From positions 15,525 through 79,524 of the forward strand of contig JAZODF010000003.1 in the NCBI GenBank assembly GCA_045596865.1: a stretch of DNA of 64,000 nt, in the 5' to 3' direction. The notes beneath the pieces are model-generated. The model was given only the letters and a program-made list of their open reading frames with translations, ran no database searches and had not been told where the DNA came from. The DNA comes from Eubacteriales bacterium. Its GTDB lineage: Bacteria > Bacillota > Clostridia > Oscillospirales > CAG-272. Below, in pieces: positions 1-64,000 of this stretch. The position numbers were made by a program, and so were the translations under genes. Positions within the stretch are counted from its first letter, which is position 1; every line of letters starts with the position of its first letter.

Positions 1-1181
1 TGTCCCTCGGCGACAACCCCTTCGCCAATGCGATCCTCGCACCCTTCTCTACCACCGTTACCACCGAGTGGAACGGAAAGGAATATACCGAGATCACCTA
101 CACCTTCGACGTCAGCGAGGGCGTTAAGGTGATCGACGGCTCGCTTTACACCGTCGTACCGAACGGCCTTGAGCTCTCCACCTACGTTCCGAACGGCACC
201 GCACACGCACTCATTCCCGAGGGCGTCGTGAGAGTTTCGGCAATGGCGTTCTCCGCCACCGACGTGGTGCGCGTCAGCCTGCCCCACAGCCTGAAGTCCA
301 TCGGACACAAGGCGTTCTACGATTGTGCAAGGCTGACCACCGTAATCTTCAAGAGCTACGAGGCACCCGTGCTTGAGGAGGAGTTCGACCAGAACTACTT
401 CTTCTCCGGTGAGAACTTCCCCGACAAGAGCGAGTACCAGGCGGGCAACGAGACCTACCCCGGTCTTGGCATCGTTCCCTACATTATGTATATCACCCTC
501 GACGGTGAGTCGAACATATTCGATTACTCCACCGTATTCTACGGTGCGACCTTCGTTGACTATATCGGTCACCGCGAGCCCTCGCTCGTGATGGTTGCCC
601 CCTCGAACGGTAAATATTACGACAGCTTCATCCTCGACCAATACTTCTCCGAGCGCGTGAGCGGTGCGGTCGCGGCTGACGAAAACACCCTCGCGGCTAT
701 CGAGGCGATCGCCTCCCTGCCCGAGAGAGTCGAGCTTGAGCACGAGGACCTCGTTATCGCGGCACGCGCGGCGTATGCGAAGGTTTCGCTTGAGCAGCAG
801 GCACTCGTAACCAATTACAGCGAGCTTCTCTCCGCCGAGTCGAGAATCGAGCAGAAGAAGAACGCGCTTGAAAACTCCAAGCCCAACGAAGGCGAGGAGA
901 ACGACAAACCCACCACCGAGCCCGAGCCCGAAAAGGACCACACGGCGCTCATGATCATTCTTATTTCCGTTGGCATCGTTATCGCCGCCGGCGGTGCGAT
1001 CTACTTCTTCTATTTCAGAAAAAAGGGCACCGAGGACGGCGAGGCGGATGCGGAATCCGACACCACCGCGGTTGAGGATAGCCCCGCAGAGGACGCCGCA
1101 GACGCACCCGTAAAAGAGGACGCCGACGCGGAGGTCGCCGAGCCGACGGAAAAGAGAGAGGACGACAGTACAGATGAATAA
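1..1181 (+). CDS. BspA-type leucine-rich-repeat surface protein, 5'-truncated by window edge, C-terminal TM anchor
   Basis: Frame 3 is open from nt 3 to the stop at 1179-1181, so the track ORF 129..1181 is only the part after the first Met. LRR-like units are present (VRVSLPHSLKSIGHKAFYDCARLTTVIF). A hydrophobic helix LMIILISVGIVIAAGGAIYFFYF is followed by an acidic tail. Confidence 0.6.
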   Translation, partial: SLGDNPFANAILAPFSTTVTTEWNGKEYTEITYTFDVSEGVKVIDGSLYTVVPNGLELSTYVPNGTAHALIPEGVVRVSAMAFSATDVVRVSLPHSLKSIGHKAFYDCARLTTVIFKSYEAPVLEEEFDQNYFFSGENFPDKSEYQAGNETYPGLGIVPYIMYITLDGESNIFDYSTVFYGATFVDYIGHREPSLVMVAPSNGKYYDSFILDQYFSERVSGAVAADENTLAAIEAIASLPERVELEHEDLVIAARAAYAKVSLEQQALVTNYSELLSAESRIEQKKNALENSKPNEGEENDKPTTEPEPEKDHTALMIILISVGIVIAAGGAIYFFYFRKKGTEDGEADAESDTTAVEDSPAEDAADAPVKEDADAEVAEPTEKREDDSTDE

Positions 1182-2478
1182 GACGATTAGAGCAATACTG
1201 ATTTTTGCCGTCGCGCTTGCCACCCTGCTTCTCGTCACCTCCTGCAAGGGCACCGATAACCCCTACGCCAGCGGGGCGGAGGACGGCTACACCGTCAATA
1301 TCCGCTACGACGCGAACGGCGGCACCTACGCCACCAATACCACGGTTATCGTTGACAGCTACTCCCCCGAGGATTTCCCCTCGGGGCGGTTGCCCCTGCT
1401 CCCCCCCGACAGCGAGCTTCGTAAGAATCCCTTCACTGCCAAGAGGAGCGGCTACTTCCTTGCCGGCTGGTACACCGAGCGCACCGAGGTGACCGACACC
1501 GACGGTAACACCTCCTACGCCTACTCGGGCCATTGGGATTTCGACGTCGACCGCGTTGACCTCAACACGCTTGAGGGTAACACGATGACCCTTTACGCCG
1601 CGTGGGTGCCCGAATTTTCCTTCGAGTTTATCGACCGCGAGAGCGGCGACACCCTCGGCACCGTGAGCGTAAACCCGCTTGACGGCTCCGACACGCTGAC
1701 CCTACCCGCGTGGAACACCGCGACGGGCAGGATGGACAAAAACGGCTTCCCCGAGTTCGTGGGCAAGACCTTCGACGCCGCCTACACCGACGGGGCGGGC
1801 GTAAATAAGATCACCGACACGACCGTCACTCACACGGGCAGGATCGACATTGAAACTGCCACGGCGACCGACAACGTTATGAAGATCTACCTCGACCTTC
1901 TCGACGGCAGCTGGTACCGCATCAGCACGGTTGACCAGCTCATCGCGAACGCAAACCCCACCGCACACTATATTATTGAAGCCGACCTCGATTTCGCGGG
2001 CAAGAGCTGGCCCCTCACGGGTAGCTTCTCCGGCTCGATCATCGGAAACGGACACAAGCTCGAAAACATCACCGCAAAGCAGGGTAGCCAATCCCAGCAG
2101 GCGGGCCTGTTCGGCAGCATTACCGACAGTGCCGTGATCCGCGACGTTGATTTCCTGAACGTTGATTACACGATCGCGAAGGGCTCGCGTAACCCGGGCG
2201 GCAGCTTCGGACTGTTCGCGGGCAGAATATTTGAGGGCGCGACCCTCGAGAACGTCACCGTCAGCGGTAAACTCACCGTGTCCTCCGAGGCAACGAACGG
2301 AAGCATCACCGCGGTCAACGGCGACCACAGCATCGGCCTCGTATGCGGTACGGGCTACGAATACTGCAACATTGATTACTCGGCGATCACGGTCGTCGCC
2401 CTTAACGAGGGCACGCGCTTCACCGTCACGGTCAGCGCGGACGGCAATACCGTCAGCTGGGTAAGAGAGCGGGCGTAA
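1174..2478 (+). CDS. Secreted lipoprotein with Listeria-Bacteroides (Flg_new) repeat and GLUG-like C-terminal region
   Basis: Signal peptide plus lipobox (LLLVTSCKG). GYFLAGWYTE...LYAAWVP is the Flg_new repeat signature. AGLFGSI and FGLFAGRI are GLUG-like. Its start overlaps the upstream stop by 8 nt. Confidence 0.55.
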   Translation: MNKTIRAILIFAVALATLLLVTSCKGTDNPYASGAEDGYTVNIRYDANGGTYATNTTVIVDSYSPEDFPSGRLPLLPPDSELRKNPFTAKRSGYFLAGWYTERTEVTDTDGNTSYAYSGHWDFDVDRVDLNTLEGNTMTLYAAWVPEFSFEFIDRESGDTLGTVSVNPLDGSDTLTLPAWNTATGRMDKNGFPEFVGKTFDAAYTDGAGVNKITDTTVTHTGRIDIETATATDNVMKIYLDLLDGSWYRISTVDQLIANANPTAHYIIEADLDFAGKSWPLTGSFSGSIIGNGHKLENITAKQGSQSQQAGLFGSITDSAVIRDVDFLNVDYTIAKGSRNPGGSFGLFAGRIFEGATLENVTVSGKLTVSSEATNGSITAVNGDHSIGLVCGTGYEYCNIDYSAITVVALNEGTRFTVTVSADGNTVSWVRERA

Positions 2479-2526
2479 GTCCGTATTAAACCGTTAATAA
2501 AAAATTATCATACAAGGAGAAACAAA

Positions 2527-5154
2527 ATGAAAAAGAGAATCATCTGTCTATTGCTTCTCGTGGCGATGTGTGCAAGCTGTGCCGTCGTTTTCACGGGCTG
2601 CAGGGGCAAAAACGGCGGAGATAAGACGAATCCCGACGCGCTCGTTATCATGACCGAGCAGCTCGACGGTCTGTTCAACCCCTTCTTCTCCACCTCCGCT
2701 ACCGACGGCACCATCGTCTCGATGACGCAGATCGGTATGCTCTCCTCCAAGTGCATCTACGACGCTAAGGGCAACGTAACCTCCGTCGAGGTCGCATTTG
2801 GCGATGACGAGGCGGTAGTAACCAAGGACTACCAGGTAACGCAGAATTCCGACGGCGATAACGTATATACCTTCGTTATCAAGAACGGCATCCTCTTCTC
2901 CGACGGTCACCCCCTGACCATCGAGGACGTGCTCTTCAACCTCTACCTCTATCTCGACCCCGTTTACACGGGCTCGGCAACCATCTACTCGACCGCCATC
3001 AAGGGCCTGAACGCGTACAGAAACCAGGACCCCGACGCGACCGAGGAGGATAACGACGACACCACCTCCGAGCAGGCGGCACAGAACGCATCCATGCGTA
3101 TTCTCGAGCTCGTTCAGCTTTACGAGACCGCCGCAGAGCAGAACGACGGCTCCTTCTACATCACCGTTGACGAGATGAAGGCGGCCATCGCAAACCACAC
3201 CCCCTCCTACGACTACATGGCGTCGATCATGACCTTCGACGAGATGGACGCGGACGGTGCCGAGGATAAGGCACGCGCACAGCTGCTTGCCGACTACGAG
3301 CAGGCGCTGAAGCTCTTTAACGAGGAGCTCTACACCGACTTTGAGAGCGCGAAGGACGCATACGTCGACGACGAGCGCTACGAGAAGTTCGAGGAGATCA
3401 AGAACGAGCTGTTCTGCTTCTTCCTTTACGAGGGCTACGTAACCATCGAGTACGAGAAGATCGCAGGCACCGACAAGGACGATAAGTCGAAGATCAAGGC
3501 CCTTCATCCCAACCTCGATATCAGCAAGTACACCACCAAGGACGCGGCGATCAAGCGCGTTTACGACGATATGATCGCAGAGTCGCTCTCCTCCATCCTC
3601 CTCTACTCTGTCAGCTCGTCCAAGCTGCTTAACGATTTCACCACGAAGGCAAAGGACGTCCTCCTCAAGAACCAGAGGGAGGGTGACGAGCTCGTCGTTC
3701 CCTCTATCTCGGGTATTCAGTCGCTCGGCCACAACGAGGCCACCAAGGGCAGCACCGTTACCGTTAACGGTAACGAGTACACCGTCGCATCCAACCACGA
3801 TGCAAACGGCGTGCCCACCGACGGCTACGACGTGTTGCAGATCACCATCGACGGCGTTGACCCCAAGGCACAGTGGAACTTTGCCTTCTCCGTCGCTCCC
3901 CAGCACTACTACGGCGAGGGTGCAAAGACCCCCGTTGACATTGAGAACAACAAGTTCGGCGTTGATTTTGGTGAGTTTGAATTTATGAAGGGCGTCGTTC
4001 AGTCCGTCCGTAACATCATGCTCCCGATGGGTGCGGGTCCCTACAAGGTAACCGACCGCGCTAACAGCGACAGCCCCGCAACCACCGACTTCTACACCTC
4101 GGGTATCGTTTACTTCAAGCGTAACGATAACTTCCACACCGTTGGCGAGAGCCTGAATAACGCGAAGATCGAGAAGGTCCGCTATCAGGTCGTTTCCGCC
4201 GCAAACTCCATCGGCGCGCTTCAGGAGGGCTCGGTGCACTACATCACCCCCCAGCTCACCAAGGAGAACGACGAGAAGCTGAAGAACATGGCCGCAAACG
4301 GCTACAACTCCATCAAGACCGACCAGCTTGGCTACGGTTACATCGGTATCAACGCAAGCCATATCCCCGACATCAATATCCGTAAGGCTATTATGTGCGC
4401 GATGAACACCTCGCTTGCCCTCGACTACTACACCCTCGATTCCGCGAGCCAGATCTACTGGCCGATGTCGAAGGTATCCTGGGCCTATCCCGACGGCTCG
4501 AGCGCGACCGACAACGGCAGGGATTACCCCCAGATCGACGAGCAGTGGAGCGAGTCCATTGCCATCGCAAATATCCAGAAGTATATGAGCCTTGCAGGCG
4601 TTTCCGCAGGTGACAGCGTGCTGTCCATCGAGTTCACCATCGCGGGCTCCAACCTTCAGGACCACCCCACCTACAAGGTATTCCGCGATGCGGCGGCGCT
4701 CCTCAACTCCCTCGGCTGGGATATCACGGTTGAGCCCGATACGCAGGCGTTGACCAAGATCAACACCGGCTCGCTCGCAGTATGGGCGGCGGCGTGGGGC
4801 TCCACCATCGACCCCGATATGTATCAGGTATATCACAAGAACTCCACCGCCACCTCGACCAAGGGCTGGGGCTACGACGAGATCAAGAGAAACGACGAGC
4901 AAAGAAAGATCCTCGACGAGCTCTCCGACCTTATCGACCAGGCGCGCGAGACCAACGATCAGGAGGTCCGCAAGGAGCTTTACGAGCTTGCAATGGGCAA
5001 GGTGCTCGACCTCGCGGTTGAGCTTCCCGTTTACCAGAGAAGCACGCTTTACGCCTACAACGCGAACGTAATCAAGGCAGAGAGCCTTCCCGAGGAGATC
5101 AACCCCTACTCCTCCCCCCTTGACAGAATCTGGGAGATCGAGTTCGCTAACTGA
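2527..5154 (+). CDS. ABC transporter substrate-binding lipoprotein, family 5 (Opp/Dpp type), unusually large (875 aa)
   Basis: Lipobox VFTGCRG. The N-terminal region has an SBP_bac_5-like motif (LDGLFNPFFSTSATDGTIVSMTQIGML). It heads an operon with two permeases and two ATPases. Confidence 0.8.
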   Translation: MKKRIICLLLLVAMCASCAVVFTGCRGKNGGDKTNPDALVIMTEQLDGLFNPFFSTSATDGTIVSMTQIGMLSSKCIYDAKGNVTSVEVAFGDDEAVVTKDYQVTQNSDGDNVYTFVIKNGILFSDGHPLTIEDVLFNLYLYLDPVYTGSATIYSTAIKGLNAYRNQDPDATEEDNDDTTSEQAAQNASMRILELVQLYETAAEQNDGSFYITVDEMKAAIANHTPSYDYMASIMTFDEMDADGAEDKARAQLLADYEQALKLFNEELYTDFESAKDAYVDDERYEKFEEIKNELFCFFLYEGYVTIEYEKIAGTDKDDKSKIKALHPNLDISKYTTKDAAIKRVYDDMIAESLSSILLYSVSSSKLLNDFTTKAKDVLLKNQREGDELVVPSISGIQSLGHNEATKGSTVTVNGNEYTVASNHDANGVPTDGYDVLQITIDGVDPKAQWNFAFSVAPQHYYGEGAKTPVDIENNKFGVDFGEFEFMKGVVQSVRNIMLPMGAGPYKVTDRANSDSPATTDFYTSGIVYFKRNDNFHTVGESLNNAKIEKVRYQVVSAANSIGALQEGSVHYITPQLTKENDEKLKNMAANGYNSIKTDQLGYGYIGINASHIPDINIRKAIMCAMNTSLALDYYTLDSASQIYWPMSKVSWAYPDGSSATDNGRDYPQIDEQWSESIAIANIQKYMSLAGVSAGDSVLSIEFTIAGSNLQDHPTYKVFRDAAALLNSLGWDITVEPDTQALTKINTGSLAVWAAAWGSTIDPDMYQVYHKNSTATSTKGWGYDEIKRNDEQRKILDELSDLIDQARETNDQEVRKELYELAMGKVLDLAVELPVYQRSTLYAYNANVIKAESLPEEINPYSSPLDRIWEIEFAN

Positions 5155-5167
5155 CGAGGTTTGAATA

Positions 5168-6160
5168 ATGCTTAAATACATACTCAAAAGAATTGGGCTT
5201 GCCATCATAATTCTTCTCGGTGTGTCGCTAATCATTTATTTCCTTATCCGCCTTATGCCCGTCGACTTCATTCAGTCGAAGATCGACGCGATGAACCAGG
5301 GGGGAACCGTCGTCCCCGACGACGTCGTGCAGAATATGTATAAGATGTACGGCCTCGGCGACGATTCCTTCCTCGGTATTCTCGAGGGCTATTTCAACTG
5401 GCTGTTACAGCTGCTTCAAGGAAATCTCGGAAATTGCTTCAAGAACGGAACGCCCGTTACCACCGTCATCAAGCAGCACATGGGCGTCTCCTTCGCAATT
5501 TCCTTAATTGCAACCGTTTTTGAATTTATGATCGCGATCCCGCTGGGAATCACGGCGGCAACGCATCAGTATTCCCTGCGCGACTACGTCGTTACCATCC
5601 TCGTTATGATAGGTATTTCACTTCCTTCCTTCTTCTTCGGAAATATGCTGAAGGATCTGTTTGCCTACAAGCTCGGGTGGTTCCCGTCACAGGGTGACAT
5701 TTCGGCGACGGGCTCGGCCACGGGTCTTGCCCTTCTGCCCGAATACTTTATGCACCTGTTCCTCCCCATTCTCACGATAATCATCCTCTCCATCGGCGGA
5801 CGAATGAGAATGACGAGGACGAATATGCTCGAGGTCCTGAACTCGGATTACATCCGTACCGCACGCGCGAAGGGCCTCTCCGAAACCAAGGTCATCTACA
5901 AGCACGCCTTCCGCAACACACTCATCCCCGTCGTAACCAGCCTTGCGGGACTTCTTCCCTCTCTGTTCTCGGGATCCATCATCACCGAGCAGATCTTCGG
6001 CGTTCAGGGTATCGGTAACGTTGCGCTCGACTATATGAACAAGGGTGACATCCCCTTCATCATGGGCTACAACATGTTCCTCGCCGTTCTTTCGGTCATC
6101 GGCGTATTGCTTGCCGACCTTATGTACGTTCTCGTTGACCCGAGAGTCAAGATCGAGTAA
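5168..6160 (+). CDS. ABC transporter permease (OppB/DppB-like)
   Basis: Multi-TM protein with an EAA-loop-like segment (YIRTARAKGLSETKVIYKHAFRN), typical of BPD_transp_1 OppB. Confidence 0.85.
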   Translation: MLKYILKRIGLAIIILLGVSLIIYFLIRLMPVDFIQSKIDAMNQGGTVVPDDVVQNMYKMYGLGDDSFLGILEGYFNWLLQLLQGNLGNCFKNGTPVTTVIKQHMGVSFAISLIATVFEFMIAIPLGITAATHQYSLRDYVVTILVMIGISLPSFFFGNMLKDLFAYKLGWFPSQGDISATGSATGLALLPEYFMHLFLPILTIIILSIGGRMRMTRTNMLEVLNSDYIRTARAKGLSETKVIYKHAFRNTLIPVVTSLAGLLPSLFSGSIITEQIFGVQGIGNVALDYMNKGDIPFIMGYNMFLAVLSVIGVLLADLMYVLVDPRVKIE

Positions 6161-6169
6161 GGAGGCAGT

Positions 6170-7318
6170 ATGGAAGAAAAGAATATTCCCGAAATTTCCC
6201 CTGCCACCGAAGGTACCGAGGGCGTAAATACCACCGAGGCCGTCAGCACCTCCTCGAAGGACACCGAGGCACCGCTTGACAAGAACGTCAAGCTCCTCTC
6301 CCCGACGCAGATGGTGCTTCGCCGCTTCTTCCGCTCGCGTCTTAGTATCATCGGTCTTATTATGATCGTGTCGCTGTTTTTGTTCTCCTTCTTCGGCCCG
6401 CTGTTCTTTGCCGACAGGGGTGAGAAAAACGAGATGGGCGGCATCGTCTACGACCCGAACGACGGCAAGTGGGGCGAGATCGAGCTCGACGAATCGGGTC
6501 AGATCGAATACTCCACCACCGAGTACGAGATAATCGGCGAAAACGGCGAGAAGATCACCGTCCGCCAGACCGTTGAGCGTAAGCTCAAGGACAATTTCCT
6601 CGCACCCCCGTCCCGCGACCACATCCTCGGCACGGATAACGAGGGCTACGACATCTTCGTCCGCCTTATGTACGGTGGGCGTATATCCCTGACCGTCAGC
6701 TTCATCGCCGTTTTCGTTATCACCATTCTCGGCGTCGTGCTCGGCGGTGTTGCGGGCTACTTCGGCGGGGTTATCGACAACGTTATCATGCGTATTTGCG
6801 ATATCCTTATGTGCCTGCCGGGTATTCCGATCCTTCTCATCATCTCGACGCTTCTCGACGCGGCGGGCATCGATGCGAAGTACCGTATCTATTTACTTAT
6901 GATCTATCTGACCCTCTTCTCCTGGACGGGTACCGCCCGCCTCGTAAGAGGACAGATCCTCTCCCTGCGTGAGCAGGAGTACATGGTCGCCGCCGAGGCG
7001 ATGGGCTACTCCACCGCGCGAAAGATATTCAAGCACCTCGTGCCCAACGTAATGCCTCAGCTCATCGTGCAGATGACCCTCTCGCTCGGTAGTATGATCC
7101 TTTACGAGGCGACCCTCTCCTACCTCAATCTCGGAGTCAAGGCGCCCTACGCCGCATGGGGTACTATGATCAACATCATTTCCACCAACACCGACATCCT
7201 TCAGAACCACTTCAACGTCTGGGGACCCGCCGGTATCTGCATCGTTATTGCCGTGCTTGGCTTCAACTTCGTTGGCGACGGCCTGCGCGACGCGCTCGAC
7301 CCCAAGATGAGGAGATAA
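6170..7318 (+). CDS. ABC transporter permease (OppC/DppC-like) with N-terminal/extracytoplasmic extension
   Basis: REQEYMVAAEAMGYSTARKIFKHLVPN is OppC-like, and HILGTDNEGYDIF is a conserved OppC N-motif. About 100 extra residues precede it. Confidence 0.85.
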   Translation: MEEKNIPEISPATEGTEGVNTTEAVSTSSKDTEAPLDKNVKLLSPTQMVLRRFFRSRLSIIGLIMIVSLFLFSFFGPLFFADRGEKNEMGGIVYDPNDGKWGEIELDESGQIEYSTTEYEIIGENGEKITVRQTVERKLKDNFLAPPSRDHILGTDNEGYDIFVRLMYGGRISLTVSFIAVFVITILGVVLGGVAGYFGGVIDNVIMRICDILMCLPGIPILLIISTLLDAAGIDAKYRIYLLMIYLTLFSWTGTARLVRGQILSLREQEYMVAAEAMGYSTARKIFKHLVPNVMPQLIVQMTLSLGSMILYEATLSYLNLGVKAPYAAWGTMINIISTNTDILQNHFNVWGPAGICIVIAVLGFNFVGDGLRDALDPKMRR

Positions 7319-7321
7319 GAT

Positions 7322-8680
7322 ATGAATATTATTGATAAAATCAAATCCCTCCTCGGAAAGGGCGAGGACGGCGAGATCAAGACGGGCGACAAGCCCCGTG
7401 CCTACCTCACGGGTAGGGAGATCCGCGCGATTGCAAAGGCTAATTCCAAGGTGATGATGCGCCTCGAAAAGTACAAGAAGCGCAAGGCGGACGAGTCCGA
7501 ATTCGTCACCGAGATGAAGGACGACAGGAATATCCTCGAGATCGAGGACCTGCACACCTATTTCTTCACCGATCAGGGCGTTGTCAAGGCGGTCAACGGC
7601 GTTTCCTTCAACATTCCGAAGAACGCAACCGTCGGCATCGTCGGCGAGTCGGGCTGTGGCAAGAGCGTCACGAGCATGTCGGTCATGCGCCTGCTCCAGG
7701 GACCGCAGGGCCAGATCTACTCGGGTAGCATCCGCTTCAAGGCGTACGATTACAAGCGCGAGGGCGGCAAGCTCATCCCCGTTTACGAGCTCGGCGAGGA
7801 CGGTCAGCCGATCATGGTTGACGAGTTAAACAAGAAGGGCGAGCCCACGGGCAAAAAGATCCCGAAGCAGCGCCTCGACGAAAAGGGCGCGCCGATGTTC
7901 GAGACCGAGGAAAAGGTCTACGACATTGCGAAAATGCCGCAGAGCGAGATCTACCGCATCCGCGGAAAGCAGATCGCAATGATCTTCCAGGAGCCGATGA
8001 CCTCCTTAAACCCCATTTTCACCATAGGTGAACAGCTCGACGAGGTGACCTTCATCCACACGCCCGGCGCGACCAAGGAGATGGCGAAGGAGCGCTCGAT
8101 GGAGATGCTCAACCTCGTTGGAATTGCCGCGCCCGAGCGCGTTTACAAGGCGTTCCCGCACGAGCTGTCGGGCGGAATGCGACAGAGGGTTATGATCGCG
8201 ATGGCGCTTGCCTGCGATCCCCGACTCATCATCGCGGACGAGCCGACCACCGCGCTCGACGTTACCATTCAGGCGCAGATCCTCGACCTGCTCCGTGACC
8301 TGAAGGACCGTATCGACGGCTCTATTATGCTCATCACCCACGACCTCGGCGTTATTGCGGAGATGGCGGATTTCGTCGTCGTAATGTACGCGGGCCGCGT
8401 TATCGAGATGGGCACGGTCAGGGAGATCTTCCATAACCCGATGCACCCCTACACCATCGGTCTTCAGAAGTCGAAGCCCACGATGGACTCCGACTCCGAC
8501 ACCCTCTTTAACATCCCCGGCAACGTGCCGAACCCCGTAAATATGCCCAACTACTGCTACTTCAAGGAAAGATGCTCGATGTGCACCCCGAAGTGTGGCG
8601 GCGACTACCCCTGCATGGTACAGGTAAGCCCGACGCACTACGTTTCCTGTCACCTTTATGAGGAGGAGAAAAATGGCTGA
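7322..8680 (+). CDS. ABC transporter ATP-binding protein (OppD/DppD-like) with N-terminal extension and internal insertion
   Basis: Walker A GESGCGKS, signature LSGGMRQR, Walker [13 protein letters not shown], and a C-terminal oligopeptide-ATPase Cys-rich tail. Confidence 0.85.
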
Positions 8681-9830
8681 TATTTTGAATAACGAAAATG
8701 CGGCGATCTCCGACGCGGTGAACGAGGAAAACACACCCGTAGCAGAGGTCGGGGCCACCCCCGCGGACGCGCCCGAGTATGACGACGAGGCGATCGCCGC
8801 AAAATACGAGGCACAAAAGCGCGCAAGACGCGACGCCGATATGGATAAGCCCTACGATCCCGAGGCTATCCTCGAGGTGCGCCACCTTCGCAAGTGCTTC
8901 CCGCTGAAGAAGTCGCTGACGGGCAAGGTCCTCTCCGAGCTCGTCGCGGTTGACGACGTGTCCTTCGTACTCAAGCCGGGTGAGACGCTCGGTATCGTTG
9001 GCGAGTCGGGATGCGGAAAGACCACCCTCGGCAGGGCGATCCTCAAGCTGCACAAGCCGACCGACGGCAAGATCATCTTCATGGGTGAGGACATCACCGA
9101 CTATAAGACGAACGAGATGCGCGAGATCCGCAAGAAGATGCAGATCATCTTCCAGGACCCCTACTCCTCCCTGCCGCCCCGTAGCACGGTGGGCGACATC
9201 CTCTCCGAGCCCGTGCTCGTTCACGGAATCGTGCCGAAGAGCGAGGTTAAGGACTATGTCCTTAATCTTATGGAGAAGTGCGGTCTGCGCGACTACTATT
9301 ACGAGAGATACCCGCACGAGTTCTCGGGCGGTCAGCGTCAGCGTATCTGCATCGCACGCGCCCTGTCGGTCAATCCGAGCCTCGTCATCTGTGACGAGCC
9401 CGTTTCCGCGCTCGACGTGTCTATTCAGGCGCAGATCATCAACCTTCTGAAGGAATTACAGAGGGATATGAACCTCACCTACGTGTTCATCTCGCACGAC
9501 CTGTCGGTCGTCAAGTTCATCTCCGACAAGATCGGCGTAATGTACCTCGGCTCGATGGTTGAGTTCGGTAACAAGGCCGACATCTTCTCGAATCCCATCC
9601 ACCCGTATACGAAGGCGCTGTTCTCCGCGATCCCGAATCCGAATCCCGACGCGAAGATGAACCGCATCCCCCTCTCGGGTGATATTCCCTCCCCCGCAAA
9701 TCCGCCGAAGGGCTGTCGCTTCCATACGCGCTGCCCATACGCGAAGGAGATCTGCAAGCACATCCCACCCGAGTACAAGGAGTATGGCGAGGGGCATTTC
9801 GCCGCCTGTCACCTGCTTGACGAGGAGTGA
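8673..9830 (+). CDS. ABC transporter ATP-binding protein (OppF/DppF-like) with ~70-aa acidic N-terminal extension
   Basis: Walker A GESGCGKT, signature FSGGQRQR, Walker B LVICDEPVSALD. I chose ATG 8673, which lies 5 nt after GGAGGAG, over the track start 8658. Confidence 0.85.
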   Translation: MADILNNENAAISDAVNEENTPVAEVGATPADAPEYDDEAIAAKYEAQKRARRDADMDKPYDPEAILEVRHLRKCFPLKKSLTGKVLSELVAVDDVSFVLKPGETLGIVGESGCGKTTLGRAILKLHKPTDGKIIFMGEDITDYKTNEMREIRKKMQIIFQDPYSSLPPRSTVGDILSEPVLVHGIVPKSEVKDYVLNLMEKCGLRDYYYERYPHEFSGGQRQRICIARALSVNPSLVICDEPVSALDVSIQAQIINLLKELQRDMNLTYVFISHDLSVVKFISDKIGVMYLGSMVEFGNKADIFSNPIHPYTKALFSAIPNPNPDAKMNRIPLSGDIPSPANPPKGCRFHTRCPYAKEICKHIPPEYKEYGEGHFAACHLLDEE

Positions 9831-9832
9831 AA

Positions 9833-10069
9833 ATGAGCAAAAAGGGGAAAAAGAAAAAGCAAAAGGTAACCTACATCGACGACGGCAGGACCATCGCCGA
9901 TATGTCGAACGTCGGCGGTCCCCGCTACCACGGTAGCGGCCGCCCCCGCGCCTCCTTTAAGGAGCAGTGGAAAACCTACTGCGGCGCGGTGCGGATGATG
10001 TTCGTACCGATGCTCGTCGTGCTCGGCATCATCACCCTCGCGTTCCTTATTACCTATTTGCTGTTTTAA
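9833..10069 (+). CDS. Small basic membrane protein (78 aa), hypothetical
   Basis: The ATG follows GAGGAG. Lys-rich N-terminus and one C-terminal TM helix (MMFVPMLVVLGIITLAFLITYLLF). It is followed by terminator 10256-10282. Confidence 0.35.
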   Translation: MSKKGKKKKQKVTYIDDGRTIADMSNVGGPRYHGSGRPRASFKEQWKTYCGAVRMMFVPMLVVLGIITLAFLITYLLF

Positions 10070-10255
10070 GAAAAGGCATAGATTGTTCGCTTTTGCCGAT
10101 TTGAGTAAGGGCGTCAATATCTGCGTAATTGCCGTTTTGCTAAACGCATACTCCATCTGCCGTTCGTTAACACATCGGCATTTGCGGTATTGTCATTTTA
10201 AAAAAAGGCATCGAAATCTGCGTCAATTGCCGTTTGAAACACGCCAAAATTTAAC

Positions 10256-10282
10256 ACGCCCCCACCTCGGGGGCGTTTTTTG
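10256..10282 (+). terminator. Rho-independent terminator after the ABC operon
   Basis: ACGCCCCC-acctc-GGGGGCGT followed by a T run. Confidence 0.7.
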
Positions 10283-10294
10283 TTCAGTTTCAAT

Positions 10295-10359
10295 TGTTGT
10301 CCGAGCGTGTTGCCCGAGCATGTTGCCCGAGAGTGTTGCCCGAGAGTGTTGCCCGTGCC
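10295..10359. repeat. 13-bp tandem repeat x5 (TGTTGCCCGAGAG)
   Basis: Units start at 10295, 10308, 10321, 10334 and 10347. They are intergenic. Confidence 0.9.
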
Positions 10360-10550
10360 AAAAACCGCACCCTTTTTCGTAGGGACCGGCGTCCTTCATT
10401 ATTGTAGGGACCGGCGTCCTCGACGGTCCGTGACACAGCGGGATGCAAACAATTGCCATCGCCCGTGCGTGTAAGGCTCGGTTGCCCCTTGTTTTGCCTC
10501 GATTTTATTGCCTTGCTCGGCTCGGACCGTCAAGTTGCAATGCAACTTTC

Positions 10551-10606
10551 GGACGCACGGTCCCTACAAAAAATAGAAAAACACGGCTCATGTGAGCCGT
10601 GTTTTT
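10551..10606 (+). repeat. 56-bp direct repeat, left copy (contains terminator hairpin)
   Basis: GGACGCACGGTCCCTACAAAAAATAGAAAAACACGGCTCATGTGAGCCGTGTTTTT. It matches 12949-13004 at 54/56 positions. Confidence 0.9.
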
Positions 10607-10609
10607 CAA

Positions 10610-11599
10610 TTAAATATCCACGCCGGATCTTTTCATAATGTACTCGACCATATTTTCGCTTTCAACATATCTGCTGAATTTCGGCATAAGGTCGGGAAGG
10701 TTTTTCCTCGTCCAATTTGCTCTTTCACGCTCTGCGATCTTATCAAAATACATATCGCTTATTTTGTACGCAAGAACTCCGATTGCAAAAACGATTAGCA
10801 TCCACCAATCTTTTATCATCGAGAACTCAAATCCCTTGATTCCGAGGATATCGCTTTCAACAACTCTTGCCGCCATAAATATTTCTGCATTTTTTGATAG
10901 GAAAAGACCAAGGAAAAGCGCCTCGACTATTCCGCAAATCGTCATAAATATGGCTGTATTCTGCCTTTTCGCGCGTTGGATAGGATTTTTTGCATACGAA
11001 GCCGCAGAAATAGTCCATTGAAGTCCGCCAAGCTCCTCAGACGCCGCCTCAACCGACATGGCGTCAAAGTCCATTTTTAAAGAATTAGAGATTACATTTT
11101 CGTACTTAACGCCTTTTCGCCCGCACCACTTTGCCAACAGGATATATTTCAAATGCTCGCCAAGCGGAGAATATGCCGCAAATAGAGCATAAAAAATAGC
11201 GGCGAAGACAATTAACGTTTTGACGTTCTTCATCGTCGAAGACATCGTCAGAATGTTATCCCAAGTCAATAACAGAATTACGGCAATACCAAGCAGGACA
11301 ACCGCTGCGGAAATAAACAAAATCCATATCCAGGGCTTAAAAAGATAGGTGTAAAACGGCTCGCTTACCTGCCATTTTTTCATTACCTCGCCTGCGCTCG
11401 ATATTTCTTCACCCTCAATATGCTTTGCACTCTTGCTGACGGATACAAATTCGTAACCACAGCTCGGACACACCACCGGGTCATTCATATAAATATTATT
11501 ACATTCGGGACAAACAGTAATTGATACACCGCAATGCACGCACCGCTTTGCGGTGTCGGAAATCTTTTCCCCACACTCGGGGCAGTTAATAATAGCCAT
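10610..11599 (-). CDS. Double zinc-ribbon membrane protein, hypothetical
   Basis: The N-terminus CPECGEKISDTAKRCVHCG...CPECNN...CPSCG gives two CxxC..CxxC ribbons. About 4 predicted TM helices follow. The region is AT-richer than its flanks. Confidence 0.55.
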   Translation of the reverse strand: MAIINCPECGEKISDTAKRCVHCGVSITVCPECNNIYMNDPVVCPSCGYEFVSVSKSAKHIEGEEISSAGEVMKKWQVSEPFYTYLFKPWIWILFISAAVVLLGIAVILLLTWDNILTMSSTMKNVKTLIVFAAIFYALFAAYSPLGEHLKYILLAKWCGRKGVKYENVISNSLKMDFDAMSVEAASEELGGLQWTISAASYAKNPIQRAKRQNTAIFMTICGIVEALFLGLFLSKNAEIFMAARVVESDILGIKGFEFSMIKDWWMLIVFAIGVLAYKISDMYFDKIAERERANWTRKNLPDLMPKFSRYVESENMVEYIMKRSGVDI

Positions 11600-11610
11600 T
11601 TTTTTACTCC

Positions 11611-12195
11611 TTAAATATCATCAATATCTATTTGACTATATAAGCGCTTTGCCTTTTCGGACGGAAGGTTTGGTATGTACTTAATTCCCTTCTCTTCCAA
11701 TAGCCATTTTTCAAATTTCTTATTGTATCGCACTATATTGAGCTTATTATCGTTGCTGATTCTGGTATATATCACCATTACAATAGTACCCACCCAAACC
11801 AACGCAACTGCGACCATTGCTATTTGCGCCAGAATTGCCCAAAACGTTCCGCTTGCATAATTATCCACCCTCTGCCCGCATAGTACGGAAACAGCCGCGC
11901 AAAACCAAGCGGTGTAATGCATATTATAGTACTTCTTTATTTCTCCCTTTTTACGCCTGTATGAGAGCGCCCACGGGTCGGTGTTAACAAACGTTTCCTC
12001 GAGCATCCTTTGCTCACTAGCGGGCAGTTGATGGAAAAGCGGGCGTTTATCATCCTCGGGTGCCTCGATATGCGTTGATGTGACAGACTCCTCTGCAACC
12101 TCAACGTCTTCATTTACGGGATGACCGCAATGAATGCACTTTTCCGTTTTGTCGCTGATATTCTTGCCACAGTTCTTACAGGTAATAAGTGCCAT
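11611..12195 (-). CDS. Zinc-ribbon membrane protein, hypothetical
   Basis: CKNCGKNISDKTEKCIHCG ribbon followed by 2 TM helices. It is in the same operon as 10610..11599. Confidence 0.55.
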   Translation of the reverse strand: MALITCKNCGKNISDKTEKCIHCGHPVNEDVEVAEESVTSTHIEAPEDDKRPLFHQLPASEQRMLEETFVNTDPWALSYRRKKGEIKKYYNMHYTAWFCAAVSVLCGQRVDNYASGTFWAILAQIAMVAVALVWVGTIVMVIYTRISNDNKLNIVRYNKKFEKWLLEEKGIKYIPNLPSEKAKRLYSQIDIDDI

Positions 12196-12389
12196 TAAAC
12201 CATCCCTCCTTCAAGCAGTCCTTTAATCGTGTGAACAACAGAGCCGGATATTTCCGCCGTTGTTTCACCAAAAAAAGTCATCAAAGCGCAAAGAACGCAC
12301 ACTATCGTACCGCCCCACATTGCAATCCGCATTGCTTTTAGTATAGGGCTTGCAGATAAGTTAAGATCTTCCCTCATTTTTACCTCCAT
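12195..12389 (-). CDS. Small single-TM protein (64 aa), hypothetical
   Basis: TM helix WGGTIVCVLCALMTFF. Its stop overlaps the next start (TAATG), implying translational coupling. It is the first gene after promoter 12408-12436. Confidence 0.4.
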   Translation of the reverse strand: MEVKMREDLNLSASPILKAMRIAMWGGTIVCVLCALMTFFGETTAEISGSVVHTIKGLLEGGMV

Positions 12390-12407
12390 AATATTTAATG
12401 CGGCAAT

Positions 12408-12436
12408 ATTGTATCATATATAGCCCACTTTGTCAA
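12408..12436 (-). promoter_or_regulatory. Sigma-A-type promoter of the zinc-ribbon operon
   Basis: On the minus strand: TTGACA-17 nt-(TGa)TACAAT, reading gtaTTGACAaagtgggctatatatgaTACAATattg. Confidence 0.6.
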
Positions 12437-12493
12437 TACTTTTCGGGCTATAATTAGACCATAAGGCCTAAAAAACACAATCGGAGGACATAT

Positions 12494-12736
12494 ATGGACA
12501 CTTATATTGCTACCAAAAACAGGCTGTTAGAGCTTCTTGAAATGAGGAAGATGTCGATACACAAGCTGGCTATGGAATCGGCGGTGCCGCCGTCGAGCAT
12601 CAAAAATATTCTCTACGGAAAAAGCACGAATCCCGGCGTTGTAACCATTAAAAAGCTGTGCGACGGGCTTGGCATCACTATCGTCGAGTTTTTCAACACG
12701 GAAACCTTTTTGAATTTGGAGCAGGAGATAAAATAA
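12494..12736 (+). CDS. XRE-family helix-turn-helix transcriptional regulator
   Basis: HTH_3-like sequence (RKMSIHKLAMESAVPPSSIKNILYGKSTNPGVVTIKKLCDGLGITIVEFF). It is divergent from the zinc-ribbon operon. Confidence 0.75.
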   Translation: MDTYIATKNRLLELLEMRKMSIHKLAMESAVPPSSIKNILYGKSTNPGVVTIKKLCDGLGITIVEFFNTETFLNLEQEIK

Positions 12737-12948
12737 ATCCTACCCTGCCGCGGTGCAAATCTCCAAGCCTTCCCTAGTGAGGGAATGGGTGAGAGAGCCG
12801 CAAGCGGCTCGGATGAGTTGTCTAGCCTCCCAAACGTTCCTACGCAAGCCGCGGCGGAGCAATTCTTTAACTCTGTACTCACAATGCTCTCGCAGGCTCC
12901 TTCAGTCACGGCTACGCCGTGCCAGCTCCCTCTCGGAGGGAGCCTTTG

Positions 12949-13004
12949 GGACGCACGGTCCCTACAAAAAATAGAAAAACACGGCTCGTTTGAGCCGTGT
13001 TTTT
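12949..13004 (+). repeat. 56-bp direct repeat, right copy
   Basis: Same sequence as the left copy, with the loop changed to CGTTTG. Confidence 0.9.
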
Positions 13005-13065
13005 TGCGTAATGCAGTATTTCTCGCGCCGCGAGGGTTGTAAATACATAAATATTCCGACAATCC

Positions 13066-13149
13066 TGCCGACGGGGCGTCAAACATTGATAAACGCACCG
13101 ATGATAATGCCGACGGGGCGTCAAATATAAATAAACACCCCAATGATCG
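13066..13149. repeat. 42-bp tandem duplication spanning the 3' end of gene 13121..13516
   Basis: TGCCGACGGGGCGTCAAA... occurs at 13066 and 13108. On the minus strand the outer copy reads GIIIGAFINV* and the genuine C-terminus reads GTIIGVFIYI*. Confidence 0.8.
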
Positions 13150-13516
13150 TGCCGAGGACGGCGGAGAGGGTGTTTGCCGCGATGCTGACGGGGAGGGTGC
13201 GGCGATATGGCTCGCGCGTGAGGATGCGGTACATCCACGCCTCGAGGAGGATGACGCCCACCTCGGCAAGAAGGAAGACGGCGAGGGTTGCCCCGACCCA
13301 CATTCGGGGTAGGAGCAGCTCTTTTACACCCTTGTAGAGGGCGGGGAGAATGAGGTTGACGATAGGATTCGTCAACAGGTTAAGGATGACCGACGGACGA
13401 CGAAAGCCACGCCAACGCGTAACAAGGGTGAGGAGCGTGCCCTCGATAAGCACGGTGATTCCGGCCATAAATAAAAGGTAGATAAGAACGACGATCCCGA
13501 AGAGAACAAACTTCAT
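13121..13516 (-). CDS. Integral membrane protein, hypothetical (131 aa)
   Basis: About 4 hydrophobic helices. Its start overlaps the stop of the upstream small ORF (ATGA). Confidence 0.5.
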   Translation of the reverse strand: MKFVLFGIVVLIYLLFMAGITVLIEGTLLTLVTRWRGFRRPSVILNLLTNPIVNLILPALYKGVKELLLPRMWVGATLAVFLLAEVGVILLEAWMYRILTREPYRRTLPVSIAANTLSAVLGTIIGVFIYI

Positions 13517-13683
13517 TTGCTCCTCCTCCCGAGGACGAAGGCAAAGACCGCGACAACCGCAACGAGCATCACGACGCCGACGACGAGCATCGCGATAAGT
13601 GCGCCATTCGACATGCCGCCAAGGGAATCGGAAACGTTGGGAAGGATGGGCGGGGGTGCGACGTCAAGAATGTGATTAAGCAT
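13513..13683 (-). CDS. Small hydrophobic peptide (56 aa), not in the ORF track (below its cutoff)
   Basis: My own translation is MLNHILDVAPPPILPNVSDSLGGMSNGALIAMLVVGVVMLVAVVAVFAFVLGRRSK. Its ATG overlaps the 3' end of the MFS gene, and its TGA overlaps the ATG of the next gene. Confidence 0.35.
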   Translation of the reverse strand: MLNHILDVAPPPILPNVSDSLGGMSNGALIAMLVVGVVMLVAVVAVFAFVLGRRSK

Positions 13684-14716
13684 TTTTATTCTCCTTTTTT
13701 ATTGAGATGAGTATTCCGCCAAGTGCCGCGAGGCAAAGGACGGTGAGTGTAATAATCTGTGACAGGAGGGTGCGCGGAAGGACGAAGAAGGACGGCAGTA
13801 CACCGAGGAACAGGCCGACCGTGGTTATTCCAAAGGAATAACCAACCCGCCCGCGGAAGCGCGAAGCGAGGATGCCGACGGTAATGGGCATCGTCATTGA
13901 AAAGAGCGCGATACCGATGATCGATAGGGGCATGACCCGTCCGCCAAAGGCGAGAAACGGGATGGAAACGAGCAGGCTGACAATGGCGCAGGTGCGGAAT
14001 CCGAATTTATCGGCAACGGGGCCGCCGAGCATCTTGCCAAGACCCATAAAGACGAACAGAAGCACCGAGTCGAGGGTGGTATCCATCCACTCGGTCGGGA
14101 TGGCGTAGGACACGAAGGAGCGCGCCGCGACCGCAAGGAGCAATATCAGGAGCATGGGCACGACGGGCAACGAGGTATTGACGTGGGTAAACGGAAGGCC
14201 GTCGTCCGTGAGGTCGGAGCGAAGGTAGAGAAAGAGGCAGACCCCGAGCGAGAGTAGCATAAGGCCGACGGGCAGGAGCGCGACGGTTCCCCACCCCGCC
14301 GAGCCGAGCAGGCGACCCGCAATCACGCCGAAGGAGCCGCCGCCGACGAATATCGCGACGGGTGTGACCCTGCCCCCTGCGCCATGCATGGTATGTAGGG
14401 CGCCGTCGACGTGCAGAAGGCAATTGCCGATGCAGAGAAGAAATAGCGCGGGGTAATCAAACGGCAGGGCAAGCCCCGAGAGCATGAGCACGCAGCCGAT
14501 GACCCCGTAGGGTATGCGGCGGTAGCGGTCGGCAAGCTCGCCAATGAGGATCTGCGGCAGGAAGGCAAGCGCGTTATAGAGCATGGCGCACGCCCACCAA
14601 GACGGTGTGCCCGCCATACGGGAATATAGGAAATAGAAGCAGGCGACCTCCACCGAGAGGTGGACGAAGGAGTATAGGACGCCGCGCAAGAGTGGTCGGG
14701 CAGAAATTATCATCAC
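13676..14716 (-). CDS. MFS-type transporter (346 aa, short)
   Basis: About 10 TM segments. MFS motif-A-like GELADRYRR occurs in the first half and GGPVADKFGFR in the second half. Confidence 0.6.
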   Translation of the reverse strand: MMIISARPLLRGVLYSFVHLSVEVACFYFLYSRMAGTPSWWACAMLYNALAFLPQILIGELADRYRRIPYGVIGCVLMLSGLALPFDYPALFLLCIGNCLLHVDGALHTMHGAGGRVTPVAIFVGGGSFGVIAGRLLGSAGWGTVALLPVGLMLLSLGVCLFLYLRSDLTDDGLPFTHVNTSLPVVPMLLILLLAVAARSFVSYAIPTEWMDTTLDSVLLFVFMGLGKMLGGPVADKFGFRTCAIVSLLVSIPFLAFGGRVMPLSIIGIALFSMTMPITVGILASRFRGRVGYSFGITTVGLFLGVLPSFFVLPRTLLSQIITLTVLCLAALGGILISIKKENKNA

Positions 14717-14754
14717 CTCCCGCGGAATTTTGATGGATTTTTGGGCGGTTACCG

Positions 14755-14787
14755 AAAAAGATTGGGCGACGGGTCAGCCCGTCGCCC
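14755..14787 (-). terminator. Terminator after the APC permease gene
   Basis: GGGCGACGGG-ctga-CCCGTCGCCC followed by aatcttttt on the minus strand. Confidence 0.6.
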
Positions 14788-14867
14788 TGTGACCCGTTCA
14801 CTTATTATGACGTAAAAGGGCGTGTAAAGGTTACGTTATTTTGATAGTTTTTTGCCGTTTTCGGCGA

Positions 14868-16265
14868 TTAGTCCTCCGCGCCGGCGGGGGCGAGGGGGGA
14901 TTTGTCCCGTTTTTTACGGTAGAAAAGCAGGCCCGCACCGACGAGCATCACGACGGCAAAGACGATGAGATACCAGACGTTCGAGATGCCGTGACGGAAG
15001 ATTGACGCCGCGACCATGATACCGACGCCGACAATGGACAGCGACGGCAGGACGAAGCGAAGGAAGGGGTTAACCCCCTTCTCCTTTATCATAAAGCTGA
15101 TGAGAATAGGCAGGTAGAGGGGGTAGATGGTGATTATCGGCAGCTCGGAGGAGTCGAAGGCGTATGCGCCAAACCAGCCGTAGAACTGTCCGCCGAGGAA
15201 GTAGACCATCCAGATGCCGGAGAGGAGCAGACCAAGCGCCGCAGAGTTGTGCGGCATATTGGTGGCGTGGTCGATGTTGGCGAAGGTCGACGGGCTCAAT
15301 CCCTCGTTACGCGCGGCGAGCGAATAGACACCGCGTGTGGACGCGACCATCAGGCCGTTGAGCGTGCCGAGGCAGGAAATAATAATAAGGAAGTTAATGA
15401 GAGTTGCGACACCCTTGCCAAAGAAGGTGAAGGCAACGCTCGTACCCTCTGCCATAAGAGTACCGACGTCGGAGAGACCGAGAACGCCGATATAGTAGAG
15501 CAGATAGGTGAGCATAATGATGATCGCGCCGACGAAGAGGGCGATGGGAAGATTGCGCTTCGAATCCTTGATCTCCGCGTTGATAGAGGTGGCGACGATC
15601 CAGCCCTCGTAGGCGAAGGCGGTACAGCAGAGCGCGGCGAACATACCGTTGCCGCCAACGGCCTCGCTGACGGCGTTACCTACCTCGAAGTTAGAGGCGA
15701 GAGTGCCGTTTGCAAGCCCAATGATGCTACCGACCAGGGCGATGAATGCGATAGGAATGAGCTTAATAACTGTGGCGGAGACCTGTACCTTACCCGCGAG
15801 GCGGGGGGCGATGGTGTTGATGAAGTACATAACCAAGAGGTAGAAGGCGGCGATAAGGACACACTCGGGGCCCATAAGCGCACGCTCGCTGATAGAGGAC
15901 TCGCCAAAGACGGCGACGATGGTATATCGCGCGGAAACCCAGGCAAGCACACCCGTCATCGCGGGGTAATAAATGACGGAGATGAACCAGCCGACGAAAT
16001 AAGCGTAGGTGCGGCCGCACAGCGCCTCGGCATAGTCGACGACACCGTTGACGCGCTCGTATTTCGTTGCCATGACCGCAAAGGTGGATGCGATCACGAC
16101 CATGATCAGACCGCCGATCACCCAGGCGAGAATACCGTCAAGAACGTTTCCGCCGGTTTCTGCAAGGACGTCCTGCGCCTTGAAAAAGACGCCCGATCCA
16201 ATAACGATTCCGACGACCATACATATCGCTGTGAACAAACCGTATTTCTTCTTTAACTTTTCCAT
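14868..16265 (-). CDS. Amino acid permease (APC superfamily)
   Basis: 465 aa with about 12 TM segments. The N-terminus GLFTAICMVVGIVIGSGVFFK is the APC signature region. Confidence 0.8.
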   Translation of the reverse strand: MEKLKKKYGLFTAICMVVGIVIGSGVFFKAQDVLAETGGNVLDGILAWVIGGLIMVVIASTFAVMATKYERVNGVVDYAEALCGRTYAYFVGWFISVIYYPAMTGVLAWVSARYTIVAVFGESSISERALMGPECVLIAAFYLLVMYFINTIAPRLAGKVQVSATVIKLIPIAFIALVGSIIGLANGTLASNFEVGNAVSEAVGGNGMFAALCCTAFAYEGWIVATSINAEIKDSKRNLPIALFVGAIIIMLTYLLYYIGVLGLSDVGTLMAEGTSVAFTFFGKGVATLINFLIIISCLGTLNGLMVASTRGVYSLAARNEGLSPSTFANIDHATNMPHNSAALGLLLSGIWMVYFLGGQFYGWFGAYAFDSSELPIITIYPLYLPILISFMIKEKGVNPFLRFVLPSLSIVGVGIMVAASIFRHGISNVWYLIVFAVVMLVGAGLLFYRKKRDKSPLAPAGAED

Positions 16266-16304
16266 TTTTCTTTCCTTTTCATTTTGAATTATGCAAACTA
16301 TACT

Positions 16305-17120
16305 TTACTTTTTCGAGTCATCCCCGTAGAGGACAGCGAGGTTGCGCTCAACCGTTTTTCGACCCCGCCAGGCAAACGCACGGCGCGAAAACTCGACACG
16401 GGTCATGCCTTTTAGAATTTCGGGGGTCAATTCGGTGATGCGCTCACGGTGGAAAAATTCGACGGGTGTGATTTTCGGCGCGCGGTTATGGGGACACACA
16501 GTCTGACAGATATCACACCCCCACGCGGTGCCGTATTTTCGCATCAATTCGGCCTCCTCCTCGGCGAGCTCGCCCTTCCTTTGCGTGATGGCGGAGAGGC
16601 AATCCGCCCCCTCCCCACGAAGGATTCCGGTAGGACAGGCACGTCGGCAGGCACCGCAATGAGAGCACCCCCGGGCCGCACGCGGCGGGATAGCGCCAAG
16701 GAGCGCAGGGTCAAGGTCGGTGAGGATGTCACCGATGAACACGTAGCTGCCCCAGGTTGGGCTGATGAGCAAGCCGTTATCCCCCGCGATGCCGAGCCCC
16801 GAGATGAGCGCGGCGTGCACCTCATCAATCGGGCTGTGGTCGCCGTAGCCGAGGAAATGCGCCCCGGGATAGCTCGCAGAAAGGTGGGCAATCACCCGCG
16901 CGGATATTTCCCGCATACCGAGGTGGTAGTCAAGCGAGGCGGCGTAACGGGAGACGTTCACCGTCTCACCCGTGTAGTAGGGCACGAGGTAGACTATCGC
17001 CGCGCGCGGTGTGAACTCCATCCGCTCGCGAAGGGGTGCGTTTATCTCGCGAAGGTCGCGGTAGTCGAGCACGGCGTAGGAATCAACGCCGAGCGTATTG
17101 AATATAGACAGATCGACCAC
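16305..17120 (-). CDS. queG: Epoxyqueuosine reductase-like 4Fe-4S protein (QueG/DUF1730 type)
   Basis: Two ferredoxin-type Cys clusters (CSHCGACRRACP and CDICQTVCPHN) follow a DUF1730-like N-terminus. At 271 aa it is shorter than canonical QueG. Confidence 0.55.
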   Translation of the reverse strand: MVDLSIFNTLGVDSYAVLDYRDLREINAPLRERMEFTPRAAIVYLVPYYTGETVNVSRYAASLDYHLGMREISARVIAHLSASYPGAHFLGYGDHSPIDEVHAALISGLGIAGDNGLLISPTWGSYVFIGDILTDLDPALLGAIPPRAARGCSHCGACRRACPTGILRGEGADCLSAITQRKGELAEEEAELMRKYGTAWGCDICQTVCPHNRAPKITPVEFFHRERITELTPEILKGMTRVEFSRRAFAWRGRKTVERNLAVLYGDDSKK

Positions 17121-17272
17121 TTCCCCGTCACCTCACCTTCCGTGCTCTGTCCGTGTCGGATGCGACGTGAGTGGGCGCACGGATCCCCACGGGACTATTA
17201 ATATTTACATTATACCCGAATCCGTATAAAAAAGCAATAGGCAATTACTATAAAATAATCGGGCGCGTATTA

Positions 17273-17301
17273 TTGACATTGCCCGCGCGGTGGTGTATAA
17301 T
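17273..17301 (+). promoter_or_regulatory. Sigma-A-type promoter upstream of plsY
   Basis: TTGACA-17 nt-TATAAT, an exact consensus. Confidence 0.6.
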
Positions 17302-17336
17302 GTAGGGTGATAAAATATGCTTTCAAAGGAGATATT

Positions 17337-18083
17337 ATGAATCTGAACGTCGGGCTGTTATCACACCTTTACGAGGGGGCGATTCCCCCCGCGGTGTTTT
17401 TTGCCGTTATGGGCGGCGTGCTCCTTCTTTCCTACCTGCTCGGTAGCGTGAATACCGCCATCATCGTTTCCCGCCTTCTTTACCGTGAGGACGTCCGCAC
17501 GAAGGGCAGCGGTAATGCAGGCATGACGAATATGAATCGCGTTTACGGCCTCGGTGCGGCGGGTCTGACCCTGCTCGGCGACCTTCTCAAGGCGGCGGTG
17601 TCCATCGGCCTTGCCGGTCTTTTATTCGGATTCGGCTACGTTTCGGGCGTTTCGACGAACAATATCCTTTATTTCGCGGCGTTGCTCGTCGCCATCGGTC
17701 ACGTATTTCCCTGCTACTACGGCTTCAAGGGGGGCAAGGGCGTGCTCGTCACCGCGGTGTCGGCGCTCATACTCTCGCCCGTTATTTTCGCCCTGCTCTT
17801 CCTCATATTCGTGCTGGTCGTCTGGATATGGCGCTACGTTTCGCTCGGCTCGGTTTCGGTGGCGGTGCTCTACCCCATTGCGCTGAGCGGCTATTTCAAA
17901 TTCGCCACGAGCATCGTGGTTGACGGCGTGAGCTACGCGGGGCAGATCGATTTCGGCATTGCCCTCGCCTCCATCCTCCTCGCCATTCTTATCGTGTGGT
18001 GCCACCGCGGCAACCTCCGGCGCATCGGCGAGCGGACAGAGAGCAAGCTCACCTTCAAGAAAAAAGACGGGAACGACAAATGA
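17337..18083 (+). CDS. plsY: Glycerol-3-phosphate acyltransferase PlsY
   Basis: GSGNAGMTN and GFKGGKGV motifs. I chose ATG 17337 after AAAGGAG. A consensus promoter lies at 17273-17301. Confidence 0.85.
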   Translation: MNLNVGLLSHLYEGAIPPAVFFAVMGGVLLLSYLLGSVNTAIIVSRLLYREDVRTKGSGNAGMTNMNRVYGLGAAGLTLLGDLLKAAVSIGLAGLLFGFGYVSGVSTNNILYFAALLVAIGHVFPCYYGFKGGKGVLVTAVSALILSPVIFALLFLIFVLVVWIWRYVSLGSVSVAVLYPIALSGYFKFATSIVVDGVSYAGQIDFGIALASILLAILIVWCHRGNLRRIGERTESKLTFKKKDGNDK

Positions 18084-19261
18084 CAAAGGAATTTATTTCG
18101 CTTGCCATCCTCGCGTTTGAGCGCGGGGTGATACGCAAGCTGGTTTTCTCCCGCCCGCGCTCGTCCGAGGTGACGAAGGTGTCGGGGCGCATCTGCGCGC
18201 ACAGGGGGCGTAACATTCTCGCCCTCGAGTATTCCCTGCCCGGGGATACCGTGCGACACAAGAACCTCGCGGGCGACGCCCTTGCGGACGAGCTCGGCAG
18301 GCTCGTCGCGGAATACGCGCAGGCCAACCTCATCACCACGGTCGGTGAGGTCGAATTGAGAATAACGAAAAGCGGCAAGCCCGCCCTTCTCGGTGCGGAC
18401 AAGCTACGCCGCAGGCTGACGGGTGAGAGCCCCGCGTTCGAGCAGGCGATAGAGTCGCTCGACAGAAAGAAAAACTACATCCTCGAGGGGAATGAGGATT
18501 TCCTCATCCGCCTCGGCGTATCCGACAAGAGCGGGCGCGTCCACGATAAAAAGCAGGGCAAGTTCCGCCAGATAAACCGCTTCCTTGAGCATATTGAGGA
18601 GATTTATCCCCGACTGCCGAAGGAGGGGGAGCTGCTTATTTACGACCTTTGTTGCGGGAAGAGCTACCTGTCCTTTGCGGTCTATCACTATCTGACCGCG
18701 CTGAAGGGACGGGCAGTCAGGATGCTCGGCATCGATCTCAAGCGCGACGTCATCCTCTGGTGTGAGGGGCTGGCACGCGAGCTTGGCTACACGGGTATGC
18801 AGTTCATCCACGGCGATATTCGAGAGAGCACGCCGACGGATATCTCGCCCGATATGGTTATCTCGCTTCACGCGTGTGACGTTGCCACCGACGTGGTTAT
18901 TGACCGCGCGGCGGAGCTTCGCGCACGGGTCATTCTTTCGACGCCGTGCTGTCACCGTTATCTTAATGATAAGATACGGGCAGAGGCGCTGTCCTTCGTG
19001 ACCGATTACCCACAGCTTCGCGGCAAGCTTTGTGAGGCGCTGACCGATGCGATACGCCTCGCCCGCCTTTCTGCGGCGGGATATACGGTCACCGCCCTTG
19101 AGCTGACCGACCCCGACGATACGCCGAAGAATACCCTGCTTCGTGCGACCCTTGAGGACGTGAGCCCCGCCGAGCTTGAAAGACGCCGTGCAAGATACGA
19201 GGACATCCTCTCCTTCGTCCTCGGTGACGCAAGGTCGGACTACCTTCGCGAAATAAGATGA
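18080..19261 (+). CDS. Class I SAM-dependent methyltransferase (Methyltransf_32-like)
   Basis: LLIYDLCCGKSYLSF (motif I) and VISLHACDVATD. ATG 18080 overlaps the plsY stop (ATGA). The 28 upstream codons in the track ORF were rejected. Confidence 0.6.
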   Translation: MTKEFISLAILAFERGVIRKLVFSRPRSSEVTKVSGRICAHRGRNILALEYSLPGDTVRHKNLAGDALADELGRLVAEYAQANLITTVGEVELRITKSGKPALLGADKLRRRLTGESPAFEQAIESLDRKKNYILEGNEDFLIRLGVSDKSGRVHDKKQGKFRQINRFLEHIEEIYPRLPKEGELLIYDLCCGKSYLSFAVYHYLTALKGRAVRMLGIDLKRDVILWCEGLARELGYTGMQFIHGDIRESTPTDISPDMVISLHACDVATDVVIDRAAELRARVILSTPCCHRYLNDKIRAEALSFVTDYPQLRGKLCEALTDAIRLARLSAAGYTVTALELTDPDDTPKNTLLRATLEDVSPAELERRRARYEDILSFVLGDARSDYLREIR

Positions 19262-19351
19262 CCGTCCGCGGTATCACCCGCGGGATTATGTAACGTGTTG
19301 TTTACATTTACCCCGTGCGACGGAATGAAAAAAGAATTTAAGTACCCCGCG

Positions 19352-19370
19352 AAAATTTAACACGGGGTGG
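19352..19370 (+). repeat. G-rich intergenic motif copy (AAAATTTAACACGGGGTGG)
   Basis: Member of the TTNACACGGGGTGGGG family, located upstream of tsaE. Confidence 0.8.
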
Positions 19371-19410
19371 CATATATAAAGAAAATTAGGGATTATTAAG
19401 GAAAACAGGA

Positions 19411-19851
19411 ATGATATTCAGAGTATGCAGTGACAAAGAGACCGAGGAGCTCGGACGGCGGCTCGCCTCGGGGCTTGAGGCAAGCGGCATCACCTGTGCA
19501 TTCATTGCGATGCGTGGCGAGATGGGCGTCGGAAAGACGGTGTTCACCCGTGGGTTTGCCTCGCACTTCGGCATCAAGGGTGTGAAGAGCCCGACGTACA
19601 CCGTCGTGAACGAATACCGCGGACGGGTGCGTATCTACCACTTCGACCTCTACCGTATTTCGGACGTTGACGACCTCGTTTCGATCGGCTACGACGACTA
19701 TATTGCCGAGGAGGCATACTCGATCTGCGAGTGGTCGGAGCGAATCCCCGAGGAGATTCCCGACGGGGCGATTTCGGTTGAGATTTGCCGCGTCGCCGAG
19801 GACGAGGAGGCGCGCACGATTGAGATTTTGGGGGTTGATTTCGAGATATGA
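19411..19851 (+). CDS. tsaE: tRNA t6A37 biosynthesis ATPase TsaE
   Basis: P-loop GEMGVGKTVFTRGF and SPTYTVVNEY. Confidence 0.85.
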   Translation: MIFRVCSDKETEELGRRLASGLEASGITCAFIAMRGEMGVGKTVFTRGFASHFGIKGVKSPTYTVVNEYRGRVRIYHFDLYRISDVDDLVSIGYDDYIAEEAYSICEWSERIPEEIPDGAISVEICRVAEDEEARTIEILGVDFEI

Positions 19852-20552
19852 AAATACTTGCATTTGACAGCACGGCAAGGTCGGCATCGGTCGCCCTGCT
19901 CGAGGACGAGCGGCTTCTCGCCCTATACAATATCGACAACGGTCTGACGCACAGCGAGCTGCTTCTCCCTATGGCGGAGGAGATTCTCCGCTCGCTTCAC
20001 GTTGATATTTCCGAGGTTGGGCTATTCGCCGCGGCGGTTGGCCCCGGCTCGTTTACCGGAGTTCGAATCGGTGCGTCGCTCGTCAAGGGGCTCGCCTTCG
20101 GGCGGGATATCCCCTGCGCGGCGGTTTCTACCATCGAGGCGCTTGCCGAGAATCTGCGCGGCACCGCGGGATATATTATCCCCTGTATGGATGCACGACG
20201 TGCACAGGTTTACACCGCCACCTTCCTCTCCGACGGCAACGAGATGAAGCGCCTTTCTGAGGACAGGGCGATCTCGCTTGCACAGCTTGCCGAGGAGCTA
20301 CGCCCCCTTCACGCGCCGATATACCTTGTCGGCGACGGATACGAGGTCGCGTATCGCGCCCTCACCGCGGCGGGCATCACCCTTGCGAGCACTCCGCCCC
20401 TTGCAATCCCGCAGAGCGCGTACTCCATCGGTCTTGTCGCCCTTCGTCAGCATGCCGAGGGGAAAACCGTCACCGACCGCGAGATCAGCGCAACCTATCT
20501 TCGCGTGCCGCAGGCGGAGCGTGAGCGGCTCGAGCGGCTTGGAAAGCAGTAA
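19848..20552 (+). CDS. tsaB: tRNA t6A37 biosynthesis protein TsaB
   Basis: MKILAFDSTA...GPGSFTGVRIG signature. Its start has an ATGA overlap with tsaE. Confidence 0.8.
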   Translation: MKILAFDSTARSASVALLEDERLLALYNIDNGLTHSELLLPMAEEILRSLHVDISEVGLFAAAVGPGSFTGVRIGASLVKGLAFGRDIPCAAVSTIEALAENLRGTAGYIIPCMDARRAQVYTATFLSDGNEMKRLSEDRAISLAQLAEELRPLHAPIYLVGDGYEVAYRALTAAGITLASTPPLAIPQSAYSIGLVALRQHAEGKTVTDREISATYLRVPQAERERLERLGKQ

Positions 20553-20640
20553 CGAAAGCCTTCACCCACCATCGACCATCCGAGAGACGTCAACCGTGAA
20601 TAAATCGATAACACAAAATCAATAAAATGGAGAAAGAGCA

Positions 20641-21093
20641 ATGAGAAGAATTTTTATCGGCGCGGACAGCGCAGGCTACGGCCTCAAATGTGAGGTTATC
20701 CCCTACCTTCGTGAGCACGGCTACGAGGTTGTTGACCTCGGTACGGATTCGGCGGCGTCCTGTCACTATCCCGTTTTTGCATCGGCGGTCTGCCGCGAGG
20801 TGCAGGCTGACCTCGACGGCTCGTTTGGTATTCTCATCTGTGGAACGGGCATCGGTATGTCGATGTGCGCGAACAAGCATCGCGGCATCAGGGCGGCGCT
20901 CTGCTCGGACACCTACTCTGCACGGATGACCCGCGCACACAACGACGCAAACCTTCTCTGCCTCGGGGCGCGTGTTATCGGCCCCTGCCTCGCGCTTGAT
21001 ATTATCGACGCATTCCTCGGCGCCGAGTTCGAGGGCGGCAGACACAAGACCCGCGTTGATATGATCTCGGACATTGAAAACGGCGAGATATAA
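20641..21093 (+). CDS. rpiB: Ribose-5-phosphate isomerase B
   Basis: 150 aa, with IFIGADSAGYGLK...ILICGTGIGMSMCANK typical of RpiB/LacAB. Confidence 0.85.
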   Translation: MRRIFIGADSAGYGLKCEVIPYLREHGYEVVDLGTDSAASCHYPVFASAVCREVQADLDGSFGILICGTGIGMSMCANKHRGIRAALCSDTYSARMTRAHNDANLLCLGARVIGPCLALDIIDAFLGAEFEGGRHKTRVDMISDIENGEI

Positions 21094-21137
21094 AAAGCAA
21101 CCGTCATCCGAGAAAACGGAATACAGTCAAAGAGAAA

Positions 21138-21168
21138 AGAGCGGATTGGAATAATCCGCTCTTTTTTC
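21138..21168 (+). terminator. Terminator after rpiB
   Basis: AGAGCGGATT-ggaat-AATCCGCTCT followed by TTTTTT. Confidence 0.7.
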
Positions 21169-21234
21169 ATAAGCGTTCGCAAGCAATCACTCGAAAAGCG
21201 AAAGCAAACCGGAAAGTGACGAGCCCGCGATCGA

Positions 21235-21807
21235 TCAGTCGAAAAGCGCGAGCGCCTCCGACAGGGGCGCGCCCGAGAGGAGGAGCCTGCCGTATTCGCC
21301 GTCGATACCGAGGGGGAGGCGGTGGACCCTGTCGCCAAATTCAAGGAGAGGGTCGGCATCGCTGACCCCGCCAAGCGAGCGCTCGCCCGTCGAGAGATAG
21401 TACACACCGCCGTCAGTCGCATAGAGGTCACAGAGCATATCCCCGTGGGCGCGAGCGGCGGCGAGAAGGTGTGCGAGCGAGGCAAAGCTGAAATGTGCCC
21501 GCCGCTCGGAATAGGTGGTAACGCCGCCCTCGGTGACGGCGCGGCGGTCGCCCTCGGGAATGGCGGAAAGTCGGGTGATAAACAAATCGCACCCGCCCGC
21601 ATCCTCCGCAAAAACCTGCACGAGCAGGCGCTCCCCCGCCGAGGAAAATCCAACCGCCTCGCCTGCGGCGGCAAGAATTTCGGCTAGCGCCGCCCGTGCA
21701 CCCCGCCCGTTTTCCGCCCCATCGGAGGTAAGGGCGGCGTATTTTTCCGCCTCGCGCGGGGTGAGCGTGACCTTCAGCTTTTTGCCGCCAACCGATGAAA
21801 AACGCAT
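21235..21807 (-). CDS. Hypothetical protein, weakly MecA-adaptor-like
   Basis: The N-terminus (KLKVTLTPREAEKY) and C-terminus (EYGRLLLSGAPLSEALALF) loosely resemble short clostridial MecA. The assignment is from memory only. Confidence 0.35.
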   Translation of the reverse strand: MRFSSVGGKKLKVTLTPREAEKYAALTSDGAENGRGARAALAEILAAAGEAVGFSSAGERLLVQVFAEDAGGCDLFITRLSAIPEGDRRAVTEGGVTTYSERRAHFSFASLAHLLAAARAHGDMLCDLYATDGGVYYLSTGERSLGGVSDADPLLEFGDRVHRLPLGIDGEYGRLLLSGAPLSEALALFD

Positions 21808-21862
21808 AGAATCCCCCCTTTCTATACTAATTATACTTTACATTTTGCATTTTTGCCACCGT

Positions 21863-21891
21863 AAAAATTTGACACGGGTGGGGGGTAATTG
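21863..21891 (+). repeat. G-rich intergenic motif copy (AAAAATTTGACACGGGTGGGGGGTAATTG)
   Basis: Family member, located upstream of the queT promoter. Confidence 0.8.
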
Positions 21892-21940
21892 AAATTCTGC
21901 GGGTATTTTTACAGCAAAAGGCAAAAACGGCAAAAACCGC

Positions 21941-21969
21941 TTGCATTTTTTCGCGGGATGTGGTACAAT
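21941..21969 (+). promoter_or_regulatory. Sigma-A-type promoter upstream of queT leader
   Basis: TTGCAT-17 nt-(TGg)TACAAT. Confidence 0.55.
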
Positions 21970-21976
21970 AATCGGC

Positions 21977-22035
21977 GGTGAGTTCGAGACCTTCCTCACC
22001 GATGCGAAAGCAGAAAAAACAAAACTAAAGGAGAA
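21977..22035 (+). promoter_or_regulatory. Candidate preQ1-responsive riboswitch (class uncertain) in queT 5' UTR
   Basis: Hairpin GGUGAG-UUCGAGACCUUC-CUCACC, a small UGC-GAAA-GCA hairpin, then an A-rich tail AGAAAAAACAAAACUAAAGGAG running into the SD. Loop CCUU can pair with AAGG of the SD. The context (queT) matches known preQ1 riboswitch targets. Confidence 0.4.
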
Positions 22036-22038
22036 AAA

Positions 22039-22548
22039 ATGCAAAGAAAGAACTCGAATCCTGCAAGGTATCTTGCAAGGGCGGGGATCATCGCGGCGCT
22101 GTACGTTGTTCTGACGGCAATCTCGGCGCTTGTCGGTGCGGCGAGCGGAGCGGTGCAATTCCGCATTTCCGAGATGCTGTGTATCCTGCCCGTTTTTATG
22201 CCCGAGGCTATCCCCGGTCTCACGGTCGGCTGTCTTATCGCCAACCTAACGGCGGGCGGCGTTGCCCCGCTTGACCTCATTTTCGGAACGCTCGCAACCT
22301 TCATCGGTGCGGTCGGCGCGTATTTGCTACGGAAATTGCCGCCGCGATTCATCTGGGTTGCCACCCTGCCGAATATCCTTGCCAACACTTTGATTTTGCC
22401 ACCCGTTATCATCTACTCCTACGGCGCGAGCGAGGGGTATTGGCTTATCGCACTATCGATTTTCATCAGTCAGGCGATCTCGGCTGGCCTGCTCGGCACG
22501 TTTTTTTATCCCGTTATTAAGCAAACGGGGCTTCATAAGCTCTTTTAA
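22039..22548 (+). CDS. queT: Queuosine-precursor transporter QueT (ECF S-component-like)
   Basis: 169 aa with 5 TM segments. ARAGIIAALYVVLT...FRISEMLCILP is characteristic of the QueT/COG4708 family. A preQ1-like leader precedes it. Confidence 0.7.
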   Translation: MQRKNSNPARYLARAGIIAALYVVLTAISALVGAASGAVQFRISEMLCILPVFMPEAIPGLTVGCLIANLTAGGVAPLDLIFGTLATFIGAVGAYLLRKLPPRFIWVATLPNILANTLILPPVIIYSYGASEGYWLIALSIFISQAISAGLLGTFFYPVIKQTGLHKLF

Positions 22549-22868
22549 TATTCACCTTGCTATCAAACGCGACAAGGGGTCTAAGGTCCGACCCCCTGTC
22601 GCCTTTTTGTTATTTTGGGCAGGCCACGGTCGATTTCGCGTCAATCAAGGAGGGAGGTGCGGGTATTTTTGAATACGGGGTTTTCCGTTTTTGTAGATTT
22701 ATTACAAAAATTGTGCATTATTTATTATATACGGGTACAGAAAATGAATTTTTTATGTAATTTGTTCAAAAATCCTATTGAAATTGCCGCCACGCTATGC
22801 TACAATTAAATTGTTACACCACAGAAAAAGAAAACACCAACATTTTTATATAAAAAGGGACGCGATTT

Positions 22869-24257
22869 ATGGCAAGGAAATCGAAGGAACTTCTGCTCCG
22901 CGAGGGGCTGAGAGCGATCAGCGACTGTCCGTTTGATATTTTACGTTTCGCATGCGAGGATGATGTTTTCTCACTCTTACCAAAATGTGAGCAGGGCGAT
23001 GCCGCGGCGCGCCTTGCCCTTTGTCGCGCAATCATTTCGGAGTGCGGCGGCGAGCGCGTCGATGCCCTCGAATACCTGCTCCACGGCGGGCTTGACCGCG
23101 GATGCAAGGAGTGCCTCTCGCTCGCCCTTCGGTATATCTGCACTGCTCGGGTGACCCCCGTAGCGCTTGCCAAGCGGTGCATCGCCCTCTCGGGTGAGGC
23201 GGGTACGGACGTCCTCGGCGCCATCGCGCGCGTCGCGGTCGCGGAAAAGGCGATCTCCGACCGCGAGGTCGGCCTGCTATCGAGCCCTGATTTCGCCGCG
23301 GTACCGCTCTACCTTCTGCCCCGCGAGGACGGGCGGATTCGTGAGCTTGCCGCAATGGCGGCGGTGCCCTCCATTCTCGCTCTGCCTATGTTTAGCGAAA
23401 AGGCGGGGACTAGCCCCGACGCCGATCACAGCCGCGACGTAAGAAACGCCGACACGGACACGGACCCCGCGGACAACAAAGGCACCAGCAACACCCCCGA
23501 CGCCAACCCCGACGGGCTTGCCCACTATCTTAGACACGCGGGCGAGCTTCACGACCCCGAGTGGCGGGATTTCTGGCTTCGGTGCGGTTACGAATACGCG
23601 CTCGGCTACGAGGGCGGTATCCGCGATTTCGCGACGCTTGCCCTGCCGATAATTGCGACGCGCACCTACGCCGAGCGGCATCCGATACACCTTCTCGCCG
23701 CCGCTGCCATCAGCGGCACGGTGGATGATAGCGCGCTCGAATCCATGCGCAGATCCTGTGAGTTTGCGGGATTTGACACCGAAAAACTCGACACGGGTGC
23801 CGCCTTACGCGAGGCGGCCTACCTCGACAGCCCCCGCGAGATTGCCCTCGCCAACGAGCGCGAGCGGCGCGGCGGAATGATCATACACACCCGCAATCGC
23901 TACTCGCTGACACACAGCCTGTCGGGGCACGCAAAGCGCGCAAGGCTTCACCTCTGGCAGACGCCAATCACGGTCATGGGCGAGCGGATGCCCACCTTCA
24001 CCGAAGCGAAAATCGAGCAGGTCAGCTGCACCCCCGAGCGCAACGGAATCACTCTCGAGCGTGACGCCGCGGTGTGCCAGGTGCTCTGCCACGGGGAGAT
24101 AATCTTCGCCGATTCGCGCCACCCGTTCGTCATCGACCTCATTCTCGATATGGCCTTCGTCAGCGCGACAAAATGCCACTCGCTCGAGATTCGCCCGCGC
24201 GAGTTCGTCGCCCTGGACGGGATGATTACGATGGATTGTCAGGTGTTCTTGAAATAA
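22869..24257 (+). CDS. Hypothetical protein (462 aa) with central low-complexity D/T/P/N linker
   Basis: Long ORF with host-like composition and an upstream TTGAAA-N17-TACAAT promoter (~22779-22807). I recognise no motif in it. Confidence 0.5.
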   Translation: MARKSKELLLREGLRAISDCPFDILRFACEDDVFSLLPKCEQGDAAARLALCRAIISECGGERVDALEYLLHGGLDRGCKECLSLALRYICTARVTPVALAKRCIALSGEAGTDVLGAIARVAVAEKAISDREVGLLSSPDFAAVPLYLLPREDGRIRELAAMAAVPSILALPMFSEKAGTSPDADHSRDVRNADTDTDPADNKGTSNTPDANPDGLAHYLRHAGELHDPEWRDFWLRCGYEYALGYEGGIRDFATLALPIIATRTYAERHPIHLLAAAAISGTVDDSALESMRRSCEFAGFDTEKLDTGAALREAAYLDSPREIALANERERRGGMIIHTRNRYSLTHSLSGHAKRARLHLWQTPITVMGERMPTFTEAKIEQVSCTPERNGITLERDAAVCQVLCHGEIIFADSRHPFVIDLILDMAFVSATKCHSLEIRPREFVALDGMITMDCQVFLK

Positions 24258-24351
24258 CCGCGCGACCAAGGATCGCGCCGTTTGCCCTATTTTACACTAG
24301 GTGGTTTCCTTTACGTTTGCCCCCCCGCGCAACCTAACCTCATATATGGAA

Positions 24352-24383
24352 AGGCCGCCCCGACAGATGCCGAGGCGGCCTTA
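24352..24383. terminator. Bidirectional terminator between convergent genes
   Basis: AAGGCCGCC-14 nt-GGCGGCCTT, flanked by A/T runs. Confidence 0.55.
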
Positions 24384-24405
24384 TTTAGCGCGAGCAATCG
24401 CGCTT

Positions 24406-25818
24406 TTATTTTTCCGAGAGGTATTTATGTATTGCGGCGGCAGCGAGCTTGCCCGCGCCCATCGCGCTGATTACGGTTGCGGCACCCGTGACGGCATCGC
24501 CGCCCGCATACACGCCCGGACGCGAGGTGAGGCCGTCCTCGTTAACGATGATTCCGCCGCGCGAGTTGACCGCGAGGCCGTCGGTGGTCGATTTGATGAG
24601 GGGGTTCGGCGAGGTGCCGATGGACATTATCACCACGTCGGCGGGGAGGAAAAATTCGCTACCCGCAACCGGCTCGGGACGGCGGCGGCCGCGCTCGTCG
24701 GGCTCGCCAAGTGCCATTTTCAGACAGGTCATCCCGCTGACGAAGCCGTTTTTCGGGTCGCGGGGGTCATCCTTATTCTCGTGGGCGTGGATCTCGATGG
24801 GGCTTGTGAGGAGAAGGAACTCGATGCCCTCCTCTATCGCGTGCTCGACCTCCTCGCGGCGGGCGGGCAGCTCATCCATCGAGCGTCGGTAAACGATATA
24901 CACCTTATCCGCGCCGAGGCGAAGTGCGGTCCGTGCGGCGTCCATTGCGACGTTTCCGCCACCGACGACGGCGACGGTCGAGCCGTGGATGATCGGGGTT
25001 GCCGCGCCCTCGCGGTACGCCTTCATAAGGTTTGCGCGGGTGAGAAATTCGTTCGCGGAGTAGACGCCCTTGTAGCTCTCGCCGGGGATGCCCATAAAGT
25101 TCGGCAGACCCGCGCCCGATGCGATAAACACCGCCTCGAAGCCATCCTCAAACAGCTCGTCGACCGTGAGGGTCCTGCCGATGACGACGTTGGTGCAGAT
25201 CTCGACACCCATCGCGGTGAGGTTATCCACCTCGCGGGCGACTATGGATTTGGGCAGACGGAACTCGGGAATACCGTAGACGAGCACGCCGCCCGCGGTG
25301 TGAAGTGCCTCAAAAACGGTTACGGAATAGCCGAGCCGCGCAAGGTCGCCCGCACAGGCGAGCGAGGCGGGTCCGGAGCCGACAAGTGCCACCCTGTGTC
25401 CGTTTTTCGCTATTTTTTGCTCGGTGACGGGGGTGTGGGAGTTATGCCAATCGGCGACGAATCGCTCGAGGCGACCGATGCCGACGGGCTCGCCCTTGAT
25501 TCCGCGGACGCACTTGGATTCGCACTGTGTTTCCTGCGGGCAAACGCGGCCGCAGACGGCGGGCAAGGAGGAGCTTTGCGAGATTATTTCATACGCGCCC
25601 TCGAAATCACACTCCTTGATGCGTGCGATAAATTCGGGGATGCGGATATTGACGGGGCATGCGCCGACGCAGGGCATATTCTTGCAGCCAAGGCAACGGA
25701 GCGCCTCGTCGATTGCCTGCTCCTCGGTGTAGCCCGTGGCGACCTCGTCGAAGCATTTAATACGCTCCGCGGGGGAGAGGGTGGGCATCTCATTCTTCTT
25801 CGGTGAAGTGTTAGCCAT
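24406..25818 (-). CDS. nfnB: NADH-dependent reduced ferredoxin:NADP oxidoreductase subunit B (GltD-like, homotetrameric glutamate synthase small-chain family)
   Basis: N-terminal 2x[4Fe-4S] Cys motifs (CLGCKNMPC..CPV, CGRVCPQETQCESKC), then the FAD/NAD dinucleotide folds VALVGSGPASLACA and VAVVGGGNVAMD. Confidence 0.8.
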   Translation of the reverse strand: MANTSPKKNEMPTLSPAERIKCFDEVATGYTEEQAIDEALRCLGCKNMPCVGACPVNIRIPEFIARIKECDFEGAYEIISQSSSLPAVCGRVCPQETQCESKCVRGIKGEPVGIGRLERFVADWHNSHTPVTEQKIAKNGHRVALVGSGPASLACAGDLARLGYSVTVFEALHTAGGVLVYGIPEFRLPKSIVAREVDNLTAMGVEICTNVVIGRTLTVDELFEDGFEAVFIASGAGLPNFMGIPGESYKGVYSANEFLTRANLMKAYREGAATPIIHGSTVAVVGGGNVAMDAARTALRLGADKVYIVYRRSMDELPARREEVEHAIEEGIEFLLLTSPIEIHAHENKDDPRDPKNGFVSGMTCLKMALGEPDERGRRRPEPVAGSEFFLPADVVIMSIGTSPNPLIKSTTDGLAVNSRGGIIVNEDGLTSRPGVYAGGDAVTGAATVISAMGAGKLAAAAIHKYLSEK

Positions 25819-26674
25819 TGCCGTTTGCCCCCTTTTCCATAAGATTGCAATGCGCGTCGAAGGCGTGGCGCTCGGCGTCGCGGTACATATTCAGGCGGGA
25901 TGCCGCCTCGTCGAAATCGACCTCGTATCCGTCGAAATCAGGCCCGTCGATGCAGGCGAATTTGGTGACCCGCTTGCCGTCCTGCGTGAGGGTCAACCGA
26001 CAGCCACCGCACATGCCCGTGCCGTCGATCATTATTGGGTTCATCGACACGGTGACGGGGATACCGTAGGGGCGGACCGCCTCGGTGACGAATTTCATCA
26101 TCACGATGGGGCCGATGGCGATAACGCGGTCGAAGGTGACGCCCGAGGAGAGCATTTCCTCAATAGGCAGGCAGACGTTACCCGCCCTGCCGTAGGAGCC
26201 GTCGTCGGTCATGACCGTGAGATTTTCGGACGCGGCGGAAAACTCATCCTCGAGGATGACGAGCTCGCGCGAGCGGAAGCCGATGACAGAGGTGACGGAG
26301 CAGCCGCGATCAGCGAGCGCGCAGGCAACGGGAAGCGCGATGGCACATCCGACGCCGCCGCCAACGACGAGCACGCGGGAAAGGCCGTCGATCTCCGTCG
26401 GTTTACCAAGCGGGCCGACGAAGTCGGAGAGGCTATCCCCCTCCTCCATCTTAGCGAAGGTGGCGGTGGTCGCGCCGACGGTCTGGAATATTATACGCAC
26501 CGTCCCCGCCTCGGGGTCGGTGCCCGCAACGGTGAGTGGGATTCGCTCGCCCTCGGAGTCTGTGCGGAGGATAATGAACTGTCCCGCCCTTGCCTTCCTT
26601 GCGACGAGGGGGGATTCAATATGCATTTCGGTCACGGTGGGGTTGTGTTGTTTTTTGTAAACAATTCTATACAT
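25811..26674 (-). CDS. nfnA: Ferredoxin-NADP reductase-like subunit A (sulfide/dihydroorotate dehydrogenase-like FAD/NAD-binding protein)
   Basis: 287 aa with an FNR-like fold (GQFIILR...RIPLT), VVGGGVGCA, and a C-terminal CGGC cluster. It overlaps nfnB by 8 nt. Confidence 0.8.
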   Translation of the reverse strand: MYRIVYKKQHNPTVTEMHIESPLVARKARAGQFIILRTDSEGERIPLTVAGTDPEAGTVRIIFQTVGATTATFAKMEEGDSLSDFVGPLGKPTEIDGLSRVLVVGGGVGCAIALPVACALADRGCSVTSVIGFRSRELVILEDEFSAASENLTVMTDDGSYGRAGNVCLPIEEMLSSGVTFDRVIAIGPIVMMKFVTEAVRPYGIPVTVSMNPIMIDGTGMCGGCRLTLTQDGKRVTKFACIDGPDFDGYEVDFDEAASRLNMYRDAERHAFDAHCNLMEKGANGNG

Positions 26675-26716
26675 TTAATGCCTCTATAAATGGCGATCGC
26701 ATCATGAAATCGCCCG

Positions 26717-26744
26717 AATAATTTAACACGGGGTGGGGTTAACC
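26717..26744 (+). repeat. G-rich intergenic motif copy (AATAATTTAACACGGGGTGGGGTTAACC)
   Basis: Family member, located between two minus-strand genes and abutting the phosphatase stop codon. Confidence 0.8.
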
Positions 26745-27317
26745 GATATTTTCGGTCAACCAATCGAGAAATTCGGTGATATACCGCTCACACGGGGTGA
26801 TGACGCGAATATCGACCGTGGGGTTCGCCGCCGCAAAGGCGGTGAGTGTCGGTAAAAGGTTATCCCGCGAGATAAGATAATCGGCGACGATATACTCGCG
26901 TGAGTAGCCGAGCAGGTAAAGAAGAAGTGCCGAGAGGACGCCCGTCCTGTCTTTGCCCGCCGAGCAGAAATAGAGTGCGCCGCCGCCCTGCGACAAAAGG
27001 CGTCGGGCAAGGTCAATCAGCCGCCCGTCAACCATGCCGACGTAGGAGGGCGACACGTCGTCGGGGGTGGGTGGGATAGTGCTGCCGCCGCTCACGGGCA
27101 GGGTGATATATTCAAACCGTCCGTCGGACGCAAGGGGACATTCCCTTCCCTCCCGTTCCGTATCGGTGCGAAGGTCGACGACCGTGCGAATACCGTTATC
27201 GAGGAGCCACACGCGCTCCTGCTCGCTGACCTCACGTGGCAGGTCGCTTCGTATAAAGCGCAGGCTGTCGGGCAGGATTGCCCGCGTATTCAACGTGCTT
27301 GCAAATATCCGCGACAT
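26739..27317 (-). CDS. Protein-tyrosine phosphatase (Y_phosphatase3-like)
   Basis: CX5R(S/T) active site CSAGKDRTG. I chose ATG 27317 after GAGGGAGGGGTGAG. The 19 upstream codons were rejected. Confidence 0.7.
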   Translation of the reverse strand: MSRIFASTLNTRAILPDSLRFIRSDLPREVSEQERVWLLDNGIRTVVDLRTDTEREGRECPLASDGRFEYITLPVSGGSTIPPTPDDVSPSYVGMVDGRLIDLARRLLSQGGGALYFCSAGKDRTGVLSALLLYLLGYSREYIVADYLISRDNLLPTLTAFAAANPTVDIRVITPCERYITEFLDWLTENIG

Positions 27318-27468
27318 CTCACCCCTCCCTCGCTCCTTGGTTTTGTTACATCGACATAGGATTAACAGTAGCATTATATCATATCGCGCGCGAAAAGTAA
27401 ATAGTACAGCATAAAAAAGAAGGACCCCCGAGTCAGGGGGCCTTGCTTATGTCGGTTACGGCGGTCGG

Positions 27469-27903
27469 TTACATCTCGACCGTCTGTGCGTATTCCTTCA
27501 AGAAGGCGGTCAGCTCCTCGGCACAGCCGCAGTAGATGAAGTCGCACTCCTCGAGGATCTCCTTCATATTCTCGTCGTCCACGCCGTAGTAGTTCTTGTA
27601 GGCACGGAGCGCGTCCTCGAGATTTGCGGCAACCGCGCTCGGCACATTGTCGATAACCGTCCTCGCGGCATGCTCGACGTTGCCCGCGCTACGCAGGGTG
27701 AGAAAATAGTTAAGGTGTCCGTCGCGCGCGTGGCCGTCAACCTCGTGCTTGTAGAGCATAATCTCGCGGTAGGGCGAGGGGATGAGCTTTTTCTCCCACA
27801 TCTGCCAGAGCTTGTTGTACCTCTCGTCGGGGGTCAGCTCGCGTTTTTCCTGCACCGCGTCTGCCTTTTTCTTTTTAAAAATATCAAATAAACCCATTTT
27901 CAC
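27469..27903 (-). CDS. Hypothetical cytoplasmic protein (144 aa)
   Basis: Clean ORF with RBS AAGGAG and its own TTTACT-N17-TATAAT promoter. No motif recognised with confidence. Confidence 0.5.
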   Translation of the reverse strand: MKMGLFDIFKKKKADAVQEKRELTPDERYNKLWQMWEKKLIPSPYREIMLYKHEVDGHARDGHLNYFLTLRSAGNVEHAARTVIDNVPSAVAANLEDALRAYKNYYGVDDENMKEILEECDFIYCGCAEELTAFLKEYAQTVEM

Positions 27904-27929
27904 GGCTCCTTGTGTGTTTGTTCAATTTA

Positions 27930-27958
27930 ATTATAGCACACCGAAGCGCAAAAGTAAA
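27930..27958 (-). promoter_or_regulatory. Promoter of 27469..27903 (module copy 1)
   Basis: On the minus strand: TTTACT-17 nt-(TGc)TATAAT. Confidence 0.55.
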
Positions 27959-27999
27959 GGGGCGATTTGCCGAAGCAGATCGCCCTGTTAACGAGCCTT
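27948..27999. repeat. 52-bp terminator/promoter module, copy 1
   Basis: GCAAAAGTAAAGGGGCGATTTGCCGAAGCAGATCGCCCTGTTAACGAGCCTT. It matches 29026-29077 at 50/52 positions. Confidence 0.9.
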
Positions 28000-28057
28000 A
28001 CCCGAGGGAAAGATGCTTTCCCTCTGCTTTTCAGCAAATGAATCGGCGCGTTGCCTT

Positions 28058-28921
28058 TTACTCCTTAATCGGAATCCAGATTTCACTCCTGTAATCCTCT
28101 GCCATCATATCGCCCGAGGAATAATACTCGATCTCGGGGAGCATCGCGTGCTTATAGCCCGAGGTAGGTAGCCATTCAGAATAAATGCGCTTCCAGATAT
28201 CCTGCATGGGATTAGGCAGGGGGCGCATCGAGCCAATCACCTCAAACACCGCCCATGACGACTCGGGAATAGTCATTTCTTCGAGGTTGTCGGGACACGG
28301 CCCGTCAGACATACAGCCGATCCAATACTCGAAGCCTCCGTCATACATCTCGCCGCACATTCCGATGATGCCGTCATTGTTACTGAGGGCGGTGATCTGC
28401 TCTCTTTGCTCATCGGTGACCGAATCCCACATTTTCGGAATCTCGGTCAATTGGCTGTCATTCTCGGTGGAAAACCACCTCTTAAATCCGATGATGTGCA
28501 TCTCGTCCTTTTTCAAAATCCTGTAATTCATCGCGTTTACCCCTTTTATTGTTAATACAAAGGTGATTCTGCCGTAGGATTTCAGAATACATCCGCCGCG
28601 CTTGACCGCCGAGGGGGTAATTCCGTGCATCTGCTTAAACGCCCTCGTGAAGGAATCGGGTGACGTGTAACCGTATTTCAGCGCAACGTCGAGGACGGAC
28701 ACACCGCCCTTTTGAAGCTCGTACGCGGCGAGCGAAAGCCGACGCCTCCGCACGTATTCGACGATCGAGATGCCCGTCAGGGCATAGAACGTCCTCTGCA
28801 AATCAACCTCAAGGCATCCCGTCGCGTCCGCGATGGTCGGCATACTCAATTCATCGAGCAGATGCTCCTCGATATATTCAATCGTCGTATTCATACATTC
28901 CAAAACGTTCATGGCACTCAC
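28058..28921 (-). CDS. AraC-family transcriptional regulator with GyrI-like effector-binding domain
   Basis: N-terminal HTH_18 (ALKYGYTSPDSFTRAFKQMHGITPS), then a SOUL/GyrI-like C-terminus ending in ...EIWIPIK. Confidence 0.8.
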   Translation of the reverse strand: MSAMNVLECMNTTIEYIEEHLLDELSMPTIADATGCLEVDLQRTFYALTGISIVEYVRRRRLSLAAYELQKGGVSVLDVALKYGYTSPDSFTRAFKQMHGITPSAVKRGGCILKSYGRITFVLTIKGVNAMNYRILKKDEMHIIGFKRWFSTENDSQLTEIPKMWDSVTDEQREQITALSNNDGIIGMCGEMYDGGFEYWIGCMSDGPCPDNLEEMTIPESSWAVFEVIGSMRPLPNPMQDIWKRIYSEWLPTSGYKHAMLPEIEYYSSGDMMAEDYRSEIWIPIKE

Positions 28922-29007
28922 CTCTGTTCGTTTCTATTGTAGCATAGGGGGGATCGGATTTCTCGACCTTTTCCTACGAAAAAAGTCGGATTTTTCTCTA
29001 CGGTTAT

Positions 29008-29036
29008 AGTTTAGCATATCGACGTGCAAAAGTAAA
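29008..29036 (-). promoter_or_regulatory. Promoter-like element upstream of the AraC gene (module copy 2)
   Basis: On the minus strand: TTTACT-17 nt-TAAACT. A second extended -10 (TGcTACAAT) lies closer to the ATG. Confidence 0.4.
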
Positions 29037-29077
29037 GGGGCGATTTGCCGAAGCAAATCGCCCTGTTTACGAGCCTT
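29026..29077. repeat. 52-bp terminator/promoter module, copy 2
   Basis: See copy 1. A degenerate third copy lies at 30061-30106. Confidence 0.9.
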
Positions 29078-29222
29078 CCCCAAGTGGGGGAAGGTGGATT
29101 TTGCGTAGCAAAAGACGGATGAGGATGCCGCGCTCCCCTGCCCTCTCCGTCGGGTTACAAAGCAGCTCTCAGACACACTCTCCCACCGGGAGAGGACGAG
29201 GTGTTCACAGCCGTTTGACACC

Positions 29223-30017
29223 CTAAAACCAATAATCATGCATTTCCGAAATTATCTTATCATCTATCTCTTCATCTATCCCGTCGGGGATTACAGCATC
29301 AATATTGCACTTGGGACACAATGCGGTGTTTCCGTTGTCTATGTATCTATCAACCTCATGACTTCCAAAGGCACTCCTACAATAAAAACAATAGCACTTG
29401 TCTGATCTTATCACCAAATCGCTGTTGTGAGAGGAATAAGCATGCAACCTTTTAAGTTGAGATTCTTTTTCATGCGAATAGGATCGATTGATCTTTCGCT
29501 TTCCCTTTCCTCGATATCCCCTTAAAACCCCAAAAACAGTGCATACGGCACATATACCAAACATGATTGCCACCTTTGCAAGATCGGCTGTTGTCCTATC
29601 GGTAGCAAATAAATAAAACAGGGGGAAGAATATTCCACAAAAAGCAAGGGGAATCAATATATTACGAACTAAAACTCTCGTATTATTTGTTTTTCGGCCC
29701 GACTTGTAGTTTTCCTTTATTTCGTCGAGAGACAACACCTTTTTCTTACACTTTTTCTGGATTATTTTAATTATGCACTGCTCGTCAAAAGAAATTCTCG
29801 CTCCGCAGCAAGGGCACGAAAAGCGATACTCATATATGTCATAATCATGCCTTGGAAACGTTCCGTATTCATGATACTGATAATAATCCAAATCGTCTTT
29901 TGTCACAATGCGGTGTGTTTTTTCCTTATTTAGCTTTGTCCCGCATTTAGAGCAATAGTGATTTTTAAAGACCATACCAAAAGGAATGGAAATATATTTA
30001 CCCTTCAAACGAATCAC
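29223..30017 (-). CDS. Zinc-ribbon membrane protein, hypothetical (264 aa)
   Basis: CSKCG...CPCCG N-terminal ribbon, 2 TM helices, then a C-terminal CYCFYC...CPKC ribbon. The gene is strongly AT-rich. Confidence 0.5.
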   Translation of the reverse strand: MIRLKGKYISIPFGMVFKNHYCSKCGTKLNKEKTHRIVTKDDLDYYQYHEYGTFPRHDYDIYEYRFSCPCCGARISFDEQCIIKIIQKKCKKKVLSLDEIKENYKSGRKTNNTRVLVRNILIPLAFCGIFFPLFYLFATDRTTADLAKVAIMFGICAVCTVFGVLRGYRGKGKRKINRSYSHEKESQLKRLHAYSSHNSDLVIRSDKCYCFYCRSAFGSHEVDRYIDNGNTALCPKCNIDAVIPDGIDEEIDDKIISEMHDYWF

Positions 30018-30044
30018 ATCCTCTGATTTCTTCTCTTTTAGTTG

Positions 30045-30073
30045 ATTATATCACACCAAAGCACAAAAGTAAA
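30045..30073 (-). promoter_or_regulatory. Promoter of 29223..30017 (module copy 3)
   Basis: On the minus strand: TTTACT-17 nt-(TGa)TATAAT. Confidence 0.55.
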
Positions 30074-30111
30074 GAGGACGGCTTGATTTCTCAAACCGCC
30101 CTGTTTTATTG

Positions 30112-30210
30112 GTGAAGGTTTTGCCTACGGCAAAAGTGAAGTTGTGCCGCAAGGCACAGTGAAGTTCGTGCTACGGCACGAGTGAAGTTGATTTTGCCCA
30201 CGGCAAAATC
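30112..30210. repeat. Hairpin array A: 4 variable stem-loops separated by constant (A)GTGAAGTT
   Basis: GTGAAG(G)TT occurs at 30112, 30136, 30159 and 30182, a period of 23-24 nt. The spacers are TTTTGCC-TAC-GGCAAAA, GTGCC-GCAA-GGCAC, CGTGC-TACG-GCACG and GATTTTGCC-CAC-GGCAAAATC. Confidence 0.9.
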
Positions 30211-30212
30211 AG

Positions 30213-30761
30213 TTATTCGGTCAGGGACCTCATAGCCTCGCCGAAGCGCTGGTAATGGACGAGCTCGCGCTGGCGGAGGAATCTTATTACGTCGTTGACG
30301 TCGGGGTCATCCGACATGCGGAGGATGTTGTCGTAGGTGACGCGCGCCTTCTGCTCCGCCGCGAGGTCCTCGTTAAGGTCGCAGAGGGCATCCCCCTTCG
30401 ACTGGATGGAGGCGCAGGTGAACGGCTCGCCCGAGGCGGCGGACGGGTAAACGCCGAAGCCGTGCTCGATATAATATTTATCAAAGCCGCCCGCGTTGAT
30501 CTCCTCGGGAGTGAGGTTGCGGGTGAGCTGATGGATTATCGCGGCAACGATCTCGCCGTGGCCGAGCTCCTCGCTTCCTATATCGGTGAGCAGGCCGATT
30601 ATCTTGCCCGAGGGCATGGTGTACCGCTGGTTAAGGTAGCGGGTCGCGGCTCCTAACTCACCGTCGGGACCGCCGAGTGCACTGATTATCTGCGAGGCTA
30701 GGCGGGCGTTTGGCGTCTTGATACGGACGGGGTACTGCAATTTCTTCTCATATATCCACAT
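30213..30761 (-). CDS. cotJC: Spore coat protein CotJC (manganese catalase family)
   Basis: MWIYEKKLQYPVRIKTPNARLA...ATRYLNQRY...EELGHGE is the canonical CotJC sequence. Confidence 0.85.
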   Translation of the reverse strand: MWIYEKKLQYPVRIKTPNARLASQIISALGGPDGELGAATRYLNQRYTMPSGKIIGLLTDIGSEELGHGEIVAAIIHQLTRNLTPEEINAGGFDKYYIEHGFGVYPSAASGEPFTCASIQSKGDALCDLNEDLAAEQKARVTYDNILRMSDDPDVNDVIRFLRQRELVHYQRFGEAMRSLTE

Positions 30762-30764
30762 AAA

Positions 30765-31076
30765 CTATTTCCTCCCGTTCATCATTGCGCCGATGGCGGT
30801 GCCGTCGATCTTGTCGGGGCCGACGCCGCCGTTTGCCTCGAGGTGCCAGGGCCAGGGGCCGGTAACCCAATTCCATTTTTCACCGACGTTTGCCGCGGCG
30901 GTGAGGGGGCCGTACTTTGCCTCGTACTCCTCGACGAGGGAATTATACTCATCGACGGTGCGGTGGTAGTAGTCGAGCGACGCGCGACAGTCGGGGTGGG
31001 TGTCAAGGAACAGCTCGAGCTCGCATTTCACGAAGGCGAGGTTCTGAATCTTACGGAAAAGCTCAGCCTTATTCAT
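30765..31076 (-). CDS. cotJB: Spore coat protein CotJB
   Basis: LFRKIQNLAFVKCELELFLDTHPDC...YGPLT. I chose ATG 31076; the track start 31112 was rejected. Confidence 0.8.
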   Translation of the reverse strand: MNKAELFRKIQNLAFVKCELELFLDTHPDCRASLDYYHRTVDEYNSLVEEYEAKYGPLTAAANVGEKWNWVTGPWPWHLEANGGVGPDKIDGTAIGAMMNGRK

Positions 31077-31275
31077 TACCGTACACCCCCAGCGGCATAT
31101 ACAGCTCCTCAAAGAGGGTGCCGTGCTTTAAGGCATCCTCGGGCGAATAGAGCATACGGAAGCGCTGAATCGGAACGTAGGCATAGCCTATCCTCATTCC
31201 GTGGAGGGTCGCCTCGTCACCCTCGGGGCAATCCTCAACCACGGGGGTGGGATAACCGTTTTCATTTCTTTCCAT
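31069..31275 (-). CDS. cotJA: Spore coat-associated protein CotJA
   Basis: GYAYVPIQRF...EDALKHGTLFEELYMP. I chose ATG 31275 after AAAGGAAG. It overlaps cotJB by 8 nt. Confidence 0.65.
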   Translation of the reverse strand: MERNENGYPTPVVEDCPEGDEATLHGMRIGYAYVPIQRFRMLYSPEDALKHGTLFEELYMPLGVYGNE

Positions 31276-31422
31276 TTTTTCTTCCTTTCGGGGCGGGGTC
31301 GCCGCCCTCATACCCATTATATGAAAAGGGGTGTCGTCCTGCCACGAAATTGGCGGAATTTTACATAATATTGAGAATAACTGTTTACAATTCATCCTGG
31401 CGGGCATATTAATAAATATAGG

Positions 31423-31440
31423 AATAATTTAACACGGGTA
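31423..31440 (+). repeat. G-rich intergenic motif copy, degenerate (AATAATTTAACACGGGTA)
   Basis: Family member, located immediately upstream of cysK. Confidence 0.6.
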
Positions 31441-31447
31441 TGAGGTT

Positions 31448-32356
31448 ATGGTAGAATTTGCACGAATTTTCGACATTATTGGAAACACGCCGCTTGTCGA
31501 GCTTGATTCGCTTGTCAAGGGGGTACGAATCCTCGGGAAGCTTGAGAAGGTGAACCCGAGCGGGAGCATCAAGGACAGGTCGGCGGCGTATATTTTGCGG
31601 GGTGCATTCCTGCGGGGTGAGCTTCACGCGGGGGACACGGTCGTCGAGGCAACGAGCGGAAATATGGGCATCTCGCTTGCCATGCTTGGTGCGGCGATGG
31701 GGTTAAAGGTGCGGATAGTAATGCCAAAGAATGCGAGCCGCGAGCGGTCAGCCTTGATACGCGCGTACGGTGGCGAGGTAGTATTCACCCCCGCGGAGGG
31801 TGGAATGGATGCGGCGACGAAAGAGGCGGAGCGGATAGCGAAGCGGACGGGTGCGTTTTACACGCGGCAATTTGAAAACCGCGACGGTCTGCTCGCCCAC
31901 TACGAAACGACGGGGGCGGAAATTTACGCCGACCTCTTAGGGGTGCCTGACATCCTCGTCGCGGGGGTTGGCACGGGCGGGACGCTGTGCGGGACGGCGA
32001 AATATTTGAAGGAGCGGGGTGAGTGCGTGAGCGTCGCCGTCGAGCCGAGCGAGAGTGCCATCCTATCGGGCGGTAAGCCGAGCACGCACGGGATTGCGGG
32101 GATAGGTGCGGGCTTTGTGCCCCGTTTGGTTGACCGACGGTACATCGACCGCGTGAGCCGGGTCAGTACCGCAGAGGCGGAATTTTTCGCCGAGGCAATT
32201 CCAAAGCGGTACGGAATCGGGATAGGAATTTCGGCGGGTGCGGCGCTCGCCGCCGCGGTAAAGGCGGCAAAGGAGGAGGCAAGTGCCGGCAAGCTGATCG
32301 CAGTCATCCTGCCCGACGGGCGGGAGAGATACCTTTCCGCCGCGATTGACGGATAA
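31448..32356 (+). CDS. cysK: Cysteine synthase (O-acetylserine sulfhydrylase), PLP-dependent
   Basis: IGNTPLVEL...NPSGSIKDR...TSGNMGISLA motifs. Confidence 0.85.
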   Translation: MVEFARIFDIIGNTPLVELDSLVKGVRILGKLEKVNPSGSIKDRSAAYILRGAFLRGELHAGDTVVEATSGNMGISLAMLGAAMGLKVRIVMPKNASRERSALIRAYGGEVVFTPAEGGMDAATKEAERIAKRTGAFYTRQFENRDGLLAHYETTGAEIYADLLGVPDILVAGVGTGGTLCGTAKYLKERGECVSVAVEPSESAILSGGKPSTHGIAGIGAGFVPRLVDRRYIDRVSRVSTAEAEFFAEAIPKRYGIGIGISAGAALAAAVKAAKEEASAGKLIAVILPDGRERYLSAAIDG

Positions 32357-32592
32357 GGATAATCGGCGTGAAAGTCACCCTGCCCTTTTTCCTGCTTTTT
32401 CGCCCACAGAGTAATCAAATAAGGCTGCAAATCGCGACAACGGGTCTAGCCTTGTCGGCACTCGAGCGAGAAAAAACGGGGGCGACGGGGGCGACGCCAA
32501 GGTAACGATAGAAAAGGAAAAGCACCGCAAAACGCGACACAGGGTCGGACTTGCGATGCTTTTTATATGATTATTCGGGTCAGGATAGTTGA

Positions 32593-33921
32593 TTACTTTT
32601 GTATTTCGCCGTCGTAGCAGCGGATGACGTAGCCGCCGGCGCCCGAGTCCCATCCGTCAGCCTTCTCGATTGCCTCGAACTCGGCAACCGTGCCGCGGAA
32701 GATGACCTCCTCGAGCGAGGTGCATCCGTCAAAGAGGGCGGTGCCAAGCCTCTCGGTACCGTAGGTGAGGGTGACGGTGACGAGGTCGGCGGAGCCCGCA
32801 AAAGCGCGGTCACCAACCCATCGGATGTAACCCTGCAGCCATACGCTACGCAGGCCGGGGGTGTTGGCGAAGGCCTCCGCCTCGACACCCGTTATCTCAT
32901 AGCCGTTATAGAAGCGGGCAACAACGATGTCGGTTTCAAGGGTGGTGCCAAGACCGACGAGGGTGTAGCTCTTGTCAACGAGGTTGCCCTTGTAGGCAAG
33001 ACCCTGCGATGCCTTGATCGCGCCGCAGGAGGTGCAGGCGCTACCGTCGTATTCGTGGGGGGCGTAGTCCGTAACGAGGTCGGCGTGCTCACAGGTGGCG
33101 GCGCGCCAATGGTGGGTGCCGTTGAAGCTCCACTCATCCGAATAGGTGTGCTCGGGCGGGTAGATGGTGCCGTCGAAGCACTCGACGAGGAAGCCCGCGT
33201 TGCCGCCGTCCCAATCCTCCGCCTTCTCGATCTCGTTAAACTGCGCCATCGTGCCGCGGAAGATGATCTTTTCAAGAGAGGTACAGCCGCTGAACAGGTA
33301 GCTACCGAGATATTCGGTGCCGTAACAGAGGGTCACCTCGGTGATCGAGGTGGAGTTCTCAAACGCGCGGTCACCGACCGTCTTTATGTACGGCTGGAGC
33401 CAGATGCTGTTGATACCCTTGGCATTTGCGAACGCGCGCTCGCCAACCGCAACGATTGTATAGCCGTTATAGTAGCGGGCGACGACGATGTCGCTCTCAA
33501 GAGTTGTGCCGAGGCCGATGACGATGTAGGTGCCGCTCTCCGAGTCGCCGCGGTACTGTAATCCCTGCGACGCCTTCACCGCCGTGCAGACGATGCAGGT
33601 CTGTCCTTCAAATTCGTGCACCGCGTAGTCGGTCTTCTGGTCGGCGTGCTGACAGGTTGCGGCGCGCCAATGATACTGACCGTCGTAGCTCCATTCATCC
33701 GCGTAGGTGTGGTCGGAGGGATAGAGGACGGTACGCGAGCTCTCTCCGCAGAGGCGGCAGGTGCGGGTGCTGTATCCGCCCTTGGTGCAGGTGGGCTGAT
33801 CGATGACGACCCATTCGCCCCACTCGTGCGAGCAGGTATCATCCCCGCCGCAGGAGGTGGCAAGAATCAGAACAGTAACGGCAACGAGGATGATGCCGAT
33901 AACCGAAAAAATACGTTTCAT
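32593..33921 (-). CDS. BspA-type LRR lipoprotein built from an internal tandem duplication
   Basis: Lipobox LATSCGG. Two ~187-aa copies (aa ~67-254 and ~255-442) each contain a Cys/His module (H-T-Y-x-D-E-W-S...HWRAATC-x-HAD...C-x2-C) plus LRR units. Confidence 0.6.
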   Translation of the reverse strand: MKRIFSVIGIILVAVTVLILATSCGGDDTCSHEWGEWVVIDQPTCTKGGYSTRTCRLCGESSRTVLYPSDHTYADEWSYDGQYHWRAATCQHADQKTDYAVHEFEGQTCIVCTAVKASQGLQYRGDSESGTYIVIGLGTTLESDIVVARYYNGYTIVAVGERAFANAKGINSIWLQPYIKTVGDRAFENSTSITEVTLCYGTEYLGSYLFSGCTSLEKIIFRGTMAQFNEIEKAEDWDGGNAGFLVECFDGTIYPPEHTYSDEWSFNGTHHWRAATCEHADLVTDYAPHEYDGSACTSCGAIKASQGLAYKGNLVDKSYTLVGLGTTLETDIVVARFYNGYEITGVEAEAFANTPGLRSVWLQGYIRWVGDRAFAGSADLVTVTLTYGTERLGTALFDGCTSLEEVIFRGTVAEFEAIEKADGWDSGAGGYVIRCYDGEIQK

Positions 33922-34065
33922 TTATATCTCCAAATCTTTGATGAGATTATTATACAATATATCGCGCGCAAAATCAACCGCAAAATAGCATTTTGTCGAA
34001 ATTATAGCCTTGACGGGAAATCGAAAAGGGGTTATAATGGTAGAAAAAGACAGTCGGAGGACAAA

Positions 34066-34608
34066 ATGGGCGCGGTTTACGAGTTCGAGCGGGAGAAGCT
34101 GATCGTCGGGGTCATCTACCACGACGAGGAAATATATAAAAGGGCAATAGAGATCCTCGAGGACGAGTTCGGGCCGATCGACGGGGAGAGCGAGCGCTTC
34201 TCTTTCTCGCGCGAGTTTTCCGAATATTACGACGAGGAGATCGGGGGCGAGGGGATGCGCGTGATACTCAGCTTCCGCGAGCTCGTTGACCCCGCAAGAC
34301 AGGCAGAGATAAAGAAGCGCACCAACAAAATCGAGGCAGCGTTCTCGGTCGACGGAAACCGCAAAATCAACCTTGACCCCGGGTTTATAAACCACGGGCG
34401 GCTGATGCTCGCAACAACGAAGAAGGCGGGATTCCGCATCCCCCTCTCGGACGGGATATATACCGAGCTGACCCTGTTTTGGGCGAGGGGTGGGTGGCAA
34501 AAGCTCCCCTGGTCCTACCGCGACTACCAGTCCGAGCGGGTGCAAGGGTTTATCACCGAGGTAAGGCGCACCTACCTTCGCCAACGGAAGGAGGAGGGAC
34601 AGGTTTAA
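34066..34608 (+). CDS. DUF4416 family protein
   Basis: 180 aa with ...INLDPGFINHGRLMLATTKKAGFRIPL...LPWSYRDY, a pattern I associate with DUF4416. I chose ATG 34066 because the upstream 150 codons of the track ORF are antisense to the LRR gene. Confidence 0.55.
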   Translation: MGAVYEFEREKLIVGVIYHDEEIYKRAIEILEDEFGPIDGESERFSFSREFSEYYDEEIGGEGMRVILSFRELVDPARQAEIKKRTNKIEAAFSVDGNRKINLDPGFINHGRLMLATTKKAGFRIPLSDGIYTELTLFWARGGWQKLPWSYRDYQSERVQGFITEVRRTYLRQRKEEGQV

Positions 34609-34667
34609 TGTAACGGTTTGTTTACATTATCCCCTTCCCTACCGAGCGAAAACGCCAAATAATTTGA

Positions 34668-34704
34668 CACGCCCCCGAGGTAATTACCTCGGGGGCGTGC
34701 TTTT
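34668..34704. terminator. Bidirectional terminator between DUF4416 gene and the NLR-like gene
   Basis: CACGCCCCCGAGGTAATTACCTCGGGGGCGTG is a perfect 14-bp stem. It is followed by CTTTTT on + and preceded by an A/T-rich stretch. Confidence 0.7.
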
Positions 34705-34757
34705 TGCCATAATGTAATTATGAGGGGAGCAGGTGTGCGGTGGGTGCGGTTTACGGG

Positions 34758-37700
34758 TTATTCCACATCACTGAGGGCATCGGCAATATAGTCGATGACG
34801 TCCGAATACTCGCGCACAGCGAAGCTGTCCTTCTCCAATTTCCGAACGCGGGCGAGCTGACGGCCGAGGGCGTTAAGGGCGCGGTTTGTGAGCGTGCCGT
34901 AGGCGCAACAGAGGTAGTGGCGAATAAGCAGGAATACCTCGTAGGAGTCATCCTGATCATCCTCGTCGATCTCGATTTCGTTAAGGGCGTCGAGGATATC
35001 CGTCACGTCCTCTTCCCGCTCGAACTGCGAAAGGAATCCGAGGCAGGAAACAATATCGTCAAAGCGCGACATAAAGACGGACAGGCGGATTGTGCTACCC
35101 TCTATCGCATCGGCAAGACGCCAGACCTCGTGTGCCGCGGCGTCGAGCATGGACGAGAATATCTCGCTCTCGTCGATCTCATAGATCATATCGAAAAGGC
35201 GAAGGAATTTCGCAATGTAGAATACCGAGTAATCGAGGTCGGCAATCTGCTTCGTTCGGTAGGAGATCATACGCGCAATGCTCGCAAGCGAGTGGAGCAG
35301 CGTAACGTCGTCGGCATCCGAATAGACGAGGTCGATGATATAGAGCATATCACGAAGCATACGCACCATGCGTGAGTCGAAGAAGTATATTGCCTGTCGG
35401 GTGAGGCGGACGAAATTTTCGACGAGCAGGCGCGCGTTGTCCATATCCTCCTCTTCGATTAGCAGACGAATGGTATCGACGTACGCCTCGGCGACGGTAT
35501 AGAAATCATCGGGTGTCGTTCGGCTGAGCGCGGCGTCGTCGCTCGCCTTGAAGGAGTTATAGGAATTTATCGCGGCGACGAGCAGATTGCCATAGGCGTC
35601 CTCGTCGTCATCCTTGATCTCGCGGGCGGTGTTGTAGTAAATATGCCCTGCGAGAATGGTGTTCTCATACCCGTCCTCCTCGAGATCGACCCTATACAAG
35701 GGGTCATCCGCGCGTCCGAAATAGGAGTCGGATATGCCGTAATCACGGGCGATTTTTTGCACGGTGAGCGCGGATATAAAGTGCTGTGTGATCGCGAAGG
35801 GATAGAGCAAGAGGTCTGAAACGTACTCGTTCACCTCGTTTTCCCAGAGGTGGATGCAGAGCTGCGGGTCCACGTCGAGAAGGTCGTTGATAAGGCGCAC
35901 ACGGGCGTACATTGCGAGGCTGTTGTAGCCTGCGTTCTCCTCGGTTCCCTCGATGAAGGGCATACGCTCCACAAGGTCGACGAGGAAGACGTTTATCAGC
36001 GACGGCTCACCCCTCAGCTGGCTCTTCACGGGCAGGCGGGAGATGAGATAGGAAAAGTCCTCGTTCGGGTCGATGAGGGCGAGCTTGCAGACGATTTCGG
36101 CGGCGCGGTCGGTGTTGCGGATGAGCCAATCGAGCTGGTCGGTGAGAAACTCCTTCGTTTCCGCCTCGTTTTCGTCGATGGCGGCGTGATACTCGTAGAT
36201 CAGGCGGGGTGCGAGCTCGCGATCGGGCATCATTGCGGCGGTGCTGATCGCATATTTACCAAGATTTTCGGCGTTATCGGGAGCTGTAATATAGTCGAAA
36301 ATGTGACACGGGGTGCCATCAAAGCCCTCGAGAGTCAGCTTTTCGCGTATCGCCCTCAGCATACGGCGATTGGTAATCCTGTAGCCCGCGGTCTTGGTGT
36401 TATAGGTAATAAAGCTAGATAGAGTTTTGACGGTGATGGCGAAATTCAAGGCGCTAAAATGCCAGCCGAGGCTCTCGAAGAACTGCTTCACAAAGCCCTC
36501 GGTAACGTAGACGGGGAAATAGGCCAAGAGGCCCATCAGGCGATAGACGAACTCGCGGTCGATGCGCTCGGACGCCTCCTCGATAAGCTCGGCGGTGATG
36601 CTCTCAAGATCGTCGGCGAGGCCGTCAACGATAGAGATCATATACTTATTTATGTTGTCCATGCCGTCGCCGAGGGCACGGATGTTGGCGAAGTCCTCGC
36701 TATCGAGGAGCAGGAGGCGGTCAACGACCAGCTTGATATAGAGCGGCAGGTCGCTCTCCCCCTTCGAGATGATGCTGTCGACGACGACGTCGGGCAGCTC
36801 CTTATGCCTTCCCTTCACCACCGTTTTGATAAATTCGCGCTTTTGCTCGTCCTCGAGCGGCTCCATGATATACGTTTCCGAGAAATTACAGTTCGGCGCA
36901 ATCATCAGGGGTCGCTTCTCCGCCGAGCTGTACGCAAGGATGAGGAAGAGAGTGTCAACCTCCGCCTCGGTGATGGCGTAGCGGGCGGGATCGGCGGGCA
37001 GCCCCTCGTAGAAGCCGACCCACAGATCGTAATAGAGGTCATAGTCGCAGTCGTCAACCACGCCGATGACGGGGTACGGATACTCCTTGATAAGCGTCCT
37101 CACCCGCTCGGATACGGCGGCGCGGCAATCGACGCTCTCGTCCTCGTAATCCTGCTCGGTTATGGGCAGGCCCATTGCCTCCTCAAGGGCGTAGAGGACG
37201 ATTTTTAAGAAGTTCGCGCCGAGGATAGAATAGCCGTCGAGCCCCATGACGAAGGGGACGAGCAGAAATTTGGCATCCTCGTTCTCGTAAAATTCGCGGT
37301 AGTAATTGGAAACGAAGGCGGTCTTGCCCGAGCCCTGCTCACCCTCGACCATGGTGACGAGGCAATGCTCGTCCGAGTAGATGCCCGCGAGGGCGGCGGA
37401 GGAGCCCGTAGCAATCTCGACGTAGTGGCGCGAGTGCTCCATATAGTAGCGGTGGGCGGAATTCATGGCGCGGCGCTGCCACGGGATATTGCTCTCGCGG
37501 TCCATGTCAGCGTCGAAAACGCGACACAGGTCGGCACGTATGACGTCCATCAGGGGCAATAGCCCCTCGACCGCGCGGGTCTTTCCGTTCCATTTCGCGT
37601 CGTAATATCTTATCGAATCGGGGTATATTTCGGCAATGCGCGCCTTGAGCGCGTCGAGCTTTGCGCGGTGAGTTTCGCTCTCCGCCTCGTAGTCGCGGCG

Positions 37701-38138
37701 GTCGGTGTCGGACATCTCGCTCTTGTCGAGGTTACGGAAATAGAAGAGGATCCGCCCCTCGTAGTCGGGGTCAAGCAGGGCGCCGTACTCGATCTCGAGC
37801 TGGGTCACCGAGATGTCGGTGGGGGTGTCAATGCCCTTCGATACCGCGGCGGCGTGGAGCAGGTCCGCGCCGGGAATCCATCCGTATCGCTCACCGATGA
37901 GGACGATCATATACGGCTTGCAGTTATCGATCTCGTCAAGGCAGACGTCGAGGACCTTTTTCGAGCTTTCCTCGCTGTCAAGCTCGGTGGTATTTACGCC
38001 CCAGCGCAGGTCACCGAAATAGACCGCCTCACCCCTCGGGGCGAGGTGCGCGTCAATAAGCGGCGCAACGTAGGTGTTGAGCGCGTCGCGCTCAAACTGC
38101 ATATCCTTGAATGTTGAGGAAACGAAAACGAGCTTCAT
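34758..38138 (-). CDS. NLR-like STAND NTPase: N-terminal DUF4062 (TIR-like) domain + P-loop NTPase + ~750-aa helical C-terminal arm (1126 aa)
   Basis: The N-terminus is MKLVFVSSTFKDMQFERDAL...MIVLIGERYGWIPG. Walker A GEQGSGKT is encoded at nt 37320-37343, and VIGVVDDCD is Walker-B-like. I chose ATG 38138 after GGGGGATGG. It has its own promoter at 38167-38195. Confidence 0.7.
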   Translation of the reverse strand: MKLVFVSSTFKDMQFERDALNTYVAPLIDAHLAPRGEAVYFGDLRWGVNTTELDSEESSKKVLDVCLDEIDNCKPYMIVLIGERYGWIPGADLLHAAAVSKGIDTPTDISVTQLEIEYGALLDPDYEGRILFYFRNLDKSEMSDTDRRDYEAESETHRAKLDALKARIAEIYPDSIRYYDAKWNGKTRAVEGLLPLMDVIRADLCRVFDADMDRESNIPWQRRAMNSAHRYYMEHSRHYVEIATGSSAALAGIYSDEHCLVTMVEGEQGSGKTAFVSNYYREFYENEDAKFLLVPFVMGLDGYSILGANFLKIVLYALEEAMGLPITEQDYEDESVDCRAAVSERVRTLIKEYPYPVIGVVDDCDYDLYYDLWVGFYEGLPADPARYAITEAEVDTLFLILAYSSAEKRPLMIAPNCNFSETYIMEPLEDEQKREFIKTVVKGRHKELPDVVVDSIISKGESDLPLYIKLVVDRLLLLDSEDFANIRALGDGMDNINKYMISIVDGLADDLESITAELIEEASERIDREFVYRLMGLLAYFPVYVTEGFVKQFFESLGWHFSALNFAITVKTLSSFITYNTKTAGYRITNRRMLRAIREKLTLEGFDGTPCHIFDYITAPDNAENLGKYAISTAAMMPDRELAPRLIYEYHAAIDENEAETKEFLTDQLDWLIRNTDRAAEIVCKLALIDPNEDFSYLISRLPVKSQLRGEPSLINVFLVDLVERMPFIEGTEENAGYNSLAMYARVRLINDLLDVDPQLCIHLWENEVNEYVSDLLLYPFAITQHFISALTVQKIARDYGISDSYFGRADDPLYRVDLEEDGYENTILAGHIYYNTAREIKDDDEDAYGNLLVAAINSYNSFKASDDAALSRTTPDDFYTVAEAYVDTIRLLIEEEDMDNARLLVENFVRLTRQAIYFFDSRMVRMLRDMLYIIDLVYSDADDVTLLHSLASIARMISYRTKQIADLDYSVFYIAKFLRLFDMIYEIDESEIFSSMLDAAAHEVWRLADAIEGSTIRLSVFMSRFDDIVSCLGFLSQFEREEDVTDILDALNEIEIDEDDQDDSYEVFLLIRHYLCCAYGTLTNRALNALGRQLARVRKLEKDSFAVREYSDVIDYIADALSDVE

Positions 38139-38166
38139 ATACCATCCCCCATATCGTTTTTCTTTA

Positions 38167-38195
38167 AGTATAGCACATATATTACGGAATTGCAA
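38167..38195 (-). promoter_or_regulatory. Dedicated promoter of the NLR-like NTPase gene
   Basis: On the minus strand: TTGCAA-17 nt-(TGc)TATACT, about 30 nt upstream of the ATG at 38138. Confidence 0.55.
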
Positions 38196-38244
38196 GTAAC
38201 ATATAATAGAGATAATACAGAAGGTGGCAAAAACGCAGGCAAAC

Positions 38245-38268
38245 AAAAAACCGCCTTTCGTCAGGCGG
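38245..38268 (-). terminator. Second terminator between rplL and the NLR-like gene promoter
   Basis: On the minus strand: CCGCC-tgacgaaa-GGCGG followed by TTTTTT. Confidence 0.5.
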
Positions 38269-38294
38269 CAGAATAAAATATGAGCATCGAAGTC

Positions 38295-38322
38295 GGGAGC
38301 GAACGGGCAAAAGCACCAAAAT
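38295..38322 (+). repeat. 28-nt repeat GGGAGCGAACGGGCAAAAGCACCAAAAT (copy 1)
   Basis: It matches 60773-60800 at 27/28 positions. Both copies lie just 3' of highly expressed minus-strand translation genes (rplL, aspS). Confidence 0.85.
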
Positions 38323-38421
38323 GAAATTTTGATGAAGCCGACGTGAACGCACGCCGCCGGGCGTAGTTACCTACGTCAAGGTGGGCGGTCGCGGTGGATT
38401 CGCAAAATTCGCCAAAGAAAG

Positions 38422-38461
38422 AAAAAAAGAGGGGAGCGTTCTGCAGGTGAACACTCCCCTC
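38422..38461 (-). terminator. rplL terminator
   Basis: On the minus strand: GAGGGGAGTGTTC-acctgca-GAACGCTCCCCTC followed by TTTTTTT. Confidence 0.8.
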
Positions 38462-38477
38462 TCTATGAAAGGTGAAA

Positions 38478-38852
38478 TTACTTAACCTCAACCTCTGCGC
38501 CAGCTGCCTTGAGCTGCTCAGCGATCTTCTCTGCCTCATCCTTAGCGATAGCTTCCTTGATGGTCTTGGGAGCTGCCTCAACGAGGTCCTTAGCATCCTT
38601 AAGGCCAAGGCCGGTGATCTCACGAACAACCTTGATAACGTTAAGCTTGCTTGCGCCAGCTGCCTTAAGAACAACGTCGAACTCGGTCTTCTCCTCAACG
38701 GGAGCTGCTGCTGCGGCACCGGGAGCTGCTGCAACTGCTACGGGAGCTGCGGATACGCCGAACTCCTCCTCGAGAGCCTTAACGAGATCAGCGAGTTCAA
38801 GAATAGTAAGACCCTTTACAAGGTCAAGAATCTGAGTAGTCTTTTCGTTCAT
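38478..38852 (-). CDS. rplL: 50S ribosomal protein L7/L12
   Basis: [29 protein letters not shown]...[22 protein letters not shown] 38852 follows GGAGGA. Confidence 0.95.
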
Positions 38853-38907
38853 TTTTAAATCCTCCAATATTAATACAAAATTTATTAACTGTATTTAGCT
38901 TGCAGAA

Positions 38908-39441
38908 TTAAGCCTCTGCGGGAGCCTCGGCAGCCTCTGCGCCGCCTTCGTTTTCCTTGTCGATTTTGCCCTGAAGTACACGTGCAAAGCCGTAAAGAGA
39001 AGACATAAGGGAGCCCATCATACGAGCGATGAGAACCTCCTTGGAAGGAGTAGCGGCAAGCTCCTCAACACCTGCAAGATCGATAACACCACCGTCAACG
39101 AATCCGGCCTTGATTTCAAAGCTCTTGATCTTGTCGGAGTATTCCTTCATAATCTTCGCGGGAGCGATGGGATCATCCTGGCTGATCGCGATTGCGGTCA
39201 TACCGGAAAGATACTGCTTCATTTCGCCGTAGCCAACCATATCGCACGCTCTGCCGGTGAGGGTATTCTTCATAACGGAATACTCAACGCCTGCCTTACG
39301 GAGTGCGGCACGGAGCTCGGTGTCCTCTGCAACGGTAATGCCCTCGTACTTTACAAGCACGCCTGCGGCTGCGGTCTGCATCTTAGCAGCGAGAGCCTCA
39401 ACGACCTGCTTCTTCTCTTCAAGAATCTTGTTACTTGGCAT
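38908..39441 (-). CDS. rplJ: 50S ribosomal protein L10
   Basis: KKQVVEALAAKMQTAAAGVLVKYEGITVAEDTELR. ATG 39441 follows GGAGGTG. Confidence 0.95.
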   Translation of the reverse strand: MPSNKILEEKKQVVEALAAKMQTAAAGVLVKYEGITVAEDTELRAALRKAGVEYSVMKNTLTGRACDMVGYGEMKQYLSGMTAIAISQDDPIAPAKIMKEYSDKIKSFEIKAGFVDGGVIDLAGVEELAATPSKEVLIARMMGSLMSSLYGFARVLQGKIDKENEGGAEAAEAPAEA

Positions 39442-39609
39442 TTTCTTCACCTCCATAAAAATTTAAAACAAAAAATCCTTTCCGTGAAAAGCATAGCTTA
39501 ACCGAGAAAGGACAACCGAAAAGGCGCACCTAGGGCACGCGATATTAAGTTATTCTCACCTCGGCAGGAAAGCAAATGCTTTTACCGGAACCTGCTGTCT
39601 TAGGATACC
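39442..39609 (-). promoter_or_regulatory. Ribosomal protein L10 leader (autoregulatory 5' UTR with attenuator)
   Basis: A ~165-nt structured leader lies between the promoter and rplJ. It ends in a hairpin UCCUUUC...GAAAGGA followed by UUUUUUGUUUU just before the RBS, as in Firmicute L10 leaders. The Rfam match was not verified. Confidence 0.5.
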
Positions 39610-39615
39610 TGTGTT

Positions 39616-39644
39616 ATTATACACACTTTGTCCCCGTTTGTCAA
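39616..39644 (-). promoter_or_regulatory. Sigma-A-type promoter of rplJL
   Basis: On the minus strand: TTGACA-17 nt-TATAAT, an exact consensus. Confidence 0.65.
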
Positions 39645-39882
39645 GGGGTTTTAAAAAAATATTTTCGCATTTTTCACAAAAGATTTCGTCAGGGTGAAAA
39701 ACGCCCGCGAAGGATGCGGGTTGTCGCGCGTTTACCCGAGTGGCAGGGCGTGTGCGGGCCGCGTGTCGGTGGTGTTCGGTGTGAGCGCGTTTCGGTGGTG
39801 GGGTGCGGGTGCCGCACCCCTATAAAATAAATATGGATGGGTTTATGATGGGTTTGGTCTGTTTTCGGGCGGGCTTTTTTAG

Positions 39883-40803
39883 TTATTCGTAGCCCTTCTT
39901 CGCCTTCAAAACGCGCCAGACCGAGCGGTAGGAGGCAAGACGGCTCTCGGGTATTATTCCCTCCTCTGCGGCGCGGGCAACGGCACATTCGTCCGCCCCC
40001 TCACCAACGTGGGCACAGTCGGCGTAGCGGCACCTGCCCGTATATGCGCGAATCTCGGGAAAGGCGAGCGGCAGGTCGTCAAGCGAGAAGAAATCGAACC
40101 GCTCAAAGTCGATGAGCGAGAAGCCCGGCGTGTCGGCAAGGAAGCCGCCGTCGCCGACCGAGAAGAGCTCAACGTGGCGGGTGGTGTGCCTGCCACGCTC
40201 GATCTTGCGGGAGATTTCCGAGGTGGCGAGGGTCAGCCCGTCGAACAGGGCGTTCATCAGAGTGGATTTACCGACGCCCGAGGCACCCGCGAATGCGGCG
40301 ATAGCCCCGTCACGAAGCTGCACGCGTATGTAATCGCGAAGGGCGTCGGTGCCCGCGCCCGTATCGGAGGAGGTGACGAAGGTCGGGATGCCGACCGCAC
40401 GGTAGATGGCGGCATATTCCTCCGCCGCGGTGGGCGAGAGGTCGCACTTCGTAATAACTATAATAGGAAGGATGGAGTTATGCTCGGCGATGGCGGTGAG
40501 CTTGTCCACCGTTTCAAGGACGGGCTGTGGCTTCCTCGCCGCGAAGAGGATAAAGAGGTAGTCGAGGTTGGCAAGAGGGGGACGGATGAGGCTGTTTTTG
40601 CGCTCTCCGATCTCCGAGATGACGATGCCGTCGGGGGTCGCGTCGTCAACCGTGACGGTGACGGTGTCACCAATCAGGACCTTTTCCTCGTCGCGCTTCA
40701 GGCTACCCTTCGCGCGGCAGGCAAGACGCTCGCCGTCCTCGACCAGCACCTCGTAAAGGCCGCCGAGGCCCTTCACTACCCTTCCGTGTTTTTCGTAGAT
40801 CAA
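39883..40803 (-). CDS. rsgA: Ribosome small-subunit-dependent GTPase A
   Basis: Circularly permuted GTPase motifs (VITKCDL, GASGVGKSTLMNAL) and a C-terminal zinc knuckle (CRYADCAH). Confidence 0.85.
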   Translation of the reverse strand: MIYEKHGRVVKGLGGLYEVLVEDGERLACRAKGSLKRDEEKVLIGDTVTVTVDDATPDGIVISEIGERKNSLIRPPLANLDYLFILFAARKPQPVLETVDKLTAIAEHNSILPIIVITKCDLSPTAAEEYAAIYRAVGIPTFVTSSDTGAGTDALRDYIRVQLRDGAIAAFAGASGVGKSTLMNALFDGLTLATSEISRKIERGRHTTRHVELFSVGDGGFLADTPGFSLIDFERFDFFSLDDLPLAFPEIRAYTGRCRYADCAHVGEGADECAVARAAEEGIIPESRLASYRSVWRVLKAKKGYE

Positions 40804-40898
40804 AGATGTTCTCCTGTTCGGTTTGGGTTATTATGGGATTTCGTCCGCGGGGCTTCGCCACGGTGCGGACGGTTGGCATTGCAATATTTTTCGAGGGG

Positions 40899-41957
40899 TT
40901 ATTCGCCGTCGGTGCCCGCGCTCGAGCGGCGGAGCTGACCGCATGCCGCCTCAATATCCGAGCCGAGCCTGCGGCGGACGGTTGCGACACAGCCGCGGCC
41001 GTTCAGTATCTCTGCAAATTTATTCGCAGACTCGGTGCTTCCGTGGCGGAAGCCGATCTCCTCGACCTCGTTTACGCGGATGAGGTTGACGTGGATGGGG
41101 GCACCCGTGCCGCGAAATGCGGTGGTGAGCAGGCGGGCAAGCGAAATCGCGTCCGCCTCGGTATCGTTTTTGCCGTGGATGAGGGTGTATTCAAAGGAGA
41201 TGCGCCTGCCCGTCGTTTTGTAGTATTCAACGCAGGCGGTGAGCAGGTCGGCGATCTTCCATTTATTGTTTACGGGCATGATCTCGCTCCGCTTTTCGTC
41301 GGTGGAGGCGTGGAGGGAGATAGAGAGGGTGATGGGGATATCCACCCGCGCGAGGTCATAGATGCGTGGCACGACGCCGCAGGTGGAGAGCGAGATGTGA
41401 CGGTAGCCGATATTCAGCCCGTCGGGGTGGTTGACAAGCTCCAAAAAGCGGATGACGTTATCGTAGTTATCAAGCGGCTCGCCAATACCCATCATAACGA
41501 CGTTTGACACCCTCTCGCCCGAGTCACGCTGGGCGGCGGTGATCTGTCCGATGAGCTCGGAGGGCAGAAGGTCGCGCACCCGTCCCGCAAGCGTCGAGGC
41601 ACAGAAGCGACAGCCCATGCGACAGCCGACCTGGCTGGAGATGCAGAGGGTGTTGCCGTGCTTGTATTTCATCAGGACGCTCTCGATACGCTCGCCATCG
41701 TGGAGGCGGAAGAGATATTTTACCGTGCCGTCGATTTTTGAAACGAGCTTGCGGTCGACGGTGGGAACGGGCAAAAGCACCTCGGCAAGGAGGCGCTCAC
41801 GAAGGCTCTTCGGCAGGTTTGTGATCTCGCCGATCGGGGTGCCGTCCTGCAGGCGGGGGAAAAGCTGCTTTGCACGGAATTTCGGCTCGCCGATGGCGAG
41901 GAGGTACCCCTCGAGCTCCGAGGGGAGCATGGAGTAGATATCTGTCCTTTGGTTCAT
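40899..41957 (-). CDS. rlmN: 23S rRNA/tRNA (adenine-C2)-methyltransferase RlmN (radical SAM)
   Basis: CISSQVGCRMGCRFCAS radical-SAM cluster and MGIGEPLDN. Confidence 0.9.
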   Translation of the reverse strand: MNQRTDIYSMLPSELEGYLLAIGEPKFRAKQLFPRLQDGTPIGEITNLPKSLRERLLAEVLLPVPTVDRKLVSKIDGTVKYLFRLHDGERIESVLMKYKHGNTLCISSQVGCRMGCRFCASTLAGRVRDLLPSELIGQITAAQRDSGERVSNVVMMGIGEPLDNYDNVIRFLELVNHPDGLNIGYRHISLSTCGVVPRIYDLARVDIPITLSISLHASTDEKRSEIMPVNNKWKIADLLTACVEYYKTTGRRISFEYTLIHGKNDTEADAISLARLLTTAFRGTGAPIHVNLIRVNEVEEIGFRHGSTESANKFAEILNGRGCVATVRRRLGSDIEAACGQLRRSSAGTDGE

Positions 41958-41989
41958 TTGTTATCCCTTTCAGGGTTGGTTGGTGGGTG

Positions 41990-43306
41990 TCATTTTACCC
42001 GAACGAGGCGGGCGATGAAGAAGCCGTCGGTGCCGTGGATATGCGGCAAGAGAGTTAGCATCCCCCCCTCCGACGAGAGGTCGCCGACGGTGAAATCGAC
42101 GGCGGCAAAGGAATCGTTTTCCGCGAGGAAGCGAAGGACGTTATCCCCGTTTTCGGCGGGGTTAAGCGTACAGGTGGAATAGACGAGCGTGCCGCCGACG
42201 CGGACGTAATTTGCCGACGTTTTCAGGATGTCGTACTGCAATTCGGGCAGGCGTTCCATCGTTTGTGCGGCGTTGTAGCGGAGGTCCGCCTTCTTGCCAA
42301 GGACGCCGAGGCCCGAGCAGGGGACGTCGCAGATAACGCGGTCAAATTTGCCGAAAAACTCGACACGGGGTACGGTTGCGTCGTTTTTATGTACGCTAAT
42401 GTTTACAATTCCGAGGCGGGCGGCGCCGCTCTCGATAAGCGGCAATTTGCTATCGTGAAGGTCACACGAGGTAACCGAGCCACCCTCACCCGCGAGGATT
42501 GCGGCGGCAAAGCTCTTGCCACCCGGGCAGGCACAGACGTCGAGCACAGAGTCACCGTGTGAGGTGCCGAGCACGCCCGCGCTGATGGCGCAGGAGAGGT
42601 CCTGTACGAAGAACATCCCCTCGTCAAAGCCGGGCAGAGAGCGCACGTCGCAGGAGCCGTCGATACGCAGGCTGATGGGTGAGAGGACAGAGGGTGTGGC
42701 GACGATCCCCTCCTTCGCAAAGAGGGCGACGAGTGCGTCGCGGGAGATTTTAGCGAGGTTGACCGTCAGGTCGGTGTAGCGCGCCGTATTAAAGGCGGAA
42801 AGGAGTGCCTCCGTCCCCTCCTCACCGAGGGTGGCGAGGAAATGGCGCACGAGCGCGATCGGGTAGGAATACGCCACCGAGAGGTGACGGGCAGGATTTT
42901 TCGCGCGGTCGGGCATAGGTAGCCCTTCCCCGTCGCGACGGCGGATAAGCGCGCGGAGGATGCCGTTGACGAAGCCGCGCTCGCCCTTGCCCCGTGCGAG
43001 GCCGACCGTTTCATTGACGGCGACGTGGTCGGGGACGCGGTCCATATACAAGAGCTGTGCCGCGCCGAGGCGGAGGATATTCAGGGTGTGTATATCAATT
43101 TTATCGGTGGGGCGCCCTGCGAGCGCGCCGATTATGTAGTCGAAGGTAAGCTTGTGCTCGACGGTTGTATAAAGCAGGGCGGTGACGAACCCCCGCTCCT
43201 CGCGCGAGATGCCGTCAAGGCGGTGCGAGGACAGCGAGAGGTTGACGTACTTGCCCTCGAGCTCGTATTCGTCGAGCAAAGCCAGCGCAAGCTGACGAGG
43301 GTTCAT
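41990..43306 (-). CDS. rsmB: 16S rRNA (cytosine967-C5)-methyltransferase RsmB
   Basis: NusB-like N-terminus, then DVCACPGGKS, DVPCSGLG and YSTCT motifs. Confidence 0.85.
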   Translation of the reverse strand: MNPRQLALALLDEYELEGKYVNLSLSSHRLDGISREERGFVTALLYTTVEHKLTFDYIIGALAGRPTDKIDIHTLNILRLGAAQLLYMDRVPDHVAVNETVGLARGKGERGFVNGILRALIRRRDGEGLPMPDRAKNPARHLSVAYSYPIALVRHFLATLGEEGTEALLSAFNTARYTDLTVNLAKISRDALVALFAKEGIVATPSVLSPISLRIDGSCDVRSLPGFDEGMFFVQDLSCAISAGVLGTSHGDSVLDVCACPGGKSFAAAILAGEGGSVTSCDLHDSKLPLIESGAARLGIVNISVHKNDATVPRVEFFGKFDRVICDVPCSGLGVLGKKADLRYNAAQTMERLPELQYDILKTSANYVRVGGTLVYSTCTLNPAENGDNVLRFLAENDSFAAVDFTVGDLSSEGGMLTLLPHIHGTDGFFIARLVRVK

Positions 43307-43376
43307 ATAGACTCCGTTTTGTTACCCGATTACGGGCAAGGTGTTTTTCCCGCCCGTGGATCGGGGCGTGGTTTTG

Positions 43377-43540
43377 GTGAAGTTTTTGCTATGCAAAAGT
43401 GAAGTTACTCACATTGTTCGTAGTGAAGTTTTGCTGCTTCGTACGCAAAGTGAAGTTAAGCTCGCCTAAAAGCACTCTTCACTTGCACCGCACGCGGTGC
43501 GGGCTTCACTGCGTACCAACCTCACCCGCCGTAGGCGAGC
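43377..43540. repeat. Hairpin array B: 4x GTGAAGTT + hairpins, then a long stem enclosing two inverted CTTCACT copies
   Basis: GTGAAGTT occurs at 43377, 43399, 43423 and 43450. AAGCTCGCC (43458-43466) pairs with GGCGAGCTT (43532-43540) around CTTCACT-t-GCACCGC-ac-GCGGTGC-ggg-CTTCACT. Confidence 0.9.
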
Positions 43541-43580
43541 TTAGTTATCGAGCGGACGTACCCTGCCGCTCGAGATTCGG

Positions 43581-44279
43581 TTATCTTCTCCTGTGCGAGA
43601 AGATGGAAAGCAGGCGAAGCAGCTGGATAAGCGAGACTGCGAGTGCGGCGACGTAGGTCATTGCCGCGGCGGAGAGCACGCGGCGGCAGGCGGAAAGCTC
43701 GCCCTTATTATACCAGCCCGTCAATTCAAGCTCGGTAAGAGCGCGGCGGGAGGCGTTGGTCTCGCACGGGAGGGTGACGAGGTGGAAGAGCGTGGTTGCG
43801 GCAAAGAGCACCACGCCGACAAAGAGGACGTAGGTGCCGAGCACCTCGGAAAACGCGAGGAGCAAAGAGCCGAGCAGGATTGCGATCCAAGAGAAGCGCG
43901 CGGCAAAATTCACCGCGGGGACGAGCTTCGAGCGGATGACGAGCGGCTTATACGCCGTGGCGTGCTGAATAGCGTGGCCAACCTCGTGTGCGGCGACGCC
44001 GACGGCGGCGGCGCTCGATGAGCCGTAAACCGTCTCGGACAGGCGAAGCACCCGCGAGCGGGGATCGTAATGGTCGGTGAGGTTGCCACCCACCCGCTCG
44101 ATACGCACGTCAAAGAGGCCGTGTGCGTCGAGGATACGGCGGGCGACGTCGGCGGCGGTATGCCCCCTGCCCGCGCTGACGCGGGAGTATTTTGAGAAGG
44201 TGGAGGACACCTTCACCTGCGCGACGACGGAAAATAGCAGCGCCGCGATAAACAGCCAATAGAGTAAATAGGGATTCAC
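43581..44279 (-). CDS. Membrane zinc metallopeptidase (YugP/Zn_peptidase_2 family)
   Basis: HEVGHAIQH zinc motif, with an N-terminal and two C-terminal TM helices. Confidence 0.8.
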   Translation of the reverse strand: MNPYLLYWLFIAALLFSVVAQVKVSSTFSKYSRVSAGRGHTAADVARRILDAHGLFDVRIERVGGNLTDHYDPRSRVLRLSETVYGSSSAAAVGVAAHEVGHAIQHATAYKPLVIRSKLVPAVNFAARFSWIAILLGSLLLAFSEVLGTYVLFVGVVLFAATTLFHLVTLPCETNASRRALTELELTGWYNKGELSACRRVLSAAAMTYVAALAVSLIQLLRLLSIFSHRRR

Positions 44280-45208
44280 GAAAGGATATCTCCGATTTGA
44301 ATTTTTCTGCCACGGACGAGGTCGCCCGCGGTCATTCTTCCCTTGCCCTCGGGGATGACGCCCTTGATAAGAAGCGCGCCCTCGCCGCAGGCGACGGTGA
44401 TGCTGCCCTCACCCTTTGCATCGGTGGCGATTACCTCGCCGGGCTGACCCCTGCCGACGGTGGGTGTGGCGTTAAATATTTTGAGCATTTTGCCGCCGTG
44501 ATATGCAAACGCGCCGGGAATCGGCGTTACGCCGCGTATGATGGGGTCGAGGACGGTGGCGGGCCTCGTGAAATCAATTTTACAATCGCTCTTTTCAATT
44601 TTTGCCGCGTAGCATGCGAGCGAATCATCCTGCGGCGTGCGAGAAGCCCTGCCCGCAAAAATCTCGGGGATGGTATCGACGAGCAATTTACCGCCGATTT
44701 CGGCAGAGCGGTCGTGGATATCCTCAAAATCGTCGGTCGGGCCGATGGGGAATTTCACCTGTGTGATGACGTCACCCGTGTCCAGCCCCTCCGCCATATA
44801 CATAACGGTGACGCCCGTCTCCCTTTCTCCGCACATTATCGCACGCTGCATCGGGGCGGCGCCGCGGTATTTCGGCAGGAGGGATACGTGGAGGTTGATG
44901 CAACCGAATTTCGGGTAGTCGAGGACGTATTTCGGCAGAATTTTGCCGTAGGCAACGACGACGATGATGTCGGGCTTCTCGACCTCGAGGGTTGCGGAAA
45001 ACGCCCCGTCGCGGAGCGTGTCGGGGGTATATACGGTGATGCCGAGCGAGTCGGCGAGCGCACGCACGGGGGTGGGGGTCATTACGTTGCCCCTGCCGCG
45101 CGGCTTGTCCTTTCCCGTGACGACCGAGGTGACGTTAAGTCCGCCGTCAACGAGCGAAGAGAGGCAGGTTGCCGCAATTTCGGGCGTGCCCATAAACATA
45201 ATATTCAT
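44276..45208 (-). CDS. fmt: Methionyl-tRNA formyltransferase
   Basis: MFMGTPEIA...NLHVSLLPKYRGAAP. It has an ATGA-type overlap with the downstream gene. Confidence 0.9.
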   Translation of the reverse strand: MNIMFMGTPEIAATCLSSLVDGGLNVTSVVTGKDKPRGRGNVMTPTPVRALADSLGITVYTPDTLRDGAFSATLEVEKPDIIVVVAYGKILPKYVLDYPKFGCINLHVSLLPKYRGAAPMQRAIMCGERETGVTVMYMAEGLDTGDVITQVKFPIGPTDDFEDIHDRSAEIGGKLLVDTIPEIFAGRASRTPQDDSLACYAAKIEKSDCKIDFTRPATVLDPIIRGVTPIPGAFAYHGGKMLKIFNATPTVGRGQPGEVIATDAKGEGSITVACGEGALLIKGVIPEGKGRMTAGDLVRGRKIQIGDILS

Positions 45209-45295
45209 AAGTGGGACCTCCTTTCGGCAAATGAGAATACCTGCCGCAAAAGACGTATGCGCGCATTATTCCCCGCCAAAATTCTAGTATTCTTT

Positions 45296-45757
45296 TCAGG
45301 ATTTGGGACTTGGGTCCTTGATCTCGAAGTCGGTGTAGATCTTGCCGTCGAGGTGGTCGCACTCGTGGCAGATGGCACGGGCAAGAAGCTCGGTGCCCGA
45401 GAGGTCGTAGGTCTTGCCGTGGCGGTCGGTGGCACGGACGGTGACGGCGGCAGGACGCTTGACGTAGCCGTACTCGCCGGGGTTGGAAAGACAGCCCTCC
45501 TGCTCACACTGCTCGCCCGAGAAGGCGATGATCTTCGGGTTGATGAGCTCGTAGACGGTGCCCTCCTCAACCTCGATGACCGCGATGCGGCGAAGCACGC
45601 CGACCTGCGGTGCGGCAAGTCCGCAGCCACCCGCCGCGCGCATAGTTTCTATCATATCGTCAAGGAGGGTGCAGATGCGGGGGGTGATCTCCTCGACGGG
45701 GCGACAGGTCTTGCGAAGGATCGGGTCGCCGAATTTAACGATTCTGAGTTTAGCCAT
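45296..45757 (-). CDS. def: Peptide deformylase
   Basis: GLAAPQVG, EGCLS and HECDHL motifs. Confidence 0.9.
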   Translation of the reverse strand: MAKLRIVKFGDPILRKTCRPVEEITPRICTLLDDMIETMRAAGGCGLAAPQVGVLRRIAVIEVEEGTVYELINPKIIAFSGEQCEQEGCLSNPGEYGYVKRPAAVTVRATDRHGKTYDLSGTELLARAICHECDHLDGKIYTDFEIKDPSPKS

Positions 45758-45777
45758 TTTTAATTGTCCTTTCTATA

Positions 45778-48015
45778 CTAGACCGTCAGCGGGTTTAAAT
45801 CAATGCTGAGCGTCAGGTGCGGATCGGTGGAAAATTCGCACAGGACCTCGTGGAAGAGGCGGCGGGAGTCCCCGTTCAGCCTGCATTTGACAACCATGCG
45901 CATACGGTATTTTTCGTTTAGCTTATACACCTGTGCCTCGAAGGGTCCAAAGACAACGAAGGGCAGGCGGGAATATTCGCCCTCAAGGCGTTTTTTCATC
46001 TCCTCGGTGAGGCGCTCACAGCCGCGGCCGAGCGTTGCCTCGTCATCCGCGGTCAGGGTCAGCTGGACCATATCGCAAAACGGCGGGTAGGACAGCTCAC
46101 GGCGCAGGGCGATCTCACCCTCGTAGAAGCCGTCGTAATCCTGCTTGCAGGCGAGGCGGATGGTTTCGTTATTCGGAGAGAAGGTCTGGATGACCGCGAC
46201 GCCGCGGTCGGTTGCCCTGCCCGCGCGACCAATGACCTGCGTGAGGAGGGAGAATGTGCGCTCGGCGGCGCGGAAATCGCTGATATAGAGCGAGGTGTCG
46301 GCAAGCGCGACGCCGACGAGGGTGACGCGCGGGAAATCATGCCCCTTCGCCACCATTTGCGTGCCGAGGAGGATGTCGGCGTTACCCGCACGGAAGTCCT
46401 CTAGCATCCTGTCGTAGGCGAGCTTGCCCGTCGTGGTGTCGGCGTCCATTCGCATGACAGGCATATCGGGGAGGTACTGATTAAGCTCACTCTCCAGCTT
46501 TTGCGTGCCGAAGCCAAGGCGGGAGAGTCGGTCGCTACCGCACCCGTCGCAGGTGCGCGGCAGGGGGCGCGTAAAGCCGCAGAGGTGACAGAGCATCCGT
46601 CCCCCGCGGTCGATGTGGTAGGTCAAGGAAACCGAGCAGCGCGGACAGCTGACGACCTCGCCGCACTCCTTACAGCTGATCTCGCTCGAATAGCCGCGGC
46701 GGTTCAGAAACAGGATCGCCTGCTCATCCCTCTCCTTGACGTCCTCGAGCGATTCCATGAGGCGTTTGGAGATGGCGGTGACGTTGCCCCGTCGCAGCTC
46801 CTCGCGCATATCGACGACGACGGCGGTCGGGAGCCTTGCCCCACCGTACCGCTCGCGCAGGGGCACGAGGGTGTAGGAGCCGCTCTTCGCCTTATAGAAG
46901 CTCTCAAGCGAGGGGGTCGCCGACGCCAGAAGCATCAGGGCGTTATGCCGTCCACAGCGGTAGGCGGCAATATCGCGGGCGTGGTATTTAGGGTCGGTTT
47001 CGGATTTATAGGTGTGCTCGTGCTCCTCGTCGATGACGATCATTCCGATGTCACCAAGCGGCGCGAATATCGCCGAGCGGGTGCCGATAACGAGGTCGAC
47101 CTCATCCCGCCTGACACGGCGGTAGGCATCCTGTCGCTCACCGACGGACAGACCCGAGTGAAGGACGGCGACACGCTCGCCGTAGCGGCGGCAGAAGATG
47201 GACAGAGTTTGCGGGGTGAGCGCAATCTCGGGGACGAGCATAATGACGTTTTTACCGTCGTCGAGGACGCGGTCGATGGCCTTCATAATGACCTTCGTCT
47301 TTCCGCTACCCGTCACGCCATACAGAAGCGCGGCGCGCGCACGGGAGGAGGCGTAGAGGTCGCTGATTGTATCGAAGGCATCGTTTTGCGCCTCGGAAAG
47401 CACTATCTCGGTGCGGTCGAGCACGCGAGCATATTTTTCGTAGGGGTTACGGATGCTCTCGCTCTCGATGACGCCGATATAGCCCTTGTCAATAAGGGCG
47501 CGGATATGCGCCGAGGTGACGCCCGGGAGGGCGCGCAGAAGCTCGGCATCGGCAGAGCCGATGTCGATGAGGTATCGAAGGATAGAGCGCTGACCCTCGC
47601 TGCGGATGCCTGCCCTGCCCTCGCGGGCGAGCAGCTCGGCGGTCTCATCCTCGGTCAGGGTGAGGTAATAGCCGCGGCGCATCCTCACGTTTTCACCCGA
47701 CAGGGCGCCGGGGGGCAGGACGGTGCGCACCGCCTCGCCAAGGGTACAGAGGGTGTAATCCTTCATAAAGCGGGCGATGGCAAGCTGCTCGTCCGTGAGG
47801 GCAAACTGCTCGGCGATCTCGCAAAGAATGCGCTTTATCGTGAATTTAGAGTCGGTCGACTCCTTCACGCGTGTGACGACTGCGGTGCGCGGATTATTAT
47901 ACCTGCCGAAGGGCACGCGCACGAGCATTCCCGCGCGGATATCCTCCCCGCAGGAGTAGTCGTAAGGGCAATCGAGGTGATACGGCGCGTCAAGTAAATG
48001 TACCTCGCAAAACAT
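45778..48015 (-). CDS. priA: Primosomal replication-restart helicase PriA
   Basis: GVTGSGKT Walker A, DEEH box, and Cys4 zinc-finger insert (CKECG...CPRC...CHLCG...CDGCG). I chose ATG 48015, 6 nt after GAGGTG, over the GTG at 48024. Confidence 0.9.
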   Translation of the reverse strand: MFCEVHLLDAPYHLDCPYDYSCGEDIRAGMLVRVPFGRYNNPRTAVVTRVKESTDSKFTIKRILCEIAEQFALTDEQLAIARFMKDYTLCTLGEAVRTVLPPGALSGENVRMRRGYYLTLTEDETAELLAREGRAGIRSEGQRSILRYLIDIGSADAELLRALPGVTSAHIRALIDKGYIGVIESESIRNPYEKYARVLDRTEIVLSEAQNDAFDTISDLYASSRARAALLYGVTGSGKTKVIMKAIDRVLDDGKNVIMLVPEIALTPQTLSIFCRRYGERVAVLHSGLSVGERQDAYRRVRRDEVDLVIGTRSAIFAPLGDIGMIVIDEEHEHTYKSETDPKYHARDIAAYRCGRHNALMLLASATPSLESFYKAKSGSYTLVPLRERYGGARLPTAVVVDMREELRRGNVTAISKRLMESLEDVKERDEQAILFLNRRGYSSEISCKECGEVVSCPRCSVSLTYHIDRGGRMLCHLCGFTRPLPRTCDGCGSDRLSRLGFGTQKLESELNQYLPDMPVMRMDADTTTGKLAYDRMLEDFRAGNADILLGTQMVAKGHDFPRVTLVGVALADTSLYISDFRAAERTFSLLTQVIGRAGRATDRGVAVIQTFSPNNETIRLACKQDYDGFYEGEIALRRELSYPPFCDMVQLTLTADDEATLGRGCERLTEEMKKRLEGEYSRLPFVVFGPFEAQVYKLNEKYRMRMVVKCRLNGDSRRLFHEVLCEFSTDPHLTLSIDLNPLTV

Positions 48016-48057
48016 CCGTATCACCTCACTTTCATTTTCTCTCGTCTTTTAGAAAAA

Positions 48058-48321
48058 TTACTTTGCCTCGCGGGTCATTCTGAACTCGCCGTTGTCGATC
48101 TTCGCGATGGCGAGCTTGACAGCCTTCTGGTCCTTGTACTCGGGCTCGATAAGAGCGGCGAGGGGCTTGTCGGTCTCGTGATTCTCGATCATCTTCTGTG
48201 CCTTCTGGCGCATATCGACGTATCTGTCGGTAACGATGCGCGCACCCTTGGCAACGCCGATAACGAGCTCGTAGCGATTGAACTCACCCTTGGTAAGCTG
48301 GTCGATGGTGGGGTAGATCAT
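48058..48321 (-). CDS. rpoZ: DNA-directed RNA polymerase subunit omega
   Basis: 87 aa; ...NRYELVIGVAKGARIV... is the omega signature. RBS is AAGGAG. Confidence 0.85.
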   Translation of the reverse strand: MIYPTIDQLTKGEFNRYELVIGVAKGARIVTDRYVDMRQKAQKMIENHETDKPLAALIEPEYKDQKAVKLAIAKIDNGEFRMTREAK

Positions 48322-48384
48322 TGTTTTTCTCCTTATATGTTCGGTTAATTTAAATCTGTTTTCGTTCGTTGGGAAGGAAATTCC

Positions 48385-48566
48385 GTTCGTGCGGTGGGTA
48401 ATTTAAACCCGCTTGCCTGCGGTGCCCGTCGCCGTAGCGTGGGACACCCAATTCGTGCGGTGGGTAATTTAAACCTGCTTGCCTGCGGTGCACGTCACGG
48501 TAGCGTGGGACACCCAATTCGTGCGGGTGGTAATTTAAACCCGCTTGCGTGCGGTGCCCTTCGGTC
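48385..48566. repeat. 66-bp tandem repeat x2.75 between remA and rpoZ
   Basis: Units start at 48385, 48451 and 48517. Units 1 and 2 are about 61/66 identical. Each contains TTCGTGCGGTGGGTAATTTAAAC. Confidence 0.9.
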
Positions 48567-48828
48567 AGTCCTCGGGGTCCTCGGCGACCTCGTCGTCGGT
48601 GGCGATGCGGTTGGTGATCGTTTCCGCCTGAATTGCGGAGAGGATAACGTGGTCGGAGTCGGTGACGATGACCGAGCGGGTCCGCCTGCCGCAGGATACG
48701 TCGATCACCCTGCCGTCCTCGCGCGCGTCCTGGACAAGGCGCTTGATAGGTGCGGAATCGGGCGAGGCGACGGCGATAATGCGTCCTGCCGAAACCATAT
48801 TTCCAAATCCGATATTGATGAATTTCAT
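48565..48828 (-). CDS. remA: RemA/DUF370 family regulator
   Basis: [31 protein letters not shown]...[23 protein letters not shown] 48828 follows GGAGG. Confidence 0.8.
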
Positions 48829-48845
48829 ATAGCCTCCGTTCATCC

Positions 48846-49733
48846 TTACTCGATGTTCTGTACCTGCTCGCGGATCTTCTCAAGCTCGCCCTTCATATTC
48901 ACGACGATGCGGGCAATGCGGGCGTTGTTTGCCTTCGAGCCGATGGTGTTGGTCTCGCGGTTCATCTCCTGCATAAGGAAGTCGAGCTTCCTGCCCGACG
49001 GCTCGGGCGTGGCGGCAATCTCGTAGAATGCGCCAAAGTGGGAGGACAGGCGCACCAGCTCCTCGTCGATGGCGATCTTATCCGCCCATACCGCACACTC
49101 GGTGAGCAGGCGGTTTTCGTCAACCGTCACCGCATTGTCGGCGAGGATGGCGCGAAGGCGTGCCTCGAGCTTATCGCGATAGCCGACGGTGTCCTCGTGC
49201 GAGATCTTCTCAACCTCGGCGGCGTAGGCGCGGACGCACTCGACCTTGCCCTTGATGTCCGCCTCGATGCGTGCGCCCTCGGCGGTGCGCATACGGTCGT
49301 AGTCGGCGATAGCCGCGTCAAGGACGGCGCGGAGGCGCTCCCACTCGGCATCGAGGTCGACGTCGGGACGGGTAACGCGGAATATCTCGGGATTTCTCGC
49401 GACGCTCATCACGGTGATGTCGTCGACGAGGCCAAGCTCGTCACGCAGGGCGCGGAGCGCGGCAACGTAGCTCTCGGCATAGCCGCGGTCGAAGCTGACC
49501 GTGCCGACGGCGTTATCGTGGTTGTCGACGGTGATATACACGTCGACCTTCGCGCGGGAGACGGCGTTCTTTTGTATATAGGACTTCACCTTCTCCTCGA
49601 GGAAGATATATGCGCGGGGCATCTTGACGTTGCAGTCGTAGAAGCGGGAGTTGACCGACTTGATCTCGACGGTGATGTCCTTGTCGGCGCCCTCGATCTT
49701 CGCCCTGCCAAAGGCGGTCATGCTCTTAATCAT
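48846..49733 (-). CDS. yicC: YicC/YloC family stress-induced endoribonuclease-like protein
   Basis: MIKSMTAFG... N-terminus and the DUF1732-like C-terminus [19 protein letters not shown]. Confidence 0.8.
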
Positions 49734-50211
49734 TCTTCGGGTCCTCCGCAGGCTTTGCCCTCTTTCTCGGCTTTTTGGAGAGGAGCTTGATCTCCTCCAT
49801 AAAGGAATCGATGTCCTTGAACTCGCGGTAGACCGAGGCGAAGCGGATGTAGGAAACGATGTCGATCTCCTTTAAGCGGGAGAGGACCATTTCACCGATG
49901 TCCTTCGAGGTGATCTCGCTGACGAGGGCGTTTTGCAGCTCGGTTTCAATATCCTTCGCAATCTCGGCGGCGTTGACCGGCCGTTTCTGGCAGGCGCGCT
50001 CGATACCGAGCTTCAGCTTATGCGTGTCGAAGAATTCACGGCGTCCGTCGCGCTTGACAACGGCGATGGATACGGTATCGACGACCTCGTAGGTGGTGAA
50101 GCGCTTGCCACATTTCGGGCATTCGCGGCGGCGCTTAATGCTCGCTCCGCCGTCGTTGGGGCGGGAGTCAAGCACGCGGGAGTCCTGAAAATTACAGGCG
50201 GGGCATTTCAT
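49726..50211 (-). CDS. nrdR: Transcriptional repressor NrdR
   Basis: MKCPACNFQDSRVLDSR...CPKCGKRFTTYE zinc ribbon plus an ATP-cone. I chose ATG 50211. Confidence 0.9.
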   Translation of the reverse strand: MKCPACNFQDSRVLDSRPNDGGASIKRRRECPKCGKRFTTYEVVDTVSIAVVKRDGRREFFDTHKLKLGIERACQKRPVNAAEIAKDIETELQNALVSEITSKDIGEMVLSRLKEIDIVSYIRFASVYREFKDIDSFMEEIKLLSKKPRKRAKPAEDPKND

Positions 50212-50424
50212 AGATATAAATCCTTTACGCGTAAAATATTTCAAAGTGTATTATATCATATATTTTTACGTTTGTAAAGGGGTTTTGAAAATTTGTCGGT
50301 GGTCGAGCGAGCAAGGCAAAAAAAGAAAGGGGCGCACCGCGTTTTCGACCCCGTGGGCCGCTGCGATGCGCCTTGCAAAATGTAAATAGTTGTTAGCGAA
50401 AAATCAAATTAGTATGGGGGCGTG

Positions 50425-51408
50425 TCAAGTTTTGACGAATTTGCCGCGGAGCCATTCGCTAAATCTCTCCATAAATCCGATTCGCAGATTTGCGAAGAAA
50501 TTAAAGGTCAGAGGCCAGAGAACGCCCGCAACCATAACGATGAGGAAGTAGCGGGTAGCGCGGGCAATCATCATCGGGTCGGCGACGAAAAGGCCGAAGA
50601 GTGCCTCAAGCGGCTTTGAGAGGCCGGACTTCACCGCGAGGACGAGTCCGAGGCCGACGGCGAGCTTAATCACCTGCGAATACCAGCGTGCATCTGTGCG
50701 GAAATTGATCTTCAGGCGGTCGAGCGGATACACCACGACAAGGCCGAGCATACAGCCAAAGAGGGTGGCGGCGTTCTTCCTTGCGCTCTCGAAGTTGTGG
50801 GGGTCGATGCCCTCGGGCGAAAGGGTTGCGGTGTAGATAAGGAAGCCGAGGGAGAGGCCTGCGCACACGCCGATAAGAAGGGGCATTGCGCGGTGGAAGC
50901 GCTCCTCGGTCTTGAAGAGCGGATAGAGGCCGAAGACAAGCGCGGCGGCAATCAGGAGGGACACGCCGACGTCGGCGGGGGTATGTACGCCGAGGTACAT
51001 ACGCGAAAATGCGACGAGGGTGATAACGACGGCACAGGTGATGCGGAGCCAATTTCGACGGGCGAAGGCGGCAATTGCGCCAAAGGTGCCCGCGACGTTT
51101 TGCGTGTGACCCGAGGGGAAGGAATATCCCGTAGCCTCGGCAAAGGCGTCGGGGACGACCTTGTCCTTAAAGGAGGGGTCACGCACCCACGGGCGGTCGA
51201 TGCGGCAGATGATCTTGAGGAACTGATTGACGAGCGTGCCGATAAGGCCGGTGATGAGGACGTAGTACCCTTCCCTCTTATCGACGCACCAGAAGATGAA
51301 TATTGCGAGGGCGAGGAACACCGTTTCCTCACCGATGTGGGTGATGAGGGCGAAGAGAAAATCGGTCACGGGGTTATGCAGCTCTGCAAGGAGGTAGAGA
51401 AATTCCAT
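50425..51408 (-). CDS. PAP2-family membrane phosphatase with C-terminal multi-TM extension
   Basis: PAP2 motifs KxxxxxxRP-like (ICRIDRP), PSGHT and SRMYLGVHTPADV. ATG 51408 follows GGGAG. Confidence 0.7.
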   Translation of the reverse strand: MEFLYLLAELHNPVTDFLFALITHIGEETVFLALAIFIFWCVDKREGYYVLITGLIGTLVNQFLKIICRIDRPWVRDPSFKDKVVPDAFAEATGYSFPSGHTQNVAGTFGAIAAFARRNWLRITCAVVITLVAFSRMYLGVHTPADVGVSLLIAAALVFGLYPLFKTEERFHRAMPLLIGVCAGLSLGFLIYTATLSPEGIDPHNFESARKNAATLFGCMLGLVVVYPLDRLKINFRTDARWYSQVIKLAVGLGLVLAVKSGLSKPLEALFGLFVADPMMIARATRYFLIVMVAGVLWPLTFNFFANLRIGFMERFSEWLRGKFVKT

Positions 51409-51495
51409 AAGTTCTCCCTTTCTTCGGTTTACCGACCGAAAGGATCGGGTCAACCGCGTTTTAGTTTTATTCGGATTATTTTGATCTGGCGAGGA

Positions 51496-52341
51496 CTAGC
51501 CAAGGTAGATCTGAAGATAGATGCCCACCCATTGCACGACGGCGCCCGCGAGGACGAAGAAGTGCCAGATGAAGTGCGCGACCTTCGTTTTCATTGCGAA
51601 GGGGATGATGCCGACCGAGTAGATGATGCCGCCGCCGAGGATAAACCAGAGGAAGGCGAGATCGCCCGCGGCGATCATGCGCGGCAGGAGTATAAGTCCG
51701 ACCCAGCCGAGCGCGAGGTAGAGTGGGATATGGATGAAGCGCAGCCGACCCGGTCCGAACACGCCGACGAGCGAGATGCCAATTGCGATTATCAGCCATT
51801 GGATAACGAAGAACACGGTGCCGAACACCCCGCCGATATAGGAAAGGAGTATCGGTGCGAAGGTCGCGCCGATGAGTAGGTAGATGCAGGAGTAGTCAAA
51901 CCTGCGAAAGAGGCGCTTGACCGCCGAGCCGTGTGCGAAGGCGTGGTATAGACAGCTTATCGTGCACATTGTGAACAGGCCGAAGAAGTACATCACGGCA
52001 CCGACGTATTGGTCGGGGCGGGTAGAGTGGGCGAGCATGAGGACGAACGCAACGATGGCGAAAATCGCTCCCGCGCCGTGGGTGACGGAATTGCCAATCT
52101 CCTCGAGCAGGGCGCGCTTCGGCGGGTCGACGGGCGGGCGCTTACCGCGCTCGGTATAGTAATGAAGGGTGTCTGCCTTATACTCTGCCTTCGCGGTGGA
52201 TATGCCGTCCTTGCAGCTCTGACGGAGCGAGCGGGCGGTCGTCCTGAAGTCGCGCCTTGCCGCGCGGAGGGCGGTCTTGTATTTCGCTTTCGTTGAGCGG
52301 GTGGCGCACTTGAATTTTGCCTTGATCTCTTTACGGGTCAT
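51496..52341 (-). CDS. Hemolysin III / PAQR-family membrane protein with basic N-terminal extension
   Basis: NSVTHGAGA, LYHA, DYSCIYLLIGATFAP and HFFVLAGAVVQW. I chose ATG 52341. The 118 upstream codons of the track ORF read through a tandem repeat and a promoter. Confidence 0.75.
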   Translation of the reverse strand: MTRKEIKAKFKCATRSTKAKYKTALRAARRDFRTTARSLRQSCKDGISTAKAEYKADTLHYYTERGKRPPVDPPKRALLEEIGNSVTHGAGAIFAIVAFVLMLAHSTRPDQYVGAVMYFFGLFTMCTISCLYHAFAHGSAVKRLFRRFDYSCIYLLIGATFAPILLSYIGGVFGTVFFVIQWLIIAIGISLVGVFGPGRLRFIHIPLYLALGWVGLILLPRMIAAGDLAFLWFILGGGIIYSVGIIPFAMKTKVAHFIWHFFVLAGAVVQWVGIYLQIYLG

Positions 52342-52363
52342 GTTTCTTACCTTTGTTAAACGG

Positions 52364-52481
52364 GATTGCGATGCGCGGGGATAGGTGCCGCGCGACGGAA
52401 TGGAGCGCGCCCCCGCTGATGTGATTGCGATACGCGGGGATAGGTGTCGCGCGACGGAATGGAGCGCGCCCCCGCTGATAG
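52364..52481. repeat. 59-bp tandem repeat x2 in the hemolysin-III 5' UTR
   Basis: Units are 52364-52422 and 52423-52481, 55/59 identical. Each folds (minus-strand RNA) as GCGGGG-CGCGC-loop-GCGCG-internal loop-CCCCGC. Confidence 0.9.
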
Positions 52482-52485
52482 GGTA

Positions 52486-52514
52486 ATTATACCCCGAACG
52501 GGGCAAAAAGTCAA
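52486..52514 (-). promoter_or_regulatory. Promoter of the hemolysin-III gene
   Basis: On the minus strand: TTGACT-17 nt-TATAAT. The predicted TSS falls at the edge of the 2x59-nt repeat. Confidence 0.55.
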
Positions 52515-52826
52515 GCAAAACGGACAAATCGGCTGTTTTCGGCGCGGCAAAGTCGGGGGACGTGTGCGAAATTCGGCATTTTTTTGCCCGAAAAAGTCGC
52601 AGGGCGAGAGGATGGCGCAGGGAGCGGGCAAAGCAAGGATAGGACAAGGTATGCCAATTCGATAAGGCAACGGGTGACCCCCCAATTTGCGACACAGGGT
52701 GCGACTTGCTTGGTGTGTCCCCTCTCTTTTTTCGGCACCGATAAGCCTATCGCCACCCGTGGGGGTGTGGTATATCCCGACAAAGAAAAGGCGGCAGGGG
52801 TCGCGTGTGCGATTCCCTGCCGCGGT

Positions 52827-52961
52827 GGGCGATTGCCCGTTATTTGCTTGTTGCCCCGCGTTGTCGCGAGCGGGCGATTGCCCGTTATTTGCTTGTTGCT
52901 CCGCGTTGTCGCGAGCGGGCGATTGCCCGATTCTTGCTTGTTACTCCGCCCTGCCCCGAGG
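52827..52961. repeat. 45-bp tandem repeat x~3 just 3' of the giant gene
   Basis: Units start at 52827, 52872 and 52917. Units 1 and 2 are 44/45 identical, and unit 3 diverges into a GC hairpin. Confidence 0.9.
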
Positions 52962-52987
52962 GGCGGGCGGGTTGGTTTATGCGGGGA

Positions 52988-55900
52988 TCACTTGCCCTCG
53001 TTGGCCTTGTAGTTCACCGCGCTTTCTGCGTAGGCGTAGATCGCGTTGATGAGGTTGGTGGTGACACCCTGCTCTTTTGCGACGGCGTGGTAGTAGGCAC
53101 GGAGGTTATATACCGCACTCGCACCGCCGACGGTGATCGTGATATCGGAGGTGAGCTCGAACGGACGCATCTGCAGCTCGACGTAGCGGACCATTCTGCC
53201 GTCCGCACCCGTCGCGGGGATGAAGGAGGAGCTATCGAAGGTCTTGCTCACCTTCGAGCCGTCGATGGCGGTGTAGGACAGCGTGACGCTACCCGAGAAG
53301 CCGTCCGCGATGAAGAAACGGTATGCAATCGCATCGTCAAGGTAGAGCGCCGCAGAGGTGACGTAATCGCGGATAGCCGACATATCCACCGCCTGTCTTT
53401 CAATTGCGGAAACGGTGATATGCTCGGAATACTCGTCATAGAGGGAAACTATTCCGCGGTAGTCGGAGCCGAGAATCTCGCCCTTATACTCGTAGATGCT
53501 CTTAACGTATTTCAGGATATTGCCGACGAGCGACTTCTCCTCACGCGAGTAATCTCCCGCGAGGACGGTGGAGATATAGTTGGTGATAGACACGTCAGCC
53601 GAGCGAACGACGCCAACCGCGCCGACGGTGCTATCGTTAAACCGTACGGTCAGCTTGTGGTCGGCCGCGGCGGTAATGGGATCATCGTAGGAGAGGGTGA
53701 TCTTCATATACTGCTTGCCGTCCAGCTCGTACTGCGTTGCGATGACGGCCTTGCCATCCACCTTGAAATCGGTGAAGGACACGCCGTCCTTCAGCTCGAC
53801 GTAGATATTGACGGTGAAGCCGTTGTAGAGCGCGAGGCTCTCCTTTATCTCGAAGCGGGTGACGAGCACGCCCGTGACGGTGGCGTCGGCGGTTGCCTCG
53901 ATTTCGGGGAAGCTGTACGCCTTGGTCGCGTCGGAGGTGACGGTGAGCGCCTTCACCTCGGGGCTATCGGGGGTAGGAACGCTTCCCTTTACCCAATATT
54001 CGGTGAAGCTCGACGAGCCGACACGCCAGGTGATATTCACCGCGTCGGTGCGCTTCACAACAACGTAGGGTGCGGTGGAGCTCGCTTGACGGGCGATGAC
54101 GCATCCCTCGTAAAGGACGGTGGTGCCATCGTTCGAGCCGATGAGCGCGCCCTCAACGTAGCCGAGTCGCTCGGCAATCTCGGGATATTTATACCCGTTC
54201 GGGTCGTTGGAGGTGGTTTTTACCAGCTCCTTGGTGTTATAGGAAATGTTACCGATGCGGACCTCCATCGTCTTGTATCCGTCGACGAAGGAGTAATTCG
54301 GGTCGGTGCCGACGATGGTGTTATCGAGCGAGAACAGATGTCCCGCCGCAGGTGCGTTGATAACCGTGTCGGTGATACGGAATACCGAGTTACAGGAGAC
54401 CGTGAACACGGCGGTGGATGCGGTCGCATTAGGGATATTTACGACACATCCCTCGACTATCAGGGTCGGACGGCTGGATTCGGGGTGGACGTTATTCCTG
54501 TTTCTGACGCCGAATGCGCTCGCCGCCTTGGTGATATTTATCTCGCAGTTTACGAACTCGATTCTACCGCCGCGGTGGTCGGTGATGGCACGGGGTGCCT
54601 CGACGGTTGCGTTCTCGACGCGGGTCACGCCGCCCGTGGTAAGGAAGAGGTTTGCGACGGTGGTGTCACCGATAAGCTTACCGGGGCCGTAGATATACAC
54701 GCTCGCCGAGTGCATCATCATGTGGTCGGAGGTGACCGAGGTGCGGTAGGTGAGGCTGTTGCCGTTGAGGTACATTCTGACGGTGCCCGACCAGCGCTGT
54801 GTAATGCTCGACGCGTCGATGACGATATCGCGAAGGAGGGACACGCGGTCGAAGCCGCCGATGGTGGCGCGGGTCAGAAGGTCGTCGGGGTTATCGTAGC
54901 CGACGATGCTTGCACCCTTGACGGTGACGAAGAGCGACTGACACTCCGCCTCTGCAACGTAGAAGGTGCAGTTTTCGCTGGTGACGATCATCTCGTCGGG
55001 GGTGAGGACGGAGCCGCCCTTGGTGCGCGACCAGCCGTTCTTGACGTAGTATTCGTATCCGCCGTCTACCGCGCGCTCGTAGATGGTGGTGGGCAGGCTA
55101 CCCTTGTAGGTCGCGCTCTCGGCACAGGAGTAGGTCTCGCTCACGCTGCCCGAGTCGGTGACCCAGGTGACGGTGACGTTACCCGTGCGGAATTCGACCG
55201 TCTCACCGCTCACGAAGGCGGAGTATTTCGGCGAGGTTGCACGAAGTGCAAAGCCGTTGGTATCAAAGGTGACGGGCTTATTGACCGTCAGCGGATCGTA
55301 GGTGTTGGCGGCGTGGAGCTCGACCTTGAACGCGCTGTCAAGAAGCTCGCTGACGTCGGCCCAGCTGTACGCCGTGATGGCGGTGTAGGTTTCGTTATCC
55401 GTGCTGAGAACGGCGTAGGTCCTGCCGTTCACGTCGACCACGGGGGTATCGAAGTCGCCGCCCTCCTCAACGCTCGGTGCTCCGTGGACGTAGACGGTGG
55501 CAACCGCGGCTCCCGCGGAGTTTTTAAGCGGCATTCTGCCCTGCCATTTGGTGATATCACCCTCCTCGACGGCGGTGTCAAGCGAGGTGTAATCTGCACC
55601 GAAGATGCGGATGCTGATATTATCGAGCACCACGGTGCCCGAGGTAACGGCGGATTCGTCGGTGGTGACGCTGAGGGAGACCTCCTCAACGCCCTTGCCC
55701 GTGTATTCGAGCGTGCGGACGAGCGTGTCCCCGAAGAATACGAGGCACCTGTCACTCTCGCCGTCGACGATGAGGGTCAGACGCTCCCAGCGGGAGGGTG
55801 CGACGGCGCCAAGCTCGGACAGGGGGATGCCGAGTATCTCGCCGCCCGTGCCGTAGAGGGATATCCGTGCCCCCTCGGGGAAGGTCGAATAGGTGGTCAG

Positions 55901-58900
55901 GTCAACCTCGCAGGCGATCTTGCGGTCGCCGAGGTAGCCAAACTCGGAATAGCGTGCCACGGGAAGGAATCCGATGCGGGAGGCAATCGTGCTCGCGCCC
56001 GCGCCGATAACGTAGGCGGGGTTGCCTGCCATTTCGATGACGTTGTACGCGAGGTTACCAAGGGAGGTGACTATCCTTCCCTGCTCCTCATCACCGTCAA
56101 AGTATGCCGCCTGAATCTCGGTTGCGGCACCGTTTGCGGTGGGGGTCTCCTCGGTCCAGGAGGTGATGTCCTGCCACTCGTAGCCAAGGCGGCTGAGCTC
56201 GCCGACGGCGACCTCCTCGATGACGACCGCGAGCTTGACCTCGGTGACGCCCTCGAGGGCTATGGTCAGCCTCTTGTACTGCGAGCGGTCGTAGTTATCC
56301 TCGTGCGTGCCCGCCTCGTAATACTCCTGTGCGAGCTCATCCATGCCCTCGCAGGCGGCGAGGTGGAAGGTGTAGCAGTCCTCGATCTCGAACTTTGCAC
56401 CGCTGTTCGTTTTGTCAACGATGGTGACGCGGATGACGGTCTTGCCGTCGGTCATATACGCGACCGTGCCGTCGATGGAGAGGGCGACCTCTTGCTGAGT
56501 GTGGCCGACCCAATACGCGTTCTCGGGCGACATGAACTCGACCTCGTCCTGAATTACGACGGTGCGGCGGTCGTTAGTAAAGAGCATGCCGCGATATGCG
56601 TAATTTGCATACCCGCCGTAGGCGGAGGTGTTGTCGATGATGGCGTACGCACCGTGATCGTTGTCCGCGTTTTCGATAATTTTGCCGAAGCCGTTGAGTG
56701 CCTGACCGTAGGGGACGGCGTCGCGGCTGTTGATGAAGAGGGTGTTGTTACCCTCGGCGCTCATCTTATAGTAGCGGTATCTGGTGGCGCCGCCCCAGAA
56801 GCCGTAGCAGTTGTAGTTCTCGGTACCCGTGTCACAGAACCAGACCGTGCCGCCGTTGTGGTAGACGAAGGAGCCCGAGTCGATCTGTCCGTGGCCGAGG
56901 TTGTTGGTGTCGCCCATAATGCCCGCGTAGATCGCGCCCGACTCCCAGGAGTCACGCATTACGTAGCCGTTGATGCCCTCCCACCAATTCTGCAGGGGCG
57001 GCATCTTAATTTCCTCGGTGACCTTTTTATAGAACAGGACGTCCTGGATGGTGGCCGAGCCGCTCTTGCCCGAGGCGAGGGCGATGTTTCGTATCTCGGC
57101 GAGGTCGGTCTTGCCCGTGAAGTTGCCGTAGTAGGGGAACCAGGAGGTGTCCTGCGCGCCAACCGAGCCTCCGCCGGAGTCGTGGTAGTTGAAGCTGTTA
57201 TAGTCGCTCGACTGCGTATTGAGGGCGTAGTAGCAGGTGCGGTCGATGCCCCACGCGTCAAGCATGCCGAAATCGTTTGCCGTGCCGGTGTTGTACTCGG
57301 TCGCGGTGGTGAGCGCGGCACACATCTCGAAGAAGTTGTTGGTGCCGTAGGACCAATATCCGCTCGACTCGATATAGGAGCCGTCGGGGATGTACTGATT
57401 GAGTCCCTTCATCGCCATGCCGTAGAGGCACTCGTTAATAAGCCACTCGGCATAGTCCTGATAGGTGGTGAAGCCCGTGTGGTCGCCGAGGGCGCTGACG
57501 AGCTGACCCTGCTCGAAGGGAGTTGTGTTTACGTTGGTGTCAATGTAGATGGATGCGGAGGACGTCGTCTTACCAACGATGGCAAGCGAGGCGAGCACCA
57601 TACCCGAGGAGCAGACCGCGTTCCAGTTGTTAGTGCCCGAGAAGCCCCAACCGCTCTTGGTCAATACACCGCTGATATAGCGCATCCATCCCTCGGGGAT
57701 GGTGTTGAATTTACGCGAGTAGAAGCCGGGGATAACGCCGTGGGTGAAGATGATCTGTTCGATCTTTGCGACGTCGTAGCCGAGGGTCACCCAAGCATCG
57801 TAGAGCCAGTCGAACGCGATGGAATAGGGTCCCGCCGCGTCGGCACAGTTGAGGAAATGACCCGGTCCCCAATGCTCCCAGCCGCCGATGGCGACGGCGT
57901 AATCGTAGGCGAGCATCGCGTATTTCATATCGCGGGTGATCTGGTAGCCGAAGGCGAGCGACATGATATTGTTCGCGTGGGTGGTCGCCTGGCTATGACG
58001 GCCGCCGATGTCATAGCCCTGCGCGTCCTGATAGGGCATGGAATAAAGGTCCTTCTGCCCGGGGCCAAGGCCCTTCAGGGAATTGAGCGAGGAGTAGGAG
58101 CCGCCCGAGGTAATAGCGTAGCTGGTATAAACCGAGTCGGCGGCGTTTACGCGGTTCTGGATATAGCCCTTAAGGACGGGGTCGGCGGTGCCGTTTTGGT
58201 CGAGGTAGACCGCGCGCAGCTCGTCAAACTTATCCTGATCTGCGAGGATGTAGGGGTGGTCGAGATACTGTCCCGATGCGGCGGAGAATGCCTCGACCTT
58301 GTTAAGCGAGGTGTCAACGTGGTCGAAGAGGAATTTCTGCATTATCGGGATAAGCGACTCGTCCGCGGCATCCTCGACAAAGACGTTCTGCTTTTCGGAG
58401 ATGGCGACGAGTCCCGCCGAGTAATAGGAGCCGTAATAGCCCGGGAAGGCGAGCGAAATATCGCGATAATTGATACACGGGGTGCCACTTACGGTATATT
58501 TCGGGGCGGATGCGGCAACCGTGCCGATGACCTGCTCGAGGGCGGAAACGGGGAACCAAAGCTCGCCCGCGTCATCGGTAAACGGCTTCTCACCGAGGGT
58601 GTAGACGGTGGTGCCGTTCTTATCAAGCGCCTTGTCAACGTTCATCTTGAAATAGTAGTTGTCAAGGTACTGGTCGGCGGGTACGTAGGCACCCGCGTTG
58701 CCGTTAAAGAGCTGACCGCGATTGGTGGAGGAATGCTCGGCCGAGAGGGCGACGGCGGGGTCGGTGGTGTCCGAAACGTACAGCTCGAGGTCGTCGAGGT
58801 CCCAGGAGAGATTGGTGCCCGTGTTGACCTGGAAGCGGAAGTAGCAGGGGCGTGCATCGACACCGTAGGATTTGAGGGTGGAGGTCGCCGTGGGGCTGCT

Positions 58901-59527
58901 CTCACCGTCGTAGTAGGCGCCTATGGTGACGTTTGCCTTGTCGGTCCAGGTGAAGACGTATGCAACCTCGACGAACTCGTTCGCGAGCTCGTTACCCGAG
59001 CCGATGAGCTTCACAGAGCTCTTGTAGGACAGGCCCGAGAATTTGCGCGAGAAGGTCAGAAGCGTGGTTCCTCCCGAATTGTAGCCGTAGGCGGTGCCGT
59101 CGGGCTTCAGGATAGATGCGCCGTGGTGATAGTCGTACGGACGGATGATAAGGACGGATCGTGAGGTGGAGGACACGTCGGTAGAACGCACCTTCATGCG
59201 AAGGACGAGCGAGCCCGTCTCGGGCAGATAGCCCGTCGTTTCGATATTGAAATGTCCGTGCTTGGTCGCGGTGTCGGTGGAGTCATAGACCCAGTGCATA
59301 TAGCTGTTGCCGTCCTCCTTCTCCACCGTAATAGTATTGCCCGCGAATTGGGTCGCGCCGAAGCCGTTGGTGACGTCGGTGCCGTCCTCAAAATCGCGGT
59401 TCAGAAGAAGGATGGTGCTCGGCTTCTCCGTATCGGCGGCAAATGCGCCGAAGGGGATAACAAGCGACGTGACGAGCATCGTCAGCGCAAGTGCGAGCGA
59501 CAGGATACCTCTCATTGCTTTTTTCAT
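52988..59527 (-). CDS. Giant secreted multidomain protein (2179 aa) with heparinase II/III-like polysaccharide-lyase core
   Basis: Signal peptide MKKAMRGILSLALALTMLVTSLVIPFGAFA. LDHPYILADQDKFDELR resembles the N-terminal lyase/DUF4962 domain. GHGQIDSGSFVYHNGGTVWFCDTG is the Hepar_II_III-type motif. The remaining half is long and beta-rich. Confidence 0.75.
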   Translation of the reverse strand: MKKAMRGILSLALALTMLVTSLVIPFGAFAADTEKPSTILLLNRDFEDGTDVTNGFGATQFAGNTITVEKEDGNSYMHWVYDSTDTATKHGHFNIETTGYLPETGSLVLRMKVRSTDVSSTSRSVLIIRPYDYHHGASILKPDGTAYGYNSGGTTLLTFSRKFSGLSYKSSVKLIGSGNELANEFVEVAYVFTWTDKANVTIGAYYDGESSPTATSTLKSYGVDARPCYFRFQVNTGTNLSWDLDDLELYVSDTTDPAVALSAEHSSTNRGQLFNGNAGAYVPADQYLDNYYFKMNVDKALDKNGTTVYTLGEKPFTDDAGELWFPVSALEQVIGTVAASAPKYTVSGTPCINYRDISLAFPGYYGSYYSAGLVAISEKQNVFVEDAADESLIPIMQKFLFDHVDTSLNKVEAFSAASGQYLDHPYILADQDKFDELRAVYLDQNGTADPVLKGYIQNRVNAADSVYTSYAITSGGSYSSLNSLKGLGPGQKDLYSMPYQDAQGYDIGGRHSQATTHANNIMSLAFGYQITRDMKYAMLAYDYAVAIGGWEHWGPGHFLNCADAAGPYSIAFDWLYDAWVTLGYDVAKIEQIIFTHGVIPGFYSRKFNTIPEGWMRYISGVLTKSGWGFSGTNNWNAVCSSGMVLASLAIVGKTTSSASIYIDTNVNTTPFEQGQLVSALGDHTGFTTYQDYAEWLINECLYGMAMKGLNQYIPDGSYIESSGYWSYGTNNFFEMCAALTTATEYNTGTANDFGMLDAWGIDRTCYYALNTQSSDYNSFNYHDSGGGSVGAQDTSWFPYYGNFTGKTDLAEIRNIALASGKSGSATIQDVLFYKKVTEEIKMPPLQNWWEGINGYVMRDSWESGAIYAGIMGDTNNLGHGQIDSGSFVYHNGGTVWFCDTGTENYNCYGFWGGATRYRYYKMSAEGNNTLFINSRDAVPYGQALNGFGKIIENADNDHGAYAIIDNTSAYGGYANYAYRGMLFTNDRRTVVIQDEVEFMSPENAYWVGHTQQEVALSIDGTVAYMTDGKTVIRVTIVDKTNSGAKFEIEDCYTFHLAACEGMDELAQEYYEAGTHEDNYDRSQYKRLTIALEGVTEVKLAVVIEEVAVGELSRLGYEWQDITSWTEETPTANGAATEIQAAYFDGDEEQGRIVTSLGNLAYNVIEMAGNPAYVIGAGASTIASRIGFLPVARYSEFGYLGDRKIACEVDLTTYSTFPEGARISLYGTGGEILGIPLSELGAVAPSRWERLTLIVDGESDRCLVFFGDTLVRTLEYTGKGVEEVSLSVTTDESAVTSGTVVLDNISIRIFGADYTSLDTAVEEGDITKWQGRMPLKNSAGAAVATVYVHGAPSVEEGGDFDTPVVDVNGRTYAVLSTDNETYTAITAYSWADVSELLDSAFKVELHAANTYDPLTVNKPVTFDTNGFALRATSPKYSAFVSGETVEFRTGNVTVTWVTDSGSVSETYSCAESATYKGSLPTTIYERAVDGGYEYYVKNGWSRTKGGSVLTPDEMIVTSENCTFYVAEAECQSLFVTVKGASIVGYDNPDDLLTRATIGGFDRVSLLRDIVIDASSITQRWSGTVRMYLNGNSLTYRTSVTSDHMMMHSASVYIYGPGKLIGDTTVANLFLTTGGVTRVENATVEAPRAITDHRGGRIEFVNCEINITKAASAFGVRNRNNVHPESSRPTLIVEGCVVNIPNATASTAVFTVSCNSVFRITDTVINAPAAGHLFSLDNTIVGTDPNYSFVDGYKTMEVRIGNISYNTKELVKTTSNDPNGYKYPEIAERLGYVEGALIGSNDGTTVLYEGCVIARQASSTAPYVVVKRTDAVNITWRVGSSSFTEYWVKGSVPTPDSPEVKALTVTSDATKAYSFPEIEATADATVTGVLVTRFEIKESLALYNGFTVNIYVELKDGVSFTDFKVDGKAVIATQYELDGKQYMKITLSYDDPITAAADHKLTVRFNDSTVGAVGVVRSADVSITNYISTVLAGDYSREEKSLVGNILKYVKSIYEYKGEILGSDYRGIVSLYDEYSEHITVSAIERQAVDMSAIRDYVTSAALYLDDAIAYRFFIADGFSGSVTLSYTAIDGSKVSKTFDSSSFIPATGADGRMVRYVELQMRPFELTSDITITVGGASAVYNLRAYYHAVAKEQGVTTNLINAIYAYAESAVNYKANEGK

Positions 59528-59575
59528 GTTTTTTACCTCGCGTAGGATAAAATAGAATTGTTATTCTCTGCCTTA

Positions 59576-59604
59576 ATTATATAGGCATTTTGTGAACAAA
59601 TCAA
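59576..59604 (-). promoter_or_regulatory. Promoter of the 2179-aa gene
   Basis: On the minus strand: TTGATT-17 nt-TATAAT. Confidence 0.5.
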
Positions 59605-59781
59605 TATGCGGGCATATAAAAGATTTTCAGTAATATTACACAAAACACGCGTGCAATAAAAAGGCGGGCAAGTTGATTACGCGAGAAAACGTGCAAAAAC
59701 AACCGCCCCGCCCTGCAAAAAAGCAAACAGGGGAGCATCAAAGGAGCGCCGGGAAGGCCGAGCCGCAAGAAAAATCACCGC

Positions 59782-59817
59782 AAAAAAAAGACAGGGGCAC
59801 GCGGAGGTGCACCTGTC
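59782..59817 (-). terminator. Terminator after the 212-aa isomerase gene
   Basis: On the minus strand: GACAGGTGCAC-ctccgc-GTGCCCCTGTC followed by TTTTTTTT. Confidence 0.7.
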
Positions 59818-59836
59818 AAAATGTTATGAATGAAGA

Positions 59837-60475
59837 TTAGCCGAGGAGCTTCTCAACGCAGGCGCGGATTCTGTCGCACTTGCAGTTAGCGAAGAAGAGC
59901 TCACGGAACTTTGCACCGCCGAGCGCGCCGAGGACGAGCTCACGGTCGAGATTCTCGAGGATGTAGCAGATGTCGGTGTGGGTCACCTTCTTTACCTCGT
60001 CGAGGATCCTCTTGTTTCTCTGCTCGGGAACTGCTCTCTCACGGGGATAGCCAAGGCCCCACTCGGAGACGAAGAGCTTCTCGAAAACGTACTGAAGGTT
60101 GAGCTCACAGCCCCAGCCCCAGCCCTTTGCAAAGGGCATCGAGATGGCGTTGCCGTTGTTTACCTGAGTGAACTGGTAGGCGTCGGTGGGTACAACAACG
60201 TGACCGCAGAGCACGCCGGGGAAGGAGTTACAAGCGAGCATTGCGCCCTCGCCCGTGCCGCAACCGGTGATAACAAGATCGCATGCACCCGAGTTAAGAA
60301 GAACGGCGGAGAGAATACCGATCTGAACGTAGGTGAGCTGCTCCTTGTCCTCTGCCGAGTACATACCGTAGTTGTGCACCTCGTGTCCGAGAGGCTCAAC
60401 AACCTTCTTCAGGGTGTCGCAGATAAGAGCGTTTTTAGCCGCCTGGCTGTTTTCGTTGATAAGTGCGATTTTCAT
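59837..60475 (-). CDS. RpiB/LacA/LacB-family sugar-phosphate isomerase (long 212-aa form)
   Basis: MKIALINENS...LVITGCGTGEGAMLACN resembles the RpiB active-site region. This is a second paralogue-type relative to 20641..21093. Confidence 0.65.
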   Translation of the reverse strand: MKIALINENSQAAKNALICDTLKKVVEPLGHEVHNYGMYSAEDKEQLTYVQIGILSAVLLNSGACDLVITGCGTGEGAMLACNSFPGVLCGHVVVPTDAYQFTQVNNGNAISMPFAKGWGWGCELNLQYVFEKLFVSEWGLGYPRERAVPEQRNKRILDEVKKVTHTDICYILENLDRELVLGALGGAKFRELFFANCKCDRIRACVEKLLG

Positions 60476-60568
60476 AGCGTTTTATCCTTTTCTGTGTTTA
60501 TTTTGTGAAGTTATGTTTACCAATCAACCACCCGCCGCACCGCGTCAACCGACGGCAATTCCCGCCGG

Positions 60569-60596
60569 AAATTTCACACGGGGTGGGGGTAATTGG
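60569..60596 (+). repeat. G-rich intergenic motif copy (AAATTTCACACGGGGTGGGGGTAATTGG)
   Basis: Family member, located between two minus-strand genes. Confidence 0.8.
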
Positions 60597-60772
60597 ATTT
60601 TTTACGGTTTTCGTTATAACGTAAATATTCCAAGAACAACAAGCAACGATATCTCCGTATTGCGAAGGAAAAACTCACGTTACAACTCCCCCGCCGACAA
60701 AATTTCGAGGGATTTTGTTCGCTCGCGACCCGAAGGCGTAAAAGTTGCAAGCAACTTGCGGCTACGTCGAGT

Positions 60773-60800
60773 GGGAGCGAACGGGCAAAAGCACCGAAAT
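60773..60800 (+). repeat. 28-nt repeat GGGAGCGAACGGGCAAAAGCACCGAAAT (copy 2)
   Basis: See copy 1. Confidence 0.85.
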
Positions 60801-60812
60801 TTTTAAGGCGAA

Positions 60813-62099
60813 TTAGGGGGTAAGGCGGTTGGGGCCACGGAATAAGAACTGCACCTCCTTGATCGAAAGACCGAGGAAGAGCATGGTAAGACGGTCGATA
60901 CCAAGACCGAAGCCGCCGTGGGGAGGACAACCGTACTTGAAGAACTCGAGGTAGAACTTGACGTCGTTGGCGAGACCCTTTTCCTCTGCCTGTGCCTTGA
61001 GGACGTCGTATCTGTGCTCACGCTGTGCGCCCGTGGTGATCTCTACACCGCGCCAGATGAGGTCGTAGCCCTGGGGTACGCCGTTCTCGTCACGCATGTG
61101 GTAGAAGGCGCGCTCCTTTGCATCGTAGTCGGTGATGAAGAGGAACTCGTGACCGAACATATCCTGGCAAAGCTGCTTGGTCATTCTCTCCGCCTCGGTG
61201 GTGAGGTCGCCCTTCAGCTCGTCGGGGAGGGTGTAGCCGTATCTTGCCTCAAGCTCGGCATAAACGTCGGCGAGCTTCATTCTCGGGAACGGGAGGGTGG
61301 GTACCTCGACTTCCATATCAAAGAGAGCCTTGATCTCATCGCCGTGTGCCTCCTTAACCTTTGCAAGAGCGTAGGTGAGGAGCTCCTCCTCCATCTTCAT
61401 AACGTCCTCGAAGGAGTCGATGTAGGAGAACTCGAGGTCGAAGCCGGTGAACTCGGTTGCGTGCTTGTTGGTGTAGGACTCCTCTGCCCTGAATACGGGG
61501 CCTGTCTCGAAGATGCGTTCAAGACCGGATGCCATTGCCATCTGCTTATAGAACTGCGGCGACTGGGCAAGGTAGGCGTTGGTGTCGAAGTACTTGACCT
61601 CGAACACGTCGGAGCCCGACTCGGATGCCGCGCCGATGAGCTTGGGGGTATGGATCTCAACGAAGTTGCGCTCGAGGAGGAACTCTCTCATTGCGCCCGT
61701 GAGGGTGGTCTGGAGTTTGAGCATAAGGTGATTGCGCTCGCGACGGAGGTCGATCCATCTGTAATCCATTCTGACGTCGATGTCGGAGTCATCCTTGATG
61801 GGGAGTGCCTCGGCGATGGACTCGATCTTCATGGAGGTGGGGTACATCTCCTTGCCGCCCATCTTTACGTACTCGCTTGCTACCACCTCGCCCTCGAAGG
61901 ATACGACGGAGTGGATGGTAAGCTGATCGAGCATCTCGTTAAACTCGGGGTGCTCTGCCTTAACGATGGTGACCTGGAGCTTGCCCGTAACGTCCTTAAC
62001 GACGATGAACGCCATGTTTTTCTTGTTTCTGAAATTCTCTACGAAGCCCTGAACGCGACACACGCCGGGGGTCACGTCCTTGATGTAGGTTCTCTGCAT
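60813..62099 (-). CDS. aspS: Aspartate--tRNA ligase, type 2 (archaeal-like class IIb; possibly non-discriminating)
   Basis: 428 aa with an OB-fold N-terminus, FRAEESYTNKHATEF (motif 2 region), and GGFGLGIDRL...FRGPNRLTP at the C-terminus. Confidence 0.75.
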   Translation of the reverse strand: MQRTYIKDVTPGVCRVQGFVENFRNKKNMAFIVVKDVTGKLQVTIVKAEHPEFNEMLDQLTIHSVVSFEGEVVASEYVKMGGKEMYPTSMKIESIAEALPIKDDSDIDVRMDYRWIDLRRERNHLMLKLQTTLTGAMREFLLERNFVEIHTPKLIGAASESGSDVFEVKYFDTNAYLAQSPQFYKQMAMASGLERIFETGPVFRAEESYTNKHATEFTGFDLEFSYIDSFEDVMKMEEELLTYALAKVKEAHGDEIKALFDMEVEVPTLPFPRMKLADVYAELEARYGYTLPDELKGDLTTEAERMTKQLCQDMFGHEFLFITDYDAKERAFYHMRDENGVPQGYDLIWRGVEITTGAQREHRYDVLKAQAEEKGLANDVKFYLEFFKYGCPPHGGFGLGIDRLTMLFLGLSIKEVQFLFRGPNRLTP

Positions 62100-62143
62100 A
62101 TTTTTACTTCCTTTCGGTGTGAGGTTTTGTATTCCAACACAGT

Positions 62144-62172
62144 ATTATAAACTAAACAAAAATAAAAGTCAA
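62144..62172 (-). promoter_or_regulatory. Promoter of aspS
   Basis: On the minus strand: TTGACT-17 nt-TATAAT. The leader is short and no T-box is evident. Confidence 0.55.
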
Positions 62173-62292
62173 TAGGTTTCGGGGGAAAGTCGCGCGGGGG
62201 GGCAAGGGTGCGCGACGGCGACTCTTTTACGCGGTGAGCGCGGCGAAACATTCAGCGTGCGAGGGTAGCTTACACGGTGTGGTGGTTATGGG

Positions 62293-63108
62293 TTAGCGTT
62301 TCTCAATCTCGCCGAGGAAACGGACGGCGTAATCCACCCACTCGGCGGCGAGGGGCTGAAGCCAATTCGGGTTATCCGCGAGGGTGACCTCGGTACCGAG
62401 GGCGACGCCGTGCGTACCAAACGGGAAGAGGTGGAAATCGACGGGGAGCCCCTTGCGGACGTAGGTGCGAGCGAGGGCGAAGGAGCCGTCAACGGGCACC
62501 ATTTCGTCACCCGCGGTGTGCCAGATAAAGAGGGGCGCGGACTCGGCATCGACGTTAAATTCGAGGGAGACCGAGCTGAGCAGCTCGGCACCGATGTCGA
62601 GGGTAGCAACGCCGAGGAGGTTCTCAAAGCTGCTCCCGTGGGTGGAAACGAGCGCGGAGACAACGGGGTAGCAAAGAATGGCGGCGTCGGGTCGGTTATG
62701 GCCGCGGGGGATGTTCAAAGCGGCGAGGACGTCGGGATCGTGGTGCAAAACAGCAAGCGAGCCCGCGAGGTGACCGCCCGCAGAAAAGCCAAGTGCATAG
62801 ACGCGAGCGGGGTCAACCGAGAGGGCGGACGAGTTGTCGCGGATATAGACGATGGCGCGGGATGCATCGATGAGCTGTGAGGGGTAGTGGTCGGTCGGTC
62901 CGACACGGTAGTTGAGGACGAAGGAATTGTAGCCGCGCTCAAAAAACGCAAGTGCGATGGGCTCCCCCTCCCTTTCGTGGCAGACGCAGCAGTATCCGCC
63001 ACCGGGGATAACGAGCATTGCGGGGCGGGTTACGGCATCCGCGTGGGTGTAGCAATCGAGCCAAACGCGCTCGTCGGTGGGGTCAAGGTAGACTCTTCGT
63101 TTATTCAT
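62293..63108 (-). CDS. Alpha/beta hydrolase (esterase/lipase, Abhydrolase_3-like)
   Basis: LVIPGGGY oxyanion region, GFSAGGHLA nucleophile elbow, and HTAGDEMV. ATG 63108 follows GGGAGAAG. Confidence 0.75.
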   Translation of the reverse strand: MNKRRVYLDPTDERVWLDCYTHADAVTRPAMLVIPGGGYCCVCHEREGEPIALAFFERGYNSFVLNYRVGPTDHYPSQLIDASRAIVYIRDNSSALSVDPARVYALGFSAGGHLAGSLAVLHHDPDVLAALNIPRGHNRPDAAILCYPVVSALVSTHGSSFENLLGVATLDIGAELLSSVSLEFNVDAESAPLFIWHTAGDEMVPVDGSFALARTYVRKGLPVDFHLFPFGTHGVALGTEVTLADNPNWLQPLAAEWVDYAVRFLGEIEKR

Positions 63109-63313
63109 TTTCTTCTCCCGTTTTTCTTTTATTATACATCCGCGAAAGAAAAAAAGCAAGGGGTGGTAGGTAAAAATAGGGGATGGTTCGTTTTTATTTT
63201 GTCCCGCATTTTCCTTGACAATCGGCGGGGGATATGATATCATTGATTCGAGGGGTGTTATGCCCCGAGTTATGACAACTATTATTTACATTTCCCCACA
63301 AATGGAGGCAGGA

Positions 63314-64000
63314 ATGAAGAATCCGATTTTTAGTGCGAATTTCATCCACGCAAGCGATAAGTGGGCACCCGTGTCACCTTATTTCAAGAAAACGGTGGAA
63401 ATCAAGGGCGAGGTCAAGCGTGCACGGCTGCACGTTTCAGCCCTCGGCGTATTTGAGGCGTTTATAAACGGCGTGCGGGTCGGATGCGATTATATGACCC
63501 CGGGTTGGACGGACTACAAATACAGACTGCAATATTTTAGCTACGACGTGGGTCGCATGCTCGACCCTGTGTCTGAAATTCGGGTTGGAGTGGGCAACGG
63601 CTGGTACTCATCGCGCGGCGGATTTCCCCACACGAAGGACGGAATGTACGGCACGCACCCTGCCCTGATTGCGGCGCTCGAGGTCGAGTATGCCGACGGG
63701 CGGCGGGAGGTCACCGTTACCGACGAGAGCTGGCTCGTTGCGAGGTCGGAATGCCTGTTTTCGGGGATTTACGACGGCGAGATATACGATGCGACGGTCG
63801 AGCCGATTTTCGAGGCACACGCCGAAATTTTCGATTACGATAAGTCGGTGCTCATACCCCTTGAGGGCGAGTGCGTGCGCGAGACAGAGCGCGTCGGTGT
63901 AAAGGAGATCATACACACGCCGAAGGGCGAGTGCGTGCTCGATTTCGGGCAGGAGATCACGGGCACCATTGAGTTCAAAATCACCGCCAAGGGCGGGGAA
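63314..64000 (+). CDS. Alpha-L-rhamnosidase (GH78), N-terminal part, 3'-truncated by window edge
   Basis: It is absent from the ORF track because there is no stop in the window. My translation is MKNPIFSANFIHASDKWAPVSPYFKKTVEIKGEVKRARLHVSALGVFEAFINGVRVG..TPGWTDYKYRLQYFSYDV...GNGWY, which is typical of the GH78 N-terminal domain. ATG 63314 follows GGAGG. Confidence 0.7.
   Translation, partial: MKNPIFSANFIHASDKWAPVSPYFKKTVEIKGEVKRARLHVSALGVFEAFINGVRVGCDYMTPGWTDYKYRLQYFSYDVGRMLDPVSEIRVGVGNGWYSSRGGFPHTKDGMYGTHPALIAALEVEYADGRREVTVTDESWLVARSECLFSGIYDGEIYDATVEPIFEAHAEIFDYDKSVLIPLEGECVRETERVGVKEIIHTPKGECVLDFGQEITGTIEFKITAKGGE

Follow-up and report, generated by a model that had tools for sequence, protein, structure and literature searches.

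Defence hotspots and variable cassette loci are hypervariable accessory loci with conserved flanks. The locus described here, which lies in a 64-kb window (the whole stretch of DNA that was analysed), resembles them in that a single site can be empty or hold a type-1 or a type-2 allele, a conserved arm offers a substrate for recombination, and the cargo has a foreign composition and a younger age than the flanks. It differs from them in that its alternatives are divergent versions of one three-gene family, and in that integrase, attC and integron-like machinery are absent and the surroundings are housekeeping. Its control layout also recalls phage CI/Cro-like switches and CapH-controlled CBASS, with a small regulator of the HTH_3/19/26 type divergent from an operon that it presumably represses and a palindrome, the candidate operator, embedded in a strong promoter. 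However, the cassette has no CapP-like protease, S24 peptidase domain or anti-repressor, and its cargo is unrelated to known defence effectors or phage genes. The regulator matched capH in PADLOC-DB v2 (E = 2.3e-5), a similarity which is that of a generic HTH. None of the cargo proteins g1, g2 and g3 matched any model of this database at E <= 1, effector models included, and the cassette was not assigned to any of its defence systems. In addition, the cargo showed no homology to any characterised effector, an observation that speaks against the conflict role considered below.

The larger cargo proteins share with Firmicute zinc-ribbon membrane proteins (Pfam DZR/Zn_Ribbon_1, TcaA, YdjG) one or more N-terminal CxxC-N-CxxC ribbons, a linker and transmembrane (TM) helices. 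S. aureus TcaA has a large extracellular domain, whereas the cassette proteins are almost wholly cytosolic outside the membrane. The match to the NCBIfam model teico_TcaA was weak, extended over the ribbon and first TM segment only, and scored 23.8 against a cut-off of 550; membership in TcaA was therefore rejected. The 5:2 stators (TolQ/ExbB/MotA/PomA and ZorAB of Zorya) recall g3 in outline, with long helices reaching into the cytosol, and their single-pass partner with a C-terminal ectodomain recalls g1 of other cassettes (149-171 aa), whose C-terminal ectodomain of about 100 aa is missing from g1 of the window. TolQ and PomA were among the top Foldseek matches of g3, and the likeness is not significant because E values were at least 0.3 and TM-scores 0.2-0.3 (best TolQ match: E = 0.32, TM-scores 0.19-0.27). 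Neither MotA_ExbB nor ExbD gave a Pfam match in the cassette proteins. With no such domain and no significant structural match, the reading as a stator-type subunit is not supported.

Composition, regulatory arm and cargo of the cassette

The accessory cassette (10607-12737) holds four genes, the XRE gene and g1, g2 and g3, and consists of a conserved regulatory arm (XRE gene plus promoter with its palindrome) and a swappable cargo operon, g1-g2-g3. The ORF list returned the frames of 329, 194, 64 and 80 aa proposed in the first-pass annotation, and genes, promoter and direct repeat were all found where that annotation had put them. The fall in GC that had been counted by hand was borne out by computation, with 0.427 (42.7%) in the cassette against 0.561 and 0.569 (about 56%) in the 5-kb flanks. 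The codon-usage profile gave a low GC3 in the three membrane genes (0.40-0.48; z = -2.2 to -3.0 relative to the window's 44 other ORFs, which have 0.70 +/- 0.10) and 0.62 in the XRE gene. In every genome examined the cassette was AT-richer than its host flanks.

The same four-gene order recurs in other Clostridia in unrelated chromosomal contexts, next to AzlCD/RluD, TauE, SpoVA/YunB, FtsX, DUF1836 and AP endonuclease genes, and the cassette is absent from all 54 distant relatives of the flank gene. Cassette neighbours are housekeeping (opp ABC transporter, amino-acid permease, AzlCD, RluD, SpoVA, FtsX and similar). At the cassette loci examined neither defence islands nor adjacent defence genes were found, and no association of the cassette with phage, plasmid, integrase or transposase was detected. 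The placement in defence islands or prophages that had been envisaged did not hold, the neighbours being housekeeping and integrase and phage structural genes being absent. The proposed horizontal acquisition, by contrast, was sustained by the empty allele described below, the low GC and the varied chromosomal contexts, and the cassette is very probably an accessory module that is exchanged horizontally.

The regulator is an XRE-family HTH protein of 80 aa encoded on the plus strand (12494-12736), divergently from the operon, and its first assignment was upheld by Pfam matches to HTH_19 (33.0 bits, cut-off 30.2), HTH_26 (32.8, cut-off 22) and HTH_3 (30.2, cut-off 23). It has neither a sensor domain nor a partner protease. 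The suggested co-occurrence of the trio with XRE genes was found on inspection, as a divergent XRE gene was present at 13 of 17 cassette loci, the others being truncated contigs, versus none of 79 viral zinc-ribbon loci. Amino acid identity of the regulator to that of the window was 98-99% in L001 and L219 and 82% in L003. A block of 35 nt in the control region, operon promoter included, is identical between the window and L003, whereas their cargo is only 27-46% identical.

The operon promoter (12408-12436, minus strand) is a near-consensus sigma-70 promoter, TTGACA-17-TGaTACAAT, with 11 of 12 consensus matches and an extended -10, as it had been read at first. The palindrome CAATATTG pointed out in the same annotation is indeed present (12404-12411), but it is not conserved, and it was rejected as operator because the closest related control region, that of L003, carries TTATATTG instead. 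The candidate XRE operator is the inverted repeat TATAGCCC-N18-GGGCTATA (12419-12452), which corresponds to a repeat conserved across control regions, TATAGCC(C)-N18-20-(G)GGCTATA. Its arms are kept in the window, L001, L219 and L003 while the spacer differs, and it brackets the -35 of the operon and shares positions with the TATAAT (12449-12454) that precedes the XRE gene. The 18-nt spacer of this group-A palindrome is unusually long for an XRE dimer. Four regulator groups were distinguished, each with a promoter of the type TTGAC[A/T]-17-TA[T/C]AAT and a group-specific palindrome inside its core, so the candidate palindromes co-vary with the regulator, four groups having four different palindromes at the equivalent place. 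As every regulator group has its own palindrome within a near-consensus promoter, tight repression is implied; judging from these control regions, the operon is probably repressed by the XRE protein.

The three cargo genes lie on the minus strand. g1 (12195-12389; ORF list and sequence reading) encodes a 64-aa single-pass membrane anchor, and its reported translational coupling to g2 through a TAATG overlap can be read off the sequence. g2 (11611-12195, 194 aa; ORF list, Pfam, HMM and AF2 model with pLDDT 73) has one zinc ribbon followed by a disordered tether of acidic character and a single helix-TM-TM hairpin, and its C-terminal tail is conserved (Y.KKFQKWL..EKNI.Y.P). g3 (10610-11599; ORF list, Pfam and AF2 model with pLDDT 86) encodes an inner-membrane protein of 329 aa with a double zinc ribbon at residues 1-50, a disordered tether at 53-63 and four TM segments in very long helices. 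The g2 HMM matches g3 two times, and both proteins are paralogues with cytosolic zinc-ribbon heads; g2 has a single long helix-TM-TM hairpin and g3 has two.

The zinc ribbons claimed for both larger proteins were recovered as Pfam DZR/zinc-ribbon matches. DZR (PF12773) scored 29.9 bits against a gathering threshold of 27.3 and matched 38 of 39 diverse family members, and the double-ribbon cysteines C6, C9, C20, C23, C30, C33, C44 and C47 were invariant in 16 sequences. Clustered at 50% identity, the family falls into 187 groups, and its architecture is uniform. The fold and family searches proposed for these proteins thus succeeded for the ribbons, but gave no known fold or family for the membrane part: the membrane/helical domain of g2 and g3 has no model in Pfam or NCBIfam, and the g3 structure had no fold match in PDB or BFVD (viral). 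The g3 membrane domain is a new one without a family model.

States of the locus and nature of the bracketing repeat

The search for an empty site, proposed at the outset, was successful. Contig L202, which is conspecific (about 96-97% identical), carries left-flank-specific sequence, a single repeat unit and the right flank without the cassette; the empty allele is represented by this one metagenome contig, which ends 160 bp past the junction. The left context 10521-10545 is identical in the window and L202, and a chimera is argued against because the assembly k of 141 exceeds the 61-nt repeat. At the site of the window, L219 and L220 have a 97.4% identical flank and an XRE gene plus control region 94.6% identical in nucleotides, and the proteins of L219 share with those of the window 25% (g1), 39% (g2) and 39% (g3) identity. 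In one gut Clostridia species the locus exists in at least three states: empty, with the cassette of the window, and with that cassette's arm joined to a cargo of 25-39% identity.

Between the window and L001, the cargo had a synonymous divergence of 0.030, the flanks of 0.076 (p = 9e-4) and the XRE gene of 0.157 (p = 7e-4), which sets a recombination boundary between arm and cargo. Purifying selection acts on g3, since no nonsynonymous and seven synonymous changes separate the window from L001 (P = 1.8e-5). Because membrane helices evolve fast, the divergence of the cargo could partly reflect weak constraint and not diversifying selection.

In the window the cassette is bracketed by a direct repeat of 61 nt on the plus strand (left copy 10546-10606, right copy 12944-13004), each copy consisting of a REP-like end (10551-10567 and 12949-12965), an A-rich linker and a terminator T (10577-10606 and 12975-13004). 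The 56-bp repeat originally described was recovered at both sites (10551-10606 and 12949-13004, 54 of 56 positions identical) and extends to 61 nt with 95% identity. The 64-kb window contains exactly two copies of the repeat's first 39 nt, versus 0 expected from shuffles. The distal half, already recognised as a terminator, forms a strong bidirectional hairpin with A- and T-tracts (AAAAACACGGCTC-N4-GAGCCGTGTTTTT in the left copy; -16 kcal/mol, z = -8.2). The left terminator terminates g3, and the right one is the host terminator downstream of a 131-aa gene, found in all alleles, the empty one included.

The other half of the repeat, GGACGCACGGTCCCTAC with its A-rich stretch, belongs to strain-specific REP-like intergenic elements. 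GTAG-tagged REP elements are imperfect palindromes of 20-40 bp with an unpaired GTAG at one end (PMC3733652), and the first half of the repeat agrees with this definition, folding with TTGTAG unpaired followed by a 6+2-bp stem (-9.9 kcal/mol, z = -3.1). In the left flank, the two GTAGGGACCGGCGTCC copies that had been described as inverted relative to the GGACGCACGGTCCCTAC of the repeat were verified. Two GTAG-tagged REP-like palindromes form an inverted doublet, GTAGGGACCGGCGTCC...GGACGCACGGTCCCTAC, at 10403-10567, with an extra head copy at 10378-10394; the right end of the doublet supplies the first half of the repeat's left copy, and the doublet resembles a REPIN/BIME element. The same flank contains the previously noted 13-bp tandem repeat (TGTTGCCCGAGAG, 4.7 units at 10295-10355, TRF score 94), whose copy number depends on the strain (L001, L213, L214). 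On the other side, a strain-specific insertion of 231 bp (12738-12968), REP-like and hairpin-rich, separates the stop codon of the XRE gene from terminator T. L001, L201 and L219 lack this insertion, and its final 25 nt supply the first half of the repeat's right copy. The REP-like motif has four copies in the 64-kb window, all at the cassette locus, and was also found in two other genomes, L021 and L006, as well as in L202, L213, L218 and L219. These units are like those of the GTAG REP, BIME and REPIN families in their GC-rich palindrome, GTAG head and closely spaced opposite orientations, and in their location between convergent genes, downstream of coding regions. The families described are mostly proteobacterial.

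The repeat had initially been regarded as a single duplicated target. If it were a true target-site duplication or an att-type site, the cassette itself being a mobile element, 61 nt at 95% identity on both sides and exactly one copy in the empty allele, between the expected left and right contexts, would be accounted for. However, in the sister strains L001 and L201 the duplicated part is the terminator hairpin alone (about 30-34 nt), the other half being the end of a REP-like element that occurs elsewhere and in other genomes. The L219 allele occupies this site with another left terminator and without a second copy of the repeat, and cassettes in other hosts lack bracketing repeats, which are present only in the window-type allele. 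Besides, no recombinase is encoded and a deletion between repeats gives the same picture, all of which makes this explanation most improbable. A transposon, IS or integron-type cassette was likewise rejected, as there is no recombinase, the repeats are confined to the window-type allele and the repeat is composite. The bracketing sequence is a duplicated bidirectional terminator joined to an identical GTAG-tagged REP-like end on both sides, and is a by-product; because the L219 allele has no second copy, the duplication is not a general signature of the arrival of the cassette. Of the two routes offered by the first-pass annotation, insertion with target duplication is most improbable and recombination between repeats stands in part, as a route of loss. 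Gain is equally parsimonious, since the empty allele belongs to an outgroup strain.

Possible roles of the cassette

In the mechanism that we propose, an XRE dimer on the promoter-embedded palindrome would keep the strong promoter off. Once repression is lifted by some cue, g1, g2 and g3 would assemble into a hetero-oligomeric membrane complex, in which the zinc-ribbon heads, being conserved, would bind a protein or a nucleic acid in the cytosol as ligand and the helical bodies, which evolve fast, would have the membrane as their site of action, by blocking entry or by permeabilising or depolarising it. That g2 and g3, with or without g1, form one complex seems reasonably likely. A conflict role of the exclusion or abortive-infection type is possible, and membrane-damaging abortive infection specifically is rather unlikely. 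The complete proposal, an XRE-gated membrane complex including the conflict role, is accordingly tentative. Absence, presence and replacement form a pattern that genes of phage or mobile-element conflict typically show, and the allelic hypervariability is compatible with such a role.

The cargo could also be a selfish or lysis module, a membrane toxin or holin-like set for addiction or programmed lysis with the XRE protein as transcriptional antidote, which would persist because loss of repression kills the cell. A dedicated repressor that holds a strong promoter off in every member, a compact and self-contained cassette without other genes and small membrane proteins with long amphipathic helices would suit such a module. 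Nevertheless, the empty allele implies that loss is tolerated, the swapping of the cargo while the XRE gene stays is a poor fit to a co-adapted toxin-antidote pair, and no known toxin or holin family matches, so that we consider this explanation improbable. A type II toxin-antitoxin pair in particular was rejected, since these pairs are co-transcribed whereas the XRE gene is divergent, and no toxin family matched. The divergent layout, similar to that of phage immunity switches, and the match of the XRE protein to PHROG repressor families (phrog_3, E = 5e-9) would rather suggest a decayed prophage or integrative element, with a CI-like repressor and superinfection-exclusion or moron genes as cargo, and phage contigs commonly encode N-terminal zinc-ribbon/TM proteins. 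But the HMM of the g3 membrane domain matched 0 of 80 viral loci, full-length g2 is confined to cassette loci, and a search of 50,697 phage records and 72,556 plasmid records matched the zinc ribbon alone, without full-length homologues. In addition, integrase, tRNA and phage structural genes were absent nearby in about 10 contexts, and the four genes recur as a clean unit and not as variable debris. On these grounds a phage origin of the module is not supported, and a remnant of this kind is highly improbable.

Finally, the cassette could serve envelope signalling or stress, unrelated to conflict, the membrane zinc ribbons being sensors or anti-repressors that sequester the XRE protein or another cytosolic factor, in the way of anti-sigma factors or the PspA partners YdjG/YdjH. 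The highly conserved zinc-ribbon heads on flexible, cytosol-facing tethers and the constant pairing of a transcription factor with zinc-ribbon proteins agree with this, and B. subtilis YdjG is a zinc-ribbon membrane protein encoded in the pspA operon (PMC9239133). On the other hand, no homology to Psp, Lia or anti-sigma components was found, and presence/absence and deep allelic replacement within a species, low GC and patchy distribution are unusual for a housekeeping stress pathway; this reading is quite unlikely.

The conflict reading can be carried further. XRE-g1-g2-g3 would then be an unrecognised conflict-system family of gut Clostridia, a repressor-gated inner-membrane complex whose near-invariant cytosolic zinc-ribbon heads sense an invader-derived molecule and whose helical membrane bodies, of many deeply divergent types, are swapped between strains through recombination behind a conserved arm at a REP-rich hotspot, with balancing or diversifying selection acting on a new-fold effector or exclusion device. 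In this extended form it is doubtful. The locus is a worked case of an apparent target-site duplication built from a duplicated terminator and REP-type elements, and its empty, type-1 and type-2 alleles could be used as a strain marker. If the conflict reading is true, the cassette would provide a fold that is new among effectors or sensors, in which a zinc-ribbon head is joined to a duplicated helix-TM-TM body, missing from Pfam, NCBIfam, PADLOC and PDB and coming from poorly studied, uncultured gut Clostridia, and would be a clean natural case of cargo swap behind a conserved repressor/promoter arm within one species.

The cassette and its bracketing repeat

The cassette occupies window positions 10607-12737 and consists of three genes on the minus strand, g3, g2 and g1 (329, 194 and 64 aa), and of a divergent XRE regulator gene on the plus strand (80 aa), all of them lying between the copies of a direct repeat (10551-10606 and 12949-13004). 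These copies are identical at 54 of 56 positions, a longer version extends over 61 nt at 95% identity, and the first 39 nt have exactly two occurrences in the window, none being expected by chance. The promoter of the g1-g2-g3 operon, TTGACA-17-TGaTACAAT, scored 11/12, and in the left flank a 13-bp tandem repeat and copies of GTAGGGACCGGCGTCC were both confirmed. The repeat, the four genes, the promoter and the left-flank repeats were thus all found where the first-pass annotation had placed them. The cassette is also AT-richer than its surroundings, as that annotation had estimated, with a GC content of 0.427 versus 0.561 and 0.569 in the flanks and GC3 values of 0.40-0.48 in g1, g2 and g3 versus 0.70 ± 0.10 in the 44 other ORFs of the window. 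Rfam and tRNA searches around the cassette gave no matches. A second low-GC patch (28058-30017; GC 0.42-0.51, one ORF with a GC3 of 0.40) includes an AraC/GyrI-like (Cass2) regulator at 28058-28921 and ORFs of 101 and 264 aa without Pfam match, and it may be another acquired islet.

The composition of the repeat was revealed by comparison with other contigs carrying the same cassette at the same site (L001, L201 and L211, about 98% identical to the window). In L001 and L201 both sides share only a palindromic bidirectional terminator of about 30 nt, T (AAAAACACGGCTC-N4-GAGCCGTGTTTTT), and the XRE stop codon continues straight into it. With respect to L001, the window has 231 extra bp (12738-12968) between this stop codon and the terminator, and the non-coding DNA on the left measures 439 bp instead of 845 bp. 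Among all DNA compared, T is confined to this locus, and it is present in a single copy both in the empty allele and in L219, a contig with another version of the operon, whose g3 has a terminator other than T. A short palindromic element, GTAGGGACCG(T)GCGTCC..., supplies the remaining half of the repeat with its end (CTTTSGGACGCACGGTCCCTAC and an A-rich linker); it has four copies at this locus, arranged as inverted doublets (window 10403-10567; L219 6494-6718), and is also found in two other genomes (L021 and L006). When folded, this element leaves its GTAG head unpaired in front of a stem. It matches the published definition of the GTAG-tagged REP elements, most of which lie downstream of genes, where the neighbouring ORFs converge or run in one direction, and which are often oppositely oriented (PMC3733652). 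The flanking host genes are convergent, an arrangement in which both a bidirectional terminator and REP-type elements are to be expected.

Since T is duplicated and the adjacent REP-like ends are identical, the repeat amounts to a duplicated terminator that has been lengthened and that belongs to the window-type allele only. Deletion can proceed through this repeat, which may also preserve a trace of the allele's origin; it is not a general insertion signature because no bracketing repeats longer than 16 nt were found in the cassettes of other hosts. The earlier proposal of a duplicated terminator-containing target is thereby corrected: the repeat is not one duplicated target, T alone being duplicated in L001 and L201 and the remainder consisting of REP-like ends.

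The intergenic DNA at 10070-10576 differs strongly between strains that are about 97-98% identical (L001, L213, L214, L218, L202 and L219), in length, in the orientation of the REP-like units and in the copy number of the 13-bp repeat. Many metagenome contigs break left of the cassette, indicating that this locus is a point of systematic fragmentation in assemblies of the species. Further left, directly after an oppF-like gene, a small conserved gene (9827-10069) encodes a protein of 78-80 aa with a lysine-rich N terminus and one TM helix, 100% identical in several strains and without family match.

Alleles of the cassette within the species

An empty site with a single repeat copy, which the first-pass annotation had proposed to look for, is present in contig L202, found through exact-protein look-ups of a flanking 56-aa gene. 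In this contig the left-flank-specific sequence (window 10521-10545) is followed by one copy of the repeat unit and by the right flank from 13005 onwards, at 96.2-96.7% identity to the window, and the cassette is absent. L202 is the single witness of this junction and ends 160 bp further left; a chimeric join is unlikely because the assembly k of 141 exceeds the 61-nt repeat and because its unit copy carries private variants. The left-side contigs L212-L218 were considered as a bridge across the empty site and rejected, all of them ending in REP-like sequence.

A third allele was found in L219 (with L220), whose right flank is 97.4% identical to the window. Its XRE gene, control region and first 20 nt or so of g1 show 94.6% identity to the window, and the remainder of the operon is a different version (protein identities of 25% for g1, 39% for g2 and 39% for g3). 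The species has, consequently, at least three states of this locus: the empty one, and two or more deeply divergent types of cargo (g1, g2 and g3) behind one regulatory arm (the XRE gene and its control region). Judged by the flanks, the strain with the empty site is the outgroup (about 96.3% identity to the others, which are 97.2-97.8% identical among themselves), and one gain and one loss are equally parsimonious. Its composition and patchy distribution speak for a foreign origin of the cassette.

Arm and cargo have different histories. The XRE regulators fall into group A (window, L001, L219 and L003; 80-99% identity), group B (L006 and L222; 78%) and group C (L007 and L009; 80%), with about 20% identity between groups, and g1, g2 and g3 show similar distances in each pair compared (14-46%). 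The window and L003, which comes from another host and another site, share an identical 35-nt block of the control region over both promoter cores, and identity collapses a few codons into g1. Synonymous divergence between the window and L001 was lowest in the cargo (0.030), against 0.076 in the flanking genes (p = 9e-4) and 0.157 in XRE (p = 7e-4). Together these observations point to recombination, its breakpoint lying where arm and cargo meet, and to a spread of the cargo more recent than the divergence of the surrounding DNA. In the same comparison g3 accumulated 0 nonsynonymous versus 7 synonymous changes (P = 1.8e-5), which indicates that the cargo is functional; the 7 nonsynonymous and 2 synonymous changes of g2 are too few for interpretation.

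To the right of the cassette, a 42-bp unit with a TGCCGACGGGGCGTCAAA core, in about two copies 83% identical (13047-13155), spans the 3' end of a 131-aa membrane protein gene and the DNA just downstream, also in the empty-site strain. This gene and that of a 346-aa membrane protein form a pair (13121-14716, and L011-L061), which is also kept in about 20 of 54 MAGs of distant Clostridia/Bacilli. In the window the 56-aa gene lies between them, and none of the three has a Pfam family.

Regulator, membrane proteins and relatives

In every regulator group a near-consensus membrane-operon promoter holds its own palindrome in the promoter core. It is TATAGCC(C)-N18-20-(G)GGCTATA around the -35 in group A, ATTATACCA-TTT-TGGTATAAT over the spacer and the -10 in group B, TACTCAA-AAA-TTGAGTA running into the -10 in group C, and AACACAA-AA-TTGTGTT between the -35 and the -10 in L221. 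The candidate XRE operator of the window is formed by the group-A arms, TATAGCCC-N18-GGGCTATA; the palindrome CAATATTG, previously proposed for this function, is not conserved in L003. As the palindrome sequence co-varies with the regulator type and its position is retained, comparative evidence suggests that XRE represses the membrane operon. Of 17 cassette loci, 13 have the divergent XRE gene (the other four being truncated), as does the family member L146, and it was found in none of 79 viral loci with zinc-ribbon/TM ORFs; it is specific to this cassette family.

Pfam recognized HTH_19/26/3 in the regulator and DZR/zinc-ribbon as the sole domains in g2 and g3. The eight ribbon cysteines of g3 are invariant, and its confident AlphaFold model (pLDDT 86, pTM 0.68) shows two ribbons, a disordered tether (residues 53-63) and helices of 24-46 residues including four TM segments, with long cytosolic extensions and only short loops facing outwards. 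The g2 model (pLDDT 73) has one ribbon, an acidic disordered tether and a single long helical hairpin. The g2 profile has two matches in g3, one at about residues 1-150 and one at about 200-290, so that both proteins are paralogues and the hairpin unit is internally duplicated in g3. The g1 protein is an N-terminal anchor; the ectodomain of about 100 aa of other cassettes, which gave no Pfam match, is absent in the window and L009.

No Pfam or NCBIfam model covered the membrane domain in 39 diverse members, PADLOC gave no match for g1, g2 or g3, and Foldseek found no significant match in PDB or BFVD (viral) for g3 nor in PDB for g2. The best Foldseek matches (E 0.1-0.3, TM below 0.3), TolQ/PomA-like and ClyA/AhlC-like, were dismissed as noise, and RsgI, the sole PDB sequence match of the membrane-domain profile (E = 0.7), was rejected. 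A viral scan with the full alignment matched the zinc ribbon only, as did local HMM searches and tblastn against phage and plasmid records. No description of an XRE plus zinc-ribbon membrane defence system was found in the literature. Viral contigs of 82-162 kb (L069-L072, L075 and L177, about 8001-9735) carry two adjacent ORFs of about 270-300 aa with an N-terminal zinc ribbon and TM segments. These ORFs lack both an XRE partner and the g3 membrane domain; their match to the g2 profile reaches position 168-189 or so and owes most of its score to the ribbon.

Full-length relatives of g3 numbered only about 14 in a word-indexed search of 5.8 billion clusters, and a search of 1.84 billion representatives with the membrane-domain profile yielded 187 clusters (50% identity), almost all of 290-370 aa and with the membrane domain beginning at residue 65-90. 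Where sequence suffices, gene order is constant: a divergent small XRE, a single-pass g1 (56-171 aa; not called in L221), a zinc-ribbon g2 (about 200 aa) and a double-zinc-ribbon g3 (about 330 aa). Neighbours change from host to host (AzlCD/RluD, TauE, SpoVA/YunB, FtsX, DUF1836, AP endonuclease), and in every host examined the cassette is AT-richer than its flanks. Varied host contexts, AT-richness and the empty and alternative alleles bear out the horizontally acquired module of the first-pass annotation. With the flanking 346-aa protein as query, a scan of GTDB representatives found 54 loci, none with the cassette beside the flank genes; these loci were rejected as a sister-species empty site, the best match of the 346-aa protein having 50% identity and the opp synteny being lost.

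Two variants were observed. In L146 (1187-2574) a divergent XRE lies 66 nt upstream of a 370-aa g3-like protein without separate g1 or g2, which may represent fusion or reduction of the module. Directly upstream of the L006 cassette, a smaller module (4800-6509) has a divergent 70-aa XRE facing zinc-ribbon/TM proteins of 107 and 119 aa and a third protein of 184 aa that weakly matches DUF4491, indicating that cassettes of this general design can be tandem.

Possible role of the cassette

The cassette is an accessory, horizontally exchanged unit that combines a conserved repressor/promoter arm with three membrane proteins as its cargo, which is swappable and maintained by selection, and it is polymorphic within the species at a terminator- and REP-rich intergenic site. 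XRE would keep the cargo silent and, once de-repressed, the cargo would act as one membrane complex. A role in exclusion or abortive infection is favoured because the cassette shows four features typical of genes that take part in conflicts with phages or other mobile elements, namely a predicted tight repression, a foreign composition, polymorphism for presence and absence together with deep allelic types, and conserved cytosolic heads on fast-evolving bodies. Against it count the absence of defence-island context, of homology to a known effector and of a known trigger, and we hold this role only tentatively, as somewhat short of probable.

Alternatively, and less probably, the cassette may be a selfish toxin or lysis module, the decayed immunity region of a prophage or an envelope-signalling module. 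It may also be a true mobile element with target duplication, against which stand the cassettes of other hosts without bracketing repeats. That the cassette represents a new hypervariable membrane conflict system is rather unlikely. Its protein families are uncharacterised and without models, and they are carried by a small repressor-controlled accessory islet, which is a familiar kind of feature.

Follow-up and report, generated by a model that had tools for sequence, protein, structure and literature searches.

A hairpin array downstream of cotJC is probably one copy of a dispersed, modular RNA repeat of gut Clostridia that extends the Gut-1 motif

What kind of element is a row of four different palindromes strung on one constant octamer and placed 2 nt from the stop codon of cotJC? 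The question arises in a 64-kb stretch of a Eubacteriales genome (64,000 nt; here the window, whose positions are used throughout). The original prediction, made from the letters of this stretch, described the row (here array A) as either a multivalent RNA or a REP/BIME-like element of no described family. We consider it probable that array A belongs, as one copy, to a dispersed and modular family of intergenic structured-RNA repeats in uncultured gut Clostridia, REP/BIME- or BOX-like in kind and transcribed in 3' UTRs and operon spacers.

Two arrays on one octamer

Array A and its surroundings comprise the following features, in the order of transcription.

30213-30761, minus strand: cotJC (Mn-catalase family), the last gene of cotJA-cotJB-cotJC; its stop codon, at 30213-30215, is 2 nt from array A
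30112-30210, minus strand: array A, classed by sequence and by model R1 (described below) as a solo 3'-type (reverse) module
30075-30102, minus strand: a hairpin resembling an intrinsic terminator, with CUUUACUUUU behind it, immediately past array A; every orthologous locus has this module after its array
30045-30073, minus strand: a promoter-like site (TTTACT-17-TATAAT, extended TG) serving the downstream low-GC open reading frame (ORF)

Read directly, the linkers of array A are GTGAAGGT at 30112-30119 and GTGAAGTT at 30136, 30159, and 30182. All four spacers are perfect palindromes and no two are alike (TTTTGCC-TAC-GGCAAAA, GTGCC-GCAA-GGCAC, CGTGC-TACG-GCACG, and GATTTTGCC-CAC-GGCAAAATC, the last ending at 30210). 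Every symmetric spacer position is a Watson-Crick pair (26/26), compared with ~28% in shuffled spacers of the same repeat family. The exact octamer GTGAAGTT occurs nine times in the window, always on the plus strand, where 1.2 copies are expected and 0 of 100 shuffles reach nine. Tandem Repeats Finder (TRF) gives the array a period of 23 nt with 75% matches. The invariant core of the linker is the 7-mer GTGAAGT, and the adjacent T and A usually close the neighboring hairpins. On the minus strand, the array reads as a hairpin (GAUUUUGCC-GUG-GGCAAAAUC) followed by three AACUUCAC-hairpin units and a final CCUUCAC. These readings confirm the original description of four linkers with perfect, different palindromic spacers, as well as its placement of the array between the cotJC stop codon and a terminator/promoter module. 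Since the terminator-like hairpin stands directly after it, array A lies inside the cotJABC 3' UTR.

The window holds a second array of the same kind, array B, with four further copies of GTGAAGTT spaced as in array A. It occupies the spacer that separates a Zn-peptidase gene from rsmB, within the minus-strand operon def-fmt-peptidase-rsmB-rlmN. The genes that flank the two arrays are cotJ, an AraC-type regulator, the Zn-peptidase, and rsmB. The features at this site are as follows.

43548-43573, minus strand: hp0, an upstream hairpin (UCGAGCGG...CCGCUCGA) that abuts the AACUAAG start of composite B, as in canonical composites
43458-43547, minus strand: the decayed 5' half of composite B (AACUAAGCUCGCC...), with three degenerate forward linkers, GUGAGGUU, GUGAAGCC, and GUGAAGAG, and a distal UAGGCGAGCUUA
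43377-43457, minus strand: array B, (AACUUCAC-hairpin)x3 plus a final AACUUCAC, the 3' half of a composite, with hairpin "words" common to elements in other genomes

The distal UAGGCGAGCUUA of composite B is complementary to a 5' UAAGCUCGCCUA, and the two strands of this helix (P1) lie at 43543-43532 and 43468-43457. Array B is 90 to 91.5% identical to the 3' halves of elements at three loci (L029, L034, and L094) that stand beside unrelated genes in other metagenome-assembled genomes (MAGs). Judged by its sequence, array B with its flank is a decayed composite whose reverse half is intact.

To place array A, we built a covariance model (R1, from alignment A2) of 21 reverse (3') halves, all from other genomes. 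In the window, R1 reports only array B (75.3 bits, E=3e-13) and array A at 30112-30189 (69.9 bits, E=4e-12), both on the minus strand. Layout and family-specific model agree that array A belongs to the family, in which it is best classed as a solo reverse module. A separate stretch on the minus strand at 29085-29130 (TTTTGC-TAC-GCAAAA TCCAC CTTCCCC-CACTT-GGGGAAG) holds two small hairpins and a short linker just upstream of a second copy of the terminator; it is possibly a decayed array remnant, and R1 reports nothing there.

The window has other features of note. A ribosomal protein L10 leader (RF00557) at 39461-39622 on the minus strand (46.6 bits) passes its Rfam gathering threshold, as no other family in the window does. 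Five further TRF repeats, at 48386-48557 (66 nt x2.6), 52364-52479 (59 nt x2.0), 52827-52949 (45 nt x2.7), 13066-13155 (42 nt x2.1), and 10295-10355 (13 nt x4.7), are all unrelated to the GTGAAGTT arrays. Between ~10000 and 13000 the GC content is 43 to 47%, versus ~57% elsewhere, and the GC skew flips from negative to positive near 12 to 13 kb.

A dispersed family and its relation to the Gut-1 motif

We scanned one genome per species for three copies of GTGAAGTT spaced 10 to 30 nt apart. At least 119 loci were found, where by our own estimate ~2 are expected by chance, and at least 77 of the loci listed are stringent hairpin arrays, with at least 85% of positions paired and every spacer different. 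Those with listed titles come nearly all from uncultured Clostridia of animal and human guts; carriers among the listed matches are Oscillospiraceae, Acutalibacteraceae, Christensenellaceae, "Candidatus Scatosoma," and "Eubacteriales." The remaining loci among the matches listed are ordinary tandem or coding repeats from other phyla. Each array presents 3 to 7 linker sites, and the hairpins between them, 9 to 23 nt long, comprise 254 different sequences. The conserved part is the linker, and its variants have the common core RTGAAKTK/GUGAWRU. A metagenome scan with a sister linker, three copies of ATGAATTG, listed 120 loci, all of them ordinary tandem or coding repeats without hairpin arrays. 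Viral contigs scanned with four linker variants yielded a handful of true arrays (L260/L351, L288 with four, L365, and L583) and none for the GUGAAAU and CATGAATTG variants; the element is not phage specific. The four arrays of L288 (IMGVR_UViG_3300029305_011416, a 17-kb contig classed as viral), at 3845-4055 and ~7848-8060, form two face-to-face pairs (++++ central hairpins ----), a subtype distinct from the canonical 3+4 composite.

About 45 loci hold a stereotyped composite. It consists, in order, of a variable strong hairpin (hp0); AACTAAGTTTGCCC-loop-GGGCAA; (GTGAAGTT-hairpin)x3; AGTG..GGGCAAACTT; and (AACTTCAC-hairpin)x3 with a closing AACTTCAC. In short form this is a hairpin, AACTAAGTT, (GTGAAGTT-hairpin)x3, and (AACTTCAC-hairpin)x3-4, and at the RNA level a forward block, (GUGAAGUU-hairpin)x3, followed by a reverse block, (AACUUCAC-hairpin)x3-4. 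The forward and reverse linkers are exact complements carried on one strand, and the 5' AAGTTTGCCC is complementary to the distal GGGCAAACTT, which together form P1.

Among 539 clustered neighboring ORFs from 85 array-bearing loci (8-kb loci), the recurrent neighbors are a four-helix-bundle gene resembling 23S rRNA intervening-sequence genes and an RlmD-like methyltransferase gene, both of which probably reflect orthologous loci. At 5 to 7 loci, including L029 (700-1100), L025, L085, and L104, the four-helix-bundle gene begins ~20 nt past the last AACTTCAC of a composite; the RlmD-like methyltransferase is the next commonest neighbor. At L092, a canonical composite at 3654-3818 lies ~60 nt upstream of a 6S RNA gene at 3880-4071 (RF00013, 58.1 bits).

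The statement that no described family has this layout does not hold. The Gut-1 RNA motif (RF01706), which has no known function, was described from 43 representatives in human-gut sequence only, was judged to be an RNA and not cis-regulatory, and was treated as a stand-alone small RNA (Weinberg et al. 2010, Genome Biol 11:R31; PMC2864571). The consensus of its model, CAaUGAAAU-hp-GUGAAAU-hp-GUGAAAU-hp-UGAAAU, sets three variable hairpins on constant (G)UGAAAU or GUGAUAU linkers. Arrays A and B, with four linkers and three or four hairpins each, have the same layout, although their linker is GUGAAGU(U). Array A moreover is a reverse-type module with longer hairpins and an ACUUCAC strand, which the Rfam model does not cover. 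The Gut-1 model scores array A at 14.7 bits (E=3.3) and array B at 26.5 bits (E=0.004), both on the plus strand and both below the threshold of 50 bits. A first Rfam scan of three loci with the same linker gave RF01706 at 48 to 52 bits. At the gathering threshold, 3 elements of 18 same-linker loci pass (two at L029, with 52 and 51 bits, and one at L071, with 50.6 bits), and L037 (49.9 bits) and L098 (48.2 bits) fall just under it. Gut-1 is the only Rfam family reported around both arrays at E values up to 10 and on the three loci at E values up to 1. The forward-linker module of the family is what Rfam lists as Gut-1; the copies in the window differ from it in linker and score under its threshold.

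The flanks of the published Gut-1 alignment already hold a composite with another linker pair, GUGAUAUU ... GGCGAAUAU ... AUAUCAC (PMC2864571), which implies that, from lineage to lineage, both linkers and P1 change in concert. The literature that we searched yielded no later work on Gut-1 beyond the 2010 paper. As far as that literature shows, the new features are the architecture of the composites, the existence of linker dialects, the multi-copy state with its variation between strains, and the wide spread through animal-gut Clostridia. These features extend a known orphan motif and do not make a new category. Gut-1 and the window family have the gut as a common habitat, Gut-1 having come from gut metagenomes. 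Where Gut-1 has stood in Rfam since 2010 as a human-gut-only small RNA, the cotJ locus and its relatives suggest that it is half of a larger composite, present as a multi-copy, strain-variable repeat in the 3' UTRs and operons of animal-gut Clostridia.

Pairing, strand, and turnover

To assess whether the hairpins are maintained as structures, we aligned 20 composites with MAFFT (alignment A1), in which RNAalifold predicts seven local hairpins and helices between linkers. In these 20 related elements, 94.9% of stem cells are paired, compared with 76.5% after shuffling (0/500) and 33 to 54% with slid partners. Changes on both sides are found at 21 of 28 stem pairs, covariation that supports the hairpins, as membership in Gut-1 asks, and that partly reflects the swap of nonhomologous hairpin units and not only stepwise compensatory substitution. 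Across the 254 unique spacers, 87 to 94% of symmetric positions are Watson-Crick pairs, versus 28% in shuffled spacers. Hairpin pairing is thus conserved while stem sequence varies on a constant linker, as the original prediction had proposed. Covariation is uninformative for the linker-linker helices, which are invariant within the GTGAAGTT family, and for P1, which is almost invariant there; P1 draws its support from composite B in the window, L025/L085, and the GUGAUAUU family.

We then asked which strand carries the function. Two loops of array A on the plus strand are of the GNRA and UNCG types (GCAA and UACG), which had been taken as a hint toward that strand. However, the hairpins of array A are all perfectly Watson-Crick and carry no strand information themselves, and the family points the other way. 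In reverse modules, the non-Watson-Crick positions comprise 36 G.A against 3 U.C and 17 G.U against 4 A.C, and recurrent hairpin words such as UACGAGC-GAGA-GCGAGUA form tandem G.A pairs on the ACUUCAC strand. The spacers of array A, at 16 to 17 nt, match the mode of reverse modules (16 to 17 nt) and not that of forward modules (11 nt). Composites are oriented with the upstream gene in 33 cases and against it in 7 (n=40), an exception being the Scatosoma-type composites (L006), which are antisense between era and recO. Composites typically have a stop codon (plus hp0) on one side and a strong terminator, in many cases a bidirectional one, on the other, and some stand directly before a ribosome-binding site (RBS) and start codon. 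In the window, the GUGAA-reading strand of array A is antisense to both flanking genes. The weak Gut-1 matches, being on the plus strand, speak against a minus-strand reading. On balance, context, hairpin lengths, and the G.A/G.U asymmetry point to a single-stranded function, most likely as RNA, on the minus strand of the window, with ACUUCAC as the favored strand.

The arrays also differ between close relatives, which we compared through contigs encoding 100% identical CotJC or Zn-peptidase proteins. L131 and L132, whose flanks are 98.2 to 98.6% identical to the window, lack array B and have a peptidase-rsmB spacer of only 58 nt. Presence versus absence at this site is a 47-nt to 264-nt replacement, and the comparison of L131 and L132 with the window reveals no target-site duplication, ruling out a clean insertion. 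At cotJC, L120, L121, and L127 (~98% identical flanks) have the same architecture with the linker CAATTCATG, that is, CATGAATTG-linker arrays; these have 4 units, or 8 in L123. L125 (86% identical) and L077 keep the AACTTCAC linkers exactly and have different or replaced hairpins, and across the orthologous arrays of three species the linkers are exact, the hairpins changed, and the pairing kept. The hybrid arrays of L077 run from a AACTTCAC block to a CAATTCA block and then to terminator, promoter, and gene; the arrays of the window and of L120 accordingly resemble two different deletion products of such a hybrid. A single genome can hold two linker dialects, and units are rapidly gained, lost, and reshuffled between conspecific strains. 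Recombination or slippage between the identical linkers may bring about these changes.

The region downstream of cotJC (29038-30102, minus strand, in the window; also L077 and L120-L129) is a hotspot of variable genes. Its cargo in the window is a 264-aa low-GC Zn-ribbon ORF at 29223-30017 (~42% GC, no Pfam match), bracketed by two copies of the terminator-plus-promoter module (30102-30045 and 29063-~29010). In conspecific strains its place is taken by a DMP19-family protein, a 156-aa ORF, or a Zn-ribbon protein of 244 aa, or stands empty. A duplicated 3' fragment of cotJC comes after the cargo in L121 and L125, and L077 has three cargo units in 8 kb, a cassette-like tandem organization. Two genes from the hotspot, at 27469-27903 on the minus strand, a 144-aa ORF without a Pfam match begins with MKMGLFDIFKKKK..., resembling the start of the L125 DMP19-family cargo (MGLFDIFKKK...); it may be a paralogous small gene.

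Turnover of this kind raises the question of a mobile element of the MITE or REP type, in which a transposase or RAYT-like enzyme would read the octamer on double-stranded or hairpinned single-stranded DNA. Composites would then be two transposon-type ends with 3 + 4 inverted binding sites, and solo arrays would be single ends. The multi-copy state (L029a and L029b, at separate loci of a single genome, are 98% identical across their first 105 nt) fits this reading, as do the occurrence of one subtype beside different genes in different genomes, the presence or absence of arrays among conspecific strains, and the identity of forward and reverse linkers as inverted sites with 3+4 asymmetry. The replacement at rsmB without a target-site duplication does not fit. 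The original prediction had suggested looking for RAYT-like genes alongside the arrays, but no transposase- or RAYT-like family emerges as a cluster or is enriched among the 539 neighboring ORFs. A double-stranded site also leaves the co-orientation with transcription and the G.A/G.U asymmetry unexplained, and variable palindromic spacers are unexpected between transposase sites. We hold a DNA-level mobile element to be unlikely, while noting that it is compatible with an RNA reading.

Possible roles and comparison with known systems

As a structured-RNA repeat, array A would form the end of the cotJABC mRNA, given its place between the cotJC stop codon and the operon terminator, and would adopt four separate hairpins with single-stranded ACUUCAC between them. 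In composites, the forward linkers might zip together with the reverse linkers, their complements, to give a rod of four-way junctions, or this pairing might compete with the P1 helix; in the form of a switch, P1 would make hp1 and the distal GGGCAAACUU mutually exclusive. The independent hairpins, the P1 switch, and linker zippering are testable structures. Any role would be that of an RNA-level, REP/BOX-like 3'-UTR or intercistronic structure. More specific proposals, such as blocking 3' exonucleases or insulating neighboring transcription units, are tentative, and a role as stabilizer would be redundant because the terminator hairpin already protects the 3' end. Processing, or no role at all, are further possibilities.

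A more far-reaching proposal is a genome-wide addressing system. The lineage-specific linkers GUGAAGUU and their complement AACUUCAC would either zip, in cis and in trans, to give rods of four-way junctions or serve as sites for a dedicated factor that co-evolves with them, and so couple operons such as cotJ and def-fmt-rsmB; in a variant of the proposal, a mobile element of a new hairpin-array kind, spreading in an undescribed way, would have the arrays as its ends. If the addressing system were real, unrelated operons would be coupled post-transcriptionally. We regard the proposal, in either form, as quite improbable.

The array could also act as a "sponge," a multivalent RNA whose linkers bind a sequence-specific RNA-binding protein or keep it sequestered, the hairpins being mere spacers. 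Constant linkers that are predicted to be unpaired, variable hairpins between them, 3 to 7 sites per array, and linker variants with a common core are what such an RNA would have. A composite, however, carries forward and reverse-complement linkers on one strand and so presents no single RNA motif, an array of L077 contains two linker dialects, and conspecific strains differ in dialect at cotJC. In addition, the 539 neighboring ORFs include no candidate protein, and the arrays are predicted to be embedded in mRNAs and are not dedicated small-RNA genes. With this evidence a sponge is distinctly doubtful.

At least one report puts forward hairpin clusters as terminators (PMC8355165), and array A stands directly upstream of a real terminator, with one of its hairpins (30158-30143) flagged as terminator-like by a consensus scan. 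An auxiliary or backup terminator or pause module downstream of cotJC is nevertheless very unlikely: the array hairpins are followed by ACUUCAC and have no U-tracts, as an intrinsic terminator would, and array B and several composites lie within operons or, in 5' UTRs, just ahead of an RBS and start codon, positions at which termination would shut off the gene that follows. Chance, or a plain recent tandem duplication without constraint, could account for the TRF period but is refuted by the octamer excess, the complete spacer pairing, the preserved pairing of orthologous arrays in three species, and the family-wide pairing statistics.

The preferred reading, a dispersed structured-RNA repeat, can be set against known systems. 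CRISPR arrays have identical 23- to 47-nt repeats, unique nonpalindromic spacers of similar length, and usually cas genes. The present repeat is 7 to 8 nt, its spacers are palindromes of 9 to 23 nt, and no CRISPR repeat family appears in the window at Rfam gathering thresholds, so that the exclusion of CRISPR in the original prediction stands. In type III toxin-antitoxin systems, near-identical ToxI repeats of 34 to 36 nt are followed by a terminator and the gene of a cognate endoribonuclease toxin. Array A resembles them in being a tandem series of short structured RNAs with a terminator and then a gene behind it, but its units differ, and the downstream ORF is strain variable or absent (L120) and has no Pfam match; array B, which precedes rsmB, has no such gene. 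Four other candidates were rejected: integron attC-like sites (the flanking cores are direct, not inverted, and each cassette brings a promoter of its own), omega-type heptad operators (wrong period), excision footprints (the palindromes do not derive from the flanks), and mimicry of GUGAAGU, the 16S decoding-site strand (a match that the other linker variants lack).

Two repeat families also offer parallels. The pneumococcal BOX element has the form boxA-boxB(n)-boxC, with modules of 45 to 59 nt and conserved sequence. No sequence similarity links it to the arrays, and BOX does not have a constant 8-mer linker with variable hairpins. Both, however, are Firmicute intergenic repeats of modules with a variable number of internal units and complementary ends that yield a long folded RNA; BOX is transcribed with neighboring genes, as the arrays are predicted to be, and neither has a known transposase. 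The REP/BIME elements of Enterobacteria are built on a conserved imperfect palindrome of ~35 nt with a GTAG-type tag, and a RAYT (Y1 transposase) gene is often flanked by REPs. Here the conservation is reversed, the hairpin sequence being free and the linker conserved, and no GTAG palindrome is found; the units are direct and not alternating, and no RAYT is seen among the neighboring ORFs. On the side of likeness, REP/BIME elements and REPINs are, as the arrays are, extragenic, multi-copy, and palindromic, form mosaics with conserved short linkers, and occupy sites between stop codon and terminator or within operons; they appear in mRNA as hairpins, which is also predicted for the arrays. The array family is frequent in 3' UTRs and between operon genes and varies between strains, which upholds the REP/BIME-like alternative of the original prediction. 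For annotation, the family explains recurrent "structured" intergenic blocks of 80 to 200 nt in MAGs of Oscillospiraceae, Acutalibacteraceae, and Christensenellales. The comparison suggests that the orphan Gut-1 motif can be reframed as a Firmicute counterpart of REP/BIME or BOX.

Follow-up and report, generated by a model that had tools for sequence, protein, structure and literature searches.

A partly degenerate, gene-less copy of a dispersed word/anti-word element, an extended form of Gut-1, lies between a zinc peptidase gene and rsmB in an Eubacteriales bacterium

In a 64-kb stretch of DNA from an Eubacteriales bacterium, referred to here as the window, an array of short repeated words (array B) lies within an operon whose genes, in the order priA-def-fmt-peptidase-rsmB-rlmN, are all on the minus strand. 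The array separates rsmB (41990–43306, minus strand) from the gene for a PF04298 zinc peptidase (43581–44279, minus strand), beyond which fmt, def, and priA follow on the same strand as part of the same operon. The GC skew of the window is positive on the plus strand, the genes being on the minus strand. The motif GTGAAGTT occurs on the plus strand at exactly the positions reported in the initial annotation (43377, 43399, 43423, and 43450), with a hairpin after each copy, and the three spacers between the copies are hairpins of the described kind. Nine copies of GTGAAGTT were counted in the window against 1.20 expected, a number reached in 0 of 100 shuffles. The two inverted copies of the motif were likewise found, at 43477–43483 and 43504–43510, reading CTTCACT on the plus strand and AGTGAAG on the minus strand. 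The long-range stem described at the locus exists but is 10 bp rather than 9 bp long, with arms at 43457–43466 and 43534–43543; its second arm had been placed 2 nt off, at 43532–43540. An Rfam scan of the window at gathering thresholds gave an L10 leader as its sole match, and no tRNA or tmRNA was found in the 64 kb.

The plus-strand array, initially taken as the primary feature, is in fact the 3′ half of a composite element in reverse complement; the family orientation of that element is the minus, operon-sense strand. This composite extends past the range first assigned to the array, up to a hairpin (P0) at 43548–43573, and occupies approximately 197 nt (43377–43573, read from 43573 to 43377). 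We identified 67 distinct composites in total by a pattern scan covering one genome per species and, in addition, metagenomes. Their parts are ordered, from 5′ to 3′, as P0; the box AACUAAGU; a local hairpin (H0); three GUGAAGU words, each with a hairpin of approximately 11 nt; GGCAAACUUA; three ACUUCAC anti-words, each with a hairpin of 9–21 nt; and a last ACUUCAC. The closing stem (P1) is formed by UAAGUUUGCC with GGCAAACUUA. The minus strand of the window from 43573 to 43377 has exactly this order of parts.

P0 of the window copy, an 8-bp hairpin (TCGAGCGG/CCGCTCGA) predicted in both the RNA and the DNA folds, starts 8 nt past the peptidase stop codon and has no U tract. In the majority of the composites displayed, the AACTAAGT box directly adjoins a long hairpin whose sequence varies; this hairpin is missing where the box overlaps a methyltransferase stop codon, and is terminator-like in loci L003, L098, and L262 but not in the window copy. 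The box itself, AACTAAGC in the window (43539–43546, minus strand; AACUAAG type), is a degenerate word (W0) with the family consensus AACUAAGU, and most of its positions are invariant in an alignment of 16 composites (A2). It tracks the word class, reading UAAAU in L262 and UAUAU in the Gut-1 seeds. The 5′ arm of P1, TAAGCTCGCC (43534–43543, minus strand), is the exact reverse complement of 43457–43466 and pairs with the 3′ arm GGCGAGCTTA at that position, which ends in a degenerate anti-word, ACUUA; P1 reads CUCGCC/GGCGAG in the window and UUUGCC/GGCAAA in the consensus. The local hairpin H0 (43525–43539, minus strand; CUCGCC-UAC-GGCGGG) and P1 are mutually exclusive because both use the same 5′ bases.

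The first half of the window copy then carries three words on the minus strand, W1 (GTGAGGT, 43519–43525), W2 (GTGAAGC, 43503–43509), and W3 (GTGAAGA, 43476–43482), each with one substitution relative to GTGAAGT; W1, like H0, was read from the sequence. The hairpin before W2 (H1, UGGUACGCA) is broken relative to that of L057 (UGCUACGCA), H2 (GCACCG-CGTG-CGGTGC, 43485–43500, minus strand) is evident from both the sequence and the fold, and no H3 follows W3. The inverted motif copies noted within a larger stem are this degenerate first half, enclosed by P1. The anti-word array, which is array B as first described but on the other strand, occupies 43377–43456 and contains four ACTTCAC anti-words (43450–43456, 43423–43429, 43399–43405, and 43377–43383) with the hairpins K1 (43430–43449), K2 (43406–43422, with a tandem G·A pair), and K3 (43384–43398). 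The window copy thus retains hairpins K1–K3, H0, and H2 in intact form but has a disrupted H1 and lacks H3, and its first half, with none of its three words perfect, is among the most degenerate seen. The 3′ half of the window copy is 92% identical over 88 nt to L073a, a copy linked to a PF05635 gene, and the 5′ part of the window copy matches L057 with 90% identity over 50 nt. Two more hairpins, followed by a Shine-Dalgarno sequence, GGAG, lie in the spacer that separates the element from the rsmB start (43307–43376, minus strand); on the plus strand, 43351–43368 together with a T run resembles a terminator. This spacer has no match to other loci, and only its last ~13 nt (aacggagtctat) are common with the relative at 98% peptidase identity.

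Array A, the other array of the window, is a reduced relative (30101–30210, minus strand), with a P1-like hairpin (GATTTTGCC-gtg-GGCAAAATC), four A(A/C)CTTCAC words, and three hairpins; on the plus strand its GTGAAGTT copies start at 30136, 30159, and 30182 (cluster 30136–30189), and a terminator follows on the minus strand (30102–30075). The word and the word-hairpin unit are common to both arrays, in agreement with their initial assignment to one family. In array A, P1 survives in the form of a simple hairpin (GAUUUUGCC-GUG-GGCAAAAUC), and the array scores 14.7 bits against the Rfam Gut-1 model. In reduced forms, among them array A, L275, and L337, the word half is missing, and therefore word/anti-word pairing cannot be essential. 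The solitary GTGAAGTT at 60505 is present as described but is not array-like; no hairpin adjoins it and chance suffices to explain it, and the same applies to a lone copy at 57117. The AAGTTGC palindromes at 10528 and 60743 also exist, as simple hairpins, but their kinship to the array family is uncertain.

The gap between the peptidase stop codon and the rsmB start codon was correctly given as 274 bp (43307–43580) and is unusually long compared with the 16–101 nt found in five relatives, from all of which the element is absent. In L121, where the peptidase is 98% identical and two flanking genes share 96.4% and 94.6% nucleotide identity with those of the window, the spacer is 58 nt; it is 16 nt in L372 (peptidase 88% identical), 46 nt in L373 (83%), 84 nt in L122/L123 (81%), and 101 nt in L124 (80%). 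Since the element is missing in five relatives, one of them at 95–96% nucleotide identity, these empty sites, a check that the initial annotation had proposed, indicate a lineage-specific gain. In other words, comparison of the junctions places the recent acquisition of the window copy in this lineage, at a point past the peptidase stop codon and ahead of the ribosome-binding site of rsmB. Apart from the stop codon and the final ~13 nt leading up to the rsmB ATG, filled and empty sites differ throughout the spacer; no target-site duplication was recognizable at the junction, which does not show the MITE hallmark of terminal inverted repeats combined with such a duplication.

A permissive Rfam scan gave one match at array B, to Gut-1 (RF01706), on the plus strand at 43375–43461 (26.5 bits, E-value 0.002–0.004), below the Gut-1 gathering threshold of 50 bits. 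No other Rfam family matched there at E ≤10, and the minus-strand first half of the window copy gave nothing against the Gut-1 model at E ≤10. This sub-threshold plus-strand match arises because the element is two-fold symmetric: each strand reads as a GTGAAGT array followed by an ACTTCAC array, an architecture that bears out the earlier remark that both orientations occur in one locus. Meanwhile, the first halves of L073a and L073b score 52 and 51 bits, respectively, above the threshold and in the family orientation. The Rfam model spans only the first half (77 nt), and the flanks of the Gut-1 seeds hold the same composite (GUGAUAU...AUAUCAC in BAAZ01000095 and GUGAAAU...AUUUCAC in BAAV01002358). 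The Gut-1 hallmark of at least three tandem hairpins with covariation is present in the family. In place of the single-stranded GUGAAAU-type linkers of Gut-1 stands a variant word, GUGAAGU, from which the window words GUGAGGU, GUGAAGC, and GUGAAGA each differ by one substitution; the Gut-1 seed alignment itself has GUGAUAU variants. Array B is thus a gene-less (“orphan”) copy, degenerate in part, of a modular, dispersed element that extends the Rfam Gut-1 motif. To our knowledge, Gut-1 has remained an orphan motif in the 16 years since its entry into Rfam in 2010, with no function assigned and no cultured host.

The carriers of the composite are Clostridia metagenome-assembled genomes of Oscillospiraceae, Acutalibacteraceae, Christensenellaceae, and “Eubacteriales,” as well as metagenomes; in the metagenome scan, about two-thirds of 120 matches were eukaryote-like simple repeats and were discarded. 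A phage origin was considered and rejected, as only 1 of 119 pattern matches on viral contigs (L158) was a true word-hairpin array. As the initial annotation had supposed, the element is multi-copy and dispersed, with two copies per 64 kb in the window and two per 8 kb in L073, L012, L117, and L262. Near-identical halves occur at unrelated loci, several word classes occur together on one contig, and tandem expansion was observed in L114, where 20 or more units are arranged in a 68-nt super-repeat, and in L358, where 240 nt separate two composites. No paper describing the two-half composite or a link between Gut-1 and PF05635 was found in the searchable literature.

Pairing and covariation were assessed on alignment A2. 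The local hairpins were 91.7% paired, compared with 79% in shuffles, the observed values being reached in 0 of 500 shuffles, and both sides had changed in 12 of 21 pairs. H0 was 94.5% paired and P1 98.3% paired; three P1 pairs had changed on both sides, and the window's own pairs were among the compensatory changes. The 67 distinct elements contained 145 distinct K hairpins and 64 distinct H hairpins, and an outer stem of at least 4 bp was present in 68% and 67% of these, respectively, versus 11% and 8% in chimeric controls. The words are invariant while the hairpins drift. They fall into four complementary word/anti-word classes, GUGAAGU/ACUUCAC, GUGAAAU/AUUUCAC, GUGAUAU/AUAUCAC, and UCGAUAU/AUAUCGA, the last found in L085 and L158; L262 carries (G/A)UGAAAU/AUUUCA(C/U). 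Complementarity held for 83 of 101 adjacent array pairs, the exceptions including L114 and L115, which juxtapose non-complementary word classes, and the GUGAAGC words of L316, L321, and L359. We also considered 16S rRNA positions 1489–1495 (the A-site strand), which we take to match GUGAAGU; the AUAUCAC and AUAUCGA classes do not fit, and the match is probably a coincidence.

The window element has a predicted folding energy of −74.8 kcal/mol as RNA (z −3.6) and −42.8 kcal/mol as DNA (z −3.8), and L073a folds at −94.5 kcal/mol (z −8.9) with its words paired. When the alternatives were evaluated for L073a, the hairpins alone gave −25.6 kcal/mol, the hairpins with P1 −29.2 kcal/mol, and the word/anti-word ladder −46.5 kcal/mol; the unconstrained minimum in that evaluation, −70.2 kcal/mol, was a long imperfect hairpin joining both halves.

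Outside the window, the composites are linked to a particular gene. A PF05635/TIGR02436 gene or its remnant, encoding a four-helix-bundle protein, began 11–60 nt past the last anti-word on the same strand in 15 of the 54 distinct composites with enough downstream sequence, and the linked fraction was about a quarter in the metagenome set, which had been retrieved without regard to the gene. In the reverse test, with homologues picked only on protein similarity and contig size, four of four, in seven places, had a composite ending 19–35 nt before the start codon. At most of these loci, the element takes up the space that follows a PF05958 U5-methyltransferase gene, the stop codon of which lies inside the AACTAAGT box, and this methyltransferase/PF05635 locus keeps the element across species (proteins 83–97% identical). 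Composites of two other word classes also precede PF05635 genes. Pseudogenes and precise losses of the open reading frame (L050, L262, L339, L073b, and L085a) show the route by which orphans arise. No PF05635 homologue was found in the 64-kb window, where the copy precedes rsmB instead. A perfect word was absent from 6 of 27 orphan matches (one of which, L256, is no true element) versus 0 of 15 linked copies; that orphans decay more than gene-linked copies is a weak trend only, and most orphans are intact. A consensus promoter separates the element from the four-helix-bundle gene in L259 and L358, and therefore the element is not always part of the mRNA of that gene.

We first consider what the window copy may do where it now lies. 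No promoter-like site on either strand, and no intrinsic terminator (GC-rich hairpin and U tract) on the minus strand, was found in 43200–43700; the element is therefore probably transcribed within the operon mRNA. The word/anti-word composite, its covariation, its gain in this lineage, and the gene linkage of its family are firm, and we judge it somewhat better than an even proposition, from sequence comparison, that array B is a co-transcribed, structured intercistronic module acquired as an orphan Gut-1-type copy. Our confidence attaches mostly to the identity and history of the element and not to its mechanism. Within the operon mRNA, the array of stable hairpins would fold, and the two halves could zip through word/anti-word helices into a ladder of four-way junctions or a long imperfect hairpin, a form that would compete with the P1 and H0 pairings. 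The resulting hairpin block between cistrons may act as a structural barrier or processing site and so uncouple the fates of the upstream and downstream mRNA, in the manner of REP/BIME elements; the native setting, between a U5-methyltransferase gene and a four-helix-bundle gene, would be comparable. Since the first half is decaying (0/3 words perfect, H1 broken), the effect at this locus may be small, and the window copy is probably a decaying passenger.

The main rival to the co-transcribed module, which we regard as possible but distinctly less probable, is a selfish DNA repeat of the REPIN/MITE type, in which ACTTCAC with a C-GNA-G mini-hairpin would be recognized on single-stranded DNA by a nuclease or recombinase; the composite would then be an inverted doublet, and the RNA structure a by-product. 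The pseudo-palindromic element gives the same reading on both strands, as this account expects. The first-half loops UUC, UGC, and UAC are the reverse complements of the second-half loops GAA, GCA, and GUA, placing GNA triloops on the 3′ half of each strand (the second half also has GNRA-type tetraloops such as GUAA and GCAA), and H1 of L008 is the reverse complement of a K hairpin in L012 and L030. Such reverse-complementary loops fit a DNA-level inverted doublet as well as they fit RNA. In addition, the stems are almost purely Watson-Crick, with G·U making up 18 of the 676 K-hairpin pairs and 5 of the 235 H-hairpin pairs (2–3%), and A·C mismatches are as frequent as G·U, so that no strand-specific RNA signature is seen. 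The count of G·U versus A·C, tried as a test of the functional strand, was uninformative, as both are rare and about equal. The features that do mark the minus strand are asymmetric ones: the AACUAAGU/P0 end, the hairpin lengths, the tandem G·A of K2 (UAC-GA-AC...GU-GA-GUA), and the G·U pairs in P1 of L110 and L073b. Gene context adds little, as convergent and divergent contexts are uninformative on orientation because of the symmetry, and in tandem contexts co-orientation with the upstream gene was 7 versus 2 for composites (not significant) and 3 versus 3 for single arrays.

The distribution of the family also suits a selfish repeat: the element is present here yet absent at 95–96% nucleotide identity, reaches several copies per 8–64 kb, has expanded in tandem in L114 and L358, shares near-identical halves between unrelated loci, and favors convergent intergenic regions and the 3′ ends of genes; the PF05635 homologues, moreover, lie mostly on contigs of <3 kb, as if repeats had broken the assemblies. 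As in REPINs, the inverted doublet gives a long hairpin, since the halves carry complementary words and loops and are paired in the minimum-energy fold. However, no target-site duplication or clean boundaries are visible, and the conserved palindrome of REPs is replaced by hairpins of widely varying sequence and kept structure, with only the 7-nt word conserved among the many copies. No transposase or nuclease was enriched by Pfam among 76 flanking proteins, with HTH and T5orf172 in only 2–4 and no RAYT (Y1 HUH transposase) among the 76 genes. Retention of the element at the orthologous methyltransferase/PF05635 locus across species further argues for selection. The REP/MITE-like character first proposed is thus borne out for copy number, symmetry, and presence/absence, but not for the conserved palindrome, nor for an associated transposase among the 76 flanking genes.

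A second alternative to the co-transcribed module, which we think improbable, is a multivalent binding platform, in which an oligomer of an Avd-like PF05635 protein would bind the repeated 7-nt words in RNA or DNA for autoregulation or ribonucleoprotein assembly, and orphan copies would titrate or recruit the protein. Avd of diversity-generating retroelements (DGRs) is a basic pentamer that binds RNA and reverse transcriptase. The PF05635 proteins, by comparison, are near neutral (pI 6.7–7.7), unlike Avd, and about 70% of the copies have no such gene nearby. Furthermore, a binder of single-stranded words would not take the complement too, and the protein clades do not map simply onto the word classes. 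The linkage in both directions, at a fixed orientation and distance and in three word classes, nevertheless speaks for a platform, as do invariant words amid drifting hairpins. The closest solved structure to a PF05635 protein, 2RLD, has five chains in the entry, and Avd is a homologue of PF05635 (PMC10053308). We observed that the roughly five word units per half could match a pentameric PF05635 protein. A broader proposition, which we put forward tentatively and hold to be rather unlikely, is that Gut-1 is half of a word/anti-word ladder that would be the dedicated nucleic-acid partner of non-DGR PF05635 proteins, the two possibly forming a mobile or self-propagating pair that seeds orphan arrays into operons.

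An independent small RNA gene on the plus strand, antisense to the operon, is very unlikely. It would account for the Rfam match (26.5 bits, E-value 0.002–0.004) and for the classification of Gut-1 as a non-coding RNA unaffiliated with mRNA (Weinberg et al. 2010, PMC2864571), but the score is half of the gathering score, and the match is the reverse complement of the anti-word half, produced by the symmetry, whereas copies that pass match the other half on the other strand. There is no plus-strand promoter, and the sole terminator-like site on that strand is upstream of the array and not after it. The tandem G·A of K2 and the GNA/GNRA loops of K1–K3 are favorable on the minus strand only. We likewise rejected a free-standing non-coding RNA gene without mRNA affiliation, since the element is inside an operon with no promoter-like site and the family is multi-copy and often abuts stop or start codons. 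Least credible of all is a gene-specific cis-regulator (riboswitch, attenuator, or leader) of rsmB/rlmN: the element ends 70 nt upstream of the rsmB start and H0 and P1 are alternative pairings, but the empty junctions in five of five relatives already contradict it, the neighboring genes across the family are diverse (89 Pfam families among 76 neighbors), and there is no sense-strand terminator or Shine-Dalgarno-sequestering helix.

Three points emerging from this locus were not found in the searchable literature. First, Gut-1 makes up one half of a longer composite whose 7-nt words and anti-words vary in step. Second, the element is multi-copy and polymorphic for presence/absence in Oscillospiraceae, Acutalibacteraceae, Christensenellaceae, and related Clostridia lineages and is not a single small RNA gene. 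Third, it has a tight tie to genes of the PF05635 family, the stand-alone members of which have no known role. In annotation, intra-operon arrays should not be named antisense small RNAs from sub-threshold Rfam matches. The element offers a tractable test case for whether Avd-like proteins have RNA or DNA partners outside DGRs; it may also represent a Firmicute counterpart of REP/REPIN systems. If the ladder were indeed the partner of PF05635 proteins, it would provide the first functional handle on Gut-1 and on a very large protein family. The family is worth an experiment, even though the window copy is probably decaying.

Compared with known systems, the composite is closest to Gut-1, with which it shares tandem covarying hairpins, GUGAnnU linkers, a first hairpin of the UUUGCC..GGGCAA type, and occurrence in Clostridia of the gut and rumen. 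It uses the word GUGAAGU/ACUUCAC and not GUGAAAU, and the label “sRNA gene” is a misfit for a multi-copy element found in operons and before PF05635 genes. The REP, BIME, and REPIN elements of Proteobacteria are also short, hairpin-forming, intergenic, multi-copy repeats, often arranged as inverted doublets, which lie after stop codons or between convergent genes and vary in presence/absence at the strain level. REP/BIME elements act as mRNA stabilizers or barriers once transcribed. REPs, however, are conserved imperfect palindromes of ~35 nt with a GTAG-type foot, tied to the RAYT transposase, whereas here only the 7-nt word is conserved, the stems vary, the units form ordered arrays, the hosts are Clostridia, and no RAYT was seen. 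Literature searches on REPs or RAYTs in Clostridia and on PF05635 function gave nothing relevant.

PF05635 is the “23S rRNA intervening sequence protein” family. The 23S rRNA intervening sequences with a PF05635 open reading frame, as in Leptospira and Coxiella, similarly combine the gene with an extended stem-loop and look mobile or sporadic, but they sit in rRNA helices and are excised by RNase III, whereas the composite is intergenic, with the gene downstream of the structure and no rRNA. No reverse transcriptase was found among the called neighbor genes of the examined loci; the resemblance to diversity-generating retroelements is that Avd, a PF05635 homologue, works with a structured RNA. 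Finally, the protein-sponge small RNAs RsmY/RsmZ and CrcZ also repeat short single-stranded motifs between hairpins. Each of those is encoded by a single-copy gene that has its own promoter and terminator, and has a known protein partner, whereas the element described here occurs in many copies and carries its own anti-array in cis.

The order of a PF05958 gene (tRNA/23S rRNA U5-methyltransferase), the Gut-1-type composite, and a gene for PF05635, a four-helix-bundle protein, was kept at loci from other Clostridia (L073, positions 1–1050; L365, L369, L370, and L371, positions ~130–1860), and at loci arranged in this way the AACTAAGT box of the composite contains the methyltransferase stop codon. 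At L284 and L360, the order was instead composite, PF05635, and methyltransferase. The rRNA methyltransferase genes rsmB and rlmN also adjoin array B, the copy in the window, and its location beside them may be a coincidence with the methyltransferase linkage.

A protein search with the PF05635 protein of L073 showed that its homologues are extremely numerous (7890 matches at E ≤ 1e−10), and some clusters exceed 700 members; contigs shorter than 3 kb carry most of the homologues, as expected of a multi-copy sequence that breaks assemblies. At three loci (L073, positions 1061–1960; L057; and L369, positions 1868–2542), a gene encoding a T5orf172 (GIY-YIG-like) protein lies directly 3′ of the PF05635 gene, and the L073 protein has a helix-turn-helix domain at its N-terminus. 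The T5orf172 protein could be a nuclease partner, though not a general one.

A conserved segment of approximately 50 nt, GGACAAATGTTGCTTTCGAGCAAAACTTGAAAGTTCGTTTTACAGCAG, lies directly 3′ of the stop codon of the PF05635 gene or, where this gene is missing, of the composite itself (L085, 2015–1965 and ~1060–1010, both on the minus strand; L073, 3290–3340); it marks precise loss of the PF05635 ORF. At L266 (~1555–1640), a second, partial word half (GTTTGCC..GGCAA, then three copies of GTGAAGT) was found past the PF05635 stop codon; therefore, direct repeats of the word half bracket the anti-word array and the gene. At L114 (2358–2960), at least 20 tandem units of ATATCAC plus a hairpin, organized as a 68-nt super-repeat of three units each, directly adjoin a GTGAAGT array. 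Arrays can undergo minisatellite-like expansion, and different word classes can abut.

In the window, the other array (array A, 30101–30210, minus strand) is a reduced form of the composite without a word half: its four anti-words and three hairpins come immediately after a P1-like hairpin, GATTTTGCC-gtg-GGCAAAATC. Downstream on the minus strand lies a terminator (30102–30075), and a promoter-like site (30073–30045) lies beyond it. Immediately 5′ of the plus-strand array B, a terminator-like hairpin CGCCCGTGGATCGGGGCG followed by TGGTTTTGG (43351–43376, plus strand, i.e., antisense) belongs to approximately 55 nt of spacer without a match elsewhere.

A separate repeated hairpin, GGACCG...CGGTCC, surrounds AAGTTGC-aat-GCAACTT in the window (10516–10560) and also occurs at L158 (~6165–6210) and at L051 (4339–4453), where five units are arranged in tandem and joined by TGTAATC linkers; it looks like a second repeat family of these Clostridia. 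The only family above threshold in an Rfam scan of the window was the ribosomal protein L10 leader (RF00557; 39461–39622, minus strand), with a score of 46.6 bits (threshold, 44).
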